Shown piece after piece: positions 1 through 64,000 of a DNA stretch of 64,000 nt (positions within the stretch are counted from its first letter, which is position 1; every line of letters begins with the position of its first letter). A model generated the notes under the pieces. It was not told the origin of the DNA and did not search any database. It saw only the letters and a list, made by a program, of their open reading frames with translations. The stretch spans positions 9,248-73,247 of the forward strand of contig JBAQNN010000002.1 of assembly GCA_049303835.1 (NCBI GenBank), written 5' to 3'. The stretch is from Minisyncoccia bacterium (GTDB taxonomy: Bacteria > Patescibacteriota > Minisyncoccia > Phycocordibacterales > UBA9973). The position numbers were made by a program, and so were the translations under genes.

Positions 1-338
1 ACCAAAACTACATCCCCTTTTACAAAACCAAAAGAATTCGCCAGTAAATTTATACCCTCTGTCGTGTTGCGAGTGAAGATTATTTCCTTTTCAGTTTTTG
101 CGTTTATAAATCTAGCGACAAGCTCTCTAGCCTCTTTTATTTTTTGGGTAGCTTTGTCCCCTAATTTGTGGGCGCTCCTACCAGCGCAAGCAGGAAAATT
201 AAAATAATAATCGTTCATCGCTTCCACGACACTATCCGGTTTTAGACTCATACAAGCACTGTCTAAATACACGGGAATCTTTCCTTCCGGCTGATTAAGT
301 ATCTTAAAGTCATTTTTTATTTTGTTTATATCCAACAT
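1..338 (-). CDS. Cysteine desulfurase (SufS/NifS-like, class V aminotransferase), N-terminal fragment running off the window start
   Basis: Reverse-strand translation from the ATG at 336-338 reads MLDINKIKNDFKILNQPEGKIPVYLDSACMSLKPDSVVEAMNDYYFNFPACAGRSAHKLGDKATQKIKEARELVARFINAKTEKEIIFTRNTTEGINLL, a typical SufS N-terminus. The ORF is open to position 1. Confidence 0.55.
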   Translation of the reverse strand, partial: MLDINKIKNDFKILNQPEGKIPVYLDSACMSLKPDSVVEAMNDYYFNFPACAGRSAHKLGDKATQKIKEARELVARFINAKTEKEIIFTRNTTEGINLLANSFGFVKGDVVL

Positions 339-350
339 AACTTGTTATTG

Positions 351-2612
351 CTATAATTCCGCGTTCATCATTGCTTTCGTCTTCGGGCCGACAAGTCCAT
401 CAGAAACTAGGCCCTTGGCACTTTGCCATTGCTTCACGGCATCCACTGTGTTCGGACCCATTTTACCATCCACTACCAGACTGAGACTTAGTTCGCTGTT
501 CAAAAATCTTTGGAGTTCTTTGACTGCTTCACCAGCACTACCCTCTCTCAAGGTAACAACTCCTAAATTGTAACCATTTTTATTCTCCTCACTTGTGCTA
601 TTTACAGTACTACTATAATTTGCACATTTTATCCCCGTAGAAGTAGAATAGGCGTTCCATCCGAGACACCCAGTCTGCACGACAGTAGTATCAAAATTAA
701 ACGTCGTCGTAGTGGTGACACCACCAGAGCTACTTACACACAACGATCCCGCAGAAGTCTGATATACCGTTCCTCCGGGGCAACCGGCTACTTCTGGTTG
801 GTCTGGAGTTTTGGGATAATAAGGAACTCCACTACCGGGTGATGGAGTCGTTGCACTTCCAGAACTTGGATCAAATTCTAGTTTATATACTTTTGCGTCC
901 TTGGAATAAACATAGGTTGTATTGCCAATAGAGAAAGAAGCAATTGAATATCCCGCGGTGTTTGCTAAAATCGGAGAATTATACAAAGTATCCGCTCCCT
1001 TTCCTTGTATCAAATCTGACACTAAATATACCTGCATCTTCAGTTGTTCGCTACTGGATCTGCTAATAACCACGATCCCCGGGTTGGCTGTATTTGCGCC
1101 AAAGGCTGTATTTGCCACGATAAGCCCAGGAGACAATGAAACTTCTTTTACTACTTCTGTTATTTTTTTGGTTGAAAAATCAAATTTATACAGAGTTAAT
1201 TTTTGAGCACCATAGAGCTTTGGATCCACGGCCGAGCCATGAGCTAAGGATCTCAAGAAATATATGTACTCTCCTCCAGAAACAGGAATCGTCCCCCATC
1301 TTTCAAGGCTGTAGGAACTAAACCCCCCCGGTAGTGATCCCCCCAAGTATGAAGGCAAATTATGTTCTGCAATAATATTTAAACTGTTTACAGAATGCAC
1401 CGATATTTCTCTAGTCCTCCCAGCCTGAGACGAAGTGTTGAGTGTTAAAATAAATTCATCATTTCCGAGAACAACTTTCTCGCCATACGGCAATTTAGGA
1501 AAACCAGAAGGAGCAGAAACCAACTCATGAACCTCTTTTTCTGTACCTTCCAAAGATACATACGACTCAACAAATTTCATTCCATTTGTGATATCATACG
1601 CATCTTCTCGCATGTCAAAAAGGATATAACTATATCCGGCTTTTACAATACCCTGAATAGGACCCCCATTAAGTAGAGATTGTTTGTATCGTTTTCCATC
1701 TTTCCAAACATAATAATTCCCCTGGCTGTCACTGATTGCCCAGATTTTTCTATCTTTACTATAAGCAACACCCACTACCCGAAGCGACGAACCAAAGTCT
1801 CCGTGTGTATCATAAGCGCCTCCCGAACGTATCTCACCACTCAATCGGGAATCTACTGGAAGTAAAGGATTGGTCAAATCAAACAACCTCGGATGAGCGG
1901 TATTTGAGCCCCCGGGGAGTTCTATCATCTCTCCTCCAACTAGAGAAGCCTCACCGCCCGACAACATGACAGATAACGGAGCCATACCGGAAGATCCAGC
2001 ACCAAATCCTCCTCTACAATTTTTTAAACCCTGTCTGCATACTGAACTCGGGAACATGGACCCAAAAAGATCCTTAAAGTCTGTTAATTTTACTTTACCG
2101 GAAACATTTGAGGTGACGGGGGTAGGTACATTTTCTCCAGGCTCCACAGGAACAACATCGCCACCACTAATATTGCTTCCAGTGATATTCAAACTCACAG
2201 TAGCTGAACCTAACACTTCAGCCGATCCACCCGAAGGACAACCGGACATCGGACAACCGGTAGAACAATAAACTTTAAAAGTTTTACTTCCTGCTTCGGC
2301 AGTGTTCTCCGCGTAAACCCTAAAATCCAACGAACTTGCCCCAATAGGAATTACTTTCCCCACATTGAGACTGGAATAAACACCTTTGGAAAATTCTTTA
2401 GCTGTGACGTACACATAGTCTCCGGAGACAGAAGGGCGATCGGAAGTGACAGTAAAAAGAAGAGAGCTACTCTGGGACATACTTGCACTCGCTGGAGATA
2501 CGGAACAAGCAGCGGGACCGACAGAAGCTGCCTCTGTGTATATTGGTGGGACTATCAGACTCGTAATAATGACTACCAATAACCCCGTTAAGATTATAAA
2601 TTTTTTATCCAT
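351..2612 (-). CDS. Large secreted Gly/Ser/Thr-rich surface protein with a C-terminal peptidoglycan-binding (PG_binding_1-like) domain
   Basis: N-terminal signal peptide MDKKFIILTGLLVVIITSLIVPPIYTEAAS. C-terminal LQRFLNSELSLSLVVDGKMGPNTVDAVKQWQSAKGLVSDGLVGPKTKAMM matches the PG-binding fold. Confidence 0.6.
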   Translation of the reverse strand: MDKKFIILTGLLVVIITSLIVPPIYTEAASVGPAACSVSPASASMSQSSSLLFTVTSDRPSVSGDYVYVTAKEFSKGVYSSLNVGKVIPIGASSLDFRVYAENTAEAGSKTFKVYCSTGCPMSGCPSGGSAEVLGSATVSLNITGSNISGGDVVPVEPGENVPTPVTSNVSGKVKLTDFKDLFGSMFPSSVCRQGLKNCRGGFGAGSSGMAPLSVMLSGGEASLVGGEMIELPGGSNTAHPRLFDLTNPLLPVDSRLSGEIRSGGAYDTHGDFGSSLRVVGVAYSKDRKIWAISDSQGNYYVWKDGKRYKQSLLNGGPIQGIVKAGYSYILFDMREDAYDITNGMKFVESYVSLEGTEKEVHELVSAPSGFPKLPYGEKVVLGNDEFILTLNTSSQAGRTREISVHSVNSLNIIAEHNLPSYLGGSLPGGFSSYSLERWGTIPVSGGEYIYFLRSLAHGSAVDPKLYGAQKLTLYKFDFSTKKITEVVKEVSLSPGLIVANTAFGANTANPGIVVISRSSSEQLKMQVYLVSDLIQGKGADTLYNSPILANTAGYSIASFSIGNTTYVYSKDAKVYKLEFDPSSGSATTPSPGSGVPYYPKTPDQPEVAGCPGGTVYQTSAGSLCVSSSGGVTTTTTFNFDTTVVQTGCLGWNAYSTSTGIKCANYSSTVNSTSEENKNGYNLGVVTLREGSAGEAVKELQRFLNSELSLSLVVDGKMGPNTVDAVKQWQSAKGLVSDGLVGPKTKAMMNAEL

Positions 2613-2665
2613 ACATTTTATATACTTACTAATAATAATTTATTCAAAATATTTAACTCGGATTA

Positions 2666-3433
2666 TTATAACACATATTTACCTATCCTGGTTCTCTTGA
2701 TGGAGAAAGCCAGAGCGGGCATTCCAACCATATTTCCAAGAGCATTTGCTATACCCCTCACATAAGTTCCACTACTGCATTTGATGTCAAATTTCGCTAT
2801 TGGAAAGACTTTCTGTCCTTTGTTTGAAACACGTAAAGTTTCTCTCCAAATTTCCAAAATTTCTTTTTGTCTAAAATCTCCTTTTACTTTTTTTATCCTT
2901 TTTTCTATGTTTTTAAATAACTTTTTATTATTTATCTCTATTATTTTATCTAATTTAAGTTTTTTAATAAATATTTTTCTCTCTGGAATTTCCACTTCTT
3001 CTCCTCTCCTCGCATATACAAACAAAGGCCTTCCTTTTACCGTTTTGGAAGAATAGATGGGATATTTTTGAATTATTTCCCCTAGAAAATTTTTTAGATT
3101 TTCTTTTATTTTTTTCTTTAAATCTCTTTTATTTAATTCTACTAATTCTCTACTAACAACCTTACCCAAAATATCAAAAGTATCTGTACTAAAACCAAAA
3201 AGAACTTGAAATTCATATTCTTTCTCTAACGTTAGATATTTTTCTTTATTTTTTGTTTCTTCACCTGCAAGTATCAGCAAAAGACCACTTGCCATCGGAT
3301 CTAGCCTACCGGCGTAAGTCATTTTTATATTTTTATATTCCGGATACTTTTTAGTTTTTTTCAGACGAAAATTTTCTAAAGCCTCAAGCGGAGTTTCCCC
3401 CTCTTTTTTGTTTAGTAAAATCACTTTCTTCAT
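2666..3433 (-). CDS. truB: tRNA pseudouridine(55) synthase TruB
   Basis: Motif AGRLDPMASGLLLILAGEETK. Start placed at MKKVILLNKKEGE (ATG at 3431-3433); the longer ORF would overlap the adjacent tRNA. Confidence 0.85.
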   Translation of the reverse strand: MKKVILLNKKEGETPLEALENFRLKKTKKYPEYKNIKMTYAGRLDPMASGLLLILAGEETKNKEKYLTLEKEYEFQVLFGFSTDTFDILGKVVSRELVELNKRDLKKKIKENLKNFLGEIIQKYPIYSSKTVKGRPLFVYARRGEEVEIPERKIFIKKLKLDKIIEINNKKLFKNIEKRIKKVKGDFRQKEILEIWRETLRVSNKGQKVFPIAKFDIKCSSGTYVRGIANALGNMVGMPALAFSIKRTRIGKYVL

Positions 3434-3521
3434 TGGCGGAGGGTAGGAGATTCGAACTCCTGGTGGATTGCTCCACACACGCTTTCCAAGCGTGCGCACT
3501 AGACCGCTATGCGAACCCTCC
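3434..3521 (-). tRNA. tRNA-Ser (anticodon GGA), type II with long variable arm
   Basis: Reverse complement folds as acceptor GGAGGGT/ACCCTCC, anticodon arm CACGC-TTGGAAA-GCGTG, variable stem-loop GTGGAGCAATCCAC, T-arm AGGAG-TTCGAAT-CTCCT, discriminator G and an encoded CCA. Confidence 0.8.
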
Positions 3522-3522
3522 G

Positions 3523-3668
3523 TAATAAATAAACAAAAAACACGCTTTCCAAGTCAGTAGTCCCTTCGGCACTAGACCGCTATGCGAACCCTCCGTAATA
3601 AATAAACAAAAAACACGCTTTCCAAGTCAGTAGTCCCTTCGGCACTAGACCGCTATGCAAACCCTTCT
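3523..3668 (-). repeat. Two tandem ~73-bp direct repeats (3523-3595 and 3596-3668, 2-3 mismatches). Each is a truncated copy of the tRNA-Ser 5' half followed by a T-run
   Basis: On the minus strand each unit reads GGAGGGTTCGCATAGCGGTCTAGTGC..CTTGGAAAGCGTG TTTTTTGTTTATTTATTA. It shares the acceptor 5' strand, D-arm and anticodon loop with the neighbouring tRNA. Confidence 0.7.
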
Positions 3669-3678
3669 TGCAACTTCC

Positions 3679-6313
<2,635 letters not shown>

Positions 6314-6314
6314 A

Positions 6315-6863
6315 TTATTCTGTCCAATTAAATAAATTTTCCGAAAAAGTCACATCATACTGACCCGAGCCTTGCGTCCATGAAACAGTAGAAAATATTT
6401 TAATATTATCGGCTGATACTGTCTCCATGTAAACAGTGCGCACAAAACCCGAATCAACACCAATAGAATTGGTATTATAATTCCCATTTTGTTCATACAA
6501 TTTACATTGGTTACTGTGAGTTGTACATACAAATACATTCTGAGGAAATAAAGTAACATCAAAACCACATCTATTGGCTAAAGTGCATGAAGATATCTTG
6601 GTTTTAAAATTATTCCACCCACCAGGAAGAGTATATAGTGCGTTTGTATCTCTCATGTTTCTGATATATTCTATACCCTCTTGGGCAAGGTAACCGGCCA
6701 CCGTTTTCTTTTTGGCATATCCGGTGTCTGAAATTCCTTTAGATAAGACAGACAGTAAACCCAGAATTGATACAGTGAAAATAGAAATGGCTACCAGGGT
6801 CTCCACCAGGGTAAAACCTTTTTCTCCTCTACCTTTTTTATTTTTTTTAAAAAATAATTTCAT
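6315..6863 (-). CDS. Type IV minor pilin (prepilin-type N-terminal cleavage/methylation domain)
   Basis: GFTLVETLVAISIFTVSILGL class III signal peptide. Confidence 0.6.
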   Translation of the reverse strand: MKLFFKKNKKGRGEKGFTLVETLVAISIFTVSILGLLSVLSKGISDTGYAKKKTVAGYLAQEGIEYIRNMRDTNALYTLPGGWNNFKTKISSCTLANRCGFDVTLFPQNVFVCTTHSNQCKLYEQNGNYNTNSIGVDSGFVRTVYMETVSADNIKIFSTVSWTQGSGQYDVTFSENLFNWTE

Positions 6864-6901
6864 TTCTTTTTAACTTTACGAACTTTTAACTTTATAGCTA
6901 T

Positions 6902-7522
6902 TTAAATATCTATGGTTCTTTGTGACGCAGAAGTCTGAATGGAGAACGGGGTGACAACATTTTTATAAGTTATAGACCCGACAAATCTAATAATAATAAA
7001 TGGCTGTTGTCGATCAGCCGTAGTAGGCGGTTCGGCCCCATACACGACAAAGCCTGATTTTGCTACATCAACCACCACTCCATCTGGGGTTAATTGAACA
7101 AAATCCGATGCTCCATAAGGAGCACCTGCGGCCTTGAAAATTTTTCCATCATTACTAATATAATAAATCCACTGATCCTGAGTGTCGCCTGGATCTCCTC
7201 TCGGCGGTTCAAAAGCGATAGCCCATCCCCCACCTCCACAACTTTTTGGAACAGATAATCCATCAATGGAAGCCGGAGAGATAACCTCCCCACCCACCAA
7301 ACAGTGATACCTTGACCCAGTCCTTAAATTTCTGGAAATATCTTCGGTGATGAAACTAAGACTATCCAAAATAGAACGCATACTTTGTGATTTTTGGTGT
7401 AGCGCATTGGCATTTAAAAGTGCACCCATCCCCGACATGACAATAATGGTAAAAAGAGAGATTGTGATCATCGTCTCTATGATCGTGTATCCTCCTTTTT
7501 GTTTTTGTAATCTATTTGGCAT
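6902..7522 (-). CDS. Type IV minor pilin
   Basis: GYTIIETMITISLFTIIVMSG prepilin N-terminus. Confidence 0.6.
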   Translation of the reverse strand: MPNRLQKQKGGYTIIETMITISLFTIIVMSGMGALLNANALHQKSQSMRSILDSLSFITEDISRNLRTGSRYHCLVGGEVISPASIDGLSVPKSCGGGGWAIAFEPPRGDPGDTQDQWIYYISNDGKIFKAAGAPYGASDFVQLTPDGVVVDVAKSGFVVYGAEPPTTADRQQPFIIIRFVGSITYKNVVTPFSIQTSASQRTIDI

Positions 7523-7545
7523 GATAATCTTATTAAAATTTTTTC

Positions 7546-8157
7546 CTAATTTATTTGAATTCTACCGGAAGGATATACTTTAATAGCGGAAGTGGTTCCC
7601 TTTGAGAGACTCACAGTGATTCTAGCATAATCAAGCAAGGCTTGATTAATCACCCCGCCATTGTCCCTGATTAGTGCCCCTGAGTCCGGTCTGGAGAATG
7701 CCACCGTCAGATTGTTTAGAGAAACAGGCGTAGGATTTCCTTTGTAAAAAATACTGATACTGGAAATATAGTTACCTTTAGTAAGAGCAATCTTGCTTAT
7801 ACATTCTCCTGTACAGTTTGTATCATTGAAGGTACCTGAATTATTCAAATCTACAAAATAAATAAAACCTTTGTCATCCGTAGCTAAATCAAAATACACA
7901 CCATAAGAAGGATTCCAACCGGCTGGAAAAACTTTTGTTGGCAACAACCCAGACAAAGATGACTTTTGAGCTTCTACAATTTTTAAAGCAACATCACTAG
8001 CTAAATTTTTTATATCAACCTTAGCTTGAAAATCTCCGTAATTATAAATTGCGACCGAAGATAAAACGGAAAAAATAGACAAGACCACGATCAACTCCAC
8101 ATAAGACATGCCTCTATTTAGCTTACTAATCTTTAATTTTTTAAAAAAATAAATCAT
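7546..8157 (-). CDS. Type IV minor pilin
   Basis: RGMSYVELIVVLSIFSVLSS prepilin-like N-terminus. Start moved to MIYFFKK to avoid overlapping pilD. Confidence 0.5.
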   Translation of the reverse strand: MIYFFKKLKISKLNRGMSYVELIVVLSIFSVLSSVAIYNYGDFQAKVDIKNLASDVALKIVEAQKSSLSGLLPTKVFPAGWNPSYGVYFDLATDDKGFIYFVDLNNSGTFNDTNCTGECISKIALTKGNYISSISIFYKGNPTPVSLNNLTVAFSRPDSGALIRDNGGVINQALLDYARITVSLSKGTTSAIKVYPSGRIQIN

Positions 8158-8164
8158 TTTATAT

Positions 8165-8944
8165 TTAAAAAAGATGCAGTTCAAAAATAAAAGCCAAAAA
8201 TGCTCCCAGAACCAAGTATGGGGCAAATGGAATCTCGCTCTTCATCCCATAATTCTTCCGGAAAATGACTAAGAACAAACCGACAATAGCTCCGACCCAA
8301 AAGGCAACAACAGCTCCAGAAAAAACTCTGGAAAGTCCGAGTAGCCACCCCAGGCCTATTGCAAGTTTGGCGTCTCCTAGCCCCATCCAAGTTCCCTTGG
8401 ATACAAACCAAAAAAAAGCAAAAGGGAAAGCAATAAACAATCCGGATAGAAAATCCAAAACTGAAGGTGTGTGCAGGTAAAAACCAGAACTATTAAAAAT
8501 AAATAACCCGACAAAACCAAGAACACCCAAAATCAAAGAGAGCATATCTGGAATTATCTTGTGTTTGACATCATAAACGGCGATCACCAAAAGCAAAGAA
8601 AATATCGCCACATAGTACGCGTACGTAAAACTAAAATTGATTGTATTTGAGAGAAACAGATCTTGAAACTTTAAAAACAGAGAAGCGAAGATAATACCGG
8701 AGATGATTTCTACTATCGGATATTGACCGGATATTTTAGTTTTACAATTTTTACATCTTCCACCAAGGAAAAGAAAGCTAACCACGGGAATGAGCTCATA
8801 CCAGCTCAATTTATTTTGACAGGACATACAAGCGCTTCTGCCACCAAAAGATTTCTCTGTGTTGAGACGCAAAATTACAACATTTAAAAAACTCCCGATA
8901 ATTAAACCAAAAATAAAGAAAATTGTCGTAAGGGTGATAATCAT
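8165..8944 (-). CDS. pilD: Prepilin peptidase (A24 family) PilD
   Basis: CxxC..CxxC zinc motif (SACMSCQNKLSWYELIPVVSFLFLGGRCKNCKTKI), polytopic membrane protein, conserved GLGDAKL. Confidence 0.8.
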   Translation of the reverse strand: MIITLTTIFFIFGLIIGSFLNVVILRLNTEKSFGGRSACMSCQNKLSWYELIPVVSFLFLGGRCKNCKTKISGQYPIVEIISGIIFASLFLKFQDLFLSNTINFSFTYAYYVAIFSLLLVIAVYDVKHKIIPDMLSLILGVLGFVGLFIFNSSGFYLHTPSVLDFLSGLFIAFPFAFFWFVSKGTWMGLGDAKLAIGLGWLLGLSRVFSGAVVAFWVGAIVGLFLVIFRKNYGMKSEIPFAPYLVLGAFLAFIFELHLF

Positions 8945-9477
8945 AGATCAATAAGCACAATACCCAATACATTACAACCAAAAGACGCCGTAATAGCAGA
9001 AGAAGGAGGAACTGGAACTTGTTTGGAAATTCCTGTGCTGTCTACACACCAAGAAGTGTTTGCGGACTCTTTCAGCCCCACCGCGACAGCCCAAGCAGAG
9101 GCAGAATTGTAGCAAGAACTCCCACTACCTATCTTCACCGCCTCGGCGATAGCGGTTGCAATGGTCTTATCCCTAGAGAGCATGTTTGTACCAGATGCAT
9201 TGTAGGTAGGGCAAGTAGCGATGGAAAAAGTAGCACCACCTGTCGGTAAATATTTATTTCCATTATCAGTCAGAAAAATTTCAGCTTGATTAATTATCGT
9301 GTATAAATTTCTTGTTATTGCTTTATCCTCTCCTTTCTTTTTGGCATTACCAAGTAAAGCGACAGTGACTGAAGCCAAAATACCGATAATAGCCACCACC
9401 ACCAAGAGTTCAATTAATGTAAAACCTGACTTAAAATTTTTGCTTGAATTTTTGTTGAAATTTATTATTTTAAACAT
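8941..9477 (-). CDS. Type IV pilin (major pilin paralog 3)
   Basis: KSGFTLIELLVVVAIIGILASV. The C-terminus contains SWCVDSTG and Cys residues. Confidence 0.75.
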   Translation of the reverse strand: MFKIINFNKNSSKNFKSGFTLIELLVVVAIIGILASVTVALLGNAKKKGEDKAITRNLYTIINQAEIFLTDNGNKYLPTGGATFSIATCPTYNASGTNMLSRDKTIATAIAEAVKIGSGSSCYNSASAWAVAVGLKESANTSWCVDSTGISKQVPVPPSSAITASFGCNVLGIVLIDL

Positions 9478-9491
9478 ATTATTTACAATAA

Positions 9492-10004
9492 TTATCTACA
9501 AACATTAACATTTATAGAATAAGCTATTGTTTGTGCAGCAGGCCATACAAATGACTTGCTTGATCCCGCACTATCCACACACCATGAATCTGGTATTGTG
9601 TCTCCTGCTGTCCCGCCGGTCTTAAGTTGGACAGCGACGGCATAAGCCCCAGATGATGAAAAACATCTCGTGGACGCAACGCCAGCGCCAGCGTCATATG
9701 CCGCTTTTATCTGATCCCAGATAGTCGGATTGGAAAAAAGAGTATCTGCAGTATTTGCACACTGAGCAAGAGCAAAATATGTAGGAGTAGCATCTACTGC
9801 ATAATTTCCCCATGTGTCATATAAAAGCTCAGCTTGAGCACGGATGTTTGCCAAGTTTGCTTTGACTGCAGCGTCAGCGCCCTTGCCTCGTGCAGTGTTG
9901 AGTGAAGCCAAAACAACCGAAGCCAAGACTCCGATGATAGCGACCACCACCAAGAGTTCAATTAACGTAAAACCTGACTTAAAATTTTTGCTAAAATTTT
10001 TCAT
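9492..10004 (-). CDS. Type IV pilin (major pilin paralog 2)
   Basis: KSGFTLIELLVVVAIIGVLASVVLASLNTARGKGADAAVKANLANIRAQAEL. C-terminal SWCVDSAG motif with two Cys. Confidence 0.75.
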   Translation of the reverse strand: MKNFSKNFKSGFTLIELLVVVAIIGVLASVVLASLNTARGKGADAAVKANLANIRAQAELLYDTWGNYAVDATPTYFALAQCANTADTLFSNPTIWDQIKAAYDAGAGVASTRCFSSSGAYAVAVQLKTGGTAGDTIPDSWCVDSAGSSKSFVWPAAQTIAYSINVNVCR

Positions 10005-10074
10005 ATAAATAAATTACAACTTATTTAATAATCCCGGCCTTTTAATATCTTTATTATATCATATATAAAATAAC

Positions 10075-10102
10075 AAAAAACCACCTTCTTGGGTGGTTTT
10101 TT
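10075..10102 (-). terminator. Rho-independent terminator downstream of the first pilin gene
   Basis: AAAAAACCACC-TTCTTG-GGTGGTTTTTT hairpin flanked by A/T runs (bidirectional). Confidence 0.5.
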
Positions 10103-10129
10103 GGAAACTAACCTAAAGCAAGAATAATA

Positions 10130-10564
10130 TTAAGGACATACTGTAACTGCCCCAGCTGGGTTAGTTCCAAGTAGTTTTGATGCTCCTGTACTGTCTACAC
10201 ACCAGGAATCTGTTGGTTCTGTCTTTAACTCTACCCATGCAGCCCACGCAGTAGTGCTATCGGCACATCTTGTAGCTACTGTTCCAGCAGAACCAGCGGA
10301 CAACAAAGCTGCGTTGACCGCACTTATAATACTAGCATTTCCACATACTCCATCATAACCCACAACATCAGTAGGAGTCTCTACTGTATCGTACACGAGT
10401 TCTGCCTGAGCACGAGTGTTTGCCAAGTTTGCTTTGATAGCTGCGTCAGCACCCTTTGCTCGCGCAGTATTGAGCGAAGCCAAAACAACCGAAGCCAAAA
10501 TACCGATGATGGCCACTACCACCAACAATTCAATCAATGTAAAACCTTTCTTTGAATTCTTCAT
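10130..10564 (-). CDS. Type IV pilin (major pilin paralog 1)
   Basis: KKGFTLIELLVVVAIIGILASVVLASLNTARAKGADAAIKANLANTRAQAEL. C-terminal SWCVDSTG..VCP. Confidence 0.75.
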   Translation of the reverse strand: MKNSKKGFTLIELLVVVAIIGILASVVLASLNTARAKGADAAIKANLANTRAQAELVYDTVETPTDVVGYDGVCGNASIISAVNAALLSAGSAGTVATRCADSTTAWAAWVELKTEPTDSWCVDSTGASKLLGTNPAGAVTVCP

Positions 10565-10665
10565 AATAAAATTCCTAAACTAATAATAAATAACTTATAA
10601 TAAAATTTCGACTTATTTTTTAATACATACATTATAACAATATGAACAAAAAAGTTATCCACACC

Positions 10666-11874
10666 CTAACTAATACTACCGGCCATATTGTAGATAGGCA
10701 TCAACACAGAAACCAAAAGTAATCCTACTCCGAGACCCAAAACCACAATCATCACCGGCTCTATCAAACCCACTAGGGTATCTACCGCATCATCCACTTC
10801 ACGTTTATAAAAATCCGTAAGAGTTTTTAAGATAGTGCCGAGAGAACCAGTTTCTTCTCCCACCATGACCATCTGCACCATAATTCCAGGTATTTGCTCT
10901 CCATGTTTTTCAAAAGCCGCAGAAAGCGAAACACCGGACTTCACACTATCAGCTACTTCCCCCAATACTTCTTTGTACACTAGGCTACCCACTACGTCTG
11001 CCGTTATATCTATAGATCTAACGATAGGAACTCCCGAAGAAAGCATCGTATTTAAATTGTCTGTTATTCTGGACAGGTAAAGTTTTTTGTACAAATTGCC
11101 CACTGCCGGAGTAGAGAGGCGGAGAGAATCCAGATAAACTTTCCCTTTTGGGGTAGAAGACAACCTCCAAACCCAAATTCCTAAAAGAATAAAGAAAATG
11201 AGAATAAAGAAACCGTAGTTGACGAACAAATTTGAAACGGCTATCACTACCTTGGTATAAAATGGTATCTCTTGTCCGGAATCCAAGATGATAGAAGAAA
11301 GTTTTGGAATCACGATGGTAAACATCAAAGTCATAACGACAAAAAATGTAATGACAACAAAGGCCGGGTAGATAAGCGCATTTTTGGTCTTAGAAGTTAG
11401 GGAGTATTGGCGATCTAAATAATCCGCCAAATGCAAAAAGGTCTGATTCAATTTACCGGTCTCTTCTCCCACTTTGACCATGTTTATATAAAAATCAGAA
11501 AATATATCCGGATGACGAGCAAGAGATCCTGAGATAGATACCCCCGCCTGTAAATCATCACCGATCTGTACAAGCTTACGTCCTAAAAGTTTATTTTCAG
11601 TATTCACAGCTAACATAGTAAAAGCTTTTAGGGCGGACACCTGGGCTTCAAACAATGTAGCAATCTGACGAGAAAGAATAACTACATCTTTTGGTTTTAC
11701 TTTTTCAAAAAACGAAAACTCAAAAATTGATTTTTTTTCTGATTCTTCATTGATGGAGATGACGACTAGGCCTCTACGTTGTAGTCCACTGATCGCAATA
11801 TCACGATTAGGAGCATCAATCTCTCCTTCTTTGTTTGCTCCCTTGTCATCTATGGCTTTATATTTGAATAACAT
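10666..11874 (-). CDS. pilC: Type IV pilus assembly platform protein PilC (GspF family)
   Basis: Two T2SS-F domains, three TM segments, 402 aa. Confidence 0.85.
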   Translation of the reverse strand: MLFKYKAIDDKGANKEGEIDAPNRDIAISGLQRRGLVVISINEESEKKSIFEFSFFEKVKPKDVVILSRQIATLFEAQVSALKAFTMLAVNTENKLLGRKLVQIGDDLQAGVSISGSLARHPDIFSDFYINMVKVGEETGKLNQTFLHLADYLDRQYSLTSKTKNALIYPAFVVITFFVVMTLMFTIVIPKLSSIILDSGQEIPFYTKVVIAVSNLFVNYGFFILIFFILLGIWVWRLSSTPKGKVYLDSLRLSTPAVGNLYKKLYLSRITDNLNTMLSSGVPIVRSIDITADVVGSLVYKEVLGEVADSVKSGVSLSAAFEKHGEQIPGIMVQMVMVGEETGSLGTILKTLTDFYKREVDDAVDTLVGLIEPVMIVVLGLGVGLLLVSVLMPIYNMAGSIS

Positions 11875-11880
11875 AGTTTT

Positions 11881-12939
11881 TTAAATTAGTCTTTCAAGAC
11901 CCTTTGGATTAAGTGAATATTGATAAGCATTCTCAATAGATATCTCCCCGGCGCGTACGAGCTCAAGCAGTGAATGGTTCAAGTCCACCATACCAGACTC
12001 CATACCCGTCTCTATAACTACATCTATCTCATGGGTACGTTTTTCACGAATCAAATTTGCTACTGCATTATTGTTTAAAAGAAGTTCATAAGCAGGAACG
12101 AGACCTCCTGAAATTTTTGGGACAAGCCTCTGGGAAAAGATGCCGAGCAAAGAAGATGCCAACTGTCCGCGAATTTGGTCCTGTTGACTTCCTGGAAAAG
12201 AATCAATAATTCTATCAATGGTCTGTGAAGCATTGTTGGTATGGAGGGTTGAGAGTACTAGATGCCCTGTCTCGGCTGCGGTTACCGCGGTGGCGATAGT
12301 CTCCGGAGTGCGCATCTCTCCAATCATGATTACGTTTACGTCCTGACGAAATACTTCCTTGAGTGCCACATGAAAGTCCTTGGTATCAATACCAACCTCG
12401 CGTTGATTTATTATAGATTTATTTGGTGTATAGACATGCTCAATCGGGTCTTCTATCGTTATTATATTTCGGGATTGTTCGTTGTTGATGACATTAATCA
12501 TAGCAGACAAGGTAGTAGATTTTCCCTGCCCCACAGGACCAACACAGAGAAAGAATCCCTGCTTTTTACGAGCCAGTTCAGCCAGAATCGGAGGAAGTTT
12601 TAATTCGGACATGGTCTGAACTTTTGGCACCAACCTAAAAACTATATTTATCAAACCTTTCTGAAAAAAAGCATTACCGCGCAGCCTCGCCTCCCCACGA
12701 AAATCATAAGAAAAATCAGCTTCCTGGGTTTCTTTAAAGAGAGAAATTTTTGTTTTATCCATTATCTCACCCAAAAAACCAAGCATATCTTCTTCTGTTA
12801 AAACCGGATGTTTGGTTAAAAATATCAACTCTCCAGCGACTCGGATGACCGGCATACGTCCGGCCCCCAGATGTAAATCAGATCCATCTTCATGGATGAC
12901 ATTTAAAATAAGCGTTTCTAATTCTTTTTTATAATCCAT
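11881..12939 (-). CDS. pilT: Twitching-motility / retraction ATPase PilT
   Basis: GSDLHL N-terminal motif, Walker A GPVGQGKSTT, ~350 aa. Confidence 0.8.
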   Translation of the reverse strand: MDYKKELETLILNVIHEDGSDLHLGAGRMPVIRVAGELIFLTKHPVLTEEDMLGFLGEIMDKTKISLFKETQEADFSYDFRGEARLRGNAFFQKGLINIVFRLVPKVQTMSELKLPPILAELARKKQGFFLCVGPVGQGKSTTLSAMINVINNEQSRNIITIEDPIEHVYTPNKSIINQREVGIDTKDFHVALKEVFRQDVNVIMIGEMRTPETIATAVTAAETGHLVLSTLHTNNASQTIDRIIDSFPGSQQDQIRGQLASSLLGIFSQRLVPKISGGLVPAYELLLNNNAVANLIREKRTHEIDVVIETGMESGMVDLNHSLLELVRAGEISIENAYQYSLNPKGLERLI

Positions 12940-12954
12940 AAATTTGTTATATTT

Positions 12955-13356
12955 TTATTTTAAAACAGAAACCTTTTCCTGTAAAATTTTTACAACTTGT
13001 TCAATAACCTCAGCTGGAGTGAAATTTGCTTTTACGATATAACCTGACACTCCCAACTTTTTACCTTCATCTATGTCTCGTTGTTCACTTTTGTTTGATA
13101 AAATTATTTTTATACAATCCGGAGATAATTTTTGGGTGTTTATCTCTGATAATGCTTCAAAACCATTCATTTCCGGCATGATTATATCCATCAGCATCAC
13201 ATCAGGGCTGAGCCCCGCCTTCAACTTCTCCAGGGCATTGACGCCACTCGCGGCGGTGTAAACTTCAAAATTATTTTGACTAAATTTGAGAGCATACATA
13301 TCCAAAAGAAAGTTGTCATCATCTACTATTAAAATTTTTCTTTTATTTCCTTCCAT
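12955..13356 (-). CDS. Single-domain response regulator (CheY-like receiver)
   Basis: ILIVDDDNFLLDMY...DVMLMDIIMPEMNGFEAL receiver motifs. 133 aa, no output domain. Confidence 0.75.
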   Translation of the reverse strand: MEGNKRKILIVDDDNFLLDMYALKFSQNNFEVYTAASGVNALEKLKAGLSPDVMLMDIIMPEMNGFEALSEINTQKLSPDCIKIILSNKSEQRDIDEGKKLGVSGYIVKANFTPAEVIEQVVKILQEKVSVLK

Positions 13357-13399
13357 ATATTTCTCTCATTCTAATTATATCACAACCCAAGCACCCAAA

Positions 13400-15148
13400 C
13401 TATTCTTTTTCGCTATTAAAGTTATAAACTTCAGTGAAAGGTATGATGCCGTCTAAAGATTTCAGCATTGCATCCTCTCTCATCATGAGCATGCCTTTAT
13501 TGCGGGCGGATTTATAAATGGCTTCGTTGGTCGGATTCTTCAGGATTACGGCCTGCATTTCTTTATCTATCTTAAACATCTCAAAGACTGCGATACGACC
13601 CCTGGTGCCGGAAGGACATTCCCCAGAAGGAACTGTCTCATACATCTCTTTTTTCAAAGAAAGATCCTTTTTGAATTCTTCTGGCAAGTCTTTCATCTGT
13701 TCCTCTACTTGTTTTAAAATTCCAGGATCCATGGGAACAAGCTTTCGCGAAGAGGGACAGGTCATCCTGGCTAGACGTTGAGCAATAGAAACGATAAGAG
13801 TAGGCGCTATCAAGTACGGGTCAACGCCCATATCCACCAGACGAGGAACAGCTCCGATGGCGTTGTTGGTGTGAAGAGTAGATATCACAAGGTGTCCCGT
13901 CAGAGCCGCTTGGATGGCAAGTTGCGCGGTTTCCTTGTCTCGTATTTCTCCCACCATTATAATATCGGGGTCTTGACGCAAAATTGAACGTAAACCGGAA
14001 GCAAAAGTATACCCGATCTCCGGCATCATCTGAGACTGGTTGATGTCCGGCATATGATACTCCACTGGATCTTCCAGGGAGATGATGTTGCTTTTTTCCT
14101 TATCCAATTCATTCATTATTGAATATAGAGTAGTGGATTTTCCGGAACCAGTCGGACCGGTAATCAAAATAAGTCCATATGGTCTTTTTATTGCTTCTCT
14201 GATTATATTTAAATTCACTTCAGATAAACCAAGTTGATCTAGAGGTTTGACACCTTTTTCTGAATCCAGAATACGCATTACTACTTTTTCTCCATAATAC
14301 GCAGGCATTGTAGAAACACGAAAATCAATCTTTCGTCCGTCAATGTTGGTGCTAAAAGATCCATCTTGAGGCTTGCGTTTTTCATCCAAGCGCAGTTTGG
14401 CCAATATTTTTATACGCGCAATAATTCCACCATAAACATTTGGGGGTAGCACTATGGAAGTGTGGAGCTCTCCATCTACTCTAAAACGTACCTTGACTTT
14501 TTCACCTGTAAATTCAATGTGAATATCGGAAGCGTCTCCTTCTATGGCGTTACGTAATAAAACAGCCACTATCTTTATCACCGGAGCATCTTCAACGATT
14601 TTTGTTTCTTCCCCTGGTTTGATATTTTTAATTTCTTTACTTAGATTTTCTACACTTAAATTTTTAACATCTGCTGTTTCTTCCTGATTTATTTCATTCA
14701 GGGCTTCTTCTACTTGACTTCCCAAGCCTTTATATGTTTGCATTACACTCTCATAATCACTCTTGGAAATAAGAAAAACCTTAAAAGGAAGACCTATTTT
14801 ATTGGAGATGAACTGTAGAGCATCCATGGCTTGAGCATTTTCCGGATCCATGACACCCACCTCTAGTACACCATCCCTTAGTTCAATTGGAACAAAGCGA
14901 TAATGCAAGGCCGAATCCTCTGAAATATATTTCAAGGCACCAAAAGAGACATCTTGTGAATTTAGATTTCTTATTGGAATACCCAGGTACTCTCCTTTTG
15001 CTTCAAGGATTTTTTCTTCCGATACGCCAAACTCAAGCAAGGCTTGTTCGGCATCACCATTGTACTCCTGCTTAGCACGACTTTTTATTCCACCTATTTG
15101 GCTACTTTCTATAACTCCCTTTTTGGCTAATACTTCTAAAAAACTCAT
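13400..15148 (-). CDS. pilB: Type IV pilus extension ATPase PilB (GspE family)
   Basis: T2SSE_N-like N-terminus, Walker A GPTGSGKSTT, tetracysteine CPSS..CPSG motif. Confidence 0.85.
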   Translation of the reverse strand: MSFLEVLAKKGVIESSQIGGIKSRAKQEYNGDAEQALLEFGVSEEKILEAKGEYLGIPIRNLNSQDVSFGALKYISEDSALHYRFVPIELRDGVLEVGVMDPENAQAMDALQFISNKIGLPFKVFLISKSDYESVMQTYKGLGSQVEEALNEINQEETADVKNLSVENLSKEIKNIKPGEETKIVEDAPVIKIVAVLLRNAIEGDASDIHIEFTGEKVKVRFRVDGELHTSIVLPPNVYGGIIARIKILAKLRLDEKRKPQDGSFSTNIDGRKIDFRVSTMPAYYGEKVVMRILDSEKGVKPLDQLGLSEVNLNIIREAIKRPYGLILITGPTGSGKSTTLYSIMNELDKEKSNIISLEDPVEYHMPDINQSQMMPEIGYTFASGLRSILRQDPDIIMVGEIRDKETAQLAIQAALTGHLVISTLHTNNAIGAVPRLVDMGVDPYLIAPTLIVSIAQRLARMTCPSSRKLVPMDPGILKQVEEQMKDLPEEFKKDLSLKKEMYETVPSGECPSGTRGRIAVFEMFKIDKEMQAVILKNPTNEAIYKSARNKGMLMMREDAMLKSLDGIIPFTEVYNFNSEKE

Positions 15149-15159
15149 AATAAATTTAA

Positions 15160-15633
15160 TTAGGGCTTCGCTGGTGGAGTTTCTATGATTGGTGCACTTG
15201 GCGGAGTAGCCGAAGCACCAGAATTGCCTGATACTGGATCAACAGAAGAAGGAGCGGGAATATTTATATTTTCTTGTACTGGCACAGAATCATTCCCAAA
15301 TTTAGCAAAAGGATTTGGCCTGCCTTCATTTCCGTCTGGTTCCAGTGTAATACTGGAATCACGCAGACTGAGAAAAGCAGGATCAGATAGAATCTGATCA
15401 TTTAATTTTATATTTTTGACGTTCAACAAAAGTGAGAGAAAATCTTTTGCGACTAGTGGTGCTCCCACAGATCCAGAAACAGTATCTGTGGAGTTATTTA
15501 TATCTGGCAGCGTTGTCGCTGGTAAAGAGACTAAATTTTCTTCGTCCGGGGATGGCCTTAAAAAAAAGACATAGCCTAAAACAAAAGTAGCCGCTATCGC
15601 CGTAAATATTATAATGTTTTTGATTTTTGGCAT
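15160..15633 (-). CDS. Membrane-anchored Pro/Ser-rich protein (possible PilP-like pilus assembly component)
   Basis: Single N-terminal TM. Sits between pilO-like and pilB. Confidence 0.3.
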   Translation of the reverse strand: MPKIKNIIIFTAIAATFVLGYVFFLRPSPDEENLVSLPATTLPDINNSTDTVSGSVGAPLVAKDFLSLLLNVKNIKLNDQILSDPAFLSLRDSSITLEPDGNEGRPNPFAKFGNDSVPVQENINIPAPSSVDPVSGNSGASATPPSAPIIETPPAKP

Positions 15634-15643
15634 ATTTTTATTC

Positions 15644-16237
15644 TTAATTTTTTAGCCAATAAGTTTTAATTTTAAAATCATACTTATAAACTTCTTTAGA
15701 AGTTGTCTTTTCACTTACATCTACAATATTGTCAGAAGAAAAAGTAACTGAGGATACATCTACAATTCTTAGATTATTTTCAAGATCTTTAGTGAAATTA
15801 ATAAAATTATTATATGTTCCTGATGTTGAAAACTCTAAGTCAAAAACTCCATAATCTTTCGGCTCTTCTTTTGTTATTCTATTTGTTATGGCTGTATCAT
15901 CCGTGTCTACCTTTTCTGCCGTGTTGTATTTTACATCTTTCAACACCATGCCGTAAGGCGTGGCAATCTTTTCTATCTCTAGGATTAAACGGATATTGTC
16001 TACATTCTCCGGAAGGAGCTTTTTTATTCTGGTTAAGTTTTCCGGATTAATTGCATTATATTTTGCAGTCAATTTATCACGCTCGTTCTCCAGTGCTTTT
16101 GCGTTATCAAGTGCTTCGTTGTAAGAAGTTTTCTCTTCTTTCAGTACAGATATTTCATTGAAAAGAGGATTGGCAAATAGAAAAAATACAGAGATAGATA
16201 TTCCTATTAGCACAATTGGCATGATAAATCTTATCAT
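15644..16237 (-). CDS. PilO-like pilus assembly protein
   Basis: N-terminal TM followed by a coiled-coil region, in the pilM-N-O position. Confidence 0.45.
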   Translation of the reverse strand: MIRFIMPIVLIGISISVFFLFANPLFNEISVLKEEKTSYNEALDNAKALENERDKLTAKYNAINPENLTRIKKLLPENVDNIRLILEIEKIATPYGMVLKDVKYNTAEKVDTDDTAITNRITKEEPKDYGVFDLEFSTSGTYNNFINFTKDLENNLRIVDVSSVTFSSDNIVDVSEKTTSKEVYKYDFKIKTYWLKN

Positions 16238-16244
16238 AAAAAGT

Positions 16245-16841
16245 TTAGCTTTCTGTTAAAAATGTCTGTTTGTAATTTACAAAACTCGGATCAACCAAAA
16301 ACTCCAAATCAAAAAGAACATTCCCGCTATCGTCTAACGTCAGGTTGGAAAAAACCGGATCAATTAGATTCTTGTTTTGAGTAAAGAGATCTGATTGCAA
16401 AGCGATAGAACGATAACCCAATGCTTCTCCGGAGATCTTGATCTTTACCGATAAATTATTCTCAGTATCCAATTCGTAGCTAAATTTGGTATAACGAACT
16501 GTTTTCATTGTAAGTCTCTCAAGCGCCTCAAAAACAGGAGTGGTAGTCAGGTGCTTGGACAAAATCTCACTGGATGCACGCAAACGTTTATCCAACACTT
16601 GAAGCTCTGCGATTTTAGCAGGCTCAAAACGATTCTTGGCTAAATTTAAACTGTTTTCCATGCTTGCAATATTTTTCCCGACAATTTGTTTGTAGAAATA
16701 AAGTCCACCAGTGATGATCAGCACGGCAAATAGAACAAATAAGGAACCCACTAAAAATATGCTAACAGATCGTGAAGGAGCAGTACGCTCTTTGACGACT
16801 GGTTTCTGGGGTATAAATGATGTTTGAAAATTTTGCTCCAT
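16245..16841 (-). CDS. PilN-like pilus assembly protein
   Basis: TM plus coiled coil. Start moved to MEQNFQT to avoid overlap with pilM. Confidence 0.45.
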   Translation of the reverse strand: MEQNFQTSFIPQKPVVKERTAPSRSVSIFLVGSLFVLFAVLIITGGLYFYKQIVGKNIASMENSLNLAKNRFEPAKIAELQVLDKRLRASSEILSKHLTTTPVFEALERLTMKTVRYTKFSYELDTENNLSVKIKISGEALGYRSIALQSDLFTQNKNLIDPVFSNLTLDDSGNVLFDLEFLVDPSFVNYKQTFLTES

Positions 16842-16863
16842 TTTCTTTATTCTATTATCGCAT

Positions 16864-17991
16864 TTATTGTAATTTTCGCAATGCCAAACCGAGCGCAACT
16901 GCAAATTCAGGACCCATAGTCAAAAGAACTTTTTCTAAAAATGCCGGCGCACCAACTTTTGAAAAAGGATGCCCTATTTCTATCTCTGCGTTAAAGTTCC
17001 CCGTAGCCACCTCCTGAATCCCTTTTAGTAAAGATCCGCCACCTGTAAATATCACCTTGCTGATAGTGCGACCATCTTTCTTCTCGTATCCTAATAATAC
17101 ATTATTAATTTCAGAAAAGATATAGTCAATATGAACTTTTATGATATCAACTAAACTTTTTTCAGCAGGATTTCCAAAAAGACCAAATTCTTTTTTCATT
17201 TTTTCCGCATCAGAAAAAGGAATACCCAAAGATTTGGAAATAGAATTTGTAATATCTGCTCCCCCTCTATCTATGGTGTGATAACTTTTAATCATGCCGA
17301 ATTCCACAATAGAAAGTTTAGTAGAGGACGCCCCAAAATCTACCAACAAAACAGGAGAAAGCTCATGCTCAAAATTTGCCCGAATAGATGAAAATACTTC
17401 AATCTCCAGAAAAGAAGCGGACAATTTGCTCTCTGAGACGATAGAACGATATCTTGCGACTGCATCATTTTGAGTAGCGACAACCAACACTGTTATTTTG
17501 CCTCCATCATTGGCCATCAAATCTGGATTGTTCATCTCCTCAAAAGAAGCCTCTTTTTTCGGTAATACAAAATAATCAATAGAAACTTCGGTTATTGGAA
17601 CAGGAATATATTTGCGAGCCTCTGTTGGAACAATGGTGGCGATATCGGATCTCCCCACTTGTGAGGGGAGATCTATGGTAAAAATCAAACTTGATTGGAC
17701 TGGAAGAGAAATGGCCAAAGATTTACTGGTAACATCTGAATGCTTGAGTACTTCTGTTAGAGCTACGGCAATTTTATCAACTGGAAGATTGGTGACTTCC
17801 CCGGCCTCAATATCAGCATAAGGACCAAGGGCAATAGAACCATAAGTTTCCAACATCGCCTTCCCCCCTTTTCGTTTGATTTCCACTACTTTTATAGCGG
17901 AAGAGCCTATGTCCACCCCGACAGCACTATCCACATCACCACCCCCAATCTTGCTGAACCCCGAAAAAAAATTTTTCAATAAATTATTCAT
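16864..17991 (-). CDS. pilM: Type IV pilus assembly ATPase-like protein PilM (actin-like fold)
   Basis: N-terminal VGVDIGSSAIKVVEI, 375 aa. Confidence 0.8.
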   Translation of the reverse strand: MNNLLKNFFSGFSKIGGGDVDSAVGVDIGSSAIKVVEIKRKGGKAMLETYGSIALGPYADIEAGEVTNLPVDKIAVALTEVLKHSDVTSKSLAISLPVQSSLIFTIDLPSQVGRSDIATIVPTEARKYIPVPITEVSIDYFVLPKKEASFEEMNNPDLMANDGGKITVLVVATQNDAVARYRSIVSESKLSASFLEIEVFSSIRANFEHELSPVLLVDFGASSTKLSIVEFGMIKSYHTIDRGGADITNSISKSLGIPFSDAEKMKKEFGLFGNPAEKSLVDIIKVHIDYIFSEINNVLLGYEKKDGRTISKVIFTGGGSLLKGIQEVATGNFNAEIEIGHPFSKVGAPAFLEKVLLTMGPEFAVALGLALRKLQ

Positions 17992-18019
17992 CTTGTTTTA
18001 TGCTAAAATTATAACATAA

Positions 18020-18721
18020 ATGCGTTTTTTAAACACCATATTAGACATAGTTTTCCCCGCAAAATGTGTATTGTGCGGTAAAACTGGGATTGATTTATGT
18101 AGAAGATGCTTGCAAAACGTACCTGAGGCACAAAGGGAAAGTGCGAGGTGGATTTTTCCACTTTATGACTATCGCGATAAAACCATCAAAAAATCGCTGT
18201 GGCTTCTAAAATATAGAGGTAGAAAAAGATTGGCCAATATTTTTGCGGAAAATATATATGAAAAAATCGTAGAAGAACTCTCCGATTTGAGTATCATGGA
18301 AAACTTCCATGATCCGATTCTGATTCCTATTCCCCTGTCACGAAAAAGATACCGAGAACGCGGATTCAATCAAGCGCAACTAATCTGTGAGGAAATAGTG
18401 AAAATAAATAATCTACGCTCCGCCTCCGCTAAGGAGGCGGCGGACAAGCATGGCGTAAATATAAAATTAGAAAATAATATTTTAATCAAACCCAGAGACA
18501 CTTTGCACCAAGCACACATCAAGAATCGTAACGCCAGGTTAAAAAACATGATTGGCACGTTTGCGATAAAAGATGAGGCGAGAAGAAAAGATTTATTGAA
18601 AGGGAAAAATATAATTTTGATAGATGATATCCTGACTACTGGCGCTACTTTAAACGAAGCCAGGAAAGTTTTGAGGCAAGCGGGTGCACGCAAAATTATA
18701 GCCTTTACGGTGGCGCATTAG
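18020..18721 (+). CDS. comFC: ComF-family competence protein (phosphoribosyltransferase domain, ComFC-like)
   Basis: N-terminal CxxC..CxxC zinc finger and PRTase motif IILIDDILTTGATLNEA. Confidence 0.7.
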   Translation: MRFLNTILDIVFPAKCVLCGKTGIDLCRRCLQNVPEAQRESARWIFPLYDYRDKTIKKSLWLLKYRGRKRLANIFAENIYEKIVEELSDLSIMENFHDPILIPIPLSRKRYRERGFNQAQLICEEIVKINNLRSASAKEAADKHGVNIKLENNILIKPRDTLHQAHIKNRNARLKNMIGTFAIKDEARRKDLLKGKNIILIDDILTTGATLNEARKVLRQAGARKIIAFTVAH

Positions 18722-18746
18722 AACATATTTTTGTATACTACCTCTT

Positions 18747-19934
18747 ATGAAACATTGCAAAGATTGTGAACCGGCCCAAGAAATACACCTAGTCGCTTAT
18801 TTGTCTGTAGTCTTTGGTTGGATAGACCAGCCACTTTTTGATTTAATGGAAATAATTTTTAAGAACACCGCCGAGGCCATCTCCAATAAAATATCCCTTC
18901 CCTTTTTTAAGTTGATGACTTTTTTGAAACTTGGATACTATAGCGATGAACCGGATGCAAAAGATAGCTGGAGAACAAAATGTTTTTGGGAAGAAGCCAA
19001 GAGACGTGAAATAAAAATGCGCGAATTTCATCTGGGTCCTGTCAGAGACGGTTTCGTGGCGGAATATAAAGGCAAGACTATTCTTTTTGATGGCTTACCT
19101 CGCCCAGGTTTTAAAGAATCTTCCGCACTTAAATGGATGGACAACAAAGGCACAATGAAGCAAAAATTTTTAAAAGAGGGGTTGCCGGTAGCTCCTGGAG
19201 GAGTGGCCTTTACCAAAAAAACTGCACTTAAAATTTTCAATAGTATCCAAAAACCTGTCATTACTAAACCAAACCTGGGTTCCAGAAGTAGACATACGAT
19301 GATCCACATAAATAATGAAGAAGATCTGACAATAGGCTTTAAAAAAGCTAAAAAGCTTTCCCCTCTCGTCGTCATTGAAGAAGAATTGAGTGGAGATCTA
19401 TTTAGGGGTACCTTAATCGGTGGTGAATTAGTGGGTGTGGTAAAACGAGATCAGCCGGCAGTTTTGGGAGATGGTATTCACACGGTACAAGAATTATTGG
19501 ATGAAGAAAACAAAAGACCAGAGCGCAAAGGTCCAATCTTCCATGAAATATCAATAGATAAAGAAGCTCTGGAAGAACTAAGAAGACAAAATGTAAAACT
19601 TGAAAATATCTCTGAAAAAGATAGAGTAATAACCTTTTCACAAAAGACCAGCCGAAGCTGCGGCGGAACAACTACAGAAGTAACCGACATTATTCACCCA
19701 GATAACGTGGAGATGCTGGAGCATGTAGGCAGATTTCTACAGGACCCACTGGTAGGAGTAGACTTGATAATCGGAGACATAACTAAATCATGGAAAGAAC
19801 AACACCATTGCGGAATCATTGAGTGCAATAGTCTGCCATTTATAGATCTGCATCATTATGTGATGTTTGGAAAACCACAAAACGTCGCCGGCCGTCTCTG
19901 GGATTTAGTTTTACCAGAATCCAAAAGTGTCTAA
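18747..19934 (+). CDS. ATP-grasp domain protein (resembles the ATP-grasp module of cyanophycin synthetase)
   Basis: PVITKPNLGSRSRHTMIHINNEEDL and VLGDGIHTVQELLDEENKRPER..HEISIDKEAL, as seen in CphA-type ATP-grasp domains. Confidence 0.4.
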   Translation: MKHCKDCEPAQEIHLVAYLSVVFGWIDQPLFDLMEIIFKNTAEAISNKISLPFFKLMTFLKLGYYSDEPDAKDSWRTKCFWEEAKRREIKMREFHLGPVRDGFVAEYKGKTILFDGLPRPGFKESSALKWMDNKGTMKQKFLKEGLPVAPGGVAFTKKTALKIFNSIQKPVITKPNLGSRSRHTMIHINNEEDLTIGFKKAKKLSPLVVIEEELSGDLFRGTLIGGELVGVVKRDQPAVLGDGIHTVQELLDEENKRPERKGPIFHEISIDKEALEELRRQNVKLENISEKDRVITFSQKTSRSCGGTTTEVTDIIHPDNVEMLEHVGRFLQDPLVGVDLIIGDITKSWKEQHHCGIIECNSLPFIDLHHYVMFGKPQNVAGRLWDLVLPESKSV

Positions 19935-20425
19935 AATTTATTTATTGTAATTTCTGATTTCGGATCAAACGCATTCGGATCCATTTTTAAATGTGAGACG
20001 TGCTTTTCTTGTGTGACATAAGAACCCAAGAATTTCAAAAAGTCTTCCGTCTTGTCCATTTCTCCTTTTTCTTCCATATGTTCCAGTGGATGTGCTTCAG
20101 GAGTAAATTCAAAATGTCCACATATTTCCCCGTCCTTGTAAACCCGCAAATGATACTGATCTTGAAAATCCATCAACTTCCTCCAACTCAAAACTTGATC
20201 TTCGTCTATCCAAGCGATGAAGTGATTGCCAAAACCCCATTTATCATGCAGATGATTTTTTAATTCTTCCAAGGTCTTTCCAGGGGCCAACCATCCTATG
20301 TGGTATCTCTGCCTTCCCTTTTTATGCCAAACTAGCCCTATCTTCAAAAGAAATTGTCTGATAGGCAAAAAGAATTTATAAATAAAATTCCAGATATCTT
20401 GTTTAATTTTATCAAAAAATGTCAT
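19931..20425 (-). CDS. Hypothetical protein
   Basis: Clean ORF. Start taken at MTFFDK (ATG) so it does not overlap the tRNA. Confidence 0.4.
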   Translation of the reverse strand: MTFFDKIKQDIWNFIYKFFLPIRQFLLKIGLVWHKKGRQRYHIGWLAPGKTLEELKNHLHDKWGFGNHFIAWIDEDQVLSWRKLMDFQDQYHLRVYKDGEICGHFEFTPEAHPLEHMEEKGEMDKTEDFLKFLGSYVTQEKHVSHLKMDPNAFDPKSEITINKF

Positions 20426-20450
20426 GGCAATACTATAACACAAAACCCTG

Positions 20451-20539
20451 CGGAGCCGGACGGATTCGAACCGTCGAGGGGTTTTGAAGCCCCTGCCTCT
20501 TTAGCAAAGAGGTACGTTAGACCACTCTGACACGGCTCC
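20451..20539 (-). tRNA. tRNA-Ser (anticodon GCT), type II
   Basis: Acceptor GGAGCCG/CGGCTCC, anticodon arm CCTCT-TTGCTAA-AGAGG, long variable arm, T-arm GACGG-TTCGAAT-CCGTC. CCA not encoded. Confidence 0.8.
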
Positions 20540-20629
20540 GTACGTAATTAAATAATTACTTAATTACGTAGTTACTCTAGCATATTTGTTTCATTTTTCC
20601 ATTTTTCTGCTATACTCCTTTTAAGTTTA

Positions 20630-20744
20630 GGAGAGATGGGTGAGATGGGCAAGGAGGCAACTGCTTGCCTCCGAGCCGGCACGAAGTGCAGGCCACGAAC
20701 CCATCGAATCGCGCAAGCGACTCCGTTTAAGCGGAGCTAATATA
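20630..20744 (+). other. tRNA-like fragment: duplicate of the first 15 nt of the downstream tRNA, then a ~100-nt GC-rich structured segment
   Basis: GGAGAGATGGGTGAG is identical to the 5' end of the tRNA at 20746. It is followed by an 8-bp stem GGAGGCAA-CTGC-TTGCCTCC and the hairpin GACTCCG-TTTAA-GCGGAGC. Confidence 0.3.
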
Positions 20745-20745
20745 C

Positions 20746-20835
20746 GGAGAGATGGGTGAGTGGCTTAAACCAACAGTTTACTAAACTGTCGTCCCCTTAA
20801 AAGGACCGAGGGTTCGAATCCCTCTCTCTCCGCCA
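20746..20835 (+). tRNA. Type II tRNA (long variable arm) with an atypical anticodon loop. The standard cloverleaf gives anticodon ACT (Ser-like); a one-nt register shift gives CTA
   Basis: Acceptor GGAGAGA/TCTCTCC, anticodon hairpin ACAGT-TTACTAA-ACTGT, variable arm CGTCCCCTTAAAAGGACC, T-arm GAGGG-TTCGAAT-CCCTC, encoded CCA. Confidence 0.55.
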
Positions 20836-20850
20836 AAACATTTCAATGAT

Positions 20851-21999
20851 TTATATTTCATCAATTGCCTGCCCTGCTAGATTTTCCGCATCATCAGCCA
20901 GATCTTTGGCATCCTCATAGTTGTCGTCATCAAATTCGTTTTGAGCATCTTCTAGTTTGTCTTTGGCGTCATTGAGCAAGTCCTCAGCGTCACTGACATC
21001 TTCTCCATCATCGTCCGCTTCATTGATTTGTTCTTCTGCATCATCTATGGCACTCTCTGCATCATCTATGGCGTCTTCGGCATCATTTTTTTCATTTTCG
21101 TCGCCGATAGCATCCACGGCATCGTCCGCTAGATCGGAAGCTTCATCAGCCAACTCTATCGCTTCCTCAAAATTTTCTTCGTCAAAAGCTTCTTCCGCTT
21201 GATCTAACTTATCGTTTGCTTCATCTAAAATATTTTCTGCCTCTTTTGTATTCTCGCCATCTTCATCCGCATTTTCTATTTTATTTTCAGCATTTTTTAT
21301 ATCCTTTCTGGCCTCGTCTATCACATCATCTGCCTCCCCTTCGTCTGATTCTCCTCCGGCATCTTCGTAAGCATCTTCAGCATTCTTAAGAGAATCATCT
21401 GCCGATTCAAAAGCCTCAACGAAGTCCTTATCGCGGAAAAGAGAAGAAATAGCTTCAAATAAATACTCCTTGGCATCCTCAATATTATTATCAGCTGCTG
21501 TGGTATCTCCATCAAAATCATCAATTTCGTCATCTGCTTTATCTATCATATCCAAGGCTTCTTTGATTTTATTTATAGCCTTTAGCTCTTCGCTGGTCGT
21601 GCCCTTGGATGTATTTATCGTACTTGGTGCACTCGGAGCACTTGGAGTAGCGGGAATTGCCGGAGTGGACACAGAGCTGGTTAGCATTTTATATTTTGTT
21701 CTTGAGATAGCTCCGAAGTATCCTTTGGCTGGGCTTATGCCGTTTGCTTGTTGCCAAAGAACAAGAGCGTTCTCAGTTTTTTGTTTAAAAGTGTCTGTCT
21801 CTTTACCCACAGAACCAGCCCCAGATGAAGAAATTACATAACCAGAATTATTTAAATACTGTTGGAGACAACGTACGTCCTCCCCCGTAGAACCAAATTC
21901 CAAATCCCTAGTAAAATCGCACGCACCCGTGGCGTTCGCAGACAGAGCGATAAAAAATGACGCGAAGACAAGGGAAAATTTTAATATTTTTGTTTTCAT
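20851..21999 (-). CDS. Secreted peptidoglycan-binding protein with a long acidic (D/E-rich) degenerate-repeat C-terminal region
   Basis: Signal peptide, then a PG_binding_1-like segment (GEDVRCLQQYLNNSGY..), then ~250 aa of DAEDAIDDAESAIDDAEEQINEADDDGED-type repeats. Confidence 0.6.
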   Translation of the reverse strand: MKTKILKFSLVFASFFIALSANATGACDFTRDLEFGSTGEDVRCLQQYLNNSGYVISSSGAGSVGKETDTFKQKTENALVLWQQANGISPAKGYFGAISRTKYKMLTSSVSTPAIPATPSAPSAPSTINTSKGTTSEELKAINKIKEALDMIDKADDEIDDFDGDTTAADNNIEDAKEYLFEAISSLFRDKDFVEAFESADDSLKNAEDAYEDAGGESDEGEADDVIDEARKDIKNAENKIENADEDGENTKEAENILDEANDKLDQAEEAFDEENFEEAIELADEASDLADDAVDAIGDENEKNDAEDAIDDAESAIDDAEEQINEADDDGEDVSDAEDLLNDAKDKLEDAQNEFDDDNYEDAKDLADDAENLAGQAIDEI

Positions 22000-22031
22000 A
22001 TATTTAATAAAATTGATTTATAAACTCAAAC

Positions 22032-22340
22032 CTACTTTAATTTACTCTTTAATTTTTTAGCAAAAGCTTTTATATCTTTTTCATGAATTTTATATTGCTT
22101 AGCGTAATTAGCAGAAACAGTATCTACTACCTTATGATAAACTGGTGCAGTTTTGGTCTTGGCCTTCTTGATCTCTTCTGTTACCTCTTTTTTTATTTTT
22201 GCCATTAGCGTAGTCGCTTGTTTTTGATGTGCTTTAGCCTTAGGTCCAAATAGATAAAAAGCTCCTGCTGCAAGTGTCGCTACTCCGGCCCCTATCGCCA
22301 CCTTCTTAGCTCCTGACATTTTTTTATTATTTTTTTTCAT
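22032..22340 (-). CDS. Small lysine-rich basic protein with an N-terminal hydrophobic segment
   Basis: 102-aa ORF, KKxxK repeats. Confidence 0.35.
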   Translation of the reverse strand: MKKNNKKMSGAKKVAIGAGVATLAAGAFYLFGPKAKAHQKQATTLMAKIKKEVTEEIKKAKTKTAPVYHKVVDTVSANYAKQYKIHEKDIKAFAKKLKSKLK

Positions 22341-22381
22341 ATAGTTTTTATATTATTTATTTTTAAATTTCTAATAATTTT

Positions 22382-22669
22382 CTACTCTTTGTGATGTTTT
22401 TTCTTTTTTCTGAAAAGGAAACCGAACACAGCGCTATCTCTTATATCTTCAAGCATCTCTTTGGTTGTGTCTCCCATACTCTCTATATCATCTCCTACTT
22501 GGTCAAGAATTTTTGAAAATGTTTTCGTCGCACGGATAAGATAAAATAAAAAAACGGCGGTCAAAATCCACAAAACCACAAAACCAACCGAAGAGATAAA
22601 GAAGAAAACTTGCGATTGTAATAAAGTATCCATATTTTCCATTGTATTACAATTAGTTATATAATTCAA
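22382..22669 (-). CDS. Small membrane protein (the start may be the internal MENMDTLL)
   Basis: One TM helix FFISSVGFVVLWILTAVFLFYLI. Confidence 0.35.
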   Translation of the reverse strand: MNYITNCNTMENMDTLLQSQVFFFISSVGFVVLWILTAVFLFYLIRATKTFSKILDQVGDDIESMGDTTKEMLEDIRDSAVFGFLFRKKKKHHKE

Positions 22670-22671
22670 AC

Positions 22672-24834
22672 ATGAATTTAAGCGACAACATAGAAGAGAA
22701 ATTCCGCCTGGACATAAATCAGAAAAAAGCCTTACGTAGGCTAAAGATTTTTTCTATTGCTGACTTACTTTTTCACTTTCCCGTGCGATATAGCGATATA
22801 AGCGAAGTAAAGAAGATTGCGGAATTGATCCCGGGAGACATGGCGACAATTTATGGAAAAGTTTCAAAACTAAAAACTAAAAAAGGTTTTCATTCTCATA
22901 TTCCAATGGCCGAGGGAGAAATTGAAGATTTGTCGGGAAAAATAAAAATAATTTGGTTTAATCAAGCTTACTTGGCTAAGATGCTAAAAAATGGGGAAAA
23001 TGTAAAGCTAACCGGTAAAATTGCAAGCGGGAAACAAGGCATTTATCTGACGAACCCGGAATTTGAAAAAATTCCAGACATGCCGATAGATTTACACGAC
23101 ACCCTTTTTAAAAAAGAAAATATGCCCAACGACGGCTTCTCTTACCCGATATACGCCGAGACGAGAGGCATAACCTCTAAATGGTTTTACCATGCCATAG
23201 AAAAAGTATTCAAGGAGAAGACGCTGGATGATATAGCAGATAGTATCCCGGAAGAAATTTTAAAAAAGTATCACCTACCCGCGTTAAAAACAGCCCTGGT
23301 CTGGGTTCATAAACCAAAGAATAAAAACAACGCCGAGAGCGCCAGGAAAAGATTTGCTTTTGAAGAAGTATTTTGTATCCAACTAGAACGACAGCACGAT
23401 AAGTTTGAATACAGAAAAAATAAATCTTTCCAGATTAAAGCCGACAAAAAAGATACAAAAACATTCGTAGAACGTTTCCCTTTTAAACCCACACAATCAC
23501 AAGAAAAATCCATCAAAACAATACTGGAAGATATGGCAAGAACTTTTCCAATGTCTAGGTTGCTTGAAGGAGACGTGGGTTCGGGAAAAACTGCAGTAGC
23601 AGCCACAGCAAGTTATGTGGCGGTGAGACAACGTCCAAACGGACAGAGCTTCGGCAATTTGCAGGTAGCCTATATGGCACCGACCGAAATCTTGGCCACC
23701 CAGCACTTTGAATCTTTTATAAAATATTTTGAATATTTACCTATAAACATAGGACTTATAACTGGCTCAGGCTGTAGAAAGTTTCCATCTAAAACAAATC
23801 CCAATTCCTGGACAACCATTTCTCGCTCCCAACTCCTAAAATGGGTGGCGAATGGAGAAATACCGATTTTAATTGGCACTCACGCGCTTATTCAAAAAAC
23901 GGTAAAGTTCAAAAATCTAGCTCTGGTGGTGATAGATGAACAGCACAGATTTGGCACGGCACAAAGAAGAAAATTGGTACGCAAGGACAACGTCGCCCCA
24001 CACTTGCTCTCTATGACCGCTACCCCCATCCCCCGCACCTTGGCACTCACTATCTATGGAGATTTGGATTTGTCTCTTTTAGATGAAATGCCAGTGGGCA
24101 GAAAACAAATAATTACGGAGATTATCACTCCAAACAAAAGAAAAGAAACTTACGAAGAAATTCGCAAAGAACTAAAGAATGGCAGGCAGCTTTACGTCAT
24201 CTGTCCAAGAATTTTTGAACCTGATCCGGAAAAGGAATTGGCGCTCAACGTGAAATCAGCGGTAGCCGAGGCGACACGTTTAAAAAAAGAAGTATTCCAG
24301 GAATATGAGATAGGGGTACTCCACAGCAAAATGAGCAAAGAGAAAAAAGAAAAGGTGATGCAAGATTTTACCGAAAACAAAATAAACATCCTCTGTGCCA
24401 CAAGTGTAGTAGAAGTCGGAGTGAATGTGCCAAATGCGACCATCATCATCATTGAAGGAGCGGAACGTTTTGGCCTCGCTCAGCTTCACCAACTTCGTGG
24501 CCGCGTCATCAGGAGCACCCATCAAGCATATTGTTATATTTTTGCTGAAGCTAAAAGCGAAAAAACCGTGGAACGATTAGAGGCGCTCAAAACAGCCAAG
24601 AATGGTTTTGAATTAGCCGAACTAGACCTTGCCCTTCGGGGAGCAGGAGAACTCGGAGGAACAAAACAATGGGGCATCACCGACCTCGGAATGGAAGCGA
24701 TAAAAAATATAAAAATGGTAGAAGCCGCCCGCGCTGAAGCAGTCCGCCTCATAGAAGAAGACCCAGAACTTTCAAAATATCCCCTGCTCAAACAAAAAGT
24801 CCGCGAAAAAGCCGGAGAGTTTCATTTTGAATAA
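22672..24834 (+). CDS. recG: ATP-dependent DNA helicase RecG
   Basis: Wedge-domain N-terminus, helicase motifs EGDVGSGKT, VVIDEQHRFG and QLRGRV. 720 aa. Confidence 0.85.
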   Translation: MNLSDNIEEKFRLDINQKKALRRLKIFSIADLLFHFPVRYSDISEVKKIAELIPGDMATIYGKVSKLKTKKGFHSHIPMAEGEIEDLSGKIKIIWFNQAYLAKMLKNGENVKLTGKIASGKQGIYLTNPEFEKIPDMPIDLHDTLFKKENMPNDGFSYPIYAETRGITSKWFYHAIEKVFKEKTLDDIADSIPEEILKKYHLPALKTALVWVHKPKNKNNAESARKRFAFEEVFCIQLERQHDKFEYRKNKSFQIKADKKDTKTFVERFPFKPTQSQEKSIKTILEDMARTFPMSRLLEGDVGSGKTAVAATASYVAVRQRPNGQSFGNLQVAYMAPTEILATQHFESFIKYFEYLPINIGLITGSGCRKFPSKTNPNSWTTISRSQLLKWVANGEIPILIGTHALIQKTVKFKNLALVVIDEQHRFGTAQRRKLVRKDNVAPHLLSMTATPIPRTLALTIYGDLDLSLLDEMPVGRKQIITEIITPNKRKETYEEIRKELKNGRQLYVICPRIFEPDPEKELALNVKSAVAEATRLKKEVFQEYEIGVLHSKMSKEKKEKVMQDFTENKINILCATSVVEVGVNVPNATIIIIEGAERFGLAQLHQLRGRVIRSTHQAYCYIFAEAKSEKTVERLEALKTAKNGFELAELDLALRGAGELGGTKQWGITDLGMEAIKNIKMVEAARAEAVRLIEEDPELSKYPLLKQKVREKAGEFHFE

Positions 24835-24847
24835 TTATTTATTTCTG

Positions 24848-25405
24848 TTATTTATAGTCCGGTTTTAATTCTTCCACTCCTTCTTGGTGACTAGAAATTC
24901 TGGCAAGCGCATAGAGCAAACTGGAAAGTCTATTCAAATAAGCCAGGGTATCATCACTCACTTTTACTTTTCCTTCTTCCTTGGCGGCGATGACTCTCCT
25001 CTCCGCTTTTCTGATCAAAGTACGAGCAAAATCAAAAATTGCACCAGTTTCTGTCGCGCCACTTATAAAAAAACTTTTAATCGGTGGTAAAACTTTTTCA
25101 ATTCCATCCACAATATTTTCAACCTTAGTAATTTTTTCTTTTGTAATAGCAAGGGTAGATCCCGCCACTTCGGCCTGAACGATAAACAAATTTTGTTGAA
25201 TTTCCAAAATAATTTTGGAAAATTTCATCCCTGTGCCGGCAATTTCAAAACTCATCCCTTCGGTCTTGGCGCGCACCAAACCTAAAAAAGAGTTGGTCTC
25301 ATCCAAAACCCCCAGGGCCTCCGCCACGATAGAACTCTTGGAAATACGCTGATCGCAACCAAAAGTCTTAGTAGTGCCATTGTCCCCCTTTCTGGTATAG
25401 AGCAT
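24848..25405 (-). CDS. ATP:cob(I)alamin adenosyltransferase, PduO type
   Basis: N-terminal LYTRKGDNGTT, the PduO/MMAB signature. 185 aa. Confidence 0.8.
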   Translation of the reverse strand: MLYTRKGDNGTTKTFGCDQRISKSSIVAEALGVLDETNSFLGLVRAKTEGMSFEIAGTGMKFSKIILEIQQNLFIVQAEVAGSTLAITKEKITKVENIVDGIEKVLPPIKSFFISGATETGAIFDFARTLIRKAERRVIAAKEEGKVKVSDDTLAYLNRLSSLLYALARISSHQEGVEELKPDYK

Positions 25406-25427
25406 AACTAGATTATCTCACAAATTG

Positions 25428-27722
25428 CTATATTTCACAGACACCAGAGACACAAGCAAATTCTTTTGCCCCAGTGGTATTATCGGCGGCTTCGTATTGA
25501 GAAAGCTTAGAGAAATCTATCTTGCCGATAGCTTTTGTCCTTTTTTCGTATTCTTCTTTCGTAATTTCCTGATATGGGGCAAGTTGATAAACATGGTTTG
25601 AACGTGGGAGGAATGAAAGCCCGCCAATCCAATCCCAATTTTCATAAACGAAATTTCCAACCGAAAGCCACTCTTCTGGACCGACATAAATAGTCGCCGA
25701 TGGGTTGTGTTCCACAAAATGTTCTTTTAATCTTTTCCACTCTTTGAGTAGATCCAAGGCAGAAACTTCATCTTTGAATATCGCTCCCTCGGGTGCTTTT
25801 ACCGGAAACTCCAAAACAAAAGTAGTTGCAGTGGCTTCGGATTGTCCTACTTCCGGAAGACAAGGCACGCCTTGATCTCTCGCCATTTTAAGCAAGGTAT
25901 CGGTATGAGAAATACGGACCCGACGGATGAAATAAGGGGCGTACCAAGGATGCATACCAGAACCGACGCCAAGGAGCTGTCCGGAATTACCATGAGGCTT
26001 TACGCAAGTGATAGCGGTAGATTGATTAATTCCAAAACGCTTGGCATATTTTTTATTTGTTTCAATAGCATCAAGTCTCAAAGTGTCTAAAACTTTGTCA
26101 TTGCGGATAGTAGTGTTGTCATAATACCCAGTAAGCGATACTCCGAGCAATCTTTCCTCTTCGCAGTTGTCCTTCCATTTTTTAGAAAGATAACCGAAGT
26201 TGGTCAAAGTAGATTGGTAAGTTCCAAGCAAAGTAGCGAGCTCCATTTTTTTCTTTAGGGATGCGACTGTGTCTTTTGGACGTATCACGATACTGGTCAA
26301 ATTACAAAACTGCCTGGAGCGTAGATAAATTTCTCCGCAAGGATTTAGCCCTATTTGCTTTTCGTCTTTGATCGCTTCCCATCTACGAGCCGGTAATTGT
26401 TTTTCCAGTCCACCCCTGTTAAAAATTCCACGTTCACCTGATTTGGATTTTACCAGAGAAGTCCATTCATTTAGAAATTCTTCTGCACTCGGCTTCGTAT
26501 TAAAAACCGCCGAATTGTTTGCCATACTGCGTTGTCCTTCAGTCAAATAAAATTGTCCTTTCTTGGCATCTCGCATTTCTGTATCTTCAAGCTCCGAGAG
26601 AGAGATGAGGGCACTGCGACGCACTCCACCTGCTACTACGATCATCCCTATCTGACAAATAATATCGTGCATATCTAAATTTGAAAGACGGCGTCCTTGT
26701 TTTGCTAAAATCTTGCGCCTGGAAAATTCCATCAAATCTATCAAGGGCTGTGGTCCGGAAGCTCTTCCTCCCGCGGTTTCCAAACGCGCCCCAGCCGGAC
26801 GAATTGCTGAATAATCAAATTTAATATCTCTACCATCAAACCAAGTATCTAAGCCCAAGACAAAAGCATCGGCCCAGCCCTCTTTACTGTCCACAACGAG
26901 ATGGGTAGGTATTTTTTCTTTAACTTGTTTTTTAATTTGTGGAAATTGTTGAACATTTTCCCACTCAACAGCGAAACCAAGCCCAGCTCCACACATAAGG
27001 ATGTACATTATTTCTCCTAAATCTCGAGTGGTCGTAGGAGCTACATAAGAACAGTTATAAGCCCAAACATTTGACTGTCTACAAGCCTTGCCCGCAGACC
27101 ACAACAGGCGCATAGAAGGACAAATATCTTGATTTAAGATAGCTTCGCGAACTTCTCCGTATTCTTTAGCAGAAAGCTTATCCCCTAGGTTTTCCTTCAT
27201 ATAAGCCATATAGCGATCAATGGTCTCTACCCATGTCTCACGACGGCCCAACTCTGGAATCCACCTGGAATACATTTGATAAAATATATACTCCGAATAA
27301 GCGCTCCCAAAATACTTACTGGATTCTTCCACCGCCAATCTTGTTTCTTCGGGCACTGGACCAAACTCGGCTCGGAGTTCTGAACGTTTGTTTCTATAAA
27401 GAATATATTTTTTGGCAGTTTCGGCAAAACCGTTTTTCATTAATTCTTTTTCTACCAAATCTTGCACCATTTCTACGGTCGGTAAAAATTTTGCTCCTTT
27501 GTTTTTGCTTACCAACTCATTTCTAAGACCGAGAAGAGTTTTAAAAACTCGTTTTGCTACTTCTTGTGAATCTTCTTCCCCACCCTCTCCAGAGACTTCA
27601 AAAGCTTTAAAAATGGCACGGGCAACTCTTTCCAACTCAAAAGCCACAACTTCTCCGGTTCTCCTTCGGATTGATTTTATTTTTGCCAATTCGCTTTTTA
27701 AAATTTTTTCTGTTTTTTTCAT
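25428..27722 (-). CDS. nrdJ: Adenosylcobalamin-dependent (class II) ribonucleotide reductase
   Basis: Active-site motif NPCGEI, C-terminal redox cysteines CVSGVCEI, 764 aa. Confidence 0.85.
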   Translation of the reverse strand: MKKTEKILKSELAKIKSIRRRTGEVVAFELERVARAIFKAFEVSGEGGEEDSQEVAKRVFKTLLGLRNELVSKNKGAKFLPTVEMVQDLVEKELMKNGFAETAKKYILYRNKRSELRAEFGPVPEETRLAVEESSKYFGSAYSEYIFYQMYSRWIPELGRRETWVETIDRYMAYMKENLGDKLSAKEYGEVREAILNQDICPSMRLLWSAGKACRQSNVWAYNCSYVAPTTTRDLGEIMYILMCGAGLGFAVEWENVQQFPQIKKQVKEKIPTHLVVDSKEGWADAFVLGLDTWFDGRDIKFDYSAIRPAGARLETAGGRASGPQPLIDLMEFSRRKILAKQGRRLSNLDMHDIICQIGMIVVAGGVRRSALISLSELEDTEMRDAKKGQFYLTEGQRSMANNSAVFNTKPSAEEFLNEWTSLVKSKSGERGIFNRGGLEKQLPARRWEAIKDEKQIGLNPCGEIYLRSRQFCNLTSIVIRPKDTVASLKKKMELATLLGTYQSTLTNFGYLSKKWKDNCEEERLLGVSLTGYYDNTTIRNDKVLDTLRLDAIETNKKYAKRFGINQSTAITCVKPHGNSGQLLGVGSGMHPWYAPYFIRRVRISHTDTLLKMARDQGVPCLPEVGQSEATATTFVLEFPVKAPEGAIFKDEVSALDLLKEWKRLKEHFVEHNPSATIYVGPEEWLSVGNFVYENWDWIGGLSFLPRSNHVYQLAPYQEITKEEYEKRTKAIGKIDFSKLSQYEAADNTTGAKEFACVSGVCEI

Positions 27723-27727
27723 AAAAT

Positions 27728-28294
27728 TTATATTGTCTTTGGGTTAGGGGTGTTAATAATGGAAACGAAGTTTTCTCTCGCCACGGCGGGTAAGTTTTTC
27801 TTTTTCCTAATCATAAAATGATAAATCGCGGGAGATAAAATGAGCGCAAAAATTATATTGCCGAGTAGATGAAATGCCGTAAATGGAATCTGTCCCAAGA
27901 GTGACCCCATAAATGATTGATTAAAAAACAACGGACCGACGGTAAGACCAGTCAATGCATCAAAAACTAAGGTTCCCATGATAGTGAAACGAACATAATC
28001 AAGAGTTTTTCCTTCACGTTTCTTAAAATAACTCACTGACCAGAGCGCGATTAACCCATAAGCAAGAGTAGTAAACAAAGTCTGCACTCCGAGGGTGCCG
28101 GTAATAACATCAAAAAGTAGAATACTTAAAACGGCAAAAGAAAATCCTACGAATGCGCCACTTGCCCGTCCTATCGGCATGGTCGCCGCCAAAATCGGCT
28201 CAACATTGGGCACACGAAAAGGAATTAACCGCGCCAAAAGACATAAGATGAGGACGAGAAGAATCTTTGGATATTTTTTTTTATCTGTCATCAT
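27728..28294 (-). CDS. Polytopic membrane protein, possibly an ECF-type transporter S component (speculatively cobalamin-related)
   Basis: Five to six predicted TM helices. Start moved to MMTDKKKY, because the longer ORF overlaps the tRNA at 28469-28542. Confidence 0.35.
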   Translation of the reverse strand: MMTDKKKYPKILLVLILCLLARLIPFRVPNVEPILAATMPIGRASGAFVGFSFAVLSILLFDVITGTLGVQTLFTTLAYGLIALWSVSYFKKREGKTLDYVRFTIMGTLVFDALTGLTVGPLFFNQSFMGSLLGQIPFTAFHLLGNIIFALILSPAIYHFMIRKKKNLPAVARENFVSIINTPNPKTI

Positions 28295-28468
28295 GTGTGA
28301 GTCATTATACATGAATTTGGCAAAAAATGACCAGTACTTTTCACCAATTTTGACAAAAGAAAACACTAAAAAAAAGAAGACAAGAGCTAGGCGCTCCGAC
28401 CGAGTATTTGTAAGCTCAAAAGACGACAGTCCTTGAAATAAATTCAACCAGGTATAAACTAATTTTTG

Positions 28469-28542
28469 TCCGCGTGCCACGATTCGAACGTGGGACCCTC
28501 GAGGTATAAGCTCGATGCTCTAACCAACTGAGCTACACGCGG
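28469..28542 (-). tRNA. tRNA-Ile (anticodon TAT), 74 nt, class I
   Basis: Acceptor CCGCGTG/CACGCGG, D-arm GCTC-AGTTGGTTA-GAGC, anticodon arm TCGAG-CTTATAC-CTCGA, T-arm CCACG-TTCGAAT-CGTGG. CCA not encoded. Confidence 0.65.
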
Positions 28543-28608
28543 ATATCTTCATAAAAACAACCAACATAAGAAGATTATCTTATTTTTAGTGGAAAAACAA
28601 CAAGAAAA

Positions 28609-30534
28609 TTAGTTTATTATTTCAGACAAAACTACCACCTCCTTTTTCTTTAATTCTATTCCGTGGGATGTAAGTATCTTTTCATATTCTTCTTGCTCCA
28701 AAGTCTCTACTTCTATCAATTTTTTAGCTATAGCGGTAAACGCCTTCTGGTTTTCAATCAAAACTTTCTCCGCGGACTTTAATCCATCATTTATGATCCT
28801 GGAAACTTCCGCATCTACTTTAGTAGAAACCGTCTCAGAAAATTCTTTTTCTGCTATTTCTCCAAATTGTGATCTACCCCCAGAGTCTACCAAGGCTATT
28901 GGACCGATAACATCGGACATGCCCCATCTCGTGACCATGGCACGTGCCAAATTTGAAGCTACTTGCAAGTCACTAGATGGCCCAGTCGTAATATCTCCGA
29001 AAATCATTTTCTCCGCGACATACCCACCTAGAGACATCGCTATGTCGTCAATAAATTCTTTTTTAGATTGCAGACGTCTTTCTTCAAGTGGTAATTTCAA
29101 AGTGTATCCTCCAGCATTACCACGAGCGATGATGGAAACTTTATGCACCGGATCCGCATGTGGAAGAACAGATGCCACGATAGCGTGCCCAGCTTCGTGA
29201 TAAGCAGTAATCTCTTTTTCTTTTTTAGAAAGTAAGTGACTTTTCCTTTCGGGTCCGAGCATCACTTTCTCAATAGCGCGAATCAAATCAAACTGAAAAA
29301 CTTTTTTACGATTCTCGCGCGCCGCCAAGATGGCTCCCTCGTTCATCAGCGAATACAAATCCGCACCGGAGAAACCGGGAGTGCGCTCGGCAATTAATTT
29401 TAGATTAATATCTTCTGCAAGCGGTTTCTTCACTGCGTGAATTTTCAATATTTCCTCGCGGTCTGCACGATCAGGCAAATCAAGAATTACTTTTCGGTCA
29501 AAACGTCCGGGACGGACGAGTGCCGGATCAAGCACATCTGGTCTGTTGGTCGCCGCCATCACTATGACCTTGTCATTCGGCTCAAAACCATCCATTTCCA
29601 CCAATATTTGGTTTAATGTCTGCTCTCTTTCATCATTTCCACCTCCAAATCCCCCACCACGAGTGCGCCCGATGGCGTCTATTTCGTCCACAAAGATTAT
29701 AGCTGGCGCTGCTTTTTTCGCCATTTTAAAAAGATCACGCACACGGCTAGCTCCTACCCCCACGAACATCTCTACGAATTCAGAACCTGATAAATGAAAA
29801 AACGGCACGGAAGCCTCCCCCGCTACTGCTCGCGCGAGTAAAGTCTTGCCTGTCCCTGGAGCACCTGTCAGCATGACGCCCTTCGGAATTCTCGCCCCAA
29901 TGTCTAAAAACTTTTTCGGGCTTTTCAAAAAATCCACGATTTCCTTCAATTCTTCTTTCGCTTCTTTGCATCCGGCTACATCCTTAAATGTCACTCTGTT
30001 GTTTTTATCATTCGGATCGGTAATGCGCGCTTTGGATTGTCCGAAAGTAAACGCTTGCATCCCCGCGCCTTTCACTTGTCTAGACAAATACCAAAAGAAA
30101 ATCAAAATGAAAGTGATTGGTAAGAGAAATGGCAAAATATTTGTGAGCCAAAACATAAATCCACTTTCATTTTTTATTTCTATTTTTGTCTTAGCCAATG
30201 CCTCACTCGTCACTCCATAATTGAAAAGAGTTTGAGAGAGAGCCGAGCCGACTTCTTTTTTGGTAGTTTTAATTTCATCGTTTCCATAAGTGATTGTGAG
30301 TTTGTCGCCTTCTACTAAAATATTTTTTACTTCCCCAGCTTGCACACTCTTGGCCAAATCAGAGATAGCTACTTCTGGAATTACTTTTCCGTCACCGGAG
30401 ACTAGTAAATACAAGCCGGTGATAAATATGAAAAATAAAATCGCCCCAGTGACGCTCCCGCCCCACTTTACTGGTTTTTGGTTCTTTTTGCCCTTGCCTT
30501 GCGGTTCTTTTTGATTTAGAAAATTGAAATCCAT
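28609..30534 (-). CDS. ftsH: ATP-dependent zinc metalloprotease FtsH
   Basis: Two N-terminal TM segments, AAA Walker [19 protein letters not shown], zinc motif HEAGHA. Confidence 0.9.
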
Positions 30535-30588
30535 CTCGTTATGTTAACACAAAAATGATGAAAAGTGAAATTATAATCTGGAGAAAAT

Positions 30589-31077
30589 TTAATATGGATT
30601 GCAGATGCAATAATAAGTTGAAGATATTGTGGTGTCACACCAATTGCCGGTACTGAAAGGTCTGCAGGTTCCAGCGTAAGCTGCTGTCTGAGCCGGAAAT
30701 GCCTCAAGGGTAGTCACCAGAAGTCCGCCTATTGCTCCCCCATAATTATAATAATTGTAGGCATGATTGGCGGGAGGAACGGGAACTTGAGCTAAAAATT
30801 TTTCTGTCACAAGTTGTCCCGCCATGCTGTTGAAATTATCTACCCACATATTTGTCATAACCGGAGTTTCGTTTGGATATCTACCATATTTGTCATAATA
30901 CAGAATTAAAGCTTGTTGAAGTGAGTGGAATACTGCTTTTGCTTGGGCATCTCGCGCTTTTGCCCGTGCCGTGTTTAAACTTGATAAAACGACACTTGAT
31001 AACAAGCCAATAATAGCCACCACTACCAGAAGTTCTATAAGGGTAAATCCTTGTAAAAATTTCTTTGTATTATTCAT
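30589..31077 (-). CDS. Type IV pilin-like protein
   Basis: QGFTLIELLVVVAIIGLLSSVVLSSLNTARAKARDAQAK. Start taken at MNNTKKF. Confidence 0.7.
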   Translation of the reverse strand: MNNTKKFLQGFTLIELLVVVAIIGLLSSVVLSSLNTARAKARDAQAKAVFHSLQQALILYYDKYGRYPNETPVMTNMWVDNFNSMAGQLVTEKFLAQVPVPPANHAYNYYNYGGAIGGLLVTTLEAFPAQTAAYAGTCRPFSTGNWCDTTISSTYYCICNPY

Positions 31078-31393
31078 TGAATTGAATAAATTGACTTTGA
31101 TCAATATTTTGGATATCTATAGGTATTGATGTCGTCGTTGACCCGCCAAACACCAAATATATTGATATACCCATCGCCATCACAACAAACCCCAAAAGAA
31201 CATACTCTGCCTGTTTTTGTTCTTTGATCGCGCCTCCGGACCATTTCATCACTAGTTCTACTATCTTTGGCGTAGTTGATTCTTTGTAGAATTTCACCGC
31301 TTCATAAGAAGGAGCCGGCTCAGACTGTTTTTCAAACTCTTTCAGAGCTTGCACTATTTCTGTATTGCCTTCTGTTTTAATTTCCTCGTTCAC
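31070..31393 (-). CDS. Small single-TM protein, paralog A of a pilin-associated family
   Basis: Shares the conserved block MKWSGGAIKEQKQAEYVLL plus a TM helix with ORF 31972..32307. Confidence 0.4.
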   Translation of the reverse strand: MNEEIKTEGNTEIVQALKEFEKQSEPAPSYEAVKFYKESTTPKIVELVMKWSGGAIKEQKQAEYVLLGFVVMAMGISIYLVFGGSTTTSIPIDIQNIDQSQFIQFNE

Positions 31394-31419
31394 AACGATA
31401 TTATACCCCTAACTTTTTA

Positions 31420-31962
31420 TTAATTACTAATACAATAATTCATTCTAGCTACTACGGGAACTGAACTAGAGTAGTTGTCATAATTGCTAAGTGAACAATT
31501 GTTTTGGGTTGCAATATCTGTTGTAGTTGGATTTTTTAAATTTGCCCAAAGAGTATAATAATCTCCAGATATGTAAATCATGTATCCGGAACTATCTATA
31601 TTATTAGTAGTAGTTACTCCAGAAGGGTCCACTATCATTCCTCCTGCAACACCAGTATTAACAAGCCCATGAGCAACTGATCTATTGGCGACATAAGGGT
31701 AAGCAAACCAACCAACACCACCACTACCATAGGCGGCACCAGTACAATTATCTCTTACAATATAAGAACCACACTCATTATAGTACAATTCTAACGCTGT
31801 CTGAATTTGTTTTAAGTCCACTTTTCTCCTCGCATCTCTCGCTTTCTCTCTCGCAGAATTTAAGCTCGCAAAAACAACAGACGAAAGTAGGCTAATGATG
31901 GCTACTACTACCAGTAACTCAATTAAGGTAAATCCTTTTGTTCTGAACTGTCTAAAAAACAT
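31420..31962 (-). CDS. Type IV pilin-like protein
   Basis: KGFTLIELLVVVAIISLLSSVVFASLNSAREKARDARRKVDLKQIQTALELYYN. Confidence 0.7.
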   Translation of the reverse strand: MFFRQFRTKGFTLIELLVVVAIISLLSSVVFASLNSAREKARDARRKVDLKQIQTALELYYNECGSYIVRDNCTGAAYGSGGVGWFAYPYVANRSVAHGLVNTGVAGGMIVDPSGVTTTNNIDSSGYMIYISGDYYTLWANLKNPTTTDIATQNNCSLSNYDNYSSSVPVVARMNYCISN

Positions 31963-31971
31963 TTAATTATA

Positions 31972-32307
31972 TTATGGAATAATCAACTCTGGATACAATT
32001 CCATCATTTGGTCTTGTGGAATTTGCTTTTCTGATGAGAATTTATTTAATAACGTTTGTCCAAAAAATAAATAGAGCGAAATAAGCATAGCTATGGCAAT
32101 GAAAGTGAGTAAAACATACTCTGCCTGTTTTTGTTCTTTGATCGCGCCTCCGGACCATTTCATAATCAGTTGGACCATTTTTGGAATTTCAGAATTATTT
32201 GAGGTTTCAGAAACTTTTTCCGTCTGCTGGGTTTGATCTTTTGCTTCAAACTCTCTTAGAGCTTCCTCTATCTCAGTATTCTTATTTAAATCTAGGTTTT
32301 CATCCAT
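31972..32307 (-). CDS. Small single-TM protein, paralog B of the pilin-associated family
   Basis: Conserved MKWSGGAIKEQKQAEYVLL block followed by a TM helix. Confidence 0.4.
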   Translation of the reverse strand: MDENLDLNKNTEIEEALREFEAKDQTQQTEKVSETSNNSEIPKMVQLIMKWSGGAIKEQKQAEYVLLTFIAIAMLISLYLFFGQTLLNKFSSEKQIPQDQMMELYPELIIP

Positions 32308-32343
32308 AAGTAGTATTATAATCCACCACTAACAAAAAACATA

Positions 32344-32745
32344 TGGTGGAGATGGGGGAAATCGAATCCCCGTGCAGAAGGTTTTTGTAAAGAAGTCTAC
32401 ATACATAGCGCGCTTTTTTGTTTAGGTTAAAAAATTCTTAAGCGAGCCAAATATTTTTTAACCGATTCTCTTTGTTTCGGGAGAAAGCCGAGAAATTCTG
32501 TCCCCTATCCCGATAATGTTATGCCTCGTCTTATATATCGGAAGTCTATAAGAGAGACACGAGTTTACGCGAAAGCGGAAACTCGAGCGAAAGCAAAGTC
32601 ATTCATACCGAAGTATGGAGAGACTGCTACTTTCACCTTGGAAGCTAATTTTGCAATTAAGCTATTGAACGAATTTTTACGAGGTTACGTCCATGCTCGG
32701 TATGCATCAATGACAAAAGGCCGACTGTCTATGCCTGGCATCCCC
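32344..32745 (-). ncRNA. ssrA: tmRNA (SsrA)
   Basis: 5' GGGGATGCC pairs with 3' ..GGGGATTCGATTTCCCCCATCTCCACCA, a tRNA-like acceptor/T-arm. An internal ORF-like tag frame ends ..GCT TTC GCG TAA (..AFA*). It lies immediately upstream of smpB. Confidence 0.75.
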
Positions 32746-32767
32746 ATTTTTTAAAATATTTATATTA

Positions 32768-33214
32768 TCAACGTGCTTTGTATTCTCTTCTCACCTCACG
32801 ATCCGTCTCACGTTTTTTTATAGTTTCACGTTTATCAAACTTCTTCTTGCCTTTCACTAAAGCAATTTCTATTTTGATTTTTCTGTTTTTATTATACACT
32901 GAAATAGGCACGATTGTCAAACTCTTATTTCTCTCATTTTCCGCTAATTCTACTATTTCTTTTTTAGTTAATAAAAGCTTGCGGTTGCGCAGTGGATCAT
33001 AATCTTTTGGTGCATTTAATGGCTGAAATGGAGGGATGTTGGCATTTATTAAAAATATTTCCCCTCCCCGAACTATTACAAAGGCTCCCTCCAGAGACAT
33101 CTGCCCCGCTCGTACTGATTTTACTTCCGTACCCAAAAGCTCAATACCCGTCTCGTATTTTTCCAAAAATTCATAATTAAATCTCGCTTTTCTGTTTTCC
33201 GCATAACTAGCCAT
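32768..33214 (-). CDS. smpB: SsrA-binding protein SmpB
   Basis: MASYAENRKARFNYEFLEKYETGIELLGTEVKS.. Canonical SmpB, 148 aa. Confidence 0.85.
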   Translation of the reverse strand: MASYAENRKARFNYEFLEKYETGIELLGTEVKSVRAGQMSLEGAFVIVRGGEIFLINANIPPFQPLNAPKDYDPLRNRKLLLTKKEIVELAENERNKSLTIVPISVYNKNRKIKIEIALVKGKKKFDKRETIKKRETDREVRREYKAR

Positions 33215-33313
33215 TTATACATATTAACATAAATATCTCTTATTTGACTTTAGGCCTGAAATACGCTATTATTCCCTGGTAGCTAAAGCCTTTACCGGCC
33301 TACTTACATAAAA

Positions 33314-33817
33314 TTGCGAGAAAGAATAAACAACCAAATAAGGGCCAAGGAACTTCGGGTTTTAGACAGCGAAAATAAAAATCTAGGAATCTTGAGCATA
33401 AAAGACGCTTTGGAAATGGCGGAGAGTAAGGGTTTGGACTTGATTGAAATATCTCCAAACAGCAATCCCCCTATCGCAAAATTAATGGATTTCGGCAAGT
33501 ATCAATACGAGGCAAATAAAAAATTAAAAAAAGCAAAAGCTGGTGCAAATAAAACAGAAACAAAATCAATCCAGATAAAGATAGGAACCGGAGACCATGA
33601 TCTTGAATTGAAAGCAAAAACCGCTTCAAAATGGCTGAAAGAAGGACATAGAATAAAAGTGGAACTATTCTTGTCTGGCCGAGCAAAGTACATGGATGAG
33701 AAGTTTTTAAAAGAACGTTTAAATAGAGTATTGCATTTAATTACAGAAGATTATAAAGTGTCAGATACATACAAAAGAGGTCCAAAGGGTCTCTCCACAA
33801 CAATAGAAAGAAAATAA
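33314..33817 (+). CDS. infC: Translation initiation factor IF-3 (non-ATG start: TTG at 33314, or an upstream ATA)
   Basis: IRAKELRVLDSENKNLGILSIKDALEMAESKGLDLIEISPNSNPPIAKLMDFGKYQYE. Begins the infC-rpmI-rplT operon. Confidence 0.85.
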   Translation: MRERINNQIRAKELRVLDSENKNLGILSIKDALEMAESKGLDLIEISPNSNPPIAKLMDFGKYQYEANKKLKKAKAGANKTETKSIQIKIGTGDHDLELKAKTASKWLKEGHRIKVELFLSGRAKYMDEKFLKERLNRVLHLITEDYKVSDTYKRGPKGLSTTIERK

Positions 33818-33818
33818 T

Positions 33819-34004
33819 ATGAAAACAAACAAATCATTTACAAAAAGACTAAAACTCACCAAAAATGGAAAGGTAATTTCCCGAAAAGCGGGTTTTAATC
33901 ATTTCAATGCCAAACAATCTCGTGGAAGTCAGTTGGCCGGTCGCAAGGGTCAGAATTTCGTTATCAAAAACAAGCCGAAAAGCCACCTGTTGCCTTTCAG
34001 CTAA
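33819..34004 (+). CDS. rpmI: 50S ribosomal protein L35
   Basis: MKTNKSFTKRLKLTKNGKVISRKAGFNHF. Confidence 0.85.
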   Translation: MKTNKSFTKRLKLTKNGKVISRKAGFNHFNAKQSRGSQLAGRKGQNFVIKNKPKSHLLPFS

Positions 34005-34024
34005 ATTAATAATTTTAAAATAAT

Positions 34025-34369
34025 ATGACAAGAGTAAAAAAGGGAGTACATGCATTGAAGAGGAGAAGAAGTGTTTTGAAGCAAACGAAGGGGTTCCGAC
34101 ATGGTCGCAGCACCAAAGAACGTATGGCCAAAGACGCTCTTCTACACGCCGGTAGTTATGCTTTTGCTCACAGAAAAGATAAAAAATCTCACAATAGAAA
34201 ACTTTGGAATATCAAGATCAACGCCGGTGCTCGCGAACTAGGAGTGTCTTACTCAAAGTTGATCGGAGCACTAAAAAAGAAAAACATAGAGCTTGATAGA
34301 AAGATCCTCTCTGATTTTGCAGAACACCACCCCGAAACTTTCGCTAGAATTCTAACAACCATAAAATAA
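34025..34369 (+). CDS. rplT: 50S ribosomal protein L20
   Basis: MTRVKKGVHALKRRRSVLKQTKGFRHGRS.. Confidence 0.9.
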   Translation: MTRVKKGVHALKRRRSVLKQTKGFRHGRSTKERMAKDALLHAGSYAFAHRKDKKSHNRKLWNIKINAGARELGVSYSKLIGALKKKNIELDRKILSDFAEHHPETFARILTTIK

Positions 34370-34374
34370 GCACA

Positions 34375-34422
34375 ATAAAAAATCCCCCGTTAAAGCCTAC
34401 AGGCTTCAATGGGGGATTTTTT
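34375..34422. terminator. Bidirectional rho-independent terminator after rplT
   Basis: AAAAAATCCCCC..GGGGGATTTTTT hairpin with flanking A/T runs. Confidence 0.55.
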
Positions 34423-35047
34423 ATTGTGCGTCGGATACGGATTCTTTTACAATCTTATATTCTTGAATCTTATCTTTTTTAACTAGGGCGATGACTTCTT
34501 CTAGAAGCTTCTTGGGGTCATCTCCAGCAGCGACTTTTGCATTAGGACGATTACTTTTTTCTAAAATTTCTTTAAGTTCATTTCCCATTTCCCACGGACC
34601 TTCAAAGATACCTATAGGTTTTCCATCTTCAAAGGCAATGGTAAATTCGTGTATCGTCCCAATACGTCCACAACCACAGATGACAGCGTCAGCTGAACGA
34701 GTGAGCAAGAGATCACGGCCAGGATAACCAAAACCGGTATAAATAATCAAATCCATATAATCCAACGGGAGCTTATAAACTTCCGCGTGCTCCTTTTCGT
34801 TTGCAGCAGGAGAAATACCAATAGAAACCCCACCTTCCTCTTTTGTTCCCATAGCTACCCACAAAGGAAAGCCAGTCGTAGCCCCCGTCACCAAGACTGC
34901 CCCCTGACGAGCAATCTCTCTTCCTAGCTCTTTTGCTTTATCAAGAGCATTCAGTCCACAATGCCCCGTCTCGGCTGCTCCAGAAACACAGATTTTAATC
35001 TGACTATGTCCATGTTTTTGTAAAAAATTTCTTGTTTGATCATCCAT
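34421..35047 (-). CDS. Rossmann-fold nucleotide-binding protein of the LOG / TIGR00725-like family
   Basis: ICVSGAAETGHCG..GAVLVTGATTGFPLWVAMG..GCGRIGT pattern. Confidence 0.4.
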   Translation of the reverse strand: MDDQTRNFLQKHGHSQIKICVSGAAETGHCGLNALDKAKELGREIARQGAVLVTGATTGFPLWVAMGTKEEGGVSIGISPAANEKEHAEVYKLPLDYMDLIIYTGFGYPGRDLLLTRSADAVICGCGRIGTIHEFTIAFEDGKPIGIFEGPWEMGNELKEILEKSNRPNAKVAAGDDPKKLLEEVIALVKKDKIQEYKIVKESVSDAQ

Positions 35048-35078
35048 TTGATTCTATTATACAGTAATTTATATATTC

Positions 35079-36443
35079 CTAGCAAACGAGAGATACACTG
35101 CTTCCCTCTTCTGGAGCATATGCCTCAATTCCCAAATTATCGCGCAATTTTTGTACCAAAAACATTTCCGATTTTGGCTCACCCATAACTACAAAAACTT
35201 TTTTAAGTTTATCTTGCATGTCTTGTACAAAATTTAATAATCCGTCGGAATCTTTATGCCCCGAGTATCCTGAAATAAGTTCAATGTGTGCTCTAACCAC
35301 CACATCTTCTCCTGAGATGCGAACTGTCTTGACCCCCTCTCTGATCAAACGTCCCGGAGTACCGACAGATTGATATCCGGTGAGGAGAAGTGTGTTGTTC
35401 TGATCCGGTAAATAGTTCTTTTCGTGATGTACCACCCGCCCACCGGTAGACATTCCACTTCCAGCTATAACTATTTTAGGATTAGGCACATTCATAATCA
35501 TTTTGGATTCTTCGGATTTTAATGTGTTGCGAAGACCAGGAAATTCAAACAAATATTCTCCGGGAGACATCGCCGCTTGAGCCGCTTCGTTAAAATAACT
35601 TTTATATTGTTTAAAAACTTCAGTCAAACGTATCGCCAAAGGCGAATCAAAAAAAATAGGCATCACCGGTATGCGTTTATTGTCCACCAGAGCATCAAGT
35701 TCAAAAAGTAGTTCTTGGGAACGTTCAAGAGAGAAGGTGGGTATGACCAACGTACCCTTCCTTCTGTAGTTATCTTCTATCACTCCTTCCAGGAACCTTC
35801 TGCGATCTTGTCTGGACTCATGATTTCTGTCTCCATAGACAGATTCCATTATCAAATAATCTACATCGGTAACTTTTTCTGTATCAGGAAGAAGCGGAGA
35901 AGGGCTATTCCCCAGGTCTCCGGTAAAAAGAATTTTCTTGCCGTTGTAGACAAACTGCACCATGGCTGAACCCAAGATGTGTCCAGAGTTTAAAAATGAT
36001 ACTTCTAAATTTTCTTCAATTTTTATATTCTCGTGATACTCAAATCCTTCCCAGAGGGAGAGTGCCAGTTTTATGTTTTCGGGTGTATATATTTCATCCA
36101 ACTTTAAAATGGTATTCTTGCTTAAGATCTCCATCGTATCTTCAAGCATTATGCCCGCTAATCCACGGGTAGGTTTGGTAGAATAAATCTTTCCCCTAAA
36201 CCCCTCACTTATTAATTTTGGTATTCTGCCGATATGGTCTATGTGCGCGTGGGTGATAAAGAGAATATCTATGCTCTTCGGGTCATAAGGGAATGGATCC
36301 CAGTTTATATCATCAGCCATTTTTACTCCTTGGGTCAAACCGCAATCAATTAAGATTTTTTTGTCTTCAATCTCAAGCAAAAAATTTGCTCCTGTCACAG
36401 AGCCTGTTCCTCCCGCAAATGTTACTTTTGCAATTTTTTCCAT
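35079..36443 (-). CDS. MBL-fold beta-CASP hydrolase (RNA-metabolising metallo-beta-lactamase, RNase J / CPSF-like)
   Basis: HAHIDHIGRIP zinc motif, ~455 aa with a beta-CASP C-terminal region. Confidence 0.6.
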   Translation of the reverse strand: MEKIAKVTFAGGTGSVTGANFLLEIEDKKILIDCGLTQGVKMADDINWDPFPYDPKSIDILFITHAHIDHIGRIPKLISEGFRGKIYSTKPTRGLAGIMLEDTMEILSKNTILKLDEIYTPENIKLALSLWEGFEYHENIKIEENLEVSFLNSGHILGSAMVQFVYNGKKILFTGDLGNSPSPLLPDTEKVTDVDYLIMESVYGDRNHESRQDRRRFLEGVIEDNYRRKGTLVIPTFSLERSQELLFELDALVDNKRIPVMPIFFDSPLAIRLTEVFKQYKSYFNEAAQAAMSPGEYLFEFPGLRNTLKSEESKMIMNVPNPKIVIAGSGMSTGGRVVHHEKNYLPDQNNTLLLTGYQSVGTPGRLIREGVKTVRISGEDVVVRAHIELISGYSGHKDSDGLLNFVQDMQDKLKKVFVVMGEPKSEMFLVQKLRDNLGIEAYAPEEGSSVSLVC

Positions 36444-36805
36444 AGATAAAGAATAGCACATAATCCCCCCGATAGGTCAAAGAAAATGTCAGAGGTGGTA
36501 TCAAGTATATCAAATTGATTTCCAGCAATAATATTATTGAATATAATCTCAAAAACTTCCCAGGCACTTCCGATAAACAATACACCCAACCCAATTTTTA
36601 ATACAAATCCAAAACTAAAATCTAGGTTATCCTTGTACAAAATCCACAACAACAAAAATCCCACACAAAGTCCTCCCCAAAAATGCATAATTATATCAAA
36701 ATACCAAATTAAAAAATACCAATGAAGCTTTAACGCTACAAAATTTACCAAGCTAAGTAAAATAATGGCATAAGCTGAAATTTTAAAAAGTTTTTTTCTG
36801 TCCAT
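36422..36805 (-). CDS. Small polytopic membrane protein, hypothetical
   Basis: 127 aa, about four TM helices. Confidence 0.35.
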   Translation of the reverse strand: MDRKKLFKISAYAIILLSLVNFVALKLHWYFLIWYFDIIMHFWGGLCVGFLLLWILYKDNLDFSFGFVLKIGLGVLFIGSAWEVFEIIFNNIIAGNQFDILDTTSDIFFDLSGGLCAILYLWKKLQK

Positions 36806-36830
36806 TTTAGTATTCTACTATATTTTAAAG

Positions 36831-36856
36831 AAAAAACCCCGCTGTAGCGGGGGCCC
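36831..36856 (-). terminator. Rho-independent terminator / attenuator hairpin on the minus strand
   Basis: Minus strand reads GGGCCCCCGCTACAGCGGGGTTTTTTC. It lies 33 nt upstream of the ATG at 36805. Confidence 0.5.
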
Positions 36857-37083
36857 TTCTTAGGACTATCTCTGATGTATTACCGTAGCTTATAGCTAGG
36901 TGGGTGTTAGACGGATGCAACCAAGGCTACACTCGATCGAAACTCCCATAAATTAGTGTTCTAGGTAATAATCGGAAATAACCCTACTTAAAGTGTATTC
37001 TCTTTTAAAATTTTTGCAATAACTTTTTCAAAACAACACAATTCTAAGAGAATTTCAAATCAAATTTTCAAAAAAAATAACAA

Positions 37084-37602
37084 TTAATTCTTCTTTGTTT
37101 GTGTAAATTTTTCATGCACGGTTTCATAATCAAAAAGTTCATTTTCTGAAAACCAATGAGCTATTTCCGCCTTCGCTTCTTCTACATCACCAGAAGCATG
37201 AATAAGATTCGGAATACCAACTCCGTTAGCATCTCCATGACTATAACTCATATGGGCATAATCTCCGCGAATAGTCCCAGGTAGCGCAGATTTAGGTTCT
37301 GTAGAACCTACCATCTTGCGAACAAGAGATACGCATTCAATTCCTTCTAAAACAAAAGCGATAACTGGTCCAGAATTCATCATCTCTAAAGTAACATCGA
37401 AAACTTTTTGCCCCCTACGAGAAACCATTTTACCTATGTTTTCGTAATGATGAAAATAATGGTTGTAATCAGGCTTGAGCATTTTTGACCCGATGATTTT
37501 TAATCCGACTCTCTCAAAACGAGAGACAATGTCCCCCACTAGTCCCCTCTGAACAGCGTCAGGCTTTAAAACTATAAGAGTTCTTTCTTGTGGATTTGTC
37601 AT
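37084..37602 (-). CDS. ndk: Nucleoside diphosphate kinase
   Basis: ERTLIVLKPDAVQRGLVG, NLIHASGDVEEAKAEIAHWF, catalytic His context. Confidence 0.9.
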   Translation of the reverse strand: MTNPQERTLIVLKPDAVQRGLVGDIVSRFERVGLKIIGSKMLKPDYNHYFHHYENIGKMVSRRGQKVFDVTLEMMNSGPVIAFVLEGIECVSLVRKMVGSTEPKSALPGTIRGDYAHMSYSHGDANGVGIPNLIHASGDVEEAKAEIAHWFSENELFDYETVHEKFTQTKKN

Positions 37603-37649
37603 AATATTTGTATTCTAACAGAAAAAAGTATTTTTGCAAAATACAAATT

Positions 37650-40418
37650 TTACTCCATCGTCTTGTATCTTCCCATGATTTCCGCCTCTACTTCCGCACG
37701 ATCGCGGCCGTATTTTACATAAGAAAGTTCTTTTAGAGAATCTACAATATCCGGATTCCCCTTCTCGGGCGCAAGGGTCTTTAAGTTAAAAGGTTTAGTA
37801 GGTTGACCATTAACAAGCATATTTACATACGCATTGTAATTATCCAGTTTGGTTATATCTTGGGCGCTAAAAATTGGTTTAAATTTCGGCTCCAAAAATG
37901 TAGCATCTTCAGTGCCGACTCGGAAAACAGCCATAGAGCCCACGTTGCCGAAAACCGCATTTTTAATATTCTCTTCAAGTTGGGTAATGTACTGGTGCGC
38001 AATGTTGAGTGAGAGTCTGTATTTTCTAGCTTCGGATAAAATAGAAGCGATAGAATCAGTAGTGACATTTTGGAACTCATCTATGTAAAGATAGAAATCA
38101 TTCATTGGCTTGCCGAACATATCTACGCGAGAAAGCGCAGCCATCTGAATTTTCCCTACCAACACCAGTCCGATTAAGTTCGCATTTATGTCACCGAGCC
38201 TGCCTTTGGAAAGGTTGACCAGCAGAATTTTCTTCTCATCCATAATCTTCCTAAAGTTGAAAACGGAATTTTGCTGTAACACCACCGGACGCATGATGTC
38301 GTTTGAGATGAAATTATCAAACTTGGATGAAATATAAGGCACGAAGTTAGCCAAGGATTGGTCCCCTGTCGTCTGCTCGACGGAAACCCAGAATTGCTTG
38401 ATAATTGGATTCTTGCACCTGGCAAGTTTCAAATCACGAAACTCCTTGTCCGCCAGGACGCGGGTAATTTCAAGTAAGGTTGAGCCTGACTCTGGGTCTT
38501 CCATCACTAGGAAGGCGCTGTTGCGGAAATACTGTTCAAACATCGCCCCACCTCCCACCTTCATATCAAAAAGTTTGTTGAAAATTCCCATCAACTCATT
38601 CACTACAAAAGTCTTCTGTTCAGGATATTTCGGATCATACTCAAGCATATTGAGCCCCATAGGTCGCGCCGTGTAAGCGGGGTCAAAATAAATCACATCA
38701 TCAATACGCTCTTTGGGAATTCGCGAGAGAATAGTCTGGATATCGGTACCGTGCGGATCAATATAACAGCATCCATCTCCATTCTTGATATCTTGAGTTA
38801 TCATATTGAGCATAATGTTTGTTTTTCCCGTACCAGTCTGCCCCACTACATAGAAATGCCTCATGCGGTCTTCACGCGCCAGGTGAATCTCCGTATCTCG
38901 GCCTCGGTAACTATTGACCCCCAAAACAATACCTTCCTGCCCCATTTCAATCGGAGCCGGAGCGATACCCGCCCTGGCCTCTTTCAGTTGTGGTTGGCTG
39001 CCTATGCCTATCGGAAAATGAAAAACTGAGGCAAGCTCTTTTAAGTTCATGGGCAATGTTTTATCGGGAGAAAAAGTACGATAAGAAAAATCATGGAAAA
39101 GTTTTTTTAAATCACTTCCACTTAATTGCTCAAAAATTAAAGAATTGCTCGCCGCTTCAGAAAATTGATTAAAAGATGATTCTATCTCCCTTAATACTGC
39201 TTCGGCACGTTCTTTGTTTTCCCCCGAAGCGATAATGCGGATATTCGCTTTCATGATAGTGCTCTTTATCTTACTGCCTATTTTTTCCACTGCCCCCTCG
39301 TCTACTGCTCGTCTGCCTTTCATGTATTTTTCTTTATTTTCTTCTTCCTTTTTCTCCTTGTGCCCGAACAAAAGATCTTTCCCTACTTTCAAAAAAGCTT
39401 TGTTAAATTTATAGAAATTATCATCTGCATGTTTGACCGAAGTGCCACTTTTTACATCATCTAAAATTTTGTGAAATTCATTTATAAACTTATCACCGGT
39501 AGGGGCTATCACTATTTGAATCGCCGCTCCTTCGCCGGAAGTCTTTAATTTGGAGAATACATTCAATATAGGGTTCATCGGATCGTGCTCAATATTTTCA
39601 TAAGTTTTTATCGGCATCACAGCGCGCTCGGTGAAAGAAGCATATGCTCCTACTGAACCTCCATTTTCATTGAAAATATTGTAATCATCCGTTACCTCCC
39701 GAATTTTTGCATTATGGTAAAAAGCTAAAATCTGTTTCTCAAAAAGCGAGATATGTTTATTCGGTATGGCCGCATACACAACAACTTCATCACTTTTATT
39801 TTGAAGCGCTACCTCCAAGGTAAAATAATTTTCTTTTTCATTATTCTTGCCGATAGAGATGGATTGCATTCCTGCGTAAAATTGCTCCATCGCGCCAATG
39901 AATTCTTTAAATCCTTTTGATTTATCTGCTTCGTCTTCGGGGGGAGGGAGAGTAATTTCAAAAAGAGTCATTTTGAGAGCTTTATAAACTGGCGAATCCT
40001 CTCTGAAATCAAATGCCACCTGTCCATTTTTTAGATATTGAATAAGAATGCGATGAAAATCATCATCAATGTGTGGATTGCCCATTGCCCCCACTACAGA
40101 AATTGCATTCCGAATTCCCTTCGTGATAACTATACCCAAAAGTTCTTCCATCACTGCATCATGAGATTCAGGACGAAGAGCTAAGATGATACCTTCAGTT
40201 TCTTTTTTATTTAAAACGTTATCTTTGTGTACCAATTTTTCAGTCGGTATATTTTTATATTCACTTATCACCTCTCGTGTTGCATCTTCGGTCACATGTT
40301 CTATGTGCCCCAGATCTTTTAATTCTTCTTCTCTTTTGGCGACATGGGCACGCAAATAATCTAGCTCCTCTTCCGGAGTCTGGAACTTTGGCATTTCTTT
40401 AAAGAAATTCTTTTCCAT
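37650..40418 (-). CDS. Large P-loop ATPase of the FtsK/HerA/VirB4-TraD superfamily with a ~480-aa N-terminal region of unknown function
   Basis: Walker A VVGQTGTGKTN followed by the HerA/VirB4-like DPHG motif (CCYIDPHGTD), Walker B YLYIDEFQN, and LNIAHQ. Confidence 0.55.
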   Translation of the reverse strand: MEKNFFKEMPKFQTPEEELDYLRAHVAKREEELKDLGHIEHVTEDATREVISEYKNIPTEKLVHKDNVLNKKETEGIILALRPESHDAVMEELLGIVITKGIRNAISVVGAMGNPHIDDDFHRILIQYLKNGQVAFDFREDSPVYKALKMTLFEITLPPPEDEADKSKGFKEFIGAMEQFYAGMQSISIGKNNEKENYFTLEVALQNKSDEVVVYAAIPNKHISLFEKQILAFYHNAKIREVTDDYNIFNENGGSVGAYASFTERAVMPIKTYENIEHDPMNPILNVFSKLKTSGEGAAIQIVIAPTGDKFINEFHKILDDVKSGTSVKHADDNFYKFNKAFLKVGKDLLFGHKEKKEEENKEKYMKGRRAVDEGAVEKIGSKIKSTIMKANIRIIASGENKERAEAVLREIESSFNQFSEAASNSLIFEQLSGSDLKKLFHDFSYRTFSPDKTLPMNLKELASVFHFPIGIGSQPQLKEARAGIAPAPIEMGQEGIVLGVNSYRGRDTEIHLAREDRMRHFYVVGQTGTGKTNIMLNMITQDIKNGDGCCYIDPHGTDIQTILSRIPKERIDDVIYFDPAYTARPMGLNMLEYDPKYPEQKTFVVNELMGIFNKLFDMKVGGGAMFEQYFRNSAFLVMEDPESGSTLLEITRVLADKEFRDLKLARCKNPIIKQFWVSVEQTTGDQSLANFVPYISSKFDNFISNDIMRPVVLQQNSVFNFRKIMDEKKILLVNLSKGRLGDINANLIGLVLVGKIQMAALSRVDMFGKPMNDFYLYIDEFQNVTTDSIASILSEARKYRLSLNIAHQYITQLEENIKNAVFGNVGSMAVFRVGTEDATFLEPKFKPIFSAQDITKLDNYNAYVNMLVNGQPTKPFNLKTLAPEKGNPDIVDSLKELSYVKYGRDRAEVEAEIMGRYKTME

Positions 40419-40532
40419 TTATTTAATTATACACCACCCCAGCCCCTCCTCCAAAAGAAATAGAGGAAAACTTGCACCACACCTCACCCCTGCCCCTCCT
40501 CCATAACTAAATTATAGCGAGGGGTAAATGCG

Positions 40533-40555
40533 CGCTAGGCAAGACCTAATACAAA
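40533..40555. repeat. Degenerate third copy of the REP-like palindrome (GCGCTAGG-caaga-CCTAATAC) plus an upstream CCCCTCCTCCA direct repeat
   Basis: Similarity to the elements flanking the transposase gene at 41480 and 42182. Confidence 0.4.
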
Positions 40556-40629
40556 CCTTTCCACTAAACTGTCAAACATTGGATATCCGAATACAACAAT
40601 CTTCTACAGTTACGATATAATCAATTCTA

Positions 40630-41055
40630 TTGTATAATTGGTATATGAAAAATAAAATTTATCTTGCTATTTTTATTGTGTGTGGTTTATTGGCTGCATA
40701 TCTTGTATTTAAAACATTTATAAGTAAAGAAATGTTTGCATTTGCCAATATGCTTTTTGCAATACCGATAGGCGCGATAAGCTTAATCTTTTTCTTTCTC
40801 TTTGTTTACGGAAAAATTTATAATAATCCTGAAAAATTCAACAAAAAAAATCCAATACATGCTACAATAAAATTATCTCCCAATGCCATCCGTGGAATTG
40901 CTCTAGTGTTGGTATTTTTATTTTTAATAATAAACAATTTATCTTTACCTAGCGGTTATATACCATTTCTCAGCGGATTATTTTTAACAATAGAAATGTT
41001 TTCTCTACCACTTGCTTTTATTTTGTTTATTGTAAGTATGTTCGAAAAAAATTAA
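40630..41055 (+). CDS. Hypothetical polytopic membrane protein
   Basis: 141 aa, four hydrophobic helices. Confidence 0.35.
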   Translation: MYNWYMKNKIYLAIFIVCGLLAAYLVFKTFISKEMFAFANMLFAIPIGAISLIFFFLFVYGKIYNNPEKFNKKNPIHATIKLSPNAIRGIALVLVFLFLIINNLSLPSGYIPFLSGLFLTIEMFSLPLAFILFIVSMFEKN

Positions 41056-41095
41056 CTATTAGTAGCAACAACCGTCCTTGCTACTTAAAAAATGA

Positions 41096-41374
41096 TTATA
41101 TGCCAAATTTTCTCCGGAGGATAGCATCTTCTTGCGCCAACTCTTCTTTTGATTTCTGTATTCCGTGTTCTATCCTAAATTTTTCTGCTGCATTTTTTAC
41201 TTTTTCGTATTCTTGCCGTGCAATTTCTCTTTTCTGTGTTTCTGATCCATCCTGCATCTGTTTTATCAGCTCGTCTATTGAAAGCCCGCCTGTTCCTAGT
41301 TCATCTTCACTCTTTTTTTTAGGCTCTACCCCTTTTCTTTTGTCTATAAAATCCCAATTTGTTTTTTCTGTCAT
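41096..41374 (-). CDS. Small charged hypothetical protein
   Basis: 92-aa ORF, coiled-coil-like K/E-rich. Confidence 0.3.
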   Translation of the reverse strand: MTEKTNWDFIDKRKGVEPKKKSEDELGTGGLSIDELIKQMQDGSETQKREIARQEYEKVKNAAEKFRIEHGIQKSKEELAQEDAILRRKFGI

Positions 41375-41479
41375 ACAATGATTTATGGGGAAGTAGAGAA
41401 TCTCACTACCCTATTTAATTACGTAATTAATTATGTACCTAATTATACACCCCCTCAGTCATCTTCCAAAAGTATTGCT

Positions 41480-41502
41480 ATGTGCTAGGTCTTGCCTAGC
41501 AC
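41480..41502. repeat. REP-like palindrome GTGCTAGG-tcttg-CCTAGCAC on the left flank of the transposase
   Basis: Perfect 8-bp stem. An inverted copy sits at 42182-42204. Confidence 0.6.
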
Positions 41503-42182
41503 AACTCATTTTTATAACTTATCCATTCTAAAATCTCCTTTTTAAAATCTTTCTCCAAGGGAAAGTACTCAGGATAAACTTCACTGTCAAGAATTGAATT
41601 CTGTTTTCTTTTTGTGTCTAAATAATCAAGATAGCTCGAGTATTTATAGTCATCTAGATATTTTAAGACTTCATTTTTATTTTTTATTCCCTTTTCTTTC
41701 CAATCTTTTTGTATTAATTTAACAGGATTTAAGTGAATATAAGAAAATATATATTTTAAATATCTATCAGTATCTAAATGTTTCGATTTAAATTTACCCT
41801 CAAAAAGCCCTCCTGCTCTCTTGTATTTTTTGTTGTAATACATCACATATGCTGTACACAACTTCTGCATAAATTTACTTACACCATTTTTTTCTTTGTG
41901 TGTTATTAAAATATGAAAATGATTTGGCATTAAACAGTAAGCTCCAATATTCACTATCTGACTTCCCCTTTCCCAGAGATATGGATCTTCTTCACTCCTT
42001 TTAAGAATAAAATTTCTAAAATTGTTTTCAGAGTTACAGGTGTAAAGCAAAGTAATAAAGTGCCAATAATCTTGGGCATCGTGAAATATTTTTTGTTTAC
42101 TATTCCCACGATTGTATAGATGATAATATTCACCCTCAGCAAAAGAGGTTTTTCTGATAGACATAAATAAATTATACCACAT
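41496..42182 (-). mobile_element. tnpA: IS200/IS605-family Y1 (HUH) transposase, REP-associated tyrosine transposase (RAYT)-like
   Basis: HuH motif CLMPNHFHILI and a downstream catalytic Tyr region (YIHLNPVK), 228 aa. Flanked by inverted palindromes. Confidence 0.7.
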
Positions 42183-42204
42183 GTGCTAGGCAAGACCTAG
42201 CACA
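42182..42204. repeat. REP-like palindrome GTGCTAGG-caaga-CCTAGCAC on the right flank of the transposase (inverted relative to 41480)
   Basis: Perfect 8-bp stem with the loop reverse-complemented. Confidence 0.6.
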
Positions 42205-42218
42205 TTATACAACAAAAA

Positions 42219-42992
42219 TTAAATTTTAGTTAAAATTTCTGGCTCCCCTTCTGTTATCAGAATAGTATGTTCAAAATGAGCGCTATTTTTGCGGTCTGCC
42301 GTGCGAAAAGTCCAATCGTCGTCATCTATGGTCACGTGCTTTGTGCCGAGGTTTAACATCGGCTCCAGAGCGATGATCATCCCCGACACGAGCTTCTCTC
42401 CTTTACCCTTTTTCCCAAAATTTGGAATAAATGGATCTTCGTGAATCGCTTTACCCACACCGTGCCCAGCGAGAACTTCTACGATGCCGTATTTTCTTTC
42501 CTGCGCATGGACATAGCTTTCTATCGCATATCCTATATCTCCCACCGTGTTCCCCGCTATGGCTGCATCAATACCTACTTGAAGTGCCCGTTCGGTAACT
42601 TGCAGAAGCTTCAAGTTTTCCGGGCTGACTTTACCCACAGGCACAGTGATAGCCATATCGGTGAAAAGCCCTTTGTGTTTGGTGCCCAAATCAATAGACA
42701 CTATATCCCCCTCTTTCAAAATTTTATTTTTATTTGGAATACCATGCACCACTTCATCATTTACAGAGACACATAAAGAAGCGGGAAATGGCGAGCTTGC
42801 TCCTTCGGGACGATAATTGAAAAATGCTGGAATGTCCCCAAGCTCACGAATAAATTGCTCTGCATAAGTATCTAAATCTTTTGTAGATACACCGGGTGCG
42901 ACTTTGTCCGCTACTTTATAAAGTACTGTTGCCAGATTCTTACAACCTGCACGAATTATTTCTATTTCTTCTTTTGTTTTGATAATGACCAT
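42219..42992 (-). CDS. map: Methionine aminopeptidase, type I
   Basis: Metal ligands in SIDLGTKHKGLFTDMAITVPVG, HGVGKAIHE and ALEPM. 257 aa. Confidence 0.9.
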   Translation of the reverse strand: MVIIKTKEEIEIIRAGCKNLATVLYKVADKVAPGVSTKDLDTYAEQFIRELGDIPAFFNYRPEGASSPFPASLCVSVNDEVVHGIPNKNKILKEGDIVSIDLGTKHKGLFTDMAITVPVGKVSPENLKLLQVTERALQVGIDAAIAGNTVGDIGYAIESYVHAQERKYGIVEVLAGHGVGKAIHEDPFIPNFGKKGKGEKLVSGMIIALEPMLNLGTKHVTIDDDDWTFRTADRKNSAHFEHTILITEGEPEILTKI

Positions 42993-42996
42993 ATCA

Positions 42997-43677
42997 TTAT
43001 GAAATTACTGTTCCAATAAACTCCTCTCCGTTTAAACACTTTGCCAAATTATCAATCGGTTTTCCATTCATGATTATTACCTTCATCTCTTTTTTCTCTG
43101 CCGTTTCGGACGCGATAGGATCAAAAGGAGTACTCAACCCGGGATTCCATTCTTTTGGAATAAGGGCGCGGTAATCCGCCCAAGAAATTTGCTCTATTTT
43201 TTTTGCATCTAAATTAATTTTTGGATCTCTATCATACACATAATCAGTATTGGATAAATTAATTATTTTTTTTATTCCAAGAGCTTCTGCCCCTTTGACT
43301 GCATCCCAATCCGTACTGCGCCCAGGGCGAAAGGCTGAGCCGATGACAATTGGTTTTTCGGAAACAACTCCGAGAGATAAATCTGCGACAACTTCGTCAT
43401 GAGCATGTTCCCCAAAGATAACTCTCAGCAGTTCAGCATTTAATTTTAGGGATGCGATGCCGATCCAGTCCAAATCTTCATTTGAAGGATGGCCGATTTC
43501 TTTAGCGACATTTTGATATTTTCTACATATTTTCCCTCCTCCGGTAATAATTATAAATTTTTTACCTTGCTCAACCTGAGAAAGTATTAATTTTTTGAAA
43601 TCCTGTAAGAAACTGATGTCTATCTCCCCTGGAACGATGAGCGAACCACCAAGTGAAATGATTATCGTTTCTTCCAT
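42997..43677 (-). CDS. pyrH: Uridylate kinase, archaeal-type (amino-acid kinase family)
   Basis: IIISLGGSLIVPGE..IIITGGGKICRKY matches the archaeal UMP kinase pattern. 226 aa. Confidence 0.6.
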   Translation of the reverse strand: MEETIIISLGGSLIVPGEIDISFLQDFKKLILSQVEQGKKFIIITGGGKICRKYQNVAKEIGHPSNEDLDWIGIASLKLNAELLRVIFGEHAHDEVVADLSLGVVSEKPIVIGSAFRPGRSTDWDAVKGAEALGIKKIINLSNTDYVYDRDPKINLDAKKIEQISWADYRALIPKEWNPGLSTPFDPIASETAEKKEMKVIIMNGKPIDNLAKCLNGEEFIGTVIS

Positions 43678-43678
43678 A

Positions 43679-44266
43679 CTAGTAGCCTAAGGCTTTAATA
43701 ATATCTTTGTGTACATCCTCTATTGATTGTTCACCGTTGATTGTGTGAATCTCATACCCTTCTTTGTCTTTAAAATAATTCATTGCTGGAACTACTTTAT
43801 TTTTATACTCATTAAATCTTTTAGTAAGACCTTCTTTTGTATCATCTTGTCGGCCTCTCAATAAATTCCTTTTCATTGCTTCTTCTTCGGAAAGCTCAAT
43901 ATAGATTATCCTAATCTCATCTCGTTTGAAAAATTTCATCATTTCTTCAAACACAATACTCTGAGAAGCGGTACGGGGATACCCATCTGCAATTAAATTT
44001 TTATCCGGAGAAAGGTTGGAAATTAAAATATTAATGAACACCGCATCGGTCAAAAAATCCGGGACTAAAATACCGTTATGAACATATTCTTTTACCAATT
44101 CGGCGGTATAATTGCCAGATTCAATCAGCTTCCTGAAACCATCTCCTGTTCCGGCGTATATGGACTCTCGGCTATCCTTAGCCTTTAAAAAATCAGTTAG
44201 GAGCTTTACCTGGGTTCCTTTACCTGAACCAACCTGCCCAAAAAACACAAAAGTCTGTGATCGCAT
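43679..44266 (-). CDS. adk: Adenylate kinase
   Basis: P-loop FFGQVGSGKGTQ at the N-terminus when started at MRSQTF (ATG at 44264-44266). The longer ORF-track version overlaps the plus-strand kinase gene. Confidence 0.85.
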   Translation of the reverse strand: MRSQTFVFFGQVGSGKGTQVKLLTDFLKAKDSRESIYAGTGDGFRKLIESGNYTAELVKEYVHNGILVPDFLTDAVFINILISNLSPDKNLIADGYPRTASQSIVFEEMMKFFKRDEIRIIYIELSEEEAMKRNLLRGRQDDTKEGLTKRFNEYKNKVVPAMNYFKDKEGYEIHTINGEQSIEDVHKDIIKALGY

Positions 44267-44288
44267 ATGTGCTATAATAGCATAAATT

Positions 44289-44855
44289 ATGAAAAAAGAA
44301 ATTATAACCATCTGCGGAGGTCTCGGAAGTGGAAAGTCCAGCACTGCCAAGAAAGTAGCGGAAATTTTAGGATTCCAACACTTCTCTTCAGGTGATTTTT
44401 TTAGGCAAGTTGGACTGGAGCTTGGTTTGTCTATTAATGAGATGAACAAAAAAGCTGAAGTAGATCCAAAAATAGACAAAACAATAGACCAAAAACTGCG
44501 AGACATGAGAAATAAAGAGAAAGTAGTTATTGATTCACGCACGGCATATCACTGGATACCGGAATCGTTTAAGATATATTTGGACCTATCACAAGAAATT
44601 GCCAAAGACAGAATCTTAAACAGTATAAAGGAAAATAAATTGAGGATGGAAAGTGAACAAATTTCTTCCGCCGAAGAAGCGTATGAAAAAATGCAGGAGC
44701 GTTTTTCAAGTGAACAGAAAAGATATTGGGATCTGTATAAAATAAATAACACTGATAAAAATAATTTTGATTTGGTTATAGACACAAACAAAAACAACCT
44801 GGAGCAGGTTGTTGATATTATCGTCACTGAATATAAAAAGTGGATAAAAAACTAA
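44289..44855 (+). CDS. cmk: Cytidylate kinase-like P-loop NMP kinase (archaeal type)
   Basis: ITICGGLGSGKSSTAKKVAEILGFQHFSSGDFFRQ. 188 aa. Confidence 0.55.
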   Translation: MKKEIITICGGLGSGKSSTAKKVAEILGFQHFSSGDFFRQVGLELGLSINEMNKKAEVDPKIDKTIDQKLRDMRNKEKVVIDSRTAYHWIPESFKIYLDLSQEIAKDRILNSIKENKLRMESEQISSAEEAYEKMQERFSSEQKRYWDLYKINNTDKNNFDLVIDTNKNNLEQVVDIIVTEYKKWIKN

Positions 44856-46123
44856 TACTCTCGCATGGAAATTTGCGCGTCAACTTTTTTTATCAAATCA
44901 AGCACTACGGATACTACGATCAAAATAGATGTACCGCCCAAAGCAAAAGAAGCATTACCAGTGATAAACTGCATAATAAGAGGTAAAACTGCGATAAAAC
45001 CTAGAAAAACAGCACCTAAAAGGGTGATCCGACTCAAAACCTTTGAAATATATTCTGAAGTAGAGGGACCCGGACGAATTCCCGGGATAAACGCACCATT
45101 TTTCTGCAAATTGGTGGAAAGAGCCTCAGGGTCAAAGGTCACCGCTGTATAGAAATAAGTAAAGATAAACACAAAAACGAAATACAACACGGCGTAAAGT
45201 ACACTGGTCTGAGTAAATGCCATCAAGATATCAGAAATTTTTGCCAAAACAACATTTGAATATCTAGACAAAAAAGTACCGATCATCTGAGGGAAAAGTA
45301 AAATGGAAAGCGCAAAAATTATCGGAATAACTCCGGCTTGATTTACCCGAAGCGGCAGATAGGTAGAACCACCACCAAACATTTTCATCCCTCGCACCCT
45401 CTTGGCATAAGTAACAGGGATAGGACGTTCTGCTTCGGTAACAAGCACAATTCCTGCCAAAATAATTATACCTATAACAGCAAATACTAGATAAAGAGGA
45501 ATCTGTGAAACTTCAAAAGTAAAGACTTGTTCTCCGATCCACGAAGGAAGTCTAGAAACTATTCCGGCAAAGATTATTATAGAAACTCCATTTCCTATAC
45601 CAAACTCGGAAATAAGTTCTCCTATCCACATTATCAACAATGCACCAGCGACGATAATGACCAAATTAGCAAAACGATCAAAAGAAGACAAATTAAATAT
45701 GATGTTCTGTTGTTCAAGAATATATAAAAGACTAAAACCCTGAATAGCGGCCAACGGCACAGTAAGCAATCTTCCATATTGAGCAAATTTTTTCTTGCCT
45801 GCCTCTCCTTCTTCGTGATAAATCTTTTTCAAGGCAGGAACCATGATAGTCAAAAGTTGCATGATAATAGAACCGGTGATGTATGGTCCTACTCCTAGCA
45901 TAATGATGGAAAGGTTGGAAAGTCCACCCCCAGAAAAGATATTTAAAATACCAAAAAATTGGTTATTAGAAAGAAATCGTTCTAGCGCTACCGTATCAAT
46001 ACCGGGGATAGGAATAGCTGAAAGTAATCTAAATACTATCAACGCAAAAAAAACAAACAGTACTCTATTGCGTAAGCCTGTATCTGTCCAAATTAATTTC
46101 AATTTATTCCAAAAATTTTGCAT
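44852..46123 (-). CDS. secY: Preprotein translocase subunit SecY
   Basis: Ten TM helices, 423 aa, canonical position after rplO. Confidence 0.9.
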   Translation of the reverse strand: MQNFWNKLKLIWTDTGLRNRVLFVFFALIVFRLLSAIPIPGIDTVALERFLSNNQFFGILNIFSGGGLSNLSIIMLGVGPYITGSIIMQLLTIMVPALKKIYHEEGEAGKKKFAQYGRLLTVPLAAIQGFSLLYILEQQNIIFNLSSFDRFANLVIIVAGALLIMWIGELISEFGIGNGVSIIIFAGIVSRLPSWIGEQVFTFEVSQIPLYLVFAVIGIIILAGIVLVTEAERPIPVTYAKRVRGMKMFGGGSTYLPLRVNQAGVIPIIFALSILLFPQMIGTFLSRYSNVVLAKISDILMAFTQTSVLYAVLYFVFVFIFTYFYTAVTFDPEALSTNLQKNGAFIPGIRPGPSTSEYISKVLSRITLLGAVFLGFIAVLPLIMQFITGNASFALGGTSILIVVSVVLDLIKKVDAQISMREY

Positions 46124-46135
46124 AGTAGCTTATTC

Positions 46136-46438
46136 TTACCGAATTTTTATCTTTTTCCCTTTGATATTTAATCTCTTGCGGATTTCCGATAATTTCTCTG
46201 TCTTAGATATGAGCTTGTCTTTCTCTACCACAAAAACTTTCTGGATAGATTTAAATTGATATCCTCGGTTCTTTGGTAATTTCTTAATGATATCACGAAG
46301 CTCCGGGCGACGCTTGTTACCAGCACGAGCTGTCTGTCCCTTGCCTCCTCGGCCGGAAGTCTTGGCATGTTTGCCTCCTCGGCCCACTAGCCTATCTCTC
46401 TTGTTTTTGTGTTGTCTCTTTAAATTGTGTATTTGCAT
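46136..46438 (-). CDS. rplO: 50S ribosomal protein L15 (short form)
   Basis: Gly/Arg/Lys-rich N-terminus GRGGKHAKTSGRGGKGQTARAG. Position between rpsE and secY. No rpmD (L30) gene precedes it. Confidence 0.7.
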   Translation of the reverse strand: MQIHNLKRQHKNKRDRLVGRGGKHAKTSGRGGKGQTARAGNKRRPELRDIIKKLPKNRGYQFKSIQKVFVVEKDKLISKTEKLSEIRKRLNIKGKKIKIR

Positions 46439-46442
46439 GACA

Positions 46443-47015
46443 TTATTCTGCAGTAGGAACTACTACTTCTTTATTATCAATAACCACACTTTCAGGAACT
46501 TCTTTTTCATGTTTCAAAGTGATAGCGGACAATGCTGACATCACTGCTTTCGCATTATTTAATTTATTTTTACTGTTAGAAAGAATTTTACCTGTGATGT
46601 CTTTGACTCCCGACAACTTTATTATGTCACGAATCACAGAACCTGCCACCAGCCCACGTCCTTTGTTGGGCATCAAAACTACCTGAGAACTTGAAAACTT
46701 AGCCGAGAGTTCATAAGGGATAGACATCGTCTTTGTGAGGTTTAGTTTTACCATATTCTTTTTGGCGTTTCGTAAGGCCTTGTTTATAGCCAAAGCTGTA
46801 TCTCCTGCCTTGCCCAAACCTAAACCTACTCGTCCCTTTTTATCACCAGCTACCAGGGCAACACTGAAAGAAAACCTGCGTCCTCCCGCTACGACACGAG
46901 TGACACGACGAATGTCAATAATCTTTTGATCAAATTCGGGCTTCACCCTATTGAAAGAAGATGGCCTACGACCACTATTTTTTTTATCTCTTGTGTTTTC
47001 TTTTGGTTTTTCCAT
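46443..47015 (-). CDS. rpsE: 30S ribosomal protein S5
   Basis: RVTRVVAGGRRFSFSVALVAGDKKGRVGLGLGKAGD. Confidence 0.9.
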   Translation of the reverse strand: MEKPKENTRDKKNSGRRPSSFNRVKPEFDQKIIDIRRVTRVVAGGRRFSFSVALVAGDKKGRVGLGLGKAGDTALAINKALRNAKKNMVKLNLTKTMSIPYELSAKFSSSQVVLMPNKGRGLVAGSVIRDIIKLSGVKDITGKILSNSKNKLNNAKAVMSALSAITLKHEKEVPESVVIDNKEVVVPTAE

Positions 47016-47024
47016 AAATCTCTT

Positions 47025-47366
47025 TTAAAACTCCAAGCCTGCGGCACGCGCCGTGTCAGCTACTAATTTTATTCTTCCAGTGTATTTAAAACCATTACGA
47101 TCAAAGACAACCTTTTTAAAGTTATTTTTCAGACAAGAAGTCGCGATGGCATTGCCTACTTCCTTTGCTCTTTCTGTCTTTGTGCCTTTGGTTATTTTTA
47201 CGTCGCTTGCTTGTGCTAAAGTCTTACCGGTCATATCGTTGATAACTTGCGCATAGATAAATTTATTGGAACGAAAAACTGTCAGACGAGGGCGTGCTTC
47301 CGTACCTTGAATCTTTGTTCTTATCTTTTTCTTTAATCGTATTCTTTTGTCAGTTTTGTTTTGCAT
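47025..47366 (-). CDS. rplR: 50S ribosomal protein L18
   Basis: RLTVFRSNKFIYAQVINDMTGKTLA. Confidence 0.85.
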   Translation of the reverse strand: MQNKTDKRIRLKKKIRTKIQGTEARPRLTVFRSNKFIYAQVINDMTGKTLAQASDVKITKGTKTERAKEVGNAIATSCLKNNFKKVVFDRNGFKYTGRIKLVADTARAAGLEF

Positions 47367-47371
47367 GTTAT

Positions 47372-47905
47372 TTATACTGTTTTCTTACCCTGTTTACGTC
47401 TGATAACTTCATTTTCGTAGCGCATTCCTTTCCCCTTATAAGGTTCCGGTTTCTTCAGTGCACGGACTGCAGCAGTAAAACTACCCACCAGTTCTTTATC
47501 AATCCCCGTGATTGTAATGTTGTTCTTTTCGGCAGTGGCTGTTATCCCCTCTGGGGTAGACACGATAACGGGATGAGAAAAACCCAGTGCAAAATGAAGT
47601 TCTTTGCCTTTGACTTCGGATTTAAATCCGACACCTTCTAAAATTAGTTTTTTTTGATACGGCTTCTCTACTCCTTCAATCATATTTTTTATGTGCGAAG
47701 CATATGTACCCCAAAGAGATTTAGAAAATTTATCGTTTCTCTTGATATTTAAAGTTACGACACTGCCTGTAATAGTTATAGTAACGTCATCTCTAAATGT
47801 CTTAGTGAGTGTGCCCTTGGAGCCAGCCACAGTAATTACGTTGCCATTTTGTGTGACTTTGACTCCGGCTGGTATTAAAATTTCTTGTTTTCCAATTCTT
47901 GACAT
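47372..47905 (-). CDS. rplF: 50S ribosomal protein L6
   Basis: MSRIGKQEILIPAGVKV. Confidence 0.9.
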   Translation of the reverse strand: MSRIGKQEILIPAGVKVTQNGNVITVAGSKGTLTKTFRDDVTITITGSVVTLNIKRNDKFSKSLWGTYASHIKNMIEGVEKPYQKKLILEGVGFKSEVKGKELHFALGFSHPVIVSTPEGITATAEKNNITITGIDKELVGSFTAAVRALKKPEPYKGKGMRYENEVIRRKQGKKTV

Positions 47906-47914
47906 ATATTTTAA

Positions 47915-48301
47915 TTACCAAATTTTAAATAACGCCTCTCCCCCGACTTGTTCCTTCCTCGCTTCCTTGCCTGATAAAATTCCTTTGGGAGTAGAAAGGA
48001 CAAGCAACCCTGACCCATTTCTGACAGAATGGATATCTTTCATCCCAAAATAGACACGACGAGATTGTTTAGAAATTCTTTCTACTTCAGTAATTTTAGG
48101 TTTATTGTCCACGTATAGAAGCCCTACTTCCAGTACCGGTTGTCCTTTTTTTACTTTTTTTGAAACATTAGAAATATATCCTGCCTTTTTTAAGCATTCA
48201 CTGACAGCGTTTTTCATTTTAGAATACGGAAAAGATACAGACTCTTTGCCAGCCAAGCTTCCGTTCTTCATTATTATTATCATGTTTGAAATTGAATCCA
48301 T
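47915..48301 (-). CDS. rpsH: 30S ribosomal protein S8
   Basis: DSISNMIIIMKNGSLAGKESV. Confidence 0.9.
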   Translation of the reverse strand: MDSISNMIIIMKNGSLAGKESVSFPYSKMKNAVSECLKKAGYISNVSKKVKKGQPVLEVGLLYVDNKPKITEVERISKQSRRVYFGMKDIHSVRNGSGLLVLSTPKGILSGKEARKEQVGGEALFKIW

Positions 48302-48317
48302 AGATTTATTTAATTTT

Positions 48318-48503
48318 TTACCAAGAAGACTTTCTGACTCCCGGCAACATACCCTCGTTTGCTAATTCTCTGAAACAAATACGACAAATACCAAAATCTC
48401 GCATGAAAGCATTGCCGCGGCCACAACGAAAACATCGATTTTTAGCTCGAGTGGAAAATTTCGGTGTTTTTTTACTTCTTGCTACGACTGATGTTTTGGC
48501 CAT
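48318..48503 (-). CDS. rpsZ: 30S ribosomal protein S14 type Z (zinc-binding)
   Basis: 61 aa, [17 protein letters not shown]. Confidence 0.9.
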
Positions 48504-48649
48504 AAATAAATATTATCCATTTTATAGGGGATATCTTGTGTGTTTTCTTAAAACCCAGAGACTGTCTGGAAAAGCCTTAAGGAGAAACACAGATCCAACC
48601 TAACTCCTGGACCTTTTCATACTAGCAAATAAACCTAAAATAGTCAAAC

Positions 48650-49171
48650 CTAGTGATCAGCGTAAAGATAGTTACTGTAGGGCCAGTTTATACACCAAAC
48701 ACCTTCACTGCCTAATGTGTAAAATTTCCATCGTTTTAATTCACAACGATTCTTATTTCCCTCATCTTCAAATTTAGTAACTAAATCGTATTTACCAGGA
48801 TACAATGCTTCATTGGAAAGAAAAGCATAGTTATAATAATCTCCGACACTCCAAGGGCCCCCTGCCGCAGTATTTATCGGATCTCTAGGAAGAGAATCTA
48901 TATATGGAGCAAGCGCAGTCTGTAAGGTATCCCAGCCAGATGAATAACTATAAACCCAACTAGTGGCAATAGGATAACGATTATAATCATTAAAATACAT
49001 TTCCAGAGCTACTTGAATCTGGTGTAAATCTGAAATTCTCCTCGCATCCCTCGCTTTCTCTCTCGCAGAATTCAAGCTAGCAAAAACAACAGACGAAAGC
49101 AGACTAATGATGGCGACTACTACCAGAAGTTCAATTAAAGTGAATCCTTTTGCTTTAGACTGCCCATTCAT
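48650..49171 (-). CDS. Type IV pilin-like protein inserted in the spc ribosomal operon
   Basis: KGFTLIELLVVVAIISLLSSVVFASLNSAREKARDARRISDLHQIQVALEMYFN. Start at MNGQSK (ATG at 49169-49171). Confidence 0.7.
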   Translation of the reverse strand: MNGQSKAKGFTLIELLVVVAIISLLSSVVFASLNSAREKARDARRISDLHQIQVALEMYFNDYNRYPIATSWVYSYSSGWDTLQTALAPYIDSLPRDPINTAAGGPWSVGDYYNYAFLSNEALYPGKYDLVTKFEDEGNKNRCELKRWKFYTLGSEGVWCINWPYSNYLYADH

Positions 49172-49190
49172 GAGTAAATGATACCTCAAT

Positions 49191-49240
49191 CTCCCAAAAA
49201 TAAAAACCTCGTGAACTAACGAGGTTTTTATTTTTGGGAG
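49191..49240 (-). promoter_or_regulatory. Perfect 22-bp stem / 6-nt loop hairpin between rplE and the inserted pilin gene
   Basis: CTCCCAAAAATAAAAACCTCGT-gaacta-ACGAGGTTTTTATTTTTGGGAG is exactly complementary. Confidence 0.55.
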
Positions 49241-49254
49241 ATTTAAATATTTTT

Positions 49255-49821
49255 TTATTTCTTTTTATTATCTTCTTCCTTCTTAAAAGGAACGCCCAGA
49301 AGTTCAAAAAAGGCTGTGCCTTCTTTTTTAGTTTTAGCGCTAGAAACGATAGTTATGGACAAGCCAAAGACATCACGAATATCTTCATCTGCAGTTTCTG
49401 GAAAAATAGTGTGTTCTTTTATGCCAATAGTCAAGTTTCCGACATTGTCCACTGCTGTACGATTTATCCCTCGGAAATCCTTTGTTCTAGGAAGAGCGAT
49501 ATTAATAAGCTTTTCCAAAAAAGCATACATTCTACCTCCACGCATCGTCACCATAATACCGATAGGGTCCCCCTGGCGAACTTTAAAAGACGAAATTGAT
49601 TGTTTGGCGCCACGCAATGATCCTTTCTGTCCGGTAATCTTGGCCAATCTCTCGGCGATAGCGTCATTCTTGTTCTTGTCTTTCTTCATGGGGGTACCCG
49701 TGCCAGTATTGACTACCACTTTTTTTATCTTAGGAGCAGCCATTATGTTTTTATAACCAAAAATTTCTTTCATTTTTTGGAATGCCTCTCCTTCTTTTTC
49801 TTTTATAGTTAAATGTTTCAT
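49255..49821 (-). CDS. rplE: 50S ribosomal protein L5
   Basis: MKHLTIKEKEGEAFQKMKEIFGYKNIMAAPKIKKVVVNTGTG. Confidence 0.9.
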   Translation of the reverse strand: MKHLTIKEKEGEAFQKMKEIFGYKNIMAAPKIKKVVVNTGTGTPMKKDKNKNDAIAERLAKITGQKGSLRGAKQSISSFKVRQGDPIGIMVTMRGGRMYAFLEKLINIALPRTKDFRGINRTAVDNVGNLTIGIKEHTIFPETADEDIRDVFGLSITIVSSAKTKKEGTAFFELLGVPFKKEEDNKKK

Positions 49822-49825
49822 ATTA

Positions 49826-50131
49826 TTAAATTTCCTGATTACTCTTCTTGGCAATTCTTACCATTTTATCCCCAACTTGTTTTTTTCCAAGGCGAGTGAC
49901 TTTACCTGTTTTAGGATCAAGCATCATTACATTTGAAGCGTTGATAGGCATTTCAATATTTTTCATAGTCCCCTTCTCTCCGGACTTTCTAGGTCGCTGA
50001 TGTTTTTTCATCATATTGAGCCCCTCTACGATGACTTTATTTTCTTTAACCAAAACACTGACAATCTTGCCTTTTTTACCTTTGTCTTTGCCGGCTACCA
50101 CTATTATATTGTCTCCTTTCTTAAGCTTCAT
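49826..50131 (-). CDS. rplX: 50S ribosomal protein L24
   Basis: MKLKKGDNIIVVAGKDKGKKGKIVSV. Confidence 0.9.
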   Translation of the reverse strand: MKLKKGDNIIVVAGKDKGKKGKIVSVLVKENKVIVEGLNMMKKHQRPRKSGEKGTMKNIEMPINASNVMMLDPKTGKVTRLGKKQVGDKMVRIAKKSNQEI

Positions 50132-50164
50132 TTTTTTAATTCGTAATTTTTAATTCGTAATTAT
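50132..50164 (-). promoter_or_regulatory. Intercistronic spacer made of two tandem TAATTCGTAATT repeats immediately upstream of the rplX start
   Basis: Plus strand reads TTTTTTAATTCGTAATTTTTAATTCGTAATTAT. Confidence 0.4.
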
Positions 50165-50536
50165 TTATATAACTTCTTGCGCTAAAGAAATTATTTTCTG
50201 AAATCCCTTCTCTGCCAATTCTCTCGGTATCGGACCGAATACGCGACCAGCTTTCGGATCTTTTTTCCCTTTTTCCAAAATAACTACAGCGTTATCATCA
50301 AAACGAATATAAGAACCGTCTTTTCGTCTATAAGCACCTCTAGTACGTACAACTACAGCCTGGTGTACATCTTTCTTCTTTACGGCCTTTCTTGGGCTAG
50401 CCACTTTTACTGATATAATGACAATTTCTCCTAAAGTCGCATACCTCTTTTTGGAAGAGCCCAAAATCTTAAACACCTTTCCCACGGTGCCTCCGGCGTT
50501 GTCTGTTATTTTTACTAAAGTTTCATTTTGAATCAT
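50165..50536 (-). CDS. rplN: 50S ribosomal protein L14
   Basis: MIQNETLVKITDNAGG.. Confidence 0.9.
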   Translation of the reverse strand: MIQNETLVKITDNAGGTVGKVFKILGSSKKRYATLGEIVIISVKVASPRKAVKKKDVHQAVVVRTRGAYRRKDGSYIRFDDNAVVILEKGKKDPKAGRVFGPIPRELAEKGFQKIISLAQEVI

Positions 50537-50547
50537 ATATTTTTAAA

Positions 50548-50808
50548 TTACTGTGCTACTTTAAACTTTTTATCTTTGGAAATTGGCCTGGTCTCAACTA
50601 TCTCCACCTTATCCCCTGTTTTATATTTATTTTCTTCGTCATGAGCCTTGTATTTCTTGCTGATTTTATAAAACTTTCCATAAAGTGGGTGCTTAACAAA
50701 TCTGGAAACAGAAACAACTACGGTTTTGTCCATCTTGTCTGAAACAACCACCCCACTCAAGCGGCTTCCATTATTATCTTTTGTTTCTTTTTTTTCTTTC
50801 GTTTTCAT
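50548..50808 (-). CDS. rpsQ: 30S ribosomal protein S17
   Basis: [28 protein letters not shown]. Confidence 0.9.
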
Positions 50809-50828
50809 ATATTTATATTATAACTTCT

Positions 50829-51020
50829 TTATTTCTTATGATTTATTTCAGTCAGTGTTCTGGCTATTTTTTTCTTGAGTGTGGATACTTCTTTTACATT
50901 CTTAGATCTTGATCCCTCAGCTTTAAAATGAATAGCGCGCAACTCTTCCCGCAAAAGAGCCAGATGCTTTTTCATCTCATCCATCTTCATTTCTTTTAAA
51001 TTTTCTTTCTTGTTTTTCAT
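50829..51020 (-). CDS. rpmC: 50S ribosomal protein L29
   Basis: 63-aa coiled-coil protein in the L16-L29-S17 position. Confidence 0.85.
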   Translation of the reverse strand: MKNKKENLKEMKMDEMKKHLALLREELRAIHFKAEGSRSKNVKEVSTLKKKIARTLTEINHKK

Positions 51021-51035
51021 CTTAAAATTAAATTA

Positions 51036-51461
51036 CTACTTATTTATTCTTCCGACAATTCTGGTTTTGATTGGAAGTTTGGTGCCAGCCTTTCTCAAAG
51101 CCTCACGTGCTACTTTTTCCTCCGCCCCATCCACTTCAAATATTATTCGTCCTGGCAGGACATCAAAACAGTATCCTTGAGGATCTCCCTTTCCTTTTCC
51201 CATGCCCACTTCAGCAGCTTTTGCTGTATAAGGACGATCTGGAAAAATGCGAACCCAGTATTTACCTGTCTTGGTCAAAGTACGAGAAATTACTTTTCGG
51301 GCAGACTCAATCTGGGTAGATTTTACACGTGCTTGAGTCTCAGACTTCAACCCAAAAGAACCGAAGGCGAGCTTGATGCCACGAGTATCAGCAGAACGCG
51401 ATTTTGGATTTGATCGTCCTGTCTGCCATTTTCTAAATTTTACTTTTTTTGGAATTAACAT
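51036..51461 (-). CDS. rplP: 50S ribosomal protein L16
   Basis: MLIPKKVKFRKWQTGR. Confidence 0.9.
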   Translation of the reverse strand: MLIPKKVKFRKWQTGRSNPKSRSADTRGIKLAFGSFGLKSETQARVKSTQIESARKVISRTLTKTGKYWVRIFPDRPYTAKAAEVGMGKGKGDPQGYCFDVLPGRIIFEVDGAEEKVAREALRKAGTKLPIKTRIVGRINK

Positions 51462-51492
51462 ACAATTTTATGTGGCGTTAAGCTCGTAGATA

Positions 51493-52218
51493 CTAATCAG
51501 TTTTTAATTTACTATCTTTCCCACCCTCAGAATCTGGAGTCAAGGTATTGTGGGTAGCTTTCTTGTCTGCAAAAATCTTTCCGCGGTAAATCCACACCTT
51601 GATGCCAACAACACCATATGAAAGAGTGGCTCGTTCACGTTTGAAATCTATATCTGCACGAAAAGTCTGAAGTGGAATACTTCCACGCTTGAGTTCTTCC
51701 GTGCGAGCGATTTCAGCTCCACCCAGACGACCGGAGAGCACCACTCTGGCACCCTCTACCCCGCGGGCCGTCATTACTTTTTCAATAATCTGCTTGATGA
51801 CTCGGCGATAAGGCATTCTTTTTTCCAATCCTTCAGCAATCATGTATGCGACGATTGCAGCGTCAGCTTCTGGATTCGCGATTTCCACGATTTCCAATTT
51901 GAAATCTTCCGGACGTGGAAGCTTTAATTTATCCATCTTTTTCAAAATATCTTCCTTCAGCTTGGTAGCTCCCTCGCCGTTTCTGCCTATCAACAATCCC
52001 GGGCGAGAAGTCTTGATGATAAAACGAGTAGCTTTTCGGCTTCTTTCAATCTCTATGCTGGAAATATACATTCCACGCAATTTCTTTTCCAAATATTGAC
52101 GAACCAAAACATCCCCCTTAAGATAGGCAACATATTTTTTAGGATCAGCAAACCAGCGAGACTTCCAATCTCTTAATATAATCAATCTATGTGCATATGG
52201 GTGAACTATTTTTGACAT
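51493..52218 (-). CDS. rpsC: 30S ribosomal protein S3
   Basis: KH and S3-C domains, MSKIVHPYAHRL. Confidence 0.9.
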   Translation of the reverse strand: MSKIVHPYAHRLIILRDWKSRWFADPKKYVAYLKGDVLVRQYLEKKLRGMYISSIEIERSRKATRFIIKTSRPGLLIGRNGEGATKLKEDILKKMDKLKLPRPEDFKLEIVEIANPEADAAIVAYMIAEGLEKRMPYRRVIKQIIEKVMTARGVEGARVVLSGRLGGAEIARTEELKRGSIPLQTFRADIDFKRERATLSYGVVGIKVWIYRGKIFADKKATHNTLTPDSEGGKDSKLKTD

Positions 52219-52219
52219 A

Positions 52220-52609
52220 TTATTTCTTTATTACTTTTTTAGCTTTTACTGCTTTTTCTTTTTTAATAGTCTTTTTAACAGGCATTACTTTTTCTGCCAA
52301 AAGAAGAGTCAGGTGGCTGGTACGTTTATTGATACGATGCCCAGAACCCATAGCTGCCGGCATCATTCTCTTCATCACAATTCCTTTATCTACTCTCAAT
52401 TCTTTTATAAATAAATTTTCCATCTCTACTCCCATTTGTTTTGCATTGGCGACGGCAGACAAAAGAAGCTTCTTGATAGGAAGTCCGGCACGTTTAGCCA
52501 AAAAATCAAGCTCGGCGATAGCTTCTGTTACATTTTTTCCTTTGATCAATCCAGCCACAAGGCGGACTTTTCTGGGAGACTGTCTGTAATTTTTTAAAAA
52601 TGCTTTCAT
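52220..52609 (-). CDS. rplV: 50S ribosomal protein L22
   Basis: MKAFLKNYRQSPRKVRLVAGLIKG. Confidence 0.9.
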   Translation of the reverse strand: MKAFLKNYRQSPRKVRLVAGLIKGKNVTEAIAELDFLAKRAGLPIKKLLLSAVANAKQMGVEMENLFIKELRVDKGIVMKRMMPAAMGSGHRINKRTSHLTLLLAEKVMPVKKTIKKEKAVKAKKVIKK

Positions 52610-52690
52610 ATTTGTAATTCAAATTTATTTTTTCTATCTATTTCTTATTTGAGACTATAACTAATTTTTTAAAAATGCTTTCATATTTTT

Positions 52691-53047
52691 TTATTTTTTA
52701 TCACCTCCTTTTGCATCTGTTGCGGCTGCAGTGGCGGACTTAGCTTGAGCTATTTCAGCTTCTTTCTTCTTCATTTCAAGTTCTTTCTGCATCTTTCCTC
52801 CGTGTTTCATGAATTTCTTGGTTGGAGAAAATTCTCCCAGTCTGTGCCCAACCATATCTTCAGTGACAAGCACTTCCACGTGCGTTTTTCCATTGTAAAC
52901 ACCAAAAGTAAAACCGAGCATCTCCGGAGAGATGACACAAGCACGCTTCCAAGTCTTCACCATCGGTGTTTGAAGCGGGTTTTTTCCGGCAATCTTTTTC
53001 AAAAGCCTTTCGTCAACATTTAATCCTTTTTTGATTGATCTTGTCAT
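52691..53047 (-). CDS. rpsS: 30S ribosomal protein S19 with a ~25-aa Lys/Ala-rich C-terminal extension
   Basis: GLNVDERLLKKIAGKNPLQTPMVKTWKRACVISPEMLGFTFGVYNGKTHV. Confidence 0.9.
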   Translation of the reverse strand: MTRSIKKGLNVDERLLKKIAGKNPLQTPMVKTWKRACVISPEMLGFTFGVYNGKTHVEVLVTEDMVGHRLGEFSPTKKFMKHGGKMQKELEMKKKEAEIAQAKSATAAATDAKGGDKK

Positions 53048-53076
53048 AAAAAATAGCTCTTAACGAGCTTGGTTTT

Positions 53077-53104
53077 ATAATAGCAAATTTAATCTTAATG
53101 TCAA
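53077..53104 (-). promoter_or_regulatory. Near-consensus sigma70-like promoter (TTGACA-N16-TATTAT) just upstream of rpsS
   Basis: Minus strand reads TTGACATTAAGATTAAATTTGCTATTAT. Confidence 0.4.
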
Positions 53105-53223
53105 CTAGATTCTAAAAGACCATTGTAATAAAAAGCTCAAATAAAAAAATGTCAAATTAAAATACTGAAGCCCCAGAACACCGTTGTGTGTTCTGGGGCA
53201 TGATAGTTTCGGCTTGGGAGATT

Positions 53224-53391
53224 TTACTCCCTCGCCGGATGTGCCTCCACGACGGACCCGAACGTGAAACGCTCACAGTCGGTGTGGAAGCAGAAGAACC
53301 GTGGGTGACGGACTCCGATCTCCGGCCTCTTGAGCTTGTTCCAGCAGATTCGCGGCTTCTTGGTTTCGGGGCGAGCGGGGATCTTCTTCAT
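53224..53391 (-). CDS. Small ORF 4 of the GC-rich cassette (55 aa, Cys-rich: CWNK..CFHTDC). It may instead start at 53472, which would add CLLLC
   Basis: SD AGAAGGAGGT 7 nt upstream. The ATG overlaps the ORF 3 stop as ATGA (translational coupling). Confidence 0.45.
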   Translation of the reverse strand: MKKIPARPETKKPRICWNKLKRPEIGVRHPRFFCFHTDCERFTFGSVVEAHPARE

Positions 53392-53552
53392 TGAGCGACC
53401 TCCTTCTCTGTTGCCCAGAATTTTGCCTCCCTCACAAAGAAGGAGACAGTCTGCCTGTTTTTGCTCAGCCATTCCAACAGATAGAACCTGTCGTCTGCTT
53501 GGTGTCTCCTTTCTTCTCTGATTCTCCTTCTGCGTTCCCCCTTTTTACTCAT
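53388..53552 (-). CDS. Small ORF 3 of the GC-rich cassette (54 aa, Arg-rich N-terminus MSKKGERRRRIREERR)
   Basis: GAGG 7 nt upstream, GC-rich codons. Follows ORF 2 after 10 nt. Confidence 0.4.
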   Translation of the reverse strand: MSKKGERRRRIREERRHQADDRFYLLEWLSKNRQTVSFFVREAKFWATEKEVAQ

Positions 53553-53562
53553 GGGAACCTCG

Positions 53563-53805
53563 CTAGAATATGCGACGCATGATCTTGAGATCGTGCTCCC
53601 GGCACTCTTCATCGTAAGAACGAAGATCTTCTCCGAGGACCTCAGCCAGCTCGGAGAAAAGCGACCTTTCCTTCCTGAGAACAGGGTGCCACTTCGGCGG
53701 CCGAAGTGAAGGCACGCGCCTGAGCTCGGTTACCACATCCTCCTTTCTTTTCTGTTCTGGCTTCTTCAGGAACGGATTCTCTTTTCTTGTTTTTCCCACT
53801 GTCAT
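53563..53805 (-). CDS. Small ORF 2 of the GC-rich cassette (80 aa, basic/acidic)
   Basis: Perfect SD GGAGGAAGTTC-ATG, preceded by a promoter-like TTGCTT-N17-TAAATC. Confidence 0.45.
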   Translation of the reverse strand: MTVGKTRKENPFLKKPEQKRKEDVVTELRRVPSLRPPKWHPVLRKERSLFSELAEVLGEDLRSYDEECREHDLKIMRRIF

Positions 53806-54035
53806 GAACTTCCTCCTCTGTTTATGATTTAAACATATATTCTGAAAAAAGCAAGGAAAAAACAATCCTAAAAAAAGAGCCCCAGGACCTGCGACAATTG
53901 CTGTCGAGGTCTCCCGAGGCTATAGGGTGTGGTCGGTCTTAAGCCTACCGACCATTTTTAGCGGACTGGGAATCCGCTTGCGAGGTGGGGTTCCTCGCGA
54001 TGCAGCTCAAGAGGTTTCCCTCCGAGCACCCTTCT

Positions 54036-54158
54036 TTACTCTTCGTCCTCCCTCCGAAGAAGAAGGTTGCGAACTTCTTGTTCGCCTTGACGGCGATCCC
54101 CCCTTCGGGAACCCTTCTTGGCTATCGCCACCTTCTTCTTCTTGTCCTGGTTGGACAT
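54036..54158 (-). CDS. Small ORF 1 of the GC-rich cassette (40 aa, MSNQDKKKKVAIAKKGSRRGDRRQGEQEVRNLLLRREDEE)
   Basis: SD GGAGGTGCGAC-ATG, preceded by TTGCGT-N16-TATAGT and followed by a terminator hairpin. Confidence 0.35.
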   Translation of the reverse strand: MSNQDKKKKVAIAKKGSRRGDRRQGEQEVRNLLLRREDEE

Positions 54159-54255
54159 GTCGCACCTCCGTTAAAAACTATACCACTTTTTCAAGATAAC
54201 GCAACACGTATCAAAAACACCCAGACGAAACCTGGGTGTTTTTAGAAAATGTATT

Positions 54256-55095
54256 TTATTTATTCTTTCCGGTCTTCCTACGAGAGACAATAAATATATT
54301 TGAGTATTTCTTTGGATGACGGCTCTTTCTTCCTCCGGTAACCTTTCCCCACATTGTTTTCGGTCTCTTAGTTCCGCGTCCTTGTCTACCTTCTCCTCCT
54401 CCGTATGGATGGTCTACAGGGTTCATCGCCGTACCACGAACAGTCGGACGAATTCCCTTCCAACGACTGCGTCCGGCCTTGCCGTAATTTTCTAAGTGAT
54501 GTTCTTCATTTGAAACTGTACCGACACAAGCCCAACAATTTTCATTTATTTTTCGAACTTCTGTAGAAGGCATTTTCAAATTTGTATATCCATCGGCATT
54601 GGCCACCACCTGAGCGAAAATTCCTGCGGAACGTCCTATCTTTGCACCACCCATCGGTTTGATTTCAATATTATAAACAAAAGTTCCAACCGGAATATTT
54701 CTAAGCGGTAATCTGTTACCTGCTTCTAGTGGAGCTTTCTCGGAAACAATAAAGCTGCTTCCAGCTTTCACAGATTTTGGCAAAACTACATATCTTTTCT
54801 CTCCATCCTTATAAACTGCCAACCCGATAAAAGCCGAACGATTTGGATCGTATTCAACGGATTTTATCTTCGCTGGAATATCTTTTTTGTCGTATAAAAA
54901 ATCAACGAGTCTGTACAGACGCTTGTGTCCGCTGCCCTTGTGTCTCATAGTGATACGTCCTTGGCTATTTCTACCTACGGCACGCTTAAAACCATAAGTG
55001 AGAGACTTGAGTGGAGTGGATGTGGTAATAACTCCCCGGTAGTTCACATTGGTCATCTGTCTTCTTGATTTGCTTGTGGGTTTGTATGTTTTCAT
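54256..55095 (-). CDS. rplB: 50S ribosomal protein L2
   Basis: GRNSQGRITMRHKGSGHKRLYR, GGGEGRQGRG. Confidence 0.9.
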   Translation of the reverse strand: MKTYKPTSKSRRQMTNVNYRGVITTSTPLKSLTYGFKRAVGRNSQGRITMRHKGSGHKRLYRLVDFLYDKKDIPAKIKSVEYDPNRSAFIGLAVYKDGEKRYVVLPKSVKAGSSFIVSEKAPLEAGNRLPLRNIPVGTFVYNIEIKPMGGAKIGRSAGIFAQVVANADGYTNLKMPSTEVRKINENCWACVGTVSNEEHHLENYGKAGRSRWKGIRPTVRGTAMNPVDHPYGGGEGRQGRGTKRPKTMWGKVTGGRKSRHPKKYSNIFIVSRRKTGKNK

Positions 55096-55098
55096 AAA

Positions 55099-55371
55099 CT
55101 AAATAAATTCTATCTTGTCTCCTTTCTTTAAATAAACAAAAGCCTTGCGTCCGCCACCCCTTATTCCTTCTTTGCCTTTAGACATAATTTTTTTCCTAGG
55201 CACAGGGAGAACATTTACTTTGATAGGTTTTACTTTATAGAGAGCAAAGACTGCCTTCTTTATTTCTGTCTTATTGGCATTGGCGGTAATATCAAAAGTA
55301 TACACATTTTGCTCCATAGCAAAACTTCCTTTTTCGGTCACTCTTGGATTTTTAATAATTTGCATTGTCAT
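55099..55371 (-). CDS. rplW: 50S ribosomal protein L23
   Basis: 90 aa, in the L4-L23-L2 position. Confidence 0.85.
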   Translation of the reverse strand: MTMQIIKNPRVTEKGSFAMEQNVYTFDITANANKTEIKKAVFALYKVKPIKVNVLPVPRKKIMSKGKEGIRGGGRKAFVYLKKGDKIEFI

Positions 55372-55375
55372 AAAA

Positions 55376-56062
55376 TTATCCTCTAGATTCTAGAAATTTA
55401 ACTGCCTCGGTGGGATTTTCTATCAAAAGGTATTTGTAATTTAAAACATCCATCGGATTTAAGTTCTTAAGAAAAACTATCTCAAGTTGTGGTAAATTTC
55501 GGAAACTCTTTTCTGCACTCTCGCTTCTTCCAGAAAGCGCCACCAACACTCTGGACTTTTTGGAATCCGCAAGTGGTTTAAAACCGCTTGCTTTAGCCAA
55601 ACTCTGCGCAACTTTCAAGGCGTCCTTAGTTTTGATTTTAGACAAGGCTAATGAATCCACAAAAAGTATCTCATTGTCTTTCAATTTTTTTGAAAGCACG
55701 GAAAATAGAGCTTGGGCACGCATCTTCTTGGAAATTTTTCTCTTGTAGTTTTTTTCTGCTAGTGGGCCATGCGTTACTCCTCCACCTACCCAAATCGGAC
55801 TTCTCGTAGATCCGTGTCGGGCACGTCCGGTTCCTTTTTGCTTCCAAGGCTTCTTGCCTCCGCCACGTACTTCTCCTCTATCTTTAGTATCAGCAGTTCC
55901 GGATCGTTTATTACTTCGCATCCCTTCCACTACTTGGTGTACCAAATCGGCTCGCCATTTGGCAGCAAAAACTTTTGCCGGAAGGCTTATTGTTCCAGCC
56001 TCTTCCCCTTTCTGGCTGTATATTTTTGCTGATATTTCTGTTTTTGTTTTTGCTTCTGACAT
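55376..56062 (-). CDS. rplD: 50S ribosomal protein L4
   Basis: 228 aa, RGGGKKPWKQKGTGRAR. Confidence 0.9.
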   Translation of the reverse strand: MSEAKTKTEISAKIYSQKGEEAGTISLPAKVFAAKWRADLVHQVVEGMRSNKRSGTADTKDRGEVRGGGKKPWKQKGTGRARHGSTRSPIWVGGGVTHGPLAEKNYKRKISKKMRAQALFSVLSKKLKDNEILFVDSLALSKIKTKDALKVAQSLAKASGFKPLADSKKSRVLVALSGRSESAEKSFRNLPQLEIVFLKNLNPMDVLNYKYLLIENPTEAVKFLESRG

Positions 56063-56063
56063 A

Positions 56064-56678
56064 TTATCTACTGATTATTTCCACTAAAGTCCCCCGCTTA
56101 CCGGCAATTGCTCCTTTGACAAGCATCAAATTATTTTCTTTATCCACCAAGACAACTTTCAGATTTTTTTGAGTAATGCGATCAGAGCCCATTCTGCCAG
56201 CCATTCTCATCCCTCTCGGAACGTGGGTTCGGAGTCCTCCTCCGATACTTCCAGGTTCACGTTCGGAGTGTTTCTGTCCATGCGAACGCGGACCTCCTGA
56301 GAAACCGTGGCGTTTTACGACACCCTGAAAACCTTTACCTTTGGAAACACTAGATACTTGTATTTTATCTCCGGGAACAAAACTTGAGACATCAATCACT
56401 TCTCCTTCTTTCGTCTCGTTTTTGTCGCTTGGTTTTAACCTGAATTCTTTTAGAGTTCTGTAAAACCCTCCCTTCATCGCTCCGGCGGATCCTTTGGAGA
56501 CTCTTTCTTTTTTCTGTACCCCAAAACCAACTTGGATAGAATTATAGCCATCTTTTGCCTTCTCAAAGATTCTAGTCACTGTTATAGGCCCAGCTGTCAC
56601 TATGGTCACTGGAAAAACAGTTCCGTCTTCAGAAAAGTACTCTGCCATATTTTCTTTTGTTCCCAGTATAAACTTCAT
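56064..56678 (-). CDS. rplC: 50S ribosomal protein L3
   Basis: MKFILGTKENMAEYFSEDGTVFPVTIV.. Confidence 0.9.
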   Translation of the reverse strand: MKFILGTKENMAEYFSEDGTVFPVTIVTAGPITVTRIFEKAKDGYNSIQVGFGVQKKERVSKGSAGAMKGGFYRTLKEFRLKPSDKNETKEGEVIDVSSFVPGDKIQVSSVSKGKGFQGVVKRHGFSGGPRSHGQKHSEREPGSIGGGLRTHVPRGMRMAGRMGSDRITQKNLKVVLVDKENNLMLVKGAIAGKRGTLVEIISR

Positions 56679-56712
56679 GGTTAATTCGTAATTGCTAATT
56701 CGTAATTGATTG
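56679..56712 (-). promoter_or_regulatory. Intercistronic rpsJ-rplC spacer made of two tandem TAATTCGTAATTG repeats
   Basis: Plus strand reads GGTTAATTCGTAATTGCTAATTCGTAATTGATTG. Confidence 0.4.
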
Positions 56713-57135
56713 TTACATCATCTTCACATCAATATCAACTCCAGAAGGAAGCGAAAGATTAGTAAGAGCCTCAACGGTCTTTTGATTTGGGTTTATAATA
56801 TCAATCAATCTCTTGTGTACTCTTATTTCAAATTGTTCTCTGGTATTTTTGTAAATAAAAGAAGAACGATTGACTGTATATTTTTTTATTTCTGTTGGAA
56901 GCGGTACAGGTCCCACGATTGTAGCATCATACCTGACTGCCGTATCCATGATTTGTTTAACAGACGCATCCAGAATCTTGCTCTCGTAAGCACGAACTCG
57001 GATACGAAGCACAACTTTGCCATCTTCTCCACCTGCACCCTTTTTAAGGGAAACTTTTGGCATCTTAGCCTTTTCCGTTTTTGCTGATTTAGTAACGGCT
57101 TTTGGCTCTTTTATTTTTGTATGTGCTGTTGTCAT
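56713..57135 (-). CDS. rpsJ: 30S ribosomal protein S10 with a ~40-aa Lys-rich N-terminal extension
   Basis: RIRVRAYESKILDASVKQIMDTAVRYDATIVGPVPLPT. Confidence 0.85.
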   Translation of the reverse strand: MTTAHTKIKEPKAVTKSAKTEKAKMPKVSLKKGAGGEDGKVVLRIRVRAYESKILDASVKQIMDTAVRYDATIVGPVPLPTEIKKYTVNRSSFIYKNTREQFEIRVHKRLIDIINPNQKTVEALTNLSLPSGVDIDVKMM

Positions 57136-57164
57136 GGTACTAAATCGTAATTTCTAATTCTTAA
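57136..57164 (-). promoter_or_regulatory. tuf-rpsJ spacer containing two degenerate copies of the same repeat (TAAATCGTAATTT, CTAATTCTTAATT)
   Basis: Seen in sequence. Matches the motif at 50132 and 56679. Confidence 0.3.
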
Positions 57165-58358
57165 TTATCCCAAGATTTTTGTTACAACACCCGCACCGAC
57201 AGTCTTCCCCCCTTCACGGATGGCAAACTTTTGTGTTTCTTCAAGGGCAACCGGGGTAACCAATTTAACTGTAATTTTAACTGTATCTCCAGGCATGACC
57301 ATCTCTGTTCCTTCTGCAAGGGTCACATCTCCAGTTACGTCTGTGGTACGAATATAGAATTGAGGTTTATATCCTTTGAAAAATGGGGTATGTCGTCCTC
57401 CTTCTTCTTTCTTTAATACGTATATTTCGCAAGTAAAGTTGTCATGCGGAGTAACAGTACCTGGCTTTGCCAAAACTTGTCCGCGAGTGATGTCTTCTTT
57501 TTTCAAACCTCGGAGAAGAATACCGGCATTGTCTCCGGCCATACCTTCTTGAAGATTTTTATTGAACATTTCAATTCCGGTAACGGTTGTCTTTTGAGTA
57601 GGTTTGATTCCAATGATTTCAACATCTTCACCAACCTTCACTACCCCTCTTTCAATTTTACCGGTAACAACTGTTCCTCGGCCTTCAATGGAGAAGATGT
57701 CTTCTACCGGCATAAGGAATGGTTTTGAAGTATCACGTTCTGGGACTGGGATGTAAGTATCAAGTGCATCGGTCAATTCAAGAATCTTCTTTGCCCATTC
57801 ATCATCAACTGACTTTGCTTCAAGACCCTTAAGAGCGGATCCGCGAATAACTGGAGCATTTGCTCCATCAAAGCCTTGCTTGGTTAGAAGTTCACGAATT
57901 TCTTCTTCAACCATGTCAATCATATCTTTATCATCAACCATGTCGCATTTGTTTAGGAAAACAATCATTTTTGGAACACCAACTTGTTTTGCAAGGAGAA
58001 CGTGTTCGCGGGTCTGGGGCATAGCACCGTCAGTAGCGGCCACCACCAAGATAGCACCGTCCATTTGAGCGGCACCAGTAATCATGTTTTTGATGTAGTC
58101 AGCGTGTCCCGGAGCATCTATGTGCGCATAGTGACGAGCATCAGTAGCGTACTCGTTGTGAGAAATGTTAATAGTGATTCCACGAGCTTTTTCTTCAGGA
58201 GCGTTGTCAATCTGATCAACTCCACGAAGACGAACTGTTTTTCCAGCCAAATTTAACACATTTAAAATTGCAGCTGTTAAAGTTGTCTTTCCATGGTCAA
58301 CGTGACCGATGGTGCCGACGTTTATGTGCGGCTTGTCTCTCTTAAATTCTTCTGCCAT
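57165..58358 (-). CDS. tuf: Elongation factor Tu
   Basis: [22 protein letters not shown]. Confidence 0.95.
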
Positions 58359-58592
58359 ATTTTTGTTACTAATAGTTAAAACTTAACGTACGAGAACCAG
58401 TCGCTAAGGCCTAACTACTAATGTAAATTAACTAATAATTTAAAAAACAATATAAGCAAACCTTGTATTGCCTTCGCTCGTGAATCTTGTAAAACATAAA
58501 GTTTTCCACGATATCACTCGCTAGCCAATATAAAAACTGCAGAAAGTGCAGTTGCTAAGATAATAGCAGAATTAGAAATAAAGTCAATAATT

Positions 58593-58622
58593 AAAAAGAC
58601 TAGGGCTCGCCTAGTCTTTTTA
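58593..58622 (-). terminator. Rho-independent terminator after fusA
   Basis: AAAAAGACTAGG-GCTCG-CCTAGTCTTTTTA. Confidence 0.5.
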
Positions 58623-58643
58623 ATAAATTTTGTTTGTTAATTT

Positions 58644-60791
58644 TTACTTTCTCGCAGCGATGATAGTTTCAGCAACATTTTGTGGAACAATATCGTAACG
58701 GAAGAATTCCATGGTGAAACCTGCGCGTCCTTCGGTCATAGAACGAAGACCGGTCATGTATCCAAACATTTCGGATAGAGGCACTATCGCTTTGATTACT
58801 TTATTCATTCCTCTGTCTTCCATTCCTTCAATAAGTCCGCGTTTGGATGACAAGTTTCCGGTGACATCTCCCATGAATTTATCTGGGGTAATGACTTCCA
58901 CCTTCATCATTGGTTCTAAAATTACAGGATTAGCACGTTTACATGCATCTTGAATAGCCATAGAAGCAGCAATCTTGAACGCCATTTCGTTGGAGTCCAC
59001 TTCGTGGTAACTACCATCCCAAAGATCCACTGAAACATTCACCATTTTAAATCCAGCCAAGATTCCACGATCCAATCCTTCTTTGAATCCCTTTTCACAA
59101 GGAGCGATATATTCTTGAGGAATGACACCTCCCTTGATGCTGTTTATAAACTCAAAACCTTCTCCACGCTTGGTATTCTTTGGTAAATCTTCCAACTCTT
59201 CTTTGGTAAGCATCTCCATTGGTTTGACTTTAATTTTCACGTGGCCGTAGTTTCCACGTCCTCCTGATTGCTTGATGTATTTGCCTTCAGCATCAGAATT
59301 GCCGGTAATAGTTTCTCGGTAAGCTACTTGCGGTTTACCGACATTGGCTTCCACGGTAAACTCGCGTTTCATACGATCCACGATAATTTCCAAATGCAAT
59401 TCTCCCATGCCGGCAATGATGGTCTCTCCTGTCTCCTGATCGGTAGAAACTTTAAATGTCGGATCTTCTTGGGCGAGACGATTGAGGGCCATACCCATTT
59501 TTTCTTGGTCTGCTTTTGTTTTTGGTTCAATACGAAGCTGGATGACAGGTTCAGGAAAGACGATACGGTTCAATTCAATAGGATTATTTTCATCACAAAG
59601 AGTGTCTGAAGTTATAGTATCTTTCAATCCTACAGCCGCCGCAATTTCTCCAGCAAAAACTTGTTTCACTTCTTCGCGATCGTTGGCATGCATACGCAAT
59701 ATTCGGCCGATACGTTCTTTGTTGCGAGTACGAGGATTGTATACATAACTTCCCGCCACCAAACTTCCGGAATAAACACGGAAGAAAATAATCTGTCCGA
59801 CGAATGGATCCGTCGCCACCTTAAAAGCGAGCGCTGCAAAAGGTTCTGCATCCGAAGCATTGCGAACAAGAGGTTCATCTGTATCTGGGTTAACTCCTGG
59901 AATCGGAGGAATATCTGTCGGAGCTGGCAAATAATCCACGACTGCGTCTAGCACGAGCTGGACACCTTTGTTCTTTAAAGCTGAACCGGCGAATACCGGG
60001 AAAATTTCGTTTGCAATAACCGCTTTACGTAAAGTTTTTTTCAAAACATCAATATCTGGAATTACTCCTTCCAAATATTCTGTCATCATCGCTTCGTCGG
60101 TCTCCACTATCTTTTCAACTAATTCACCATGATATTTTTCGGCGTCCGCTTTCAATTCTTCCGGAATTTCTTTTTCTACAACTTTATTTCCCATTTCTCC
60201 TTCAAAGTAATAAGCCTTCATGCGCAAAAGATCTACCACTCCTTCATGTTTTTCTTCCAAGCCAATGGGAATTTGCATTCTTACAGCTTTCTTCGTGAGA
60301 CGTTCTAGAATAGTTTTATAGGAATGTTCAAAAGAAGCACCAGTGCGGTCTAATTTATTTATAAAACAAACACGAGGAACTTTTGCCTCATCAGCATAAC
60401 GCCAGTTTGTTTCGGATTGTGGTTCTACTCCTGCCACGCCGTCAAAGACGACGACTGCACCGTCTAGCACACGGAGAGATCTCTTCACTTCAACTGTGAA
60501 ATCAATGTGTCCAGGTGTGTCAATAATATTAAAACGATGTTTCTTTGATTTGTCGGAAAGAGCGTAAGTAGGAGTCCAGAAACAAGTGACCGCTGCGGAA
60601 GTAATAGTGATTCCGCGTTCTCGTTCTTGTTCCATCCAGTCCGTGGTGGTCTCTCCATCGTGCACTTCCCCTATCTTGTGAGAAACTCCTGTATAAAAAA
60701 GCACACGCTCGGTCGTAGTCGTCTTCCCCGCATCAATGTGCGCAATAATTCCAATGTTTCTAACTTTTTCTAAAGGATAGTCTCGTTCCAT
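58644..60791 (-). CDS. fusA: Elongation factor G
   Basis: [24 protein letters not shown]. Start at MERDYPL. Confidence 0.95.
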
Positions 60792-60799
60792 AAATAAAA

Positions 60800-61270
60800 T
60801 TACCAAGCAAAGTGGGCGAAGGCCTTGTTGGCCTCGGCCATCTTGTGAGTATCTTCTTTCTTTTTAATAGCAGCACCCTCATTCTTGGAAGCGGCGATCA
60901 ACTCATCAGCGAGTTTTAAATGCATAGGCTTCCCTTTTCCTCCGCGAGCCGCGTCACGAATCCAGCGCATAGCGAGAGCGAGGCGGCGTTCAGGACGAAC
61001 TTCAACCGGCACTTGGTAGTTTGCACCTCCGATACGCTTGGAGCGCACTTCGGTCATCGGACCGGCGTTTCTGAGAGCTAAATCAAAAATTTCAAGCGGA
61101 TTTGGGTTGCCTGTTTTTTCTTTAATGACATCAAAAGCGGCATACATCACCTTGCGAGCAGTTTCTTTCTTCCCAGACCACATAATGTAATTGATAAACT
61201 TCTCCAGTTTTTGGGAGTTGTATATAAAATCGGGTTCTACTGTATTTCTATTTTTAACTTTTCGTCTCAT
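60800..61270 (-). CDS. rpsG: 30S ribosomal protein S7
   Basis: 156 aa, in the rpsL-rpsG-fusA context. Confidence 0.9.
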
Positions 61271-61279
61271 ATTTTTTAA

Positions 61280-61705
61280 TTATTTTTTAGCGTCTTTTCT
61301 AGGTTTCTTGTTTCCGTATAATGATCGTCCTTGTCGGCGCTTTTCCACTCCTTGAGTATCCAAGACTCCGCGCACGATGTGATATCTCACTCCGATCAAG
61401 TCCTTCACACGTCCTCCGCGAAGCATTACCACAGAGTGTTCTTGCAAGTTGTGTCCTTCTCCTGGGATATAAGCGGTGACTTCCATACCGTTGGTCAAAC
61501 GCACTCTGGCTATTTTACGGAGAGCGGAGTTAGGCTTCTTTGGAGTAGTAGTGGAAACTTTTGTGCAGACACCTCTTTTGAAAGGCGCCGGAAAAAAGAC
61601 GGGTCTATTTTTGAGAACGTTAAATCCGCGAGCCAAAGCGACAGTCTTCGTCTTGGAACGGACCTTGGTTCTGTTTTTCTTGATTAATTGGTTGATTGTT
61701 GGCAT
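61280..61705 (-). CDS. rpsL: 30S ribosomal protein S12
   Basis: [22 protein letters not shown]. Confidence 0.9.
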
Positions 61706-61759
61706 AAGTAAACAAAATAGCCCCATAAGGACTATGGAAACAATATACTATTAAAATAA

Positions 61760-62407
61760 TTAAAATGCAAGACCGGTGATTAAGTGAAAGAGGAAGGTTA
61801 ATATCGGATATAGAAAATCAGAAAAGAAAACTATAAATACCAGCAGTAAAATTAATGAGTATTGCTCGTAGGCTAAAATAAAGGAAAAAGCTCTATCGGG
61901 TAAAAAAGAGAAAAGTATTTTAGAACCGTCAAGCGGGGGGATGGGAACGAGATTGAATATACCCAAGGCTAAATTCACGACGACAATAGCAGAGGTTATA
62001 AAATAAAATCCTGGTGGTAGAGCAAGGCCGGAAGAAAGGCGGATAATCAATCCGAAAACAATAGCAATAAAAAAGTTCGCGAGGATGCCCGCCGCAGCCA
62101 CCGCGACAGTCCCCCATTTTTTGTCGCTTAAATTATTTGGATTGTATGGCACCGGTTTTGCCCAGCCAAAAATAAATCCGGCCTTGGATAAAATTAAGAC
62201 GGCCGGCAAGAGAATAGATCCGAACAAGTCCAAGTGTTTGAGTGGATTTAAGGTGAGGCGTCCGGCATTTCTGGCAGTATTATCTCCGAAATGTTCCGCC
62301 ATAAAACCGTGCGAAACCTCGTGGATCACAATGGACATGATGAGTATCACTATATAAAAAATGGCATCTATCCCTTGCATAATGATGTTTCTAATGATAG
62401 CATACAA
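61760..62407 (-). CDS. Small polytopic membrane zinc metalloprotease (site-2 protease / M50-like)
   Basis: HEVSHG (HExxH) inside a TM helix, 215 aa. Confidence 0.45.
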   Translation of the reverse strand: MYAIIRNIIMQGIDAIFYIVILIMSIVIHEVSHGFMAEHFGDNTARNAGRLTLNPLKHLDLFGSILLPAVLILSKAGFIFGWAKPVPYNPNNLSDKKWGTVAVAAAGILANFFIAIVFGLIIRLSSGLALPPGFYFITSAIVVVNLALGIFNLVPIPPLDGSKILFSFLPDRAFSFILAYEQYSLILLLVFIVFFSDFLYPILTFLFHLITGLAF

Positions 62408-62412
62408 AAGTT

Positions 62413-62664
62413 ATGAAAAAAACGTGCGCTATAACTAAAAAGGGCTCAATCGTCGGAGGCGGATACTCCAATAGAACCCGTGCCACCAAGTTCAACCCTA
62501 CCGGCAAAAAAAGAAAATACCCCAATCTTCAAAAGAAGAGAGTTTTCGTCCCTGAATTAAACAAGACAGTCAATATTGAAATCTCCGCTCGCGGAATGCG
62601 CACCATGAACAAAAACGGCGTTTACGCCACTCTCAAAAAAGCTGGATTGATACAAGCTAAATAA
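62413..62664 (+). CDS. rpmB: 50S ribosomal protein L28
   Basis: MKKTCAITKKGSIVGGGYSNRTRATKFNPTGKKRKYPNLQKK..ISARGMRTM. Confidence 0.8.
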   Translation: MKKTCAITKKGSIVGGGYSNRTRATKFNPTGKKRKYPNLQKKRVFVPELNKTVNIEISARGMRTMNKNGVYATLKKAGLIQAK

Positions 62665-62695
62665 AAAAACCTCACAGTATAGTGAGGTTTTTTTA
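62663..62695. terminator. Bidirectional terminator between rpmB and the DEAD-box helicase gene
   Basis: AAAAAAACCTCAC-AGTATA-GTGAGGTTTTTTT. Confidence 0.55.
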
Positions 62696-63940
62696 TGCTG
62701 GTACGAAGGTAATCGCATTCCCCTTTTTGCCACTACGGCCAGTACGGCCGATGCGATGCACGTAGGTATCATAGGTTTGTGGTACGTCGTAGTTGATGAC
62801 ATGAGTGACATCCGGAATATCCAATCCGCGAGCTGCGACGTCAGTCGCAATAAGCACATTAATTTGATCTTTCTTAAAAGAATCAAGGATGCGAATACGT
62901 TCTCGACTTCTCTTGTCGCCGTGAATCCCTCCGACCTTGAAGCCCATATGCGAGAGCTCTTTCGCCAAGGTGTCTACACTGTGTTTCATTTCACGGAAAA
63001 TAAGGACTTTGTCTGAGCCATCTTTTTTCAAAACTTCGTGTAATTTTTCTATTCGTTCATCGTTACCCCTGTAACGAATTACATCTTGGTCAATATTTTT
63101 TGCCGTTTCTCCGGAAATAACGGAAATGAAAACCGGCTCTTTTAGATATTGCTCAGTTAATTTTTTGATTTCAGGAGACAAGGTCGCAGAGAAGAAAAGA
63201 GTCTGGCGTTCTTTGGCGGTCTTCCCAATGATAAAGACCATCTCGTCTCTAAATCCCATATCTAGCATTCTGTCCGCCTCATCAAGCACCACAGAATGAC
63301 AGGTAGATAAATCTAAAACTTTTTTCTCAATCAAGTCTCGCAAGCGCCCCGGGGTGCCGATAACAAATGAAACACCCATTTTTATTTCTCTAATTTGTTT
63401 CATTATAGGCAAACCTCCCACACAAGCCACGGAAAACATCCCAAAACCAAAAGCGAGATTTTTAAAATCACTTTCTATTTGGAGCGCTAGTTCGCGCGTC
63501 GGCGCCATTATCAAGACGGTCTCCCTCTTGTTCTGCCCCTTTGTTTTGGCAATTTTTTCTATGAGCGGAAGCAAGAAGGCTGCCGTCTTGCCCGTACCGG
63601 TATTAGCCATACCGAAAACATCCATACCTTTCATCACAGAAGGTATCGCTTGGTCCTGAATGGGTCTCGGATTAGTGTATCCGGCTCTTTCAATATTTTT
63701 ATAAAGTTGTGGGTTAAAAGGAAAATCAGCAAAAGTATGTTTTGATACATATGGTTTTTCCTCCACATGTGTCCCTTTTTTAATGAAACGAGAAAAATCA
63801 ATCCGTTCTCCGCGAGATCTTTTGTTGCTTCCTCCCCCTCTTTTGAAAGACCTGCCCGCCGAAAAGGAGGGGGGTCTGGATTTATTAAACCCGCCACGAA
63901 AAGCAGGGCGGGCAGGTTTTCCTCCAACTTTAGATTTCAC
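62693..63940 (-). CDS. DEAD-box ATP-dependent RNA helicase with an RGG/basic N-terminal region. The reading frame stays open upstream of the GTG at 63940, so the true start may lie beyond the window end
   Basis: Q-motif, GTGKTAAF, VLDEADRMLDMGF, SAT, HRIGRTGRSGKKG. Confidence 0.85.
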   Translation of the reverse strand: MKSKVGGKPARPAFRGGFNKSRPPSFSAGRSFKRGGGSNKRSRGERIDFSRFIKKGTHVEEKPYVSKHTFADFPFNPQLYKNIERAGYTNPRPIQDQAIPSVMKGMDVFGMANTGTGKTAAFLLPLIEKIAKTKGQNKRETVLIMAPTRELALQIESDFKNLAFGFGMFSVACVGGLPIMKQIREIKMGVSFVIGTPGRLRDLIEKKVLDLSTCHSVVLDEADRMLDMGFRDEMVFIIGKTAKERQTLFFSATLSPEIKKLTEQYLKEPVFISVISGETAKNIDQDVIRYRGNDERIEKLHEVLKKDGSDKVLIFREMKHSVDTLAKELSHMGFKVGGIHGDKRSRERIRILDSFKKDQINVLIATDVAARGLDIPDVTHVINYDVPQTYDTYVHRIGRTGRSGKKGNAITFVPA

Positions 63941-64000
63941 ACCAAAAGACCGGTGCGCAGGTTTTTTAAACGTAGAAACATGGCTCCCAAATTTCTTCGG

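Follow-up and report, generated by a model that had tools for sequence, protein, structure and literature searches.

A GC-rich cassette of orphan micro-genes and a conserved structured RNA at an exchange hotspot between rplB and rpsS in Nomurabacteria

Background

Strain-variable genomic islets located between core genes are known as hotspots of horizontal gene transfer. Bacteria of the CPR have tiny genomes and are thought to be streamlined. Among small accessory products, Thx, bS22 and bL37 are tiny, K/R-rich, lineage-specific ribosomal proteins, and RsaE/RoxS are regulatory sRNAs with C-rich loops carrying UCCC or CCCC. Microproteins encoded by small ORFs in bacterial intergenic regions have been surveyed in 'The Cryptic Bacterial Microproteome' (PMC11188072).

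The cassette described here shares with transfer hotspots a fixed position between core genes, unrelated content in close relatives, recombination in the flanks and accessory or conflict genes (HicA), but its site lies inside the normally contiguous S10 operon, spans only 0.1-4 kb and, in a subgroup of Nomurabacteria, is stocked with GC-rich units of micro-genes, each of which appears to have a promoter and a terminator of its own. Like the surveyed microproteins (PMC11188072), its products comprise 40-80 codons, are lineage-restricted and without family, and are detected by comparative signals alone; unlike them, they form a coupled three-gene operon linked to an RNA of conserved structure, and strains exchange the whole unit as one allele. 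Type II toxin-antitoxin systems such as HicAB resemble it in the overlap of two small genes, autonomous expression signals, hotspot location and patchy distribution, whereas the cassette shows no homology to them, has a dispensable upstream partner and combines three basic proteins with an RNA. The RNA recalls RsaE/RoxS and 3'UTR-derived sRNAs (several hairpins, a terminator at the end, CCCC/UCCC loops, position at an mRNA 3' end), but it has no Rfam match and no significant pairing with the cassette's own Shine-Dalgarno (SD) sequences. Finally, the proteins are small, K/R-rich and encoded beside ribosomal protein (r-protein) genes, as are Thx, bS22 and bL37, but they are not lineage-wide, their codon usage is foreign and strains exchange them horizontally. 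The cassette is a set of new orphan families within a known kind of structure.

Results and discussion

A GC-rich block of real, accessory DNA

The host is an uncultured Nomurabacteria (CPR) genome, in which a cassette of approximately 1.05 kb lies between rplB and rpsS. The window, that is, the whole 64-kb stretch of DNA analysed, carries both genes on the minus strand, separated by 1,208 bp. Labels of the type L001 denote the rplB-rpsS loci or contigs of relatives compared with the window.

54256-55095, minus strand: rplB
52691-53047, minus strand: rpsS

Mean GC content of the block at 53171-54243 was 0.515, relative to 0.395 in the flanks. A preliminary description of this DNA had given 55-58% GC; the jump itself was reproduced, but values of 0.55-0.575 were reached only by 200-nt peaks of the block. 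The cassette was the sole island with a GC content of at least 0.5 and a length above 350 nt within the 64 kb, and the three other GC peaks in the window all fell inside housekeeping genes (pilB/gspE-like, ftsH and rpsG). GGAGG occurred nine times on the sense strand of the cassette and never on the antisense strand. GC content at third codon positions (GC3) was 0.58-0.80 in the cassette ORFs versus 0.29-0.39 in the adjacent r-protein genes, in agreement with the earlier reading as accessory DNA with foreign codon usage, and a GC1>GC2<GC3 pattern was seen in ORF1, ORF2 and ORF4, being less clear in ORF3. The block is accessory DNA and not a product of chance composition. All the elements previously listed on the minus strand, namely the hairpins, the promoter-like boxes and the four ORFs led by an SD sequence, were recovered there, with the qualification that the -35 boxes, matching at 3-4 of 6 positions, are weak and the last T-run is poor. 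A promoter/terminator architecture belonging to the block itself, as had been proposed, is thereby supported at the level of predicted signals.

An identical contig was found in Logan (metagenome assemblies), and four further allelic versions occupied the same rplB-rpsS site in other metagenome assemblies, giving five alleles in total; homologous cassettes came from other samples (L082/83, L084 (=L087/88), L085, L086 and L089/90). Source samples include SRR28062869, SRR16110226, ERR12389192, ERR7338886 and groundwater PRJNA292723. High GC content was kept in all five alleles despite saturated synonymous sites, and so does not signal that the block came in recently from a GC-rich source. The compositional jump could in itself indicate an assembly chimera or contaminating DNA, a reading for which a check of the junctions had been called for. 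The same junctions recurred in independent assemblies of at least nine other samples, with some contigs spanning rplB, cassette and rpsS, which refutes this reading and leaves it a practically negligible probability: the cassette is real DNA. It was absent from 80 relatives, including L001-L003, whose L2 proteins are 91-95% identical.

A hotspot bounded by a predicted terminator and promoter

The elements bordering the cassette, together with the resident control region of rpsS, were the following.

54213-54243, minus strand: predicted intrinsic-terminator hairpin AAAAACACCCAG-N7-CTGGGTGTTTTT, 3' of rplB, left border of the hotspot
53165-53223, minus strand: 3' UTR with a terminator-like hairpin, right border of the cassette
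53170-53199, minus strand: predicted terminator-like hairpin GCCCCAGAACAC-N6-GTGTTCTGGGGC
53048-53164, minus strand: rpsS control region, resident and outside the cassette
53150-53155, minus strand: extra TTGACA box in the rpsS control region
53104-53077, minus strand: predicted rpsS promoter TTGACA-N16-TATTAT, 11/12 match
53055-53069, minus strand: rpsS leader hairpin AGCTCGTTAAGAGCT

An equivalent hairpin 3' of rplB was present in L002-L009, L082 and L084. On the other side, the 3' UTR at 53165-53223 had 90-98% identity to three other alleles, while in L084 its place was taken by another hairpin, identical at the ends; homology to the cassette-less relative L002 started at 53174. The near-consensus promoter in front of rpsS was found as reported, and the rpsS control region was conserved in 13 relatives, whatever the contents of the spacer.

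The rplB-rpsS gap ranged from 79 bp to more than 3.7 kb in Paceibacteria versus 3-50 bp in outgroups, so that the tight junction assumed at the outset holds for the outgroups but not for this clade. Spacer contents were unrelated between relatives and included, elsewhere, HicA (L005), DgkA and other micro-cassettes; in neighbouring relatives, other unrelated K/R-rich micro-ORFs lay behind promoter and SD boxes. Even the empty sites L003, L009 and L011 still showed a predicted post-rplB terminator and the conserved predicted rpsS promoter. An insertion that broke a tight operon is therefore not the right picture, the S10 operon of Paceibacteria being already split at this point by terminator and promoter. 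Comparison of these predicted signals across relatives establishes the rplB-rpsS site in Paceibacteria as a long-standing, terminator/promoter-bounded hotspot. Some likeness of the two cassette promoters (P1 and P2, below) to promoters in the inserts of other relatives was seen by eye; it was not significant by blastn-short, and therefore only a similar architecture is claimed.

Exchange of cassettes between strains

The cassettes of L089/L090 were approximately 99% identical to that of L084, beside rpsS genes only 87% identical to that of L084. The rpsS of L089/L090 was, on the other hand, 94% identical to that of the window, whose cassette is 50-64% identical to that of L084 across segments. 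Histories of cassette and flanks are decoupled, and cassettes therefore move by recombination, with exchange breakpoints at P1 on the left and in the rpsS promoter/leader on the right. The horizontal acquisition suggested earlier is in this way borne out, as horizontal exchange between related strains.

Modular, replaceable content behind a conserved promoter, an imperfect hairpin at the end of each unit and toxin-antitoxin genes at this very site in the relative L005 (HicA) are also features of gene cassettes of the integron type, or of other elements that depend on a site-specific recombinase for their movement. This reading is highly improbable: the GTTRRRY core was not found at the hairpins or borders (the block's only GTTRRRY lies inside the start region of ORF1, on the opposite strand), neither flanking direct repeats nor a second copy of the cassette were found in the window, each unit has a promoter-like box, and the breakpoints fall within ordinary conserved flanks. 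An attC- or repeat-bearing mobile element was accordingly rejected. An origin from phages or plasmids was likewise rejected, nothing having been found by blastn against phage and plasmid records or in four scans of viral contigs.

Unit 1: a hypervariable ORF followed by a structured RNA

The first of two putative transcription units comprises the following elements.

54159-54204, minus strand: promoter-like region P1 and SD sequence GGAGGTG, predicted
54169-54165, minus strand: SD sequence GGAGG of ORF1
54036-54158, minus strand: ORF1, 40 aa, basic (pI 10.3), ATG at 54158
53868-54028, minus strand: structured RNA domain of about 160 nt, putative 3' UTR or sRNA
53879-53920 (reported within 53870-53920), minus strand: predicted terminator hairpin H5 (bulged) and U-run

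P1 consists of TTGCGT (54204-54199) and TATAGT (54182-54177) at a spacing of 16 nt, with a TG-extended -10 box, and is conserved in L082 and L084; the homology of L082 extends through GGAGGTG and ends there. Downstream of it, ORF1 stands out within the cassette as hypervariable: its three alleles, of 40, 65 and 85 aa, could not be aligned past the N-terminus and may for this reason differ in function. In all three, no stop interrupted the frame between the conserved SD-ATG and a point shortly before the RNA domain (joint shuffle P~8e-4), and in the 85-aa allele (ORF1') all three SNPs were synonymous. The backbone of the region is a long hairpin, formed by a 17-nt inverted repeat, and the region also contains a duplicate of hairpin H1 of the RNA domain. 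The 40-aa ORF1 of the window is a candidate coding gene.

The RNA domain was predicted to have a closing stem (GGGUG/CACCC) around hairpins H1-H4, with loops AACCCCA and UUCCCAG, and was present in five of five alleles. Folding z-scores were -5.95 in the window, and -3.1 and -6.3 in the homologues of L082 and L084, respectively. In a set of only five distinct sequences, with the alignment fitted to the model, 82% of cells were paired versus 33-45% in slid controls, 12 of 38 pairs were changed on both sides, and none of 500 shuffles reached the observed values. Covariation of this kind indicates that the approximately 160-nt domain has a conserved secondary structure. In Rfam 15, searched by E-value threshold at 52000-55500, the best E-values were 0.56-0.91 with scores far below gathering, and at gathering threshold the whole window gave only chance-level matches. 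A covariance model of the domain (R1) matched cassette alleles only and did not find it in the inserts of other relatives. A role of the RNA as an sRNA directed at the cassette's own ribosome-binding sites (RBSs) was rejected: RNAduplex applied to 17 RBS windows from the five alleles gave z-scores of -1.1 to +1.8, and there is therefore no signal of pairing with these sites.

Unit 2: three coupled small ORFs

The second putative unit is made up as follows.

53806-53867, minus strand: predicted promoter-like region P2 (GC 0.30) and SD sequence AGGAGG for ORF2
53816-53812, minus strand: SD sequence GGAGG of ORF2
53563-53805, minus strand: ORF2, 80 aa, pI 9.7, orphan
53388-53552, minus strand: ORF3, 54 aa, Arg-rich, pI 10.5, orphan
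53224-53391, minus strand: ORF4, 55 aa, pI 10.0, orphan

P2 reads TTGCTT (53854-53849)-N17-TAAATC, or alternatively TGt-TTAAAT with a spacing of 16 nt, and its identity was 74-76% in all alleles, above that of the ORFs. ORF2, found in five of five alleles with a 20-aa indel in frame, combines a basic N-terminus, predicted to be disordered, with the invariant core VPS(L/I)xPxKWHP and a predicted pair of helices at the C-terminus; its pN/pS was 0.28-0.44 in frame versus 0.8-1.9 out of frame. ORF3, which has a C-terminal motif FFxREAxxWAT and an in-frame pN/pS of 0.30-0.61, was present in four of five alleles, in all four of which its stop and the ORF4 start share a 4-nt overlap (ATGA, as in the window, or GTGA). 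It was missing from L082, where ORF4 stays intact. ORF4 occurred in all five alleles, with an invariant N-terminus MKKIPxRPExKKP, a GC3 of 0.66-0.80 and a pN/pS of 0.17-0.40 in frame versus 0.8-4.3 out of frame; its RHPRFFC-x4-C segment is a possible metal knuckle. AlphaFold2 (AF2) models had low confidence where made (pLDDT 65 for ORF2, too poor for a fold search, and 50 for ORF4, unusable), and all of ORF1-ORF4 have a pI of 9.7-10.5.

For ORF2-ORF4 overall, pN/pS was 0.17-0.61 in frame versus about 0.7-4 in shifted frames, and SD boxes were kept. On this comparative evidence, ORF2, ORF3 and ORF4 can be regarded as shown to be genuine coding genes under purifying selection, and the SD-led small ORFs had been read correctly as real genes, with less certainty for ORF1. 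Strong fold z-scores in both units, the conserved RNA domain and the long hairpin that makes up the ORF1 region would fit a block of essentially structured non-coding RNA, with ORFs as by-products of GC-rich sequence. The chance of this is very small, the reading being largely refuted for ORF2-ORF4 by frame-specific selection, in-frame indels and conservation of start, SD and overlap, and disfavoured for ORF1' by its exclusively synonymous SNPs. The structured-RNA candidate put forward earlier is in part correct, for the domain at 53868-54028.

Orphan status and candidate functions

None of the four cassette proteins had a match among Pfam, NCBIfam, PHROGs, PADLOC or PDB profiles, and among 15 billion proteins searched only other cassette alleles matched. 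A strong-looking match to a 5,932-aa protein (P0006) was rejected as an artefact of K/P/E-rich repeats. For the alleles of ORF1, and for the orphan micro-ORFs of L001, L002 and L006, no homologues were found. As far as these searches and comparisons go, ORF2-ORF4 are three new orphan micro-protein families and the RNA domain is a new motif.

Total orphan status among the 15 billion proteins, other unrelated K/R-rich micro-ORFs in neighbouring relatives, unalignable ORF1 alleles and the H1 duplicate inside ORF1 are all compatible with proto-genes, namely young, weakly constrained ORFs arising from a GC-rich, stop-poor, transcribed spacer in a permissive 'safe harbour'. We consider this distinctly unlikely in view of the presence of ORF2 and ORF4 in five of five diverged alleles (pN/pS 0.17-0.44, invariant motifs, saturated synonymous sites) and of the conserved operon organisation.

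A type II-like toxin-antitoxin system, with ORF3 as a basic DNA-binding antitoxin, ORF4 as a small toxin and ORF2 and/or the RNA as accessories, would agree with the 4-nt overlap of adjacent small genes in four of four alleles, the autonomous small operon, HicA in the same hotspot of L005, and patchy distribution with horizontal exchange. Against this stand the lack of any toxin or antitoxin match in Pfam, NCBIfam, PADLOC, PHROGs or PDB, the intact ORF4 of L082 beside a dispensable ORF3, and the basic, predicted disordered nature of all three proteins. The toxin-antitoxin candidate of the preliminary description consequently fared poorly, and we regard it as unlikely.

Another protein candidate named there, lineage-specific ribosome-associated micro-proteins encoded inside an r-protein operon, is improbable. 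Position between rplB and rpsS, small size, basic character (pI ~10), disorder when alone, the possible metal knuckle of ORF4, strong SD boxes and purifying selection all speak for it. It conflicts with the absence of the cassette from the nearest relatives L001-L003 (L2 91-95% identical), with foreign codon usage, with terminators that would insulate the cassette from the operon, with a dN of 0.2-0.4 versus 0.02 for r-proteins, and with horizontal exchange; profile searches found no homology of the cassette proteins to r-protein families.

A model of the cassette

We favour an exchangeable cassette allele in a hotspot, acting as an RNA-protein accessory or conflict module, and give this model as a whole an even chance. 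The S10 operon of Paceibacteria is split between the predicted post-rplB terminator and rpsS promoter, and the cassette fills the gap with two putative self-contained transcription units. From P1, an ORF1 mRNA would be made whose 3' end is the approximately 160-nt RNA, carrying C-rich loops and closed by a terminator; from P2, a coupled operon ORF2-ORF3-ORF4 encoding small, basic, largely disordered orphans. The cassette, which brings neither recombinase nor repeats, spreads among related Nomurabacteria through homologous recombination between the conserved flanks. Nucleic acid may be the target of the basic proteins, the co-inherited RNA being the most plausible ligand, a partnership suggested by co-inheritance in the five alleles, and the whole could be a small RNA-protein module with a part in addiction, defence or regulation, as opposed to a housekeeping function in the ribosome. 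In profile searches, none of the cassette proteins matched any defence, toxin-antitoxin or RNA-binding family, and the persistently high GC3 is not accounted for by this model. The more specific proposal of a self-contained small ribonucleoprotein, built from three basic micro-proteins and the approximately 160-nt RNA, with a fourth, hypervariable peptide, and representing either a new class of RNA-protein conflict module (addiction or defence) in the CPR or an exchangeable ribosome modulator, is a clear outsider.

Conclusions

The locus adds three micro-protein families and one RNA motif to those known, each backed by comparative evidence. Micro-genes of this type are routinely missed by annotation, and public data lack gene calls for several of those described here. 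Should the cassette prove to be a conflict or ribosome-modulating module, it would represent a new system in a lineage for which there is almost no experimental knowledge; if not, it is still a well-documented case of accessory islets of small orphan genes. If the improbable ribonucleoprotein proposal is true, the hotspot would be a nursery of Nomurabacteria in which GC-rich micro-genes arise and are traded as alleles, and these would be kept GC-rich by recombination-linked bias or by selection on RNA structure. A recombination hotspot with swappable orphan micro-genes and a new structured RNA amid the most conserved operon known shows this position to be a site of the flexible gene pool of CPR bacteria.

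Content and authenticity of the rplB-rpsS spacer

The source of the window is related to Candidatus Nomurabacteria (Paceibacteria, CPR): its L2 matched best to two Nomurabacteria MAGs (95% and 93% identity). Its rplB and rpsS genes were 1,208 bp apart, and all elements listed in the preliminary description of the intervening GC-rich block (the cassette, 53171-54243) were located in the window sequence.

Features of the rplB-rpsS region, in transcription order
54256-55095, minus strand: rplB
54213-54243, minus strand: rplB terminator hairpin
Minus strand: P1, promoter-like box ahead of ORF1 (TTGCGT-N16-TATAGT, TG extended -10)
Minus strand: ORF1, 40 aa, start GGAGG-N6-ATG
53870-53920, minus strand: bulged hairpin and T-run
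Minus strand: P2, promoter-like box ahead of ORF2 (TTGCTT-N17-TAAATC)
Minus strand: ORF2, 80 aa, start GGAGG-N6-ATG
Minus strand: ORF3, 54 aa, Arg-rich, its stop sharing ATGA with the ORF4 start
Minus strand: ORF4, 55 aa, Cys/His-containing, its start within the ATGA overlap
53170-53199, minus strand: last cassette hairpin
Minus strand: promoter ahead of rpsS, 11/12 consensus match
52691-53047, minus strand: rpsS

All nine GGAGG motifs of the block were in the sense orientation. A Logan contig (run SRR28062869) was 100% identical to window positions 54550-53151, with the same four ORFs called, and other assemblies contained four more cassette alleles at this site (related loci L082/L083; L084, equal to L087/L088; L085; and L086), together with a near-identical copy of the L084-type cassette (L089/L090). 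Contigs L082, L084 and L087 covered rplB, the cassette and rpsS. An assembly chimera was ruled out by the identical Logan contig and the same-site alleles.

The 3' end of rpsS (52691-52780) encoded an Ala/Lys-rich C-terminal extension of uS19, described as Parcubacteria-specific in PMC9297842. A 38-nt direct repeat (52576-52613 and 52651-52688; 89% identical, spacing 75 nt) copied the rplV start including its ATG, the upstream copy opening a seven-codon frame (ATGAAAGCATTTTTAAAAAATTAG) in the interval that separates the rpsS stop from the genuine rplV start.

A hotspot splitting the S10 operon

The rplB-rpsS junction had been described as normally tight. Among 80 species-representative genomes with related L2, the gap measured 3-50 bp in most outgroups versus 79 bp to >3.7 kb in Paceibacteria, and by this comparison the insertion site is a pre-existing, clade-wide hotspot that splits the S10 operon. 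Only the final 60-130 nt before rpsS (promoter and small leader hairpin) were conserved, the remaining spacer content being unrelated between genomes. Since the 'empty' sites of loci L003, L009 and L011 still had the rplB terminator and the rpsS promoter, the split in the operon does not depend on an insert. In the window, a small hairpin (AGCTCGTTAAGAGCT; 53055-53069) followed by a T-run separated the rpsS promoter from the start codon; as this hairpin was kept in all Nomurabacteria relatives (L001-L019), whatever the spacer content, it could represent an r-protein leader or attenuator.

Various genes occupied the site in other genomes. The gap of L005 (4838-6389; L2 90% identical) contained a HicA toxin gene (PF07927, Pfam E = 2e-8), a 107-aa ORF upstream of it without a Pfam match, and a 201-aa orphan. 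Directly upstream of rpsS, more distantly related Paceibacteria carried a gene for a DgkA-type diacylglycerol/undecaprenol kinase (L016, L023, L024, L028, L029, L031 and L036; confirmed in L024 only, PF01219, E = 3e-30), accompanied in the L023 and L029 gaps by pyrE-, pyrF- and pyrD-like (pyrimidine-pathway-like) ORFs, and this recurrence indicates that the operon split is old in the clade. The closest Nomurabacteria (L001, L002, L004, L006, L008 and L015) carried other GC-rich mini-units, each with a promoter-like box, GGAGG, a tiny K/R-rich ORF and a GC hairpin, for which no homology to the window cassette was detectable. Three such units stood in tandem in L006 (4838-5873), where the promoter region (CACCCAGAnCTTGCTTTATATATATATTTCTTTTAAG) and terminator tail (CCCCATCACTATTTTTA) of the first unit recurred as copies in the third, with differing ORFs, which suggests that micro-gene units were duplicated locally and then diverged.

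Coding status of the small ORFs

ORF2 and ORF4 were present in all five alleles and ORF3 in four, being missing from L082. Length changes between alleles were in frame, including a 20-residue ORF2 insertion in L082 and L086; Shine-Dalgarno (SD) boxes were kept, as was the 4-nt ORF3/ORF4 overlap (4/4 alleles). Between alleles, pS was 0.53-0.90 (near saturation) and pN 0.14-0.45, giving in-frame pN/pS ratios of 0.28-0.44 (ORF2), 0.30-0.61 (ORF3) and 0.17-0.40 (ORF4), compared with about 0.7-4 for the identical nucleotide alignments read in two shifted frames and a dN/dS of 0.02-0.05 for rplB and rpsS. With ratios above those of the r-proteins and below those of the shifted frames, the cassette proteins are constrained yet fast-evolving. 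For ORF2-ORF4, spurious ORFs are very unlikely given the frame-specific pN/pS, the in-frame indels and the kept overlap; by these comparative measures the three encode constrained orphan micro-proteins.

The ORF1 start region was conserved (promoter, GGAGGTG, and ATG 6-8 nt further down), and its peptides of 40, 65 and 85 aa were alignable at few N-terminal residues only. The frame was open from the ATG to just short of the RNA domain in all three visible alleles (joint shuffle probability about 8e-4), and the three SNPs between two copies of the 85-aa allele were all synonymous. ORF1 is probably translated, the 40-aa version of the window being a candidate only; the latter sequence also formed a long hairpin with a duplicate of the stem of H1, a hairpin of the RNA domain.

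A structured RNA domain

At the 3' end of the first transcription unit, a stretch of ~160 nt (53868-54028) folded as a closing stem, four hairpins (H1-H4) and a terminator hairpin, and this domain was recognisable in 5/5 alleles. Folding z-scores for the whole first unit were -5.95 in the window, and -3.1 and -6.3 for the homologous units of L082 and L084, respectively. A covariance model built from the alleles matched the alleles alone, with no hit elsewhere in the window or among 50 related loci, and Rfam gave no match. In the model alignment, 82% of cells were paired versus 33-45% with partners slid, and both sides had changed in 12 of 38 pairs, the observed values being reached by no shuffle. 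With five distinct sequences and an alignment fitted to the model, these results are supportive rather than conclusive for a conserved RNA structure. The structured RNA that had been one candidate for the block thus found partial support in pairing and covariation of a conserved domain, the small genes being real as well.

Two loops of the domain were C-rich (AACCCCA and UUCCCAG); pairing of these with the SD regions of the cassette itself was tested and not supported. The loop of H4 in the window (53933-53955; loop AGGCTTAAG) was the reverse complement of the loop CTTAAGCCT found in both L085 (115-137) and L086 (78-100), on an identical stem, a difference that is a hairpin 'flip' inversion.

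Other RNA genes were observed in the window. In the region 20450-20835, ARAGORN called a tRNA-Ser (20746-20835; Rfam tRNA score 57 bits) whose anticodon, ACT, is unusual, 200 nt from a tRNA-Ser(GCT) on the opposite strand; the 5' end of the tRNA was repeated at 20630-20645 (GGAGAGATGGGTGAG), with about 100 nt of GC-rich DNA after it. A tRNA-Ile (28468-28542) had the anticodon TAT, which is uncommon in bacteria. A tmRNA gene (32344-32745; Rfam score 117 bits) was not reported by ARAGORN.

Horizontal exchange and base composition

Flanks of the window and the other alleles were 87-94% identical, compared with 39-79% in the cassette interior. Across the stretch between the ORF1 SD and the terminal hairpin, the L089/L090 cassette had 12 substitutions relative to that of L084 (about 1% divergence), and ORF3 and ORF4 were unchanged, while the L089/L090 rpsS was 87% identical to that of L084 and 94% to that of the window. 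Near-identical cassettes beside diverged rpsS, and the reverse, imply decoupled histories of cassette and flanks, in agreement with the horizontal movement originally proposed. Identity fell within P1 (left) and within the rpsS promoter/leader (right), breakpoints of the kind expected from homologous recombination between conserved flanks. In the window, neither repeats nor target duplications nor further cassette copies were found; an integron cassette is very unlikely, there being no integron-type core site at the borders and no repeats.

GC content was 0.515 at 53171-54243 and 0.395 in the flanks, with peaks of 0.55-0.575 in 200-nt windows. The cassette was the sole island of GC ≥0.5 longer than 350 nt within the 64-kb window, three smaller peaks lying within a pilB/gspE-like gene, ftsH and rpsG. 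GC3 was 0.58-0.80 in the four cassette ORFs versus 0.29-0.39 in eight neighbouring r-protein genes. The excess had been attributed to horizontal acquisition, and an accessory, horizontally moved element was indeed found; since GC3 was high in every allele (0.42-0.80) despite saturated synonymous divergence, the excess is maintained and is not the decaying signature of a recent import. In close relatives, other inserts at the site likewise exceeded their own genomes in GC, and the ORF2-4 mRNA had a folding z of -3. Possible causes are selection on RNA structure, GC-biased gene conversion at a site of frequent recombination, or renewed import from an unseen source.

Novelty and possible function

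Searches of Pfam, PHROGs, PADLOC, NCBIfam and PDB profiles gave no match for the cassette proteins; cassette alleles alone were recovered by a word-indexed search of 5.8 billion clusters and by exhaustive HMMER scanning of 1.84 billion representatives, and phage records, plasmid records and viral contigs had no similarity to the cassette. The lone outside protein match was a lysine/proline-repeat artefact. The protein and RNA families are new, whereas recombination hotspots holding islets of small orphan genes are a known kind of object. All proteins were basic (pI 9.7-10.5); for ORF2, AlphaFold2 predicted an N-terminus that was basic and disordered, with two helices at the C-terminus (pLDDT 65, low confidence), and ORF4 also had low confidence (pLDDT 50).

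The block is a real, exchangeable accessory cassette of two insulated transcription-unit-like modules; as judged by allele comparison, it holds genes for three orphan micro-proteins under constraint, a hypervariable micro-ORF and a conserved structured RNA. The preliminary description was therefore right as to an accessory, horizontally moved element with real small genes and RNA, and was revised as to the nature of the site and the meaning of GC; none of its candidate functions is established. A classical toxin-antitoxin pair is unlikely, as ORF3 is dispensable and homology is lacking, and a ribosomal role of the proteins is unlikely given that the cassette is missing from the nearest relatives. 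The basic, disordered proteins may instead bind nucleic acid, most economically the co-inherited cassette RNA. Its allelic diversity, its horizontal exchange and the presence of HicA in the corresponding gap of a relative would place the module in an accessory or conflict class, with an addiction, defence or regulatory role.

Follow-up and report, generated by a model that had tools for sequence, protein, structure and literature searches.

Heptanucleotide repeat arrays in intercistronic spacers of the tuf-S10-spc gene cluster of a Minisyncoccia bacterium

Results

Genes and signals of the locus

The DNA analysed here, referred to as the window, is a stretch of 64,000 nucleotides from a Minisyncoccia bacterium (GCA_049303835.1 JBAQNN010000002.1:9248-73247). 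Its str-tuf-S10-spc cluster lies on the minus strand at 44-62 kb, and three spacers between genes of this cluster are occupied by short tandem repeats (Table 1). The L2 protein of the window has a protein identity of 95-83% to those of Nomurabacteria MAGs (GTDB), and on this similarity the host is assigned to Candidatus Nomurabacteria (Paceibacteria/Parcubacteria, CPR).

The tuf-S10 transcription unit is headed by tuf, and a strong promoter-like site (TTGACT-16-TATTAT) is located before this gene. A second strong promoter-like site precedes rpsS. A terminator hairpin is found after fusA, and there is a hairpin terminator after rplB as well. A scan of the window revealed no promoter or terminator signals at the three repeat arrays, which are internal to transcription units. 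Many first genes of the window have a TATAAT-like box 8-13 nt upstream of the ATG, which suggests that their transcripts are leaderless or have very short leaders.

Table 1. Arrays, adjoining genes and other features of the window.
Feature	Position	Spacer	Strand	Description
tuf (EF-Tu)	57165..58358		-	Pfam GTP_EFTU; heads the tuf-S10 transcription unit
tuf-rpsJ array (degenerate)	57141..57166	57136-57164	-	AATTAAG AATTAGA AATTACG ATTTA, then GTACC and the rpsJ ATG (57135-57133)
rpsJ (S10)	56713..57135		-	Pfam Ribosomal_S10 at residues 44-138; 43-aa N-terminal extension
rpsJ-rplC array	56682..56707	56679-56712	-	AATTACG AATTAGC AATTACG AATTA, then ACC and the rplC ATG (56678-56676)
rplC (L3)	56064..56678		-	Pfam Ribosomal_L3; immediately 3' of the best array
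rpsC-rplP insert	51462..51492		-	TATCTACGAGCTTAACGCCACATAAAATTGT-ATG; another dispersed spacer insert
rplN (L14)	50165..50536		-	Pfam Ribosomal_L14; 5' of the rplN-rplX array
rplN-rplX array	50137..50162	50132-50164	-	AATTACG AATTAAA AATTACG AATTA, then AAAAA and the rplX ATG (50131-50129)
rplX (L24)	49826..50131		-	Pfam ribosomal_L24/KOW; 3' of the rplN-rplX array
Terminator hairpin	58624-58590			After fusA
Promoter-like site	58587-58560			Before tuf
Promoter-like site	53104-53077			Before rpsS
Palindrome	20541-20570			Inverted; link to the array family unsupported
Palindrome	41415-41432			Inverted; link to the array family unsupported

Structure of the arrays

Read on the minus strand from stop codon to start codon, the rpsJ-rplC spacer is TAA-CAATC-AATTACG-AATTAGC-AATTACG-AATTAAC-C-ATG, with the onset of the array 5 nt past the rpsJ TAA. 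The rplN-rplX spacer is TAA-AT-AATTACG-AATTAAA-AATTACG-AATTAAA-AAA-ATG, and here both 14-nt units are identical. The tuf-rpsJ spacer, (T)AATTAAG-AATTAGA-AATTACG-ATTTAGT-ACC-ATG, is degenerate, with a single mismatch in 20 core positions, and the first two bases of its array are the final two of the tuf TAA stop codon. Each array is made up of four head-to-tail units of 7 nt at exact 7-nt spacing, the unit being a conserved AATTA followed by two variable bases. Because the arrays fill the whole spacer, they start only 0-5 nt downstream of the preceding stop codon. The distance from the array end to the ATG is 3, 5 and 5 nt in the window, and 0-7 nt in two relatives with similar arrays, L002 and L024 (see below).

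In the initial annotation these spacers had been described as pairs of 13-15-nt repeats, the second of which was said to end 0-3 nt before the ATG. The tandem repetition is real, but the basic period is 7, and 14 nt corresponds to two heptads; the last copy of the repeated 12-mer AATTACGAATTA is actually 3, 5 and 5 nt away from the start codon. Positions 1-5 of the unit are at least 93% conserved, whereas positions 6 and 7 vary (entropies of 1.68 and 1.51 bits). The latter two positions account for 27 of the 30 departures from the unit, a figure with an ascertainment bias, since the copies in L002 and L024 were found by a scan for AATTA. The arrays are perfect at period 14 and not at period 7. 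The linker bases are similar within an array and different between arrays (AA/AA, GC/AC, TC/CA), which points to local duplication of 14 nt. In all 7 copies from three species, AATTAnn is found on the mRNA strand.

Statistical analysis confirmed that the spacers are built from tandem repeats and that these are not random. The exact 12-mer AATTACGAATTA occurs four times in the window, always within two of the spacers. Allowing up to one mismatch gave 6 matches (1.04 expected), all of them confined to the three spacers, and none of 100 shuffled sequences reached 6. A search of both strands of the 64 kb for four AATTA at 7-nt spacing (up to 3 mismatches) returned the three array sites only. The same sites emerged from a repeat search, as one family of three 27-nt copies with 100, 93 and 85% identity (the last being the tuf-rpsJ copy), and TRF assigned period 14 to all three, with scores of 61, 54 and 40.

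The Logan assembly SRR28062879 (L081) has, on a 2.4-kb contig, an identical L3 gene and an identical rpsJ-rplC spacer. This is an independent assembly and excludes an assembly artefact. It is also the sole second sample of the organism, and the array in this spacer is identical to that of the window. Comparison of species shows differences in the linker bases, in the number of units (part of a fifth unit is present in L002) and in whether an array is there at all.

Two palindromes, CGTAATTA/TAATTACG, had been thought to contain a related core (Table 1). They are inverted rather than direct and are located in convergent or tRNA-flanking regions, and were set aside as unsupported members of the family. 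The 7-mer AATTACG alone is not enriched in the window (15 occurrences, 10.1 expected); thus, the palindromes cannot be tied to the array motif.

Translation signals and RNA structure

SD-like 4-mers at positions -20 to -4 were found in 4 of 69 window genes, compared with 11 of 69 in a coding control. In close relatives they precede 19 of 424 genes, as opposed to 123 of 162 in Firmicutes loci that were fetched by the same search as the relatives. The lineage (Cand. Nomurabacteria, Paceibacteria/CPR) is therefore one without Shine-Dalgarno sequences, and there is none in the three array spacers. The initial annotation was right that GGAGG is absent from these spacers, but the absence is not special, as it holds genome-wide; in a lineage of this kind a missing GGAGG is uninformative.

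Enrichment of the motif upstream of start codons and complementarity to the 3' end of 16S rRNA had been put forward as checks. AATTA occurs in 17 of 69 upstream regions in the window, a frequency similar to that of other A/T 5-mers, so that it is ruled out as a general motif resembling a ribosome-binding site. Pairing of the arrays with canonical 16S 3' tails, used in place of the organism's own, amounted to -0.1 to -4.3 kcal/mol compared with -17 to -18 kcal/mol for an SD control, which is not meaningful.

When folded as RNA, the three start regions gave an MFE of -2.6 to -3.1 kcal/mol over about 65 nt. Their z-scores were +1.46, -0.74 and +0.16, and the rpsJ-rplC region folded worse than 194 of 200 shuffled sequences. 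Based on this modelling, the arrays are predicted to be essentially unstructured as RNA. A search of Rfam, both at the gathering threshold and at E<=1, yielded no relevant match, only spurious matches of miRNA models to the rplE terminator hairpin.

Arrays and other inserts in related genomes

Twenty-five genes of the cluster were mapped on 80 loci fetched around L2, and every junction was read; the comparison took in about 60 relatives. The default spacer is short (1-15 nt; 376 of 786 junctions have 10 nt or less) and typically reads T, TTTT, TAAT or AAATT. In addition, inserts of 25-100 nt are present, and both the set of inserts and the junctions occupied are particular to each genome. AATTAnn arrays are present in 2 of the about 60 relatives, namely the near relative L002 (JADZCK01) and the distant L024, partly at other junctions than in the window. 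L002 has clean arrays before rplX and rplE as well as three degenerate traces, and its rpsJ-rplC spacer is simply TGCT. The array before its rplX gene is orthologous to the rplN-rplX array of the window, and this is the sole junction in common. L024, which is much more distant, has AATTAAG three times before rplW, plus a second copy.

At the orthologous junctions, L001, L003 and L005-L022 have spacers of 1-15 nt or quite different inserts. Among the latter are long perfect hairpins in L001 (before rplC, rplB, rplX and others) and arrays of the heptamer TAGGCnn in L003. L063 has arrays of ATAACnn followed by inverted arrays of GTTATnn at seven junctions, and L025, L030, L053 and L061 each have an insert family of their own. 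Between tuf and rpsJ, the relatives have an ordinary A/T-rich spacer ending in ...TTTAGTTC(A)ATG, and only in the window does it fall into a clean heptad register. Thus, the arrays are not conserved by position. Absence from the orthologous spacers of close relatives had been named beforehand as a finding that would speak against a lineage-specific signal, and most close relatives do lack the motif, L002 sharing it at one junction.

This turnover can be set against the divergence of the coding sequences. The window, L001, L002, L003 and L005 are about equally diverged from each other, with 51-61% of four-fold sites different. Nevertheless, the window and L002, whose four-fold degenerate sites differ by 53%, share an identical 12-nt core, AATTACGAATTA, and the rplC array of the window differs from the rplX array of L002 at one position, in spite of the different junctions. 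A non-repetitive spacer module, ACGAGCTTAACGCCACA, behaves in a similar way: its 17-nt core is identical in the window, in two copies in L002 and in two copies in L003, at different junctions. The insert TATCTACGAGCTTAACGCCACATAAAATTGT between rpsC and rplP, which contains this core, indicates that the spacers of the cluster accept several insert families.

A period of 7 in Paceibacteria spacers

Of the 55 intergenic tandem repeats that reach a TRF score of at least 48 in the Paceibacteria loci (1.07 Mb), 33 have a period of 7, 14 or 21. Periodicity was also analysed in 233 r-protein spacers of 24-149 nt. Period 7 with at least 3 units was observed in 26 of them, compared with 0.35 in shuffled sequences, and periods 5, 6, 8 and 9 were at background. 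The 26 spacers belong to 13 genomes and 16 different junctions. A unit of 5 conserved plus 2 variable positions is seen in many Paceibacteria families, including TAGGCnn, CTACTnn and ATAACnn, which TRF found without bias towards any motif. The window arrays thus represent one example of a feature common to these genomes and are not a gene-specific signal.

The same heptamer in unrelated organisms

The motif had been considered specific to this lineage, which proved to be wrong: AATTACG arrays also turned up in numerous contigs of metagenomes and phages that are unrelated to it and have 24-67% GC. When metagenomes were scanned for AATTACGAATTAnnAATTACG, at least 120 stretches were retrieved, on contigs with 27-67% GC. 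For the matches listed, comparison of the encoded proteins with Paceibacteria ORFs gave 20-53% identity at best; the hosts are unrelated, and these matches were rejected as copies in relatives. Most of those listed are intergenic (AATTACG)n arrays, often paired in inverted orientation so as to form hairpins. In IMG/VR, (AATTACG)3 was found in 64 stretches and TAACTGA, discussed below, in 107, compared with 6, 14, 8 and 11 for four composition-matched control heptamers, which makes (AATTACG)3 5-10 times commoner than the controls.

Among the matches listed, the arrays favour neither strand relative to the nearest gene start, with 14 on the same and 34 on the opposite strand of 104 arrays in one set, and 28 and 27, respectively, of 78 arrays in a second. 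No gene family adjoining the arrays has more than 3 members among 148 flanking ORFs, which led us to reject a factor encoded by the element itself and located beside the arrays. The most frequent flanking family is PF05635 (23S rRNA IVS protein), with 3 of the 148 ORFs on three unrelated contigs.

Discussion

Comparison with known repeats

The arrays have a unit of 7 nt in at least three copies, are non-coding, and occur at several loci in one genome. With high confidence, they can be assigned to the heptanucleotide tandem repeats of the STRR/LSSR kind, the nearest precedent being the start-proximal TAACTGA arrays of marine Beggiatoaceae (MacGregor 2015, PMC4679880). TAACTGA forms direct head-to-tail arrays of 2-6 copies. 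Most of them stand only a few nt before a start codon, their spacers usually having no SD sequence, and several are located at internal junctions of r-protein operons, before the genes for L3, S4, S1 and fusA. The window arrays resemble them in their 7-nt head-to-tail units, in their start-proximal position in SD-free spacers, and in their location at internal r-protein operon junctions, including the one before the L3 gene. TAACTGA and AATTACG also have the same base composition (A3 T2 C1 G1). Unlike TAACTGA, the window units alternate, giving an effective period of 14, and the unit AATTAnn/AATTACG is neither a rotation nor a complement of TAACTGA. The hosts differ as well: the window belongs to a CPR genome that lacks SD sequences throughout and has 3 arrays in 64 kb, whereas the BOGUAY genome has 169 sets of TAACTGA, most of them upstream of starts, and SD sequences at about 25% of its genes (PMC4679880). 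For TAACTGA a role in translation has been proposed, with S1, CsrA and cold-shock proteins (one CspB bound to each heptamer) considered as binders and no function shown (PMC4679880).

Cyanobacterial heptamer repeats of the STRR type are likewise non-coding tandem heptamers with genome-specific units, often near or overlapping start codons. In Nostoc PCC 7120, contiguous heptamers are found near start codons and promoters genome-wide, and deletion of repeats altered reporter output, with no partner identified (bioRxiv 10.1101/2022.06.06.494920). Effects on promoter access as well as on translation have been reported for cyanobacterial heptamers. These arrays differ from ours in that they are usually longer, with perfect units, and occur in hundreds of copies in large genomes.

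According to Mrazek 2007, as summarized in PMC4679880, no class of 5-11-nt repeats is more abundant in prokaryotes than the heptanucleotides, and the way in which DNA polymerase slips may be the reason. In the accounts given in PMC4679880 and PMC4692102, the LSSR class has a statistical definition, namely repeats of unusual length for the genome concerned. As far as these accounts describe them, LSSRs with 7-nt units share with our arrays the period, the scattered phylogenetic distribution and the non-coding location, and the enrichment of period 7 in Paceibacteria spacers fits the class; the window arrays depart from it in being short (4 units), with a conserved core, at several loci and abutting start codons.

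REP/BIME or MITE-like repeats are comparable in that they are genome-specific, colonise intercistronic spacers and differ in presence or absence between relatives, and neighbouring Nomurabacteria do fill the same junctions with hairpin elements or inverted heptamer arrays. Unlike these repeats, the window module is a direct repeat without a stable hairpin (MFE about -3 kcal/mol). It has no terminal inverted repeats, comparison with the empty junctions of L002 and L010 revealed no clear target duplication, and no RAYT or transposase is in view near the window copies. A/U-rich S1-dependent enhancers or standby sites are similar in being unstructured A/U-rich stretches upstream of a start codon that do not pair as an SD sequence would, but their definition, in contrast to that of the window arrays, involves neither a repeated unit nor a conserved core. 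The autoregulatory sites of r-proteins (L4/S10 leader, S8/spc) are structured and fixed in position, and the window arrays are neither. Our search of the literature turned up no publication describing AATTACG arrays, or repeats of this sort from CPR, and nothing on SD usage in Patescibacteria.

Origin and role of the arrays

From the anatomy of the arrays, their statistics, their lack of structure, the SD-less lineage, the turnover and the enrichment of period 7, we infer an origin by slippage and a passive role. The arrays would be a dispersed heptad repeat that is tolerated as an unstructured, A/U-rich and SD-free spacer, a reading that we consider on balance somewhat probable. Replication slippage or local duplication at the DNA level would create an array and keep its units homogeneous. 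Recombination or copying might then seed copies into other intercistronic spacers, as suggested by the rplC copy of the window, which is so close to the rplX copy of L002. Gain and loss of copies would be fast, on the time scale of Nomurabacteria species divergence. Once in place on the polycistronic mRNA, an array that is A/U-rich, G-poor and free of structure should obstruct neither re-initiation nor SD-independent initiation, and may therefore be tolerated or perhaps even be mildly useful. In a lineage without SD sequences, the next AUG would stay accessible to terminating and re-initiating ribosomes or to de novo binding. Hairpin inserts, by looping themselves out, might serve neighbouring genomes in much the same way.

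The location of the arrays upstream of start codons, the SD-less lineage and the unstructured RNA fit a passive SD-independent start region, and an SD-independent start context is plausible. To this extent the earlier proposal of an SD-independent initiation element stands, with unstructured arrays on the mRNA strand of an SD-less lineage in its favour; the lack of conservation and the ordinary frequency of AATTA before start codons speak against an element in the stricter sense. A conserved, lineage-specific translational or regulatory element is not supported. The array is not a positionally conserved regulatory site, nor is it an SD substitute that pairs with rRNA.

Passive slippage does not explain the identical 12-nt core in the window and L002 in the face of their synonymous divergence, and slippage alone does not explain the module ACGAGCTTAACGCCACA, identical in three species. 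Also left over are the concentration of variation at positions 6-7, the constant mRNA strand in 7 of 7 copies, and the excess of AATTACG over matched heptamers. Core identity, variation at positions 6-7, strand constancy and the AATTACG excess suggest a sequence-specific constraint or copying that recognises the core. A reader of the sequence, be it a putative RNA-binding platform or a putative enzyme that copies the core, is possible when the two are taken together, although we think it rather unlikely.

The RNA version of such a reader would treat the arrays on the mRNA as putative sites for an oligomeric or multi-domain ssRNA-binding protein, each domain of which would contact about 7 nt. 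Once bound, such a protein, for example one with a cold-shock domain or an S1-like OB fold, would enhance or throttle initiation at internal cistrons of r-protein operons. Several observations argue for it: the unit of five conserved and two variable positions, the same 5+2 pattern in the TRF-found families TAGGCnn, CTACTnn and ATAACnn, a core that is identical across species with saturated synonymous sites, the uniform mRNA-strand orientation, and array ends 3-7 nt from the AUG. Moreover, CspB binds as one protein per heptamer, and a like idea has been proposed for TAACTGA (PMC4679880). On the other hand, the core differs from genome to genome, so that the specificity of the binder would have to change in every species; the presence of arrays and the genes that they precede vary among near relatives; start-adjacent heptads are A-rich in some Paceibacteria and T-rich in others; and the AATTACG arrays elsewhere, among the matches listed, show no orientation to genes. 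We regard a platform as unlikely. A stronger form, which appears quite improbable to us, would be that Paceibacteria use genome-specific heptad RNA arrays (AAUUAnn here) as platforms for a putative ssRNA-binding protein with 7 nt per domain that gates ribosomes to selected internal r-protein cistrons, and that (AATTACG)n and TAACTGA are sites of one conserved type of factor.

A purely DNA-level element with no role on the mRNA is improbable too. The arrays would then be operator- or iteron-like sites for a putative DNA-binding protein, or else the trace of a miniature mobile element that a recognising enzyme copies. The polymorphism of insertion and absence between species is consistent with this, as are the near identity of the window rplC copy and the L002 rplX copy at different junctions, the palindromic frame of the AATTnnnAATT core, the occurrence of the heptamer in contigs of phages and bacteria irrespective of their GC content, and the arrays that flank a PF05635 gene on three unrelated contigs. 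However, the module has neither terminal inverted repeats nor a clear target-site duplication, is with 26-30 nt too small for known MITEs, has no transposase beside its window copies and is not promoter-like, and among the 148 ORFs flanking arrays no family recurs more than three times.

The initial annotation had further proposed an autoregulatory binding site for an r-protein, for which the L4 and S8 sites of the S10 and spc operons would be the analogues, or an RNA-processing signal. Neither of these, nor pairing with rRNA, is likely, and for all three the probability is very low. The arrays do lie within the S10 and spc clusters, and every unit contains GA↓AUU, CA↓AUU or AA↓AUU, resembling the RN↓AUU cleavage motif of RNase E/Y type, which would fit the preference of these endonucleases for A/U-rich RNA. 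Cleavage motifs of this sort are, however, to be expected in any A/U-rich spacer. Rfam returned no r-protein leader at the gathering threshold or at E<=1, and the RNA is unstructured, whereas known operators mimic structured rRNA sites. The genes preceded by the motif also differ between species (rpsJ, rplC and rplX in the window, rplX and rplE in L002), and most relatives lack it. An alternative ribosome-binding site, in which AAUUACGAAUUA would pair with the 16S 3' end of this lineage or with other exposed rRNA in place of SD/anti-SD pairing, has in its favour the overlap of the arrays with the expected SD position in a lineage without SD, but is very improbable given the weak pairing with canonical tails, the presence of the motif before only 3 of about 70 window genes, the lack of AATTA enrichment and its absence from most close relatives, in which the rRNA should be nearly the same.

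Implications

With the slippage-derived, passive spacer as the preferred reading, the arrays are best annotated as fast-turnover spacer fillers rather than as a conserved ribosome-binding signal, and a missing GGAGG should be treated as normal in this lineage. The phenomenon of period-7 repeats is extended to CPR/Patescibacteria, with (AATTAnn) as a further case of a known but unexplained kind. Across about 60 relatives, period 7 is enriched in r-protein spacers and each genome has its own 5+2 unit, and cores can remain identical while synonymous sites saturate. This lineage-wide heptad signature in the r-protein operons of CPR is somewhat more interesting than the element of the window itself. 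CPR genomes are minimal and SD-less and encode few RNA-binding proteins, and thus offer a compact system in which to find a factor that reads heptads, if one exists. Outside CPR, a cyanobacterial locus (L078, Microseira) has AATTAGC/AATTACC arrays in the corresponding r-protein operon.

Repeats and inserts in ribosomal protein spacers and elsewhere

The spacers between ribosomal protein genes of Paceibacteria (loci L001-L064) have been colonized by inserts that are specific to each genome. These are either perfect hairpins of 15-19 bp or inverted pairs of heptamer arrays, in which a core of 5 nt is followed by 2 variable positions. They recur at up to seven junctions within one operon, and the ATG always lies a few nt past their end. 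Among the r-protein spacers of at least 24 nt, 115 of 233 have an MFE of -8 kcal/mol or lower.

Another module dispersed among the spacers, CTACGAGCTTAACGCCACATAAAATT, directly adjoins the ATG. Three species (the window and its near relatives L002 and L003) share the 17 nt of its core without a change despite 51-53% divergence at four-fold sites, and the junctions that the module occupies differ (rpsC-rplP, rpsS-rplV, rplN-rplX and rplO-secY). Part of the module is antisense to the leader hairpin of rpsS.

The window also has a further tandem repeat of 14 nt (coding strand: TTTATTATAAGTTA / TTTATTATTAGTT), 13 nt 5' of the start of a pilin gene. Long heptamer arrays (AATTAGC / AATTACC) are also found in the spacers of a cyanobacterial r-protein locus, that of Microseira wollei (L078), which was obtained in the L2 search; one of them stands directly 5' of an SD and start codon. 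These arrays represent an analogue of the STRR type, with a unit nearly identical to the AATTAnn of the window. AATTACG arrays lie on either side of a gene of ~115 aa in three unrelated contigs from metagenomes, and the family of this gene is the only one to recur as a neighbour of such arrays. Most probably the family is PF05635 (23S rRNA intervening-sequence protein / Avd-like four-helix bundle).

Positions of repeats and associated features (window unless a locus is named; the spacer inserts and the genes with a TATAAT-like box are examples)
Feature	Position	Remark
Spacer insert	L063:1122-1211	
Spacer insert	L025:363-457	
Spacer insert	L030:7862-7935	
Spacer insert	L001	rpsJ-rplC
CTACGAGCTTAACGCCACATAAAATT module	51462-51492	
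CTACGAGCTTAACGCCACATAAAATT module	L002:11304, 12461	
CTACGAGCTTAACGCCACATAAAATT module	L003:13843, 18213	
14-nt tandem repeat	10578-10604	
Microseira wollei locus	L078:5022-15549	
AATTACG arrays	L090:7156-7656	inverted
AATTACG arrays	L151:4648-5476	inverted
AATTACG arrays	L129:492-965	
rplB-rpsS island	53048-54255	minus-strand reading
Island ORF	54036-54158	minus-strand reading
Island ORF	53563-53805	minus-strand reading
Island ORF	53388-53552	minus-strand reading
Island ORF	53224-53391	minus-strand reading
rpsS promoter	53104-53077	
Terminator hairpin before pilin-like gene	49181-49250	
Pilin-like gene	48650-49189	minus strand
Genes preceded by TATAAT-like box	37650-40418, 34421-35047, 12955-13356	
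tRNA-Ser(GGA) triplication	3496-3665	
tRNA-Ile(UAU)	28468-28542	
tRNA-Ser(ACU)	20746-20835	
tRNA-Ser 5' end	~20620-20640	partial copy

Island, inserted gene and TATAAT-like boxes

The interval between rplB and rpsS, which in relatives measures 132-7337 nt, is a 1.2-kb island of higher GC content in the window. It has a terminator hairpin on its rplB side, 3' of that gene, while rpsS is preceded by a strong promoter and a conserved leader hairpin, AGCTCGTTAAGAGCT. None of the four small ORFs in the island has a match in Pfam. All four have a GGAGG/GAGG SD in front of them in a genome that is otherwise without SD, which suggests that the island is of foreign origin.

In the spc cluster, a gene that resembles type IV pilins and bears an N_methyl motif is inserted between rplE and rpsN, after a long terminator hairpin. 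Its paralogues are the pilin genes at 30.9-32.0 kb.

Many genes in the window have TATAAT-like boxes only 8-13 nt 5' of the ATG, suggesting that leaderless or very short-leader mRNAs are widespread in this SD-less organism.

tRNA genes

The 5' part of tRNA-Ser(GGA), together with 47 nt upstream, forms a tandem triplication, in which two 73-nt copies are exact and the third is partial; it may be left over from integration events or from duplication. Unusual anticodons are found in tRNA-Ile(UAU) and in tRNA-Ser(ACU), the latter with A in the wobble position. The 5' end of the latter tRNA-Ser is also present as a partial copy.
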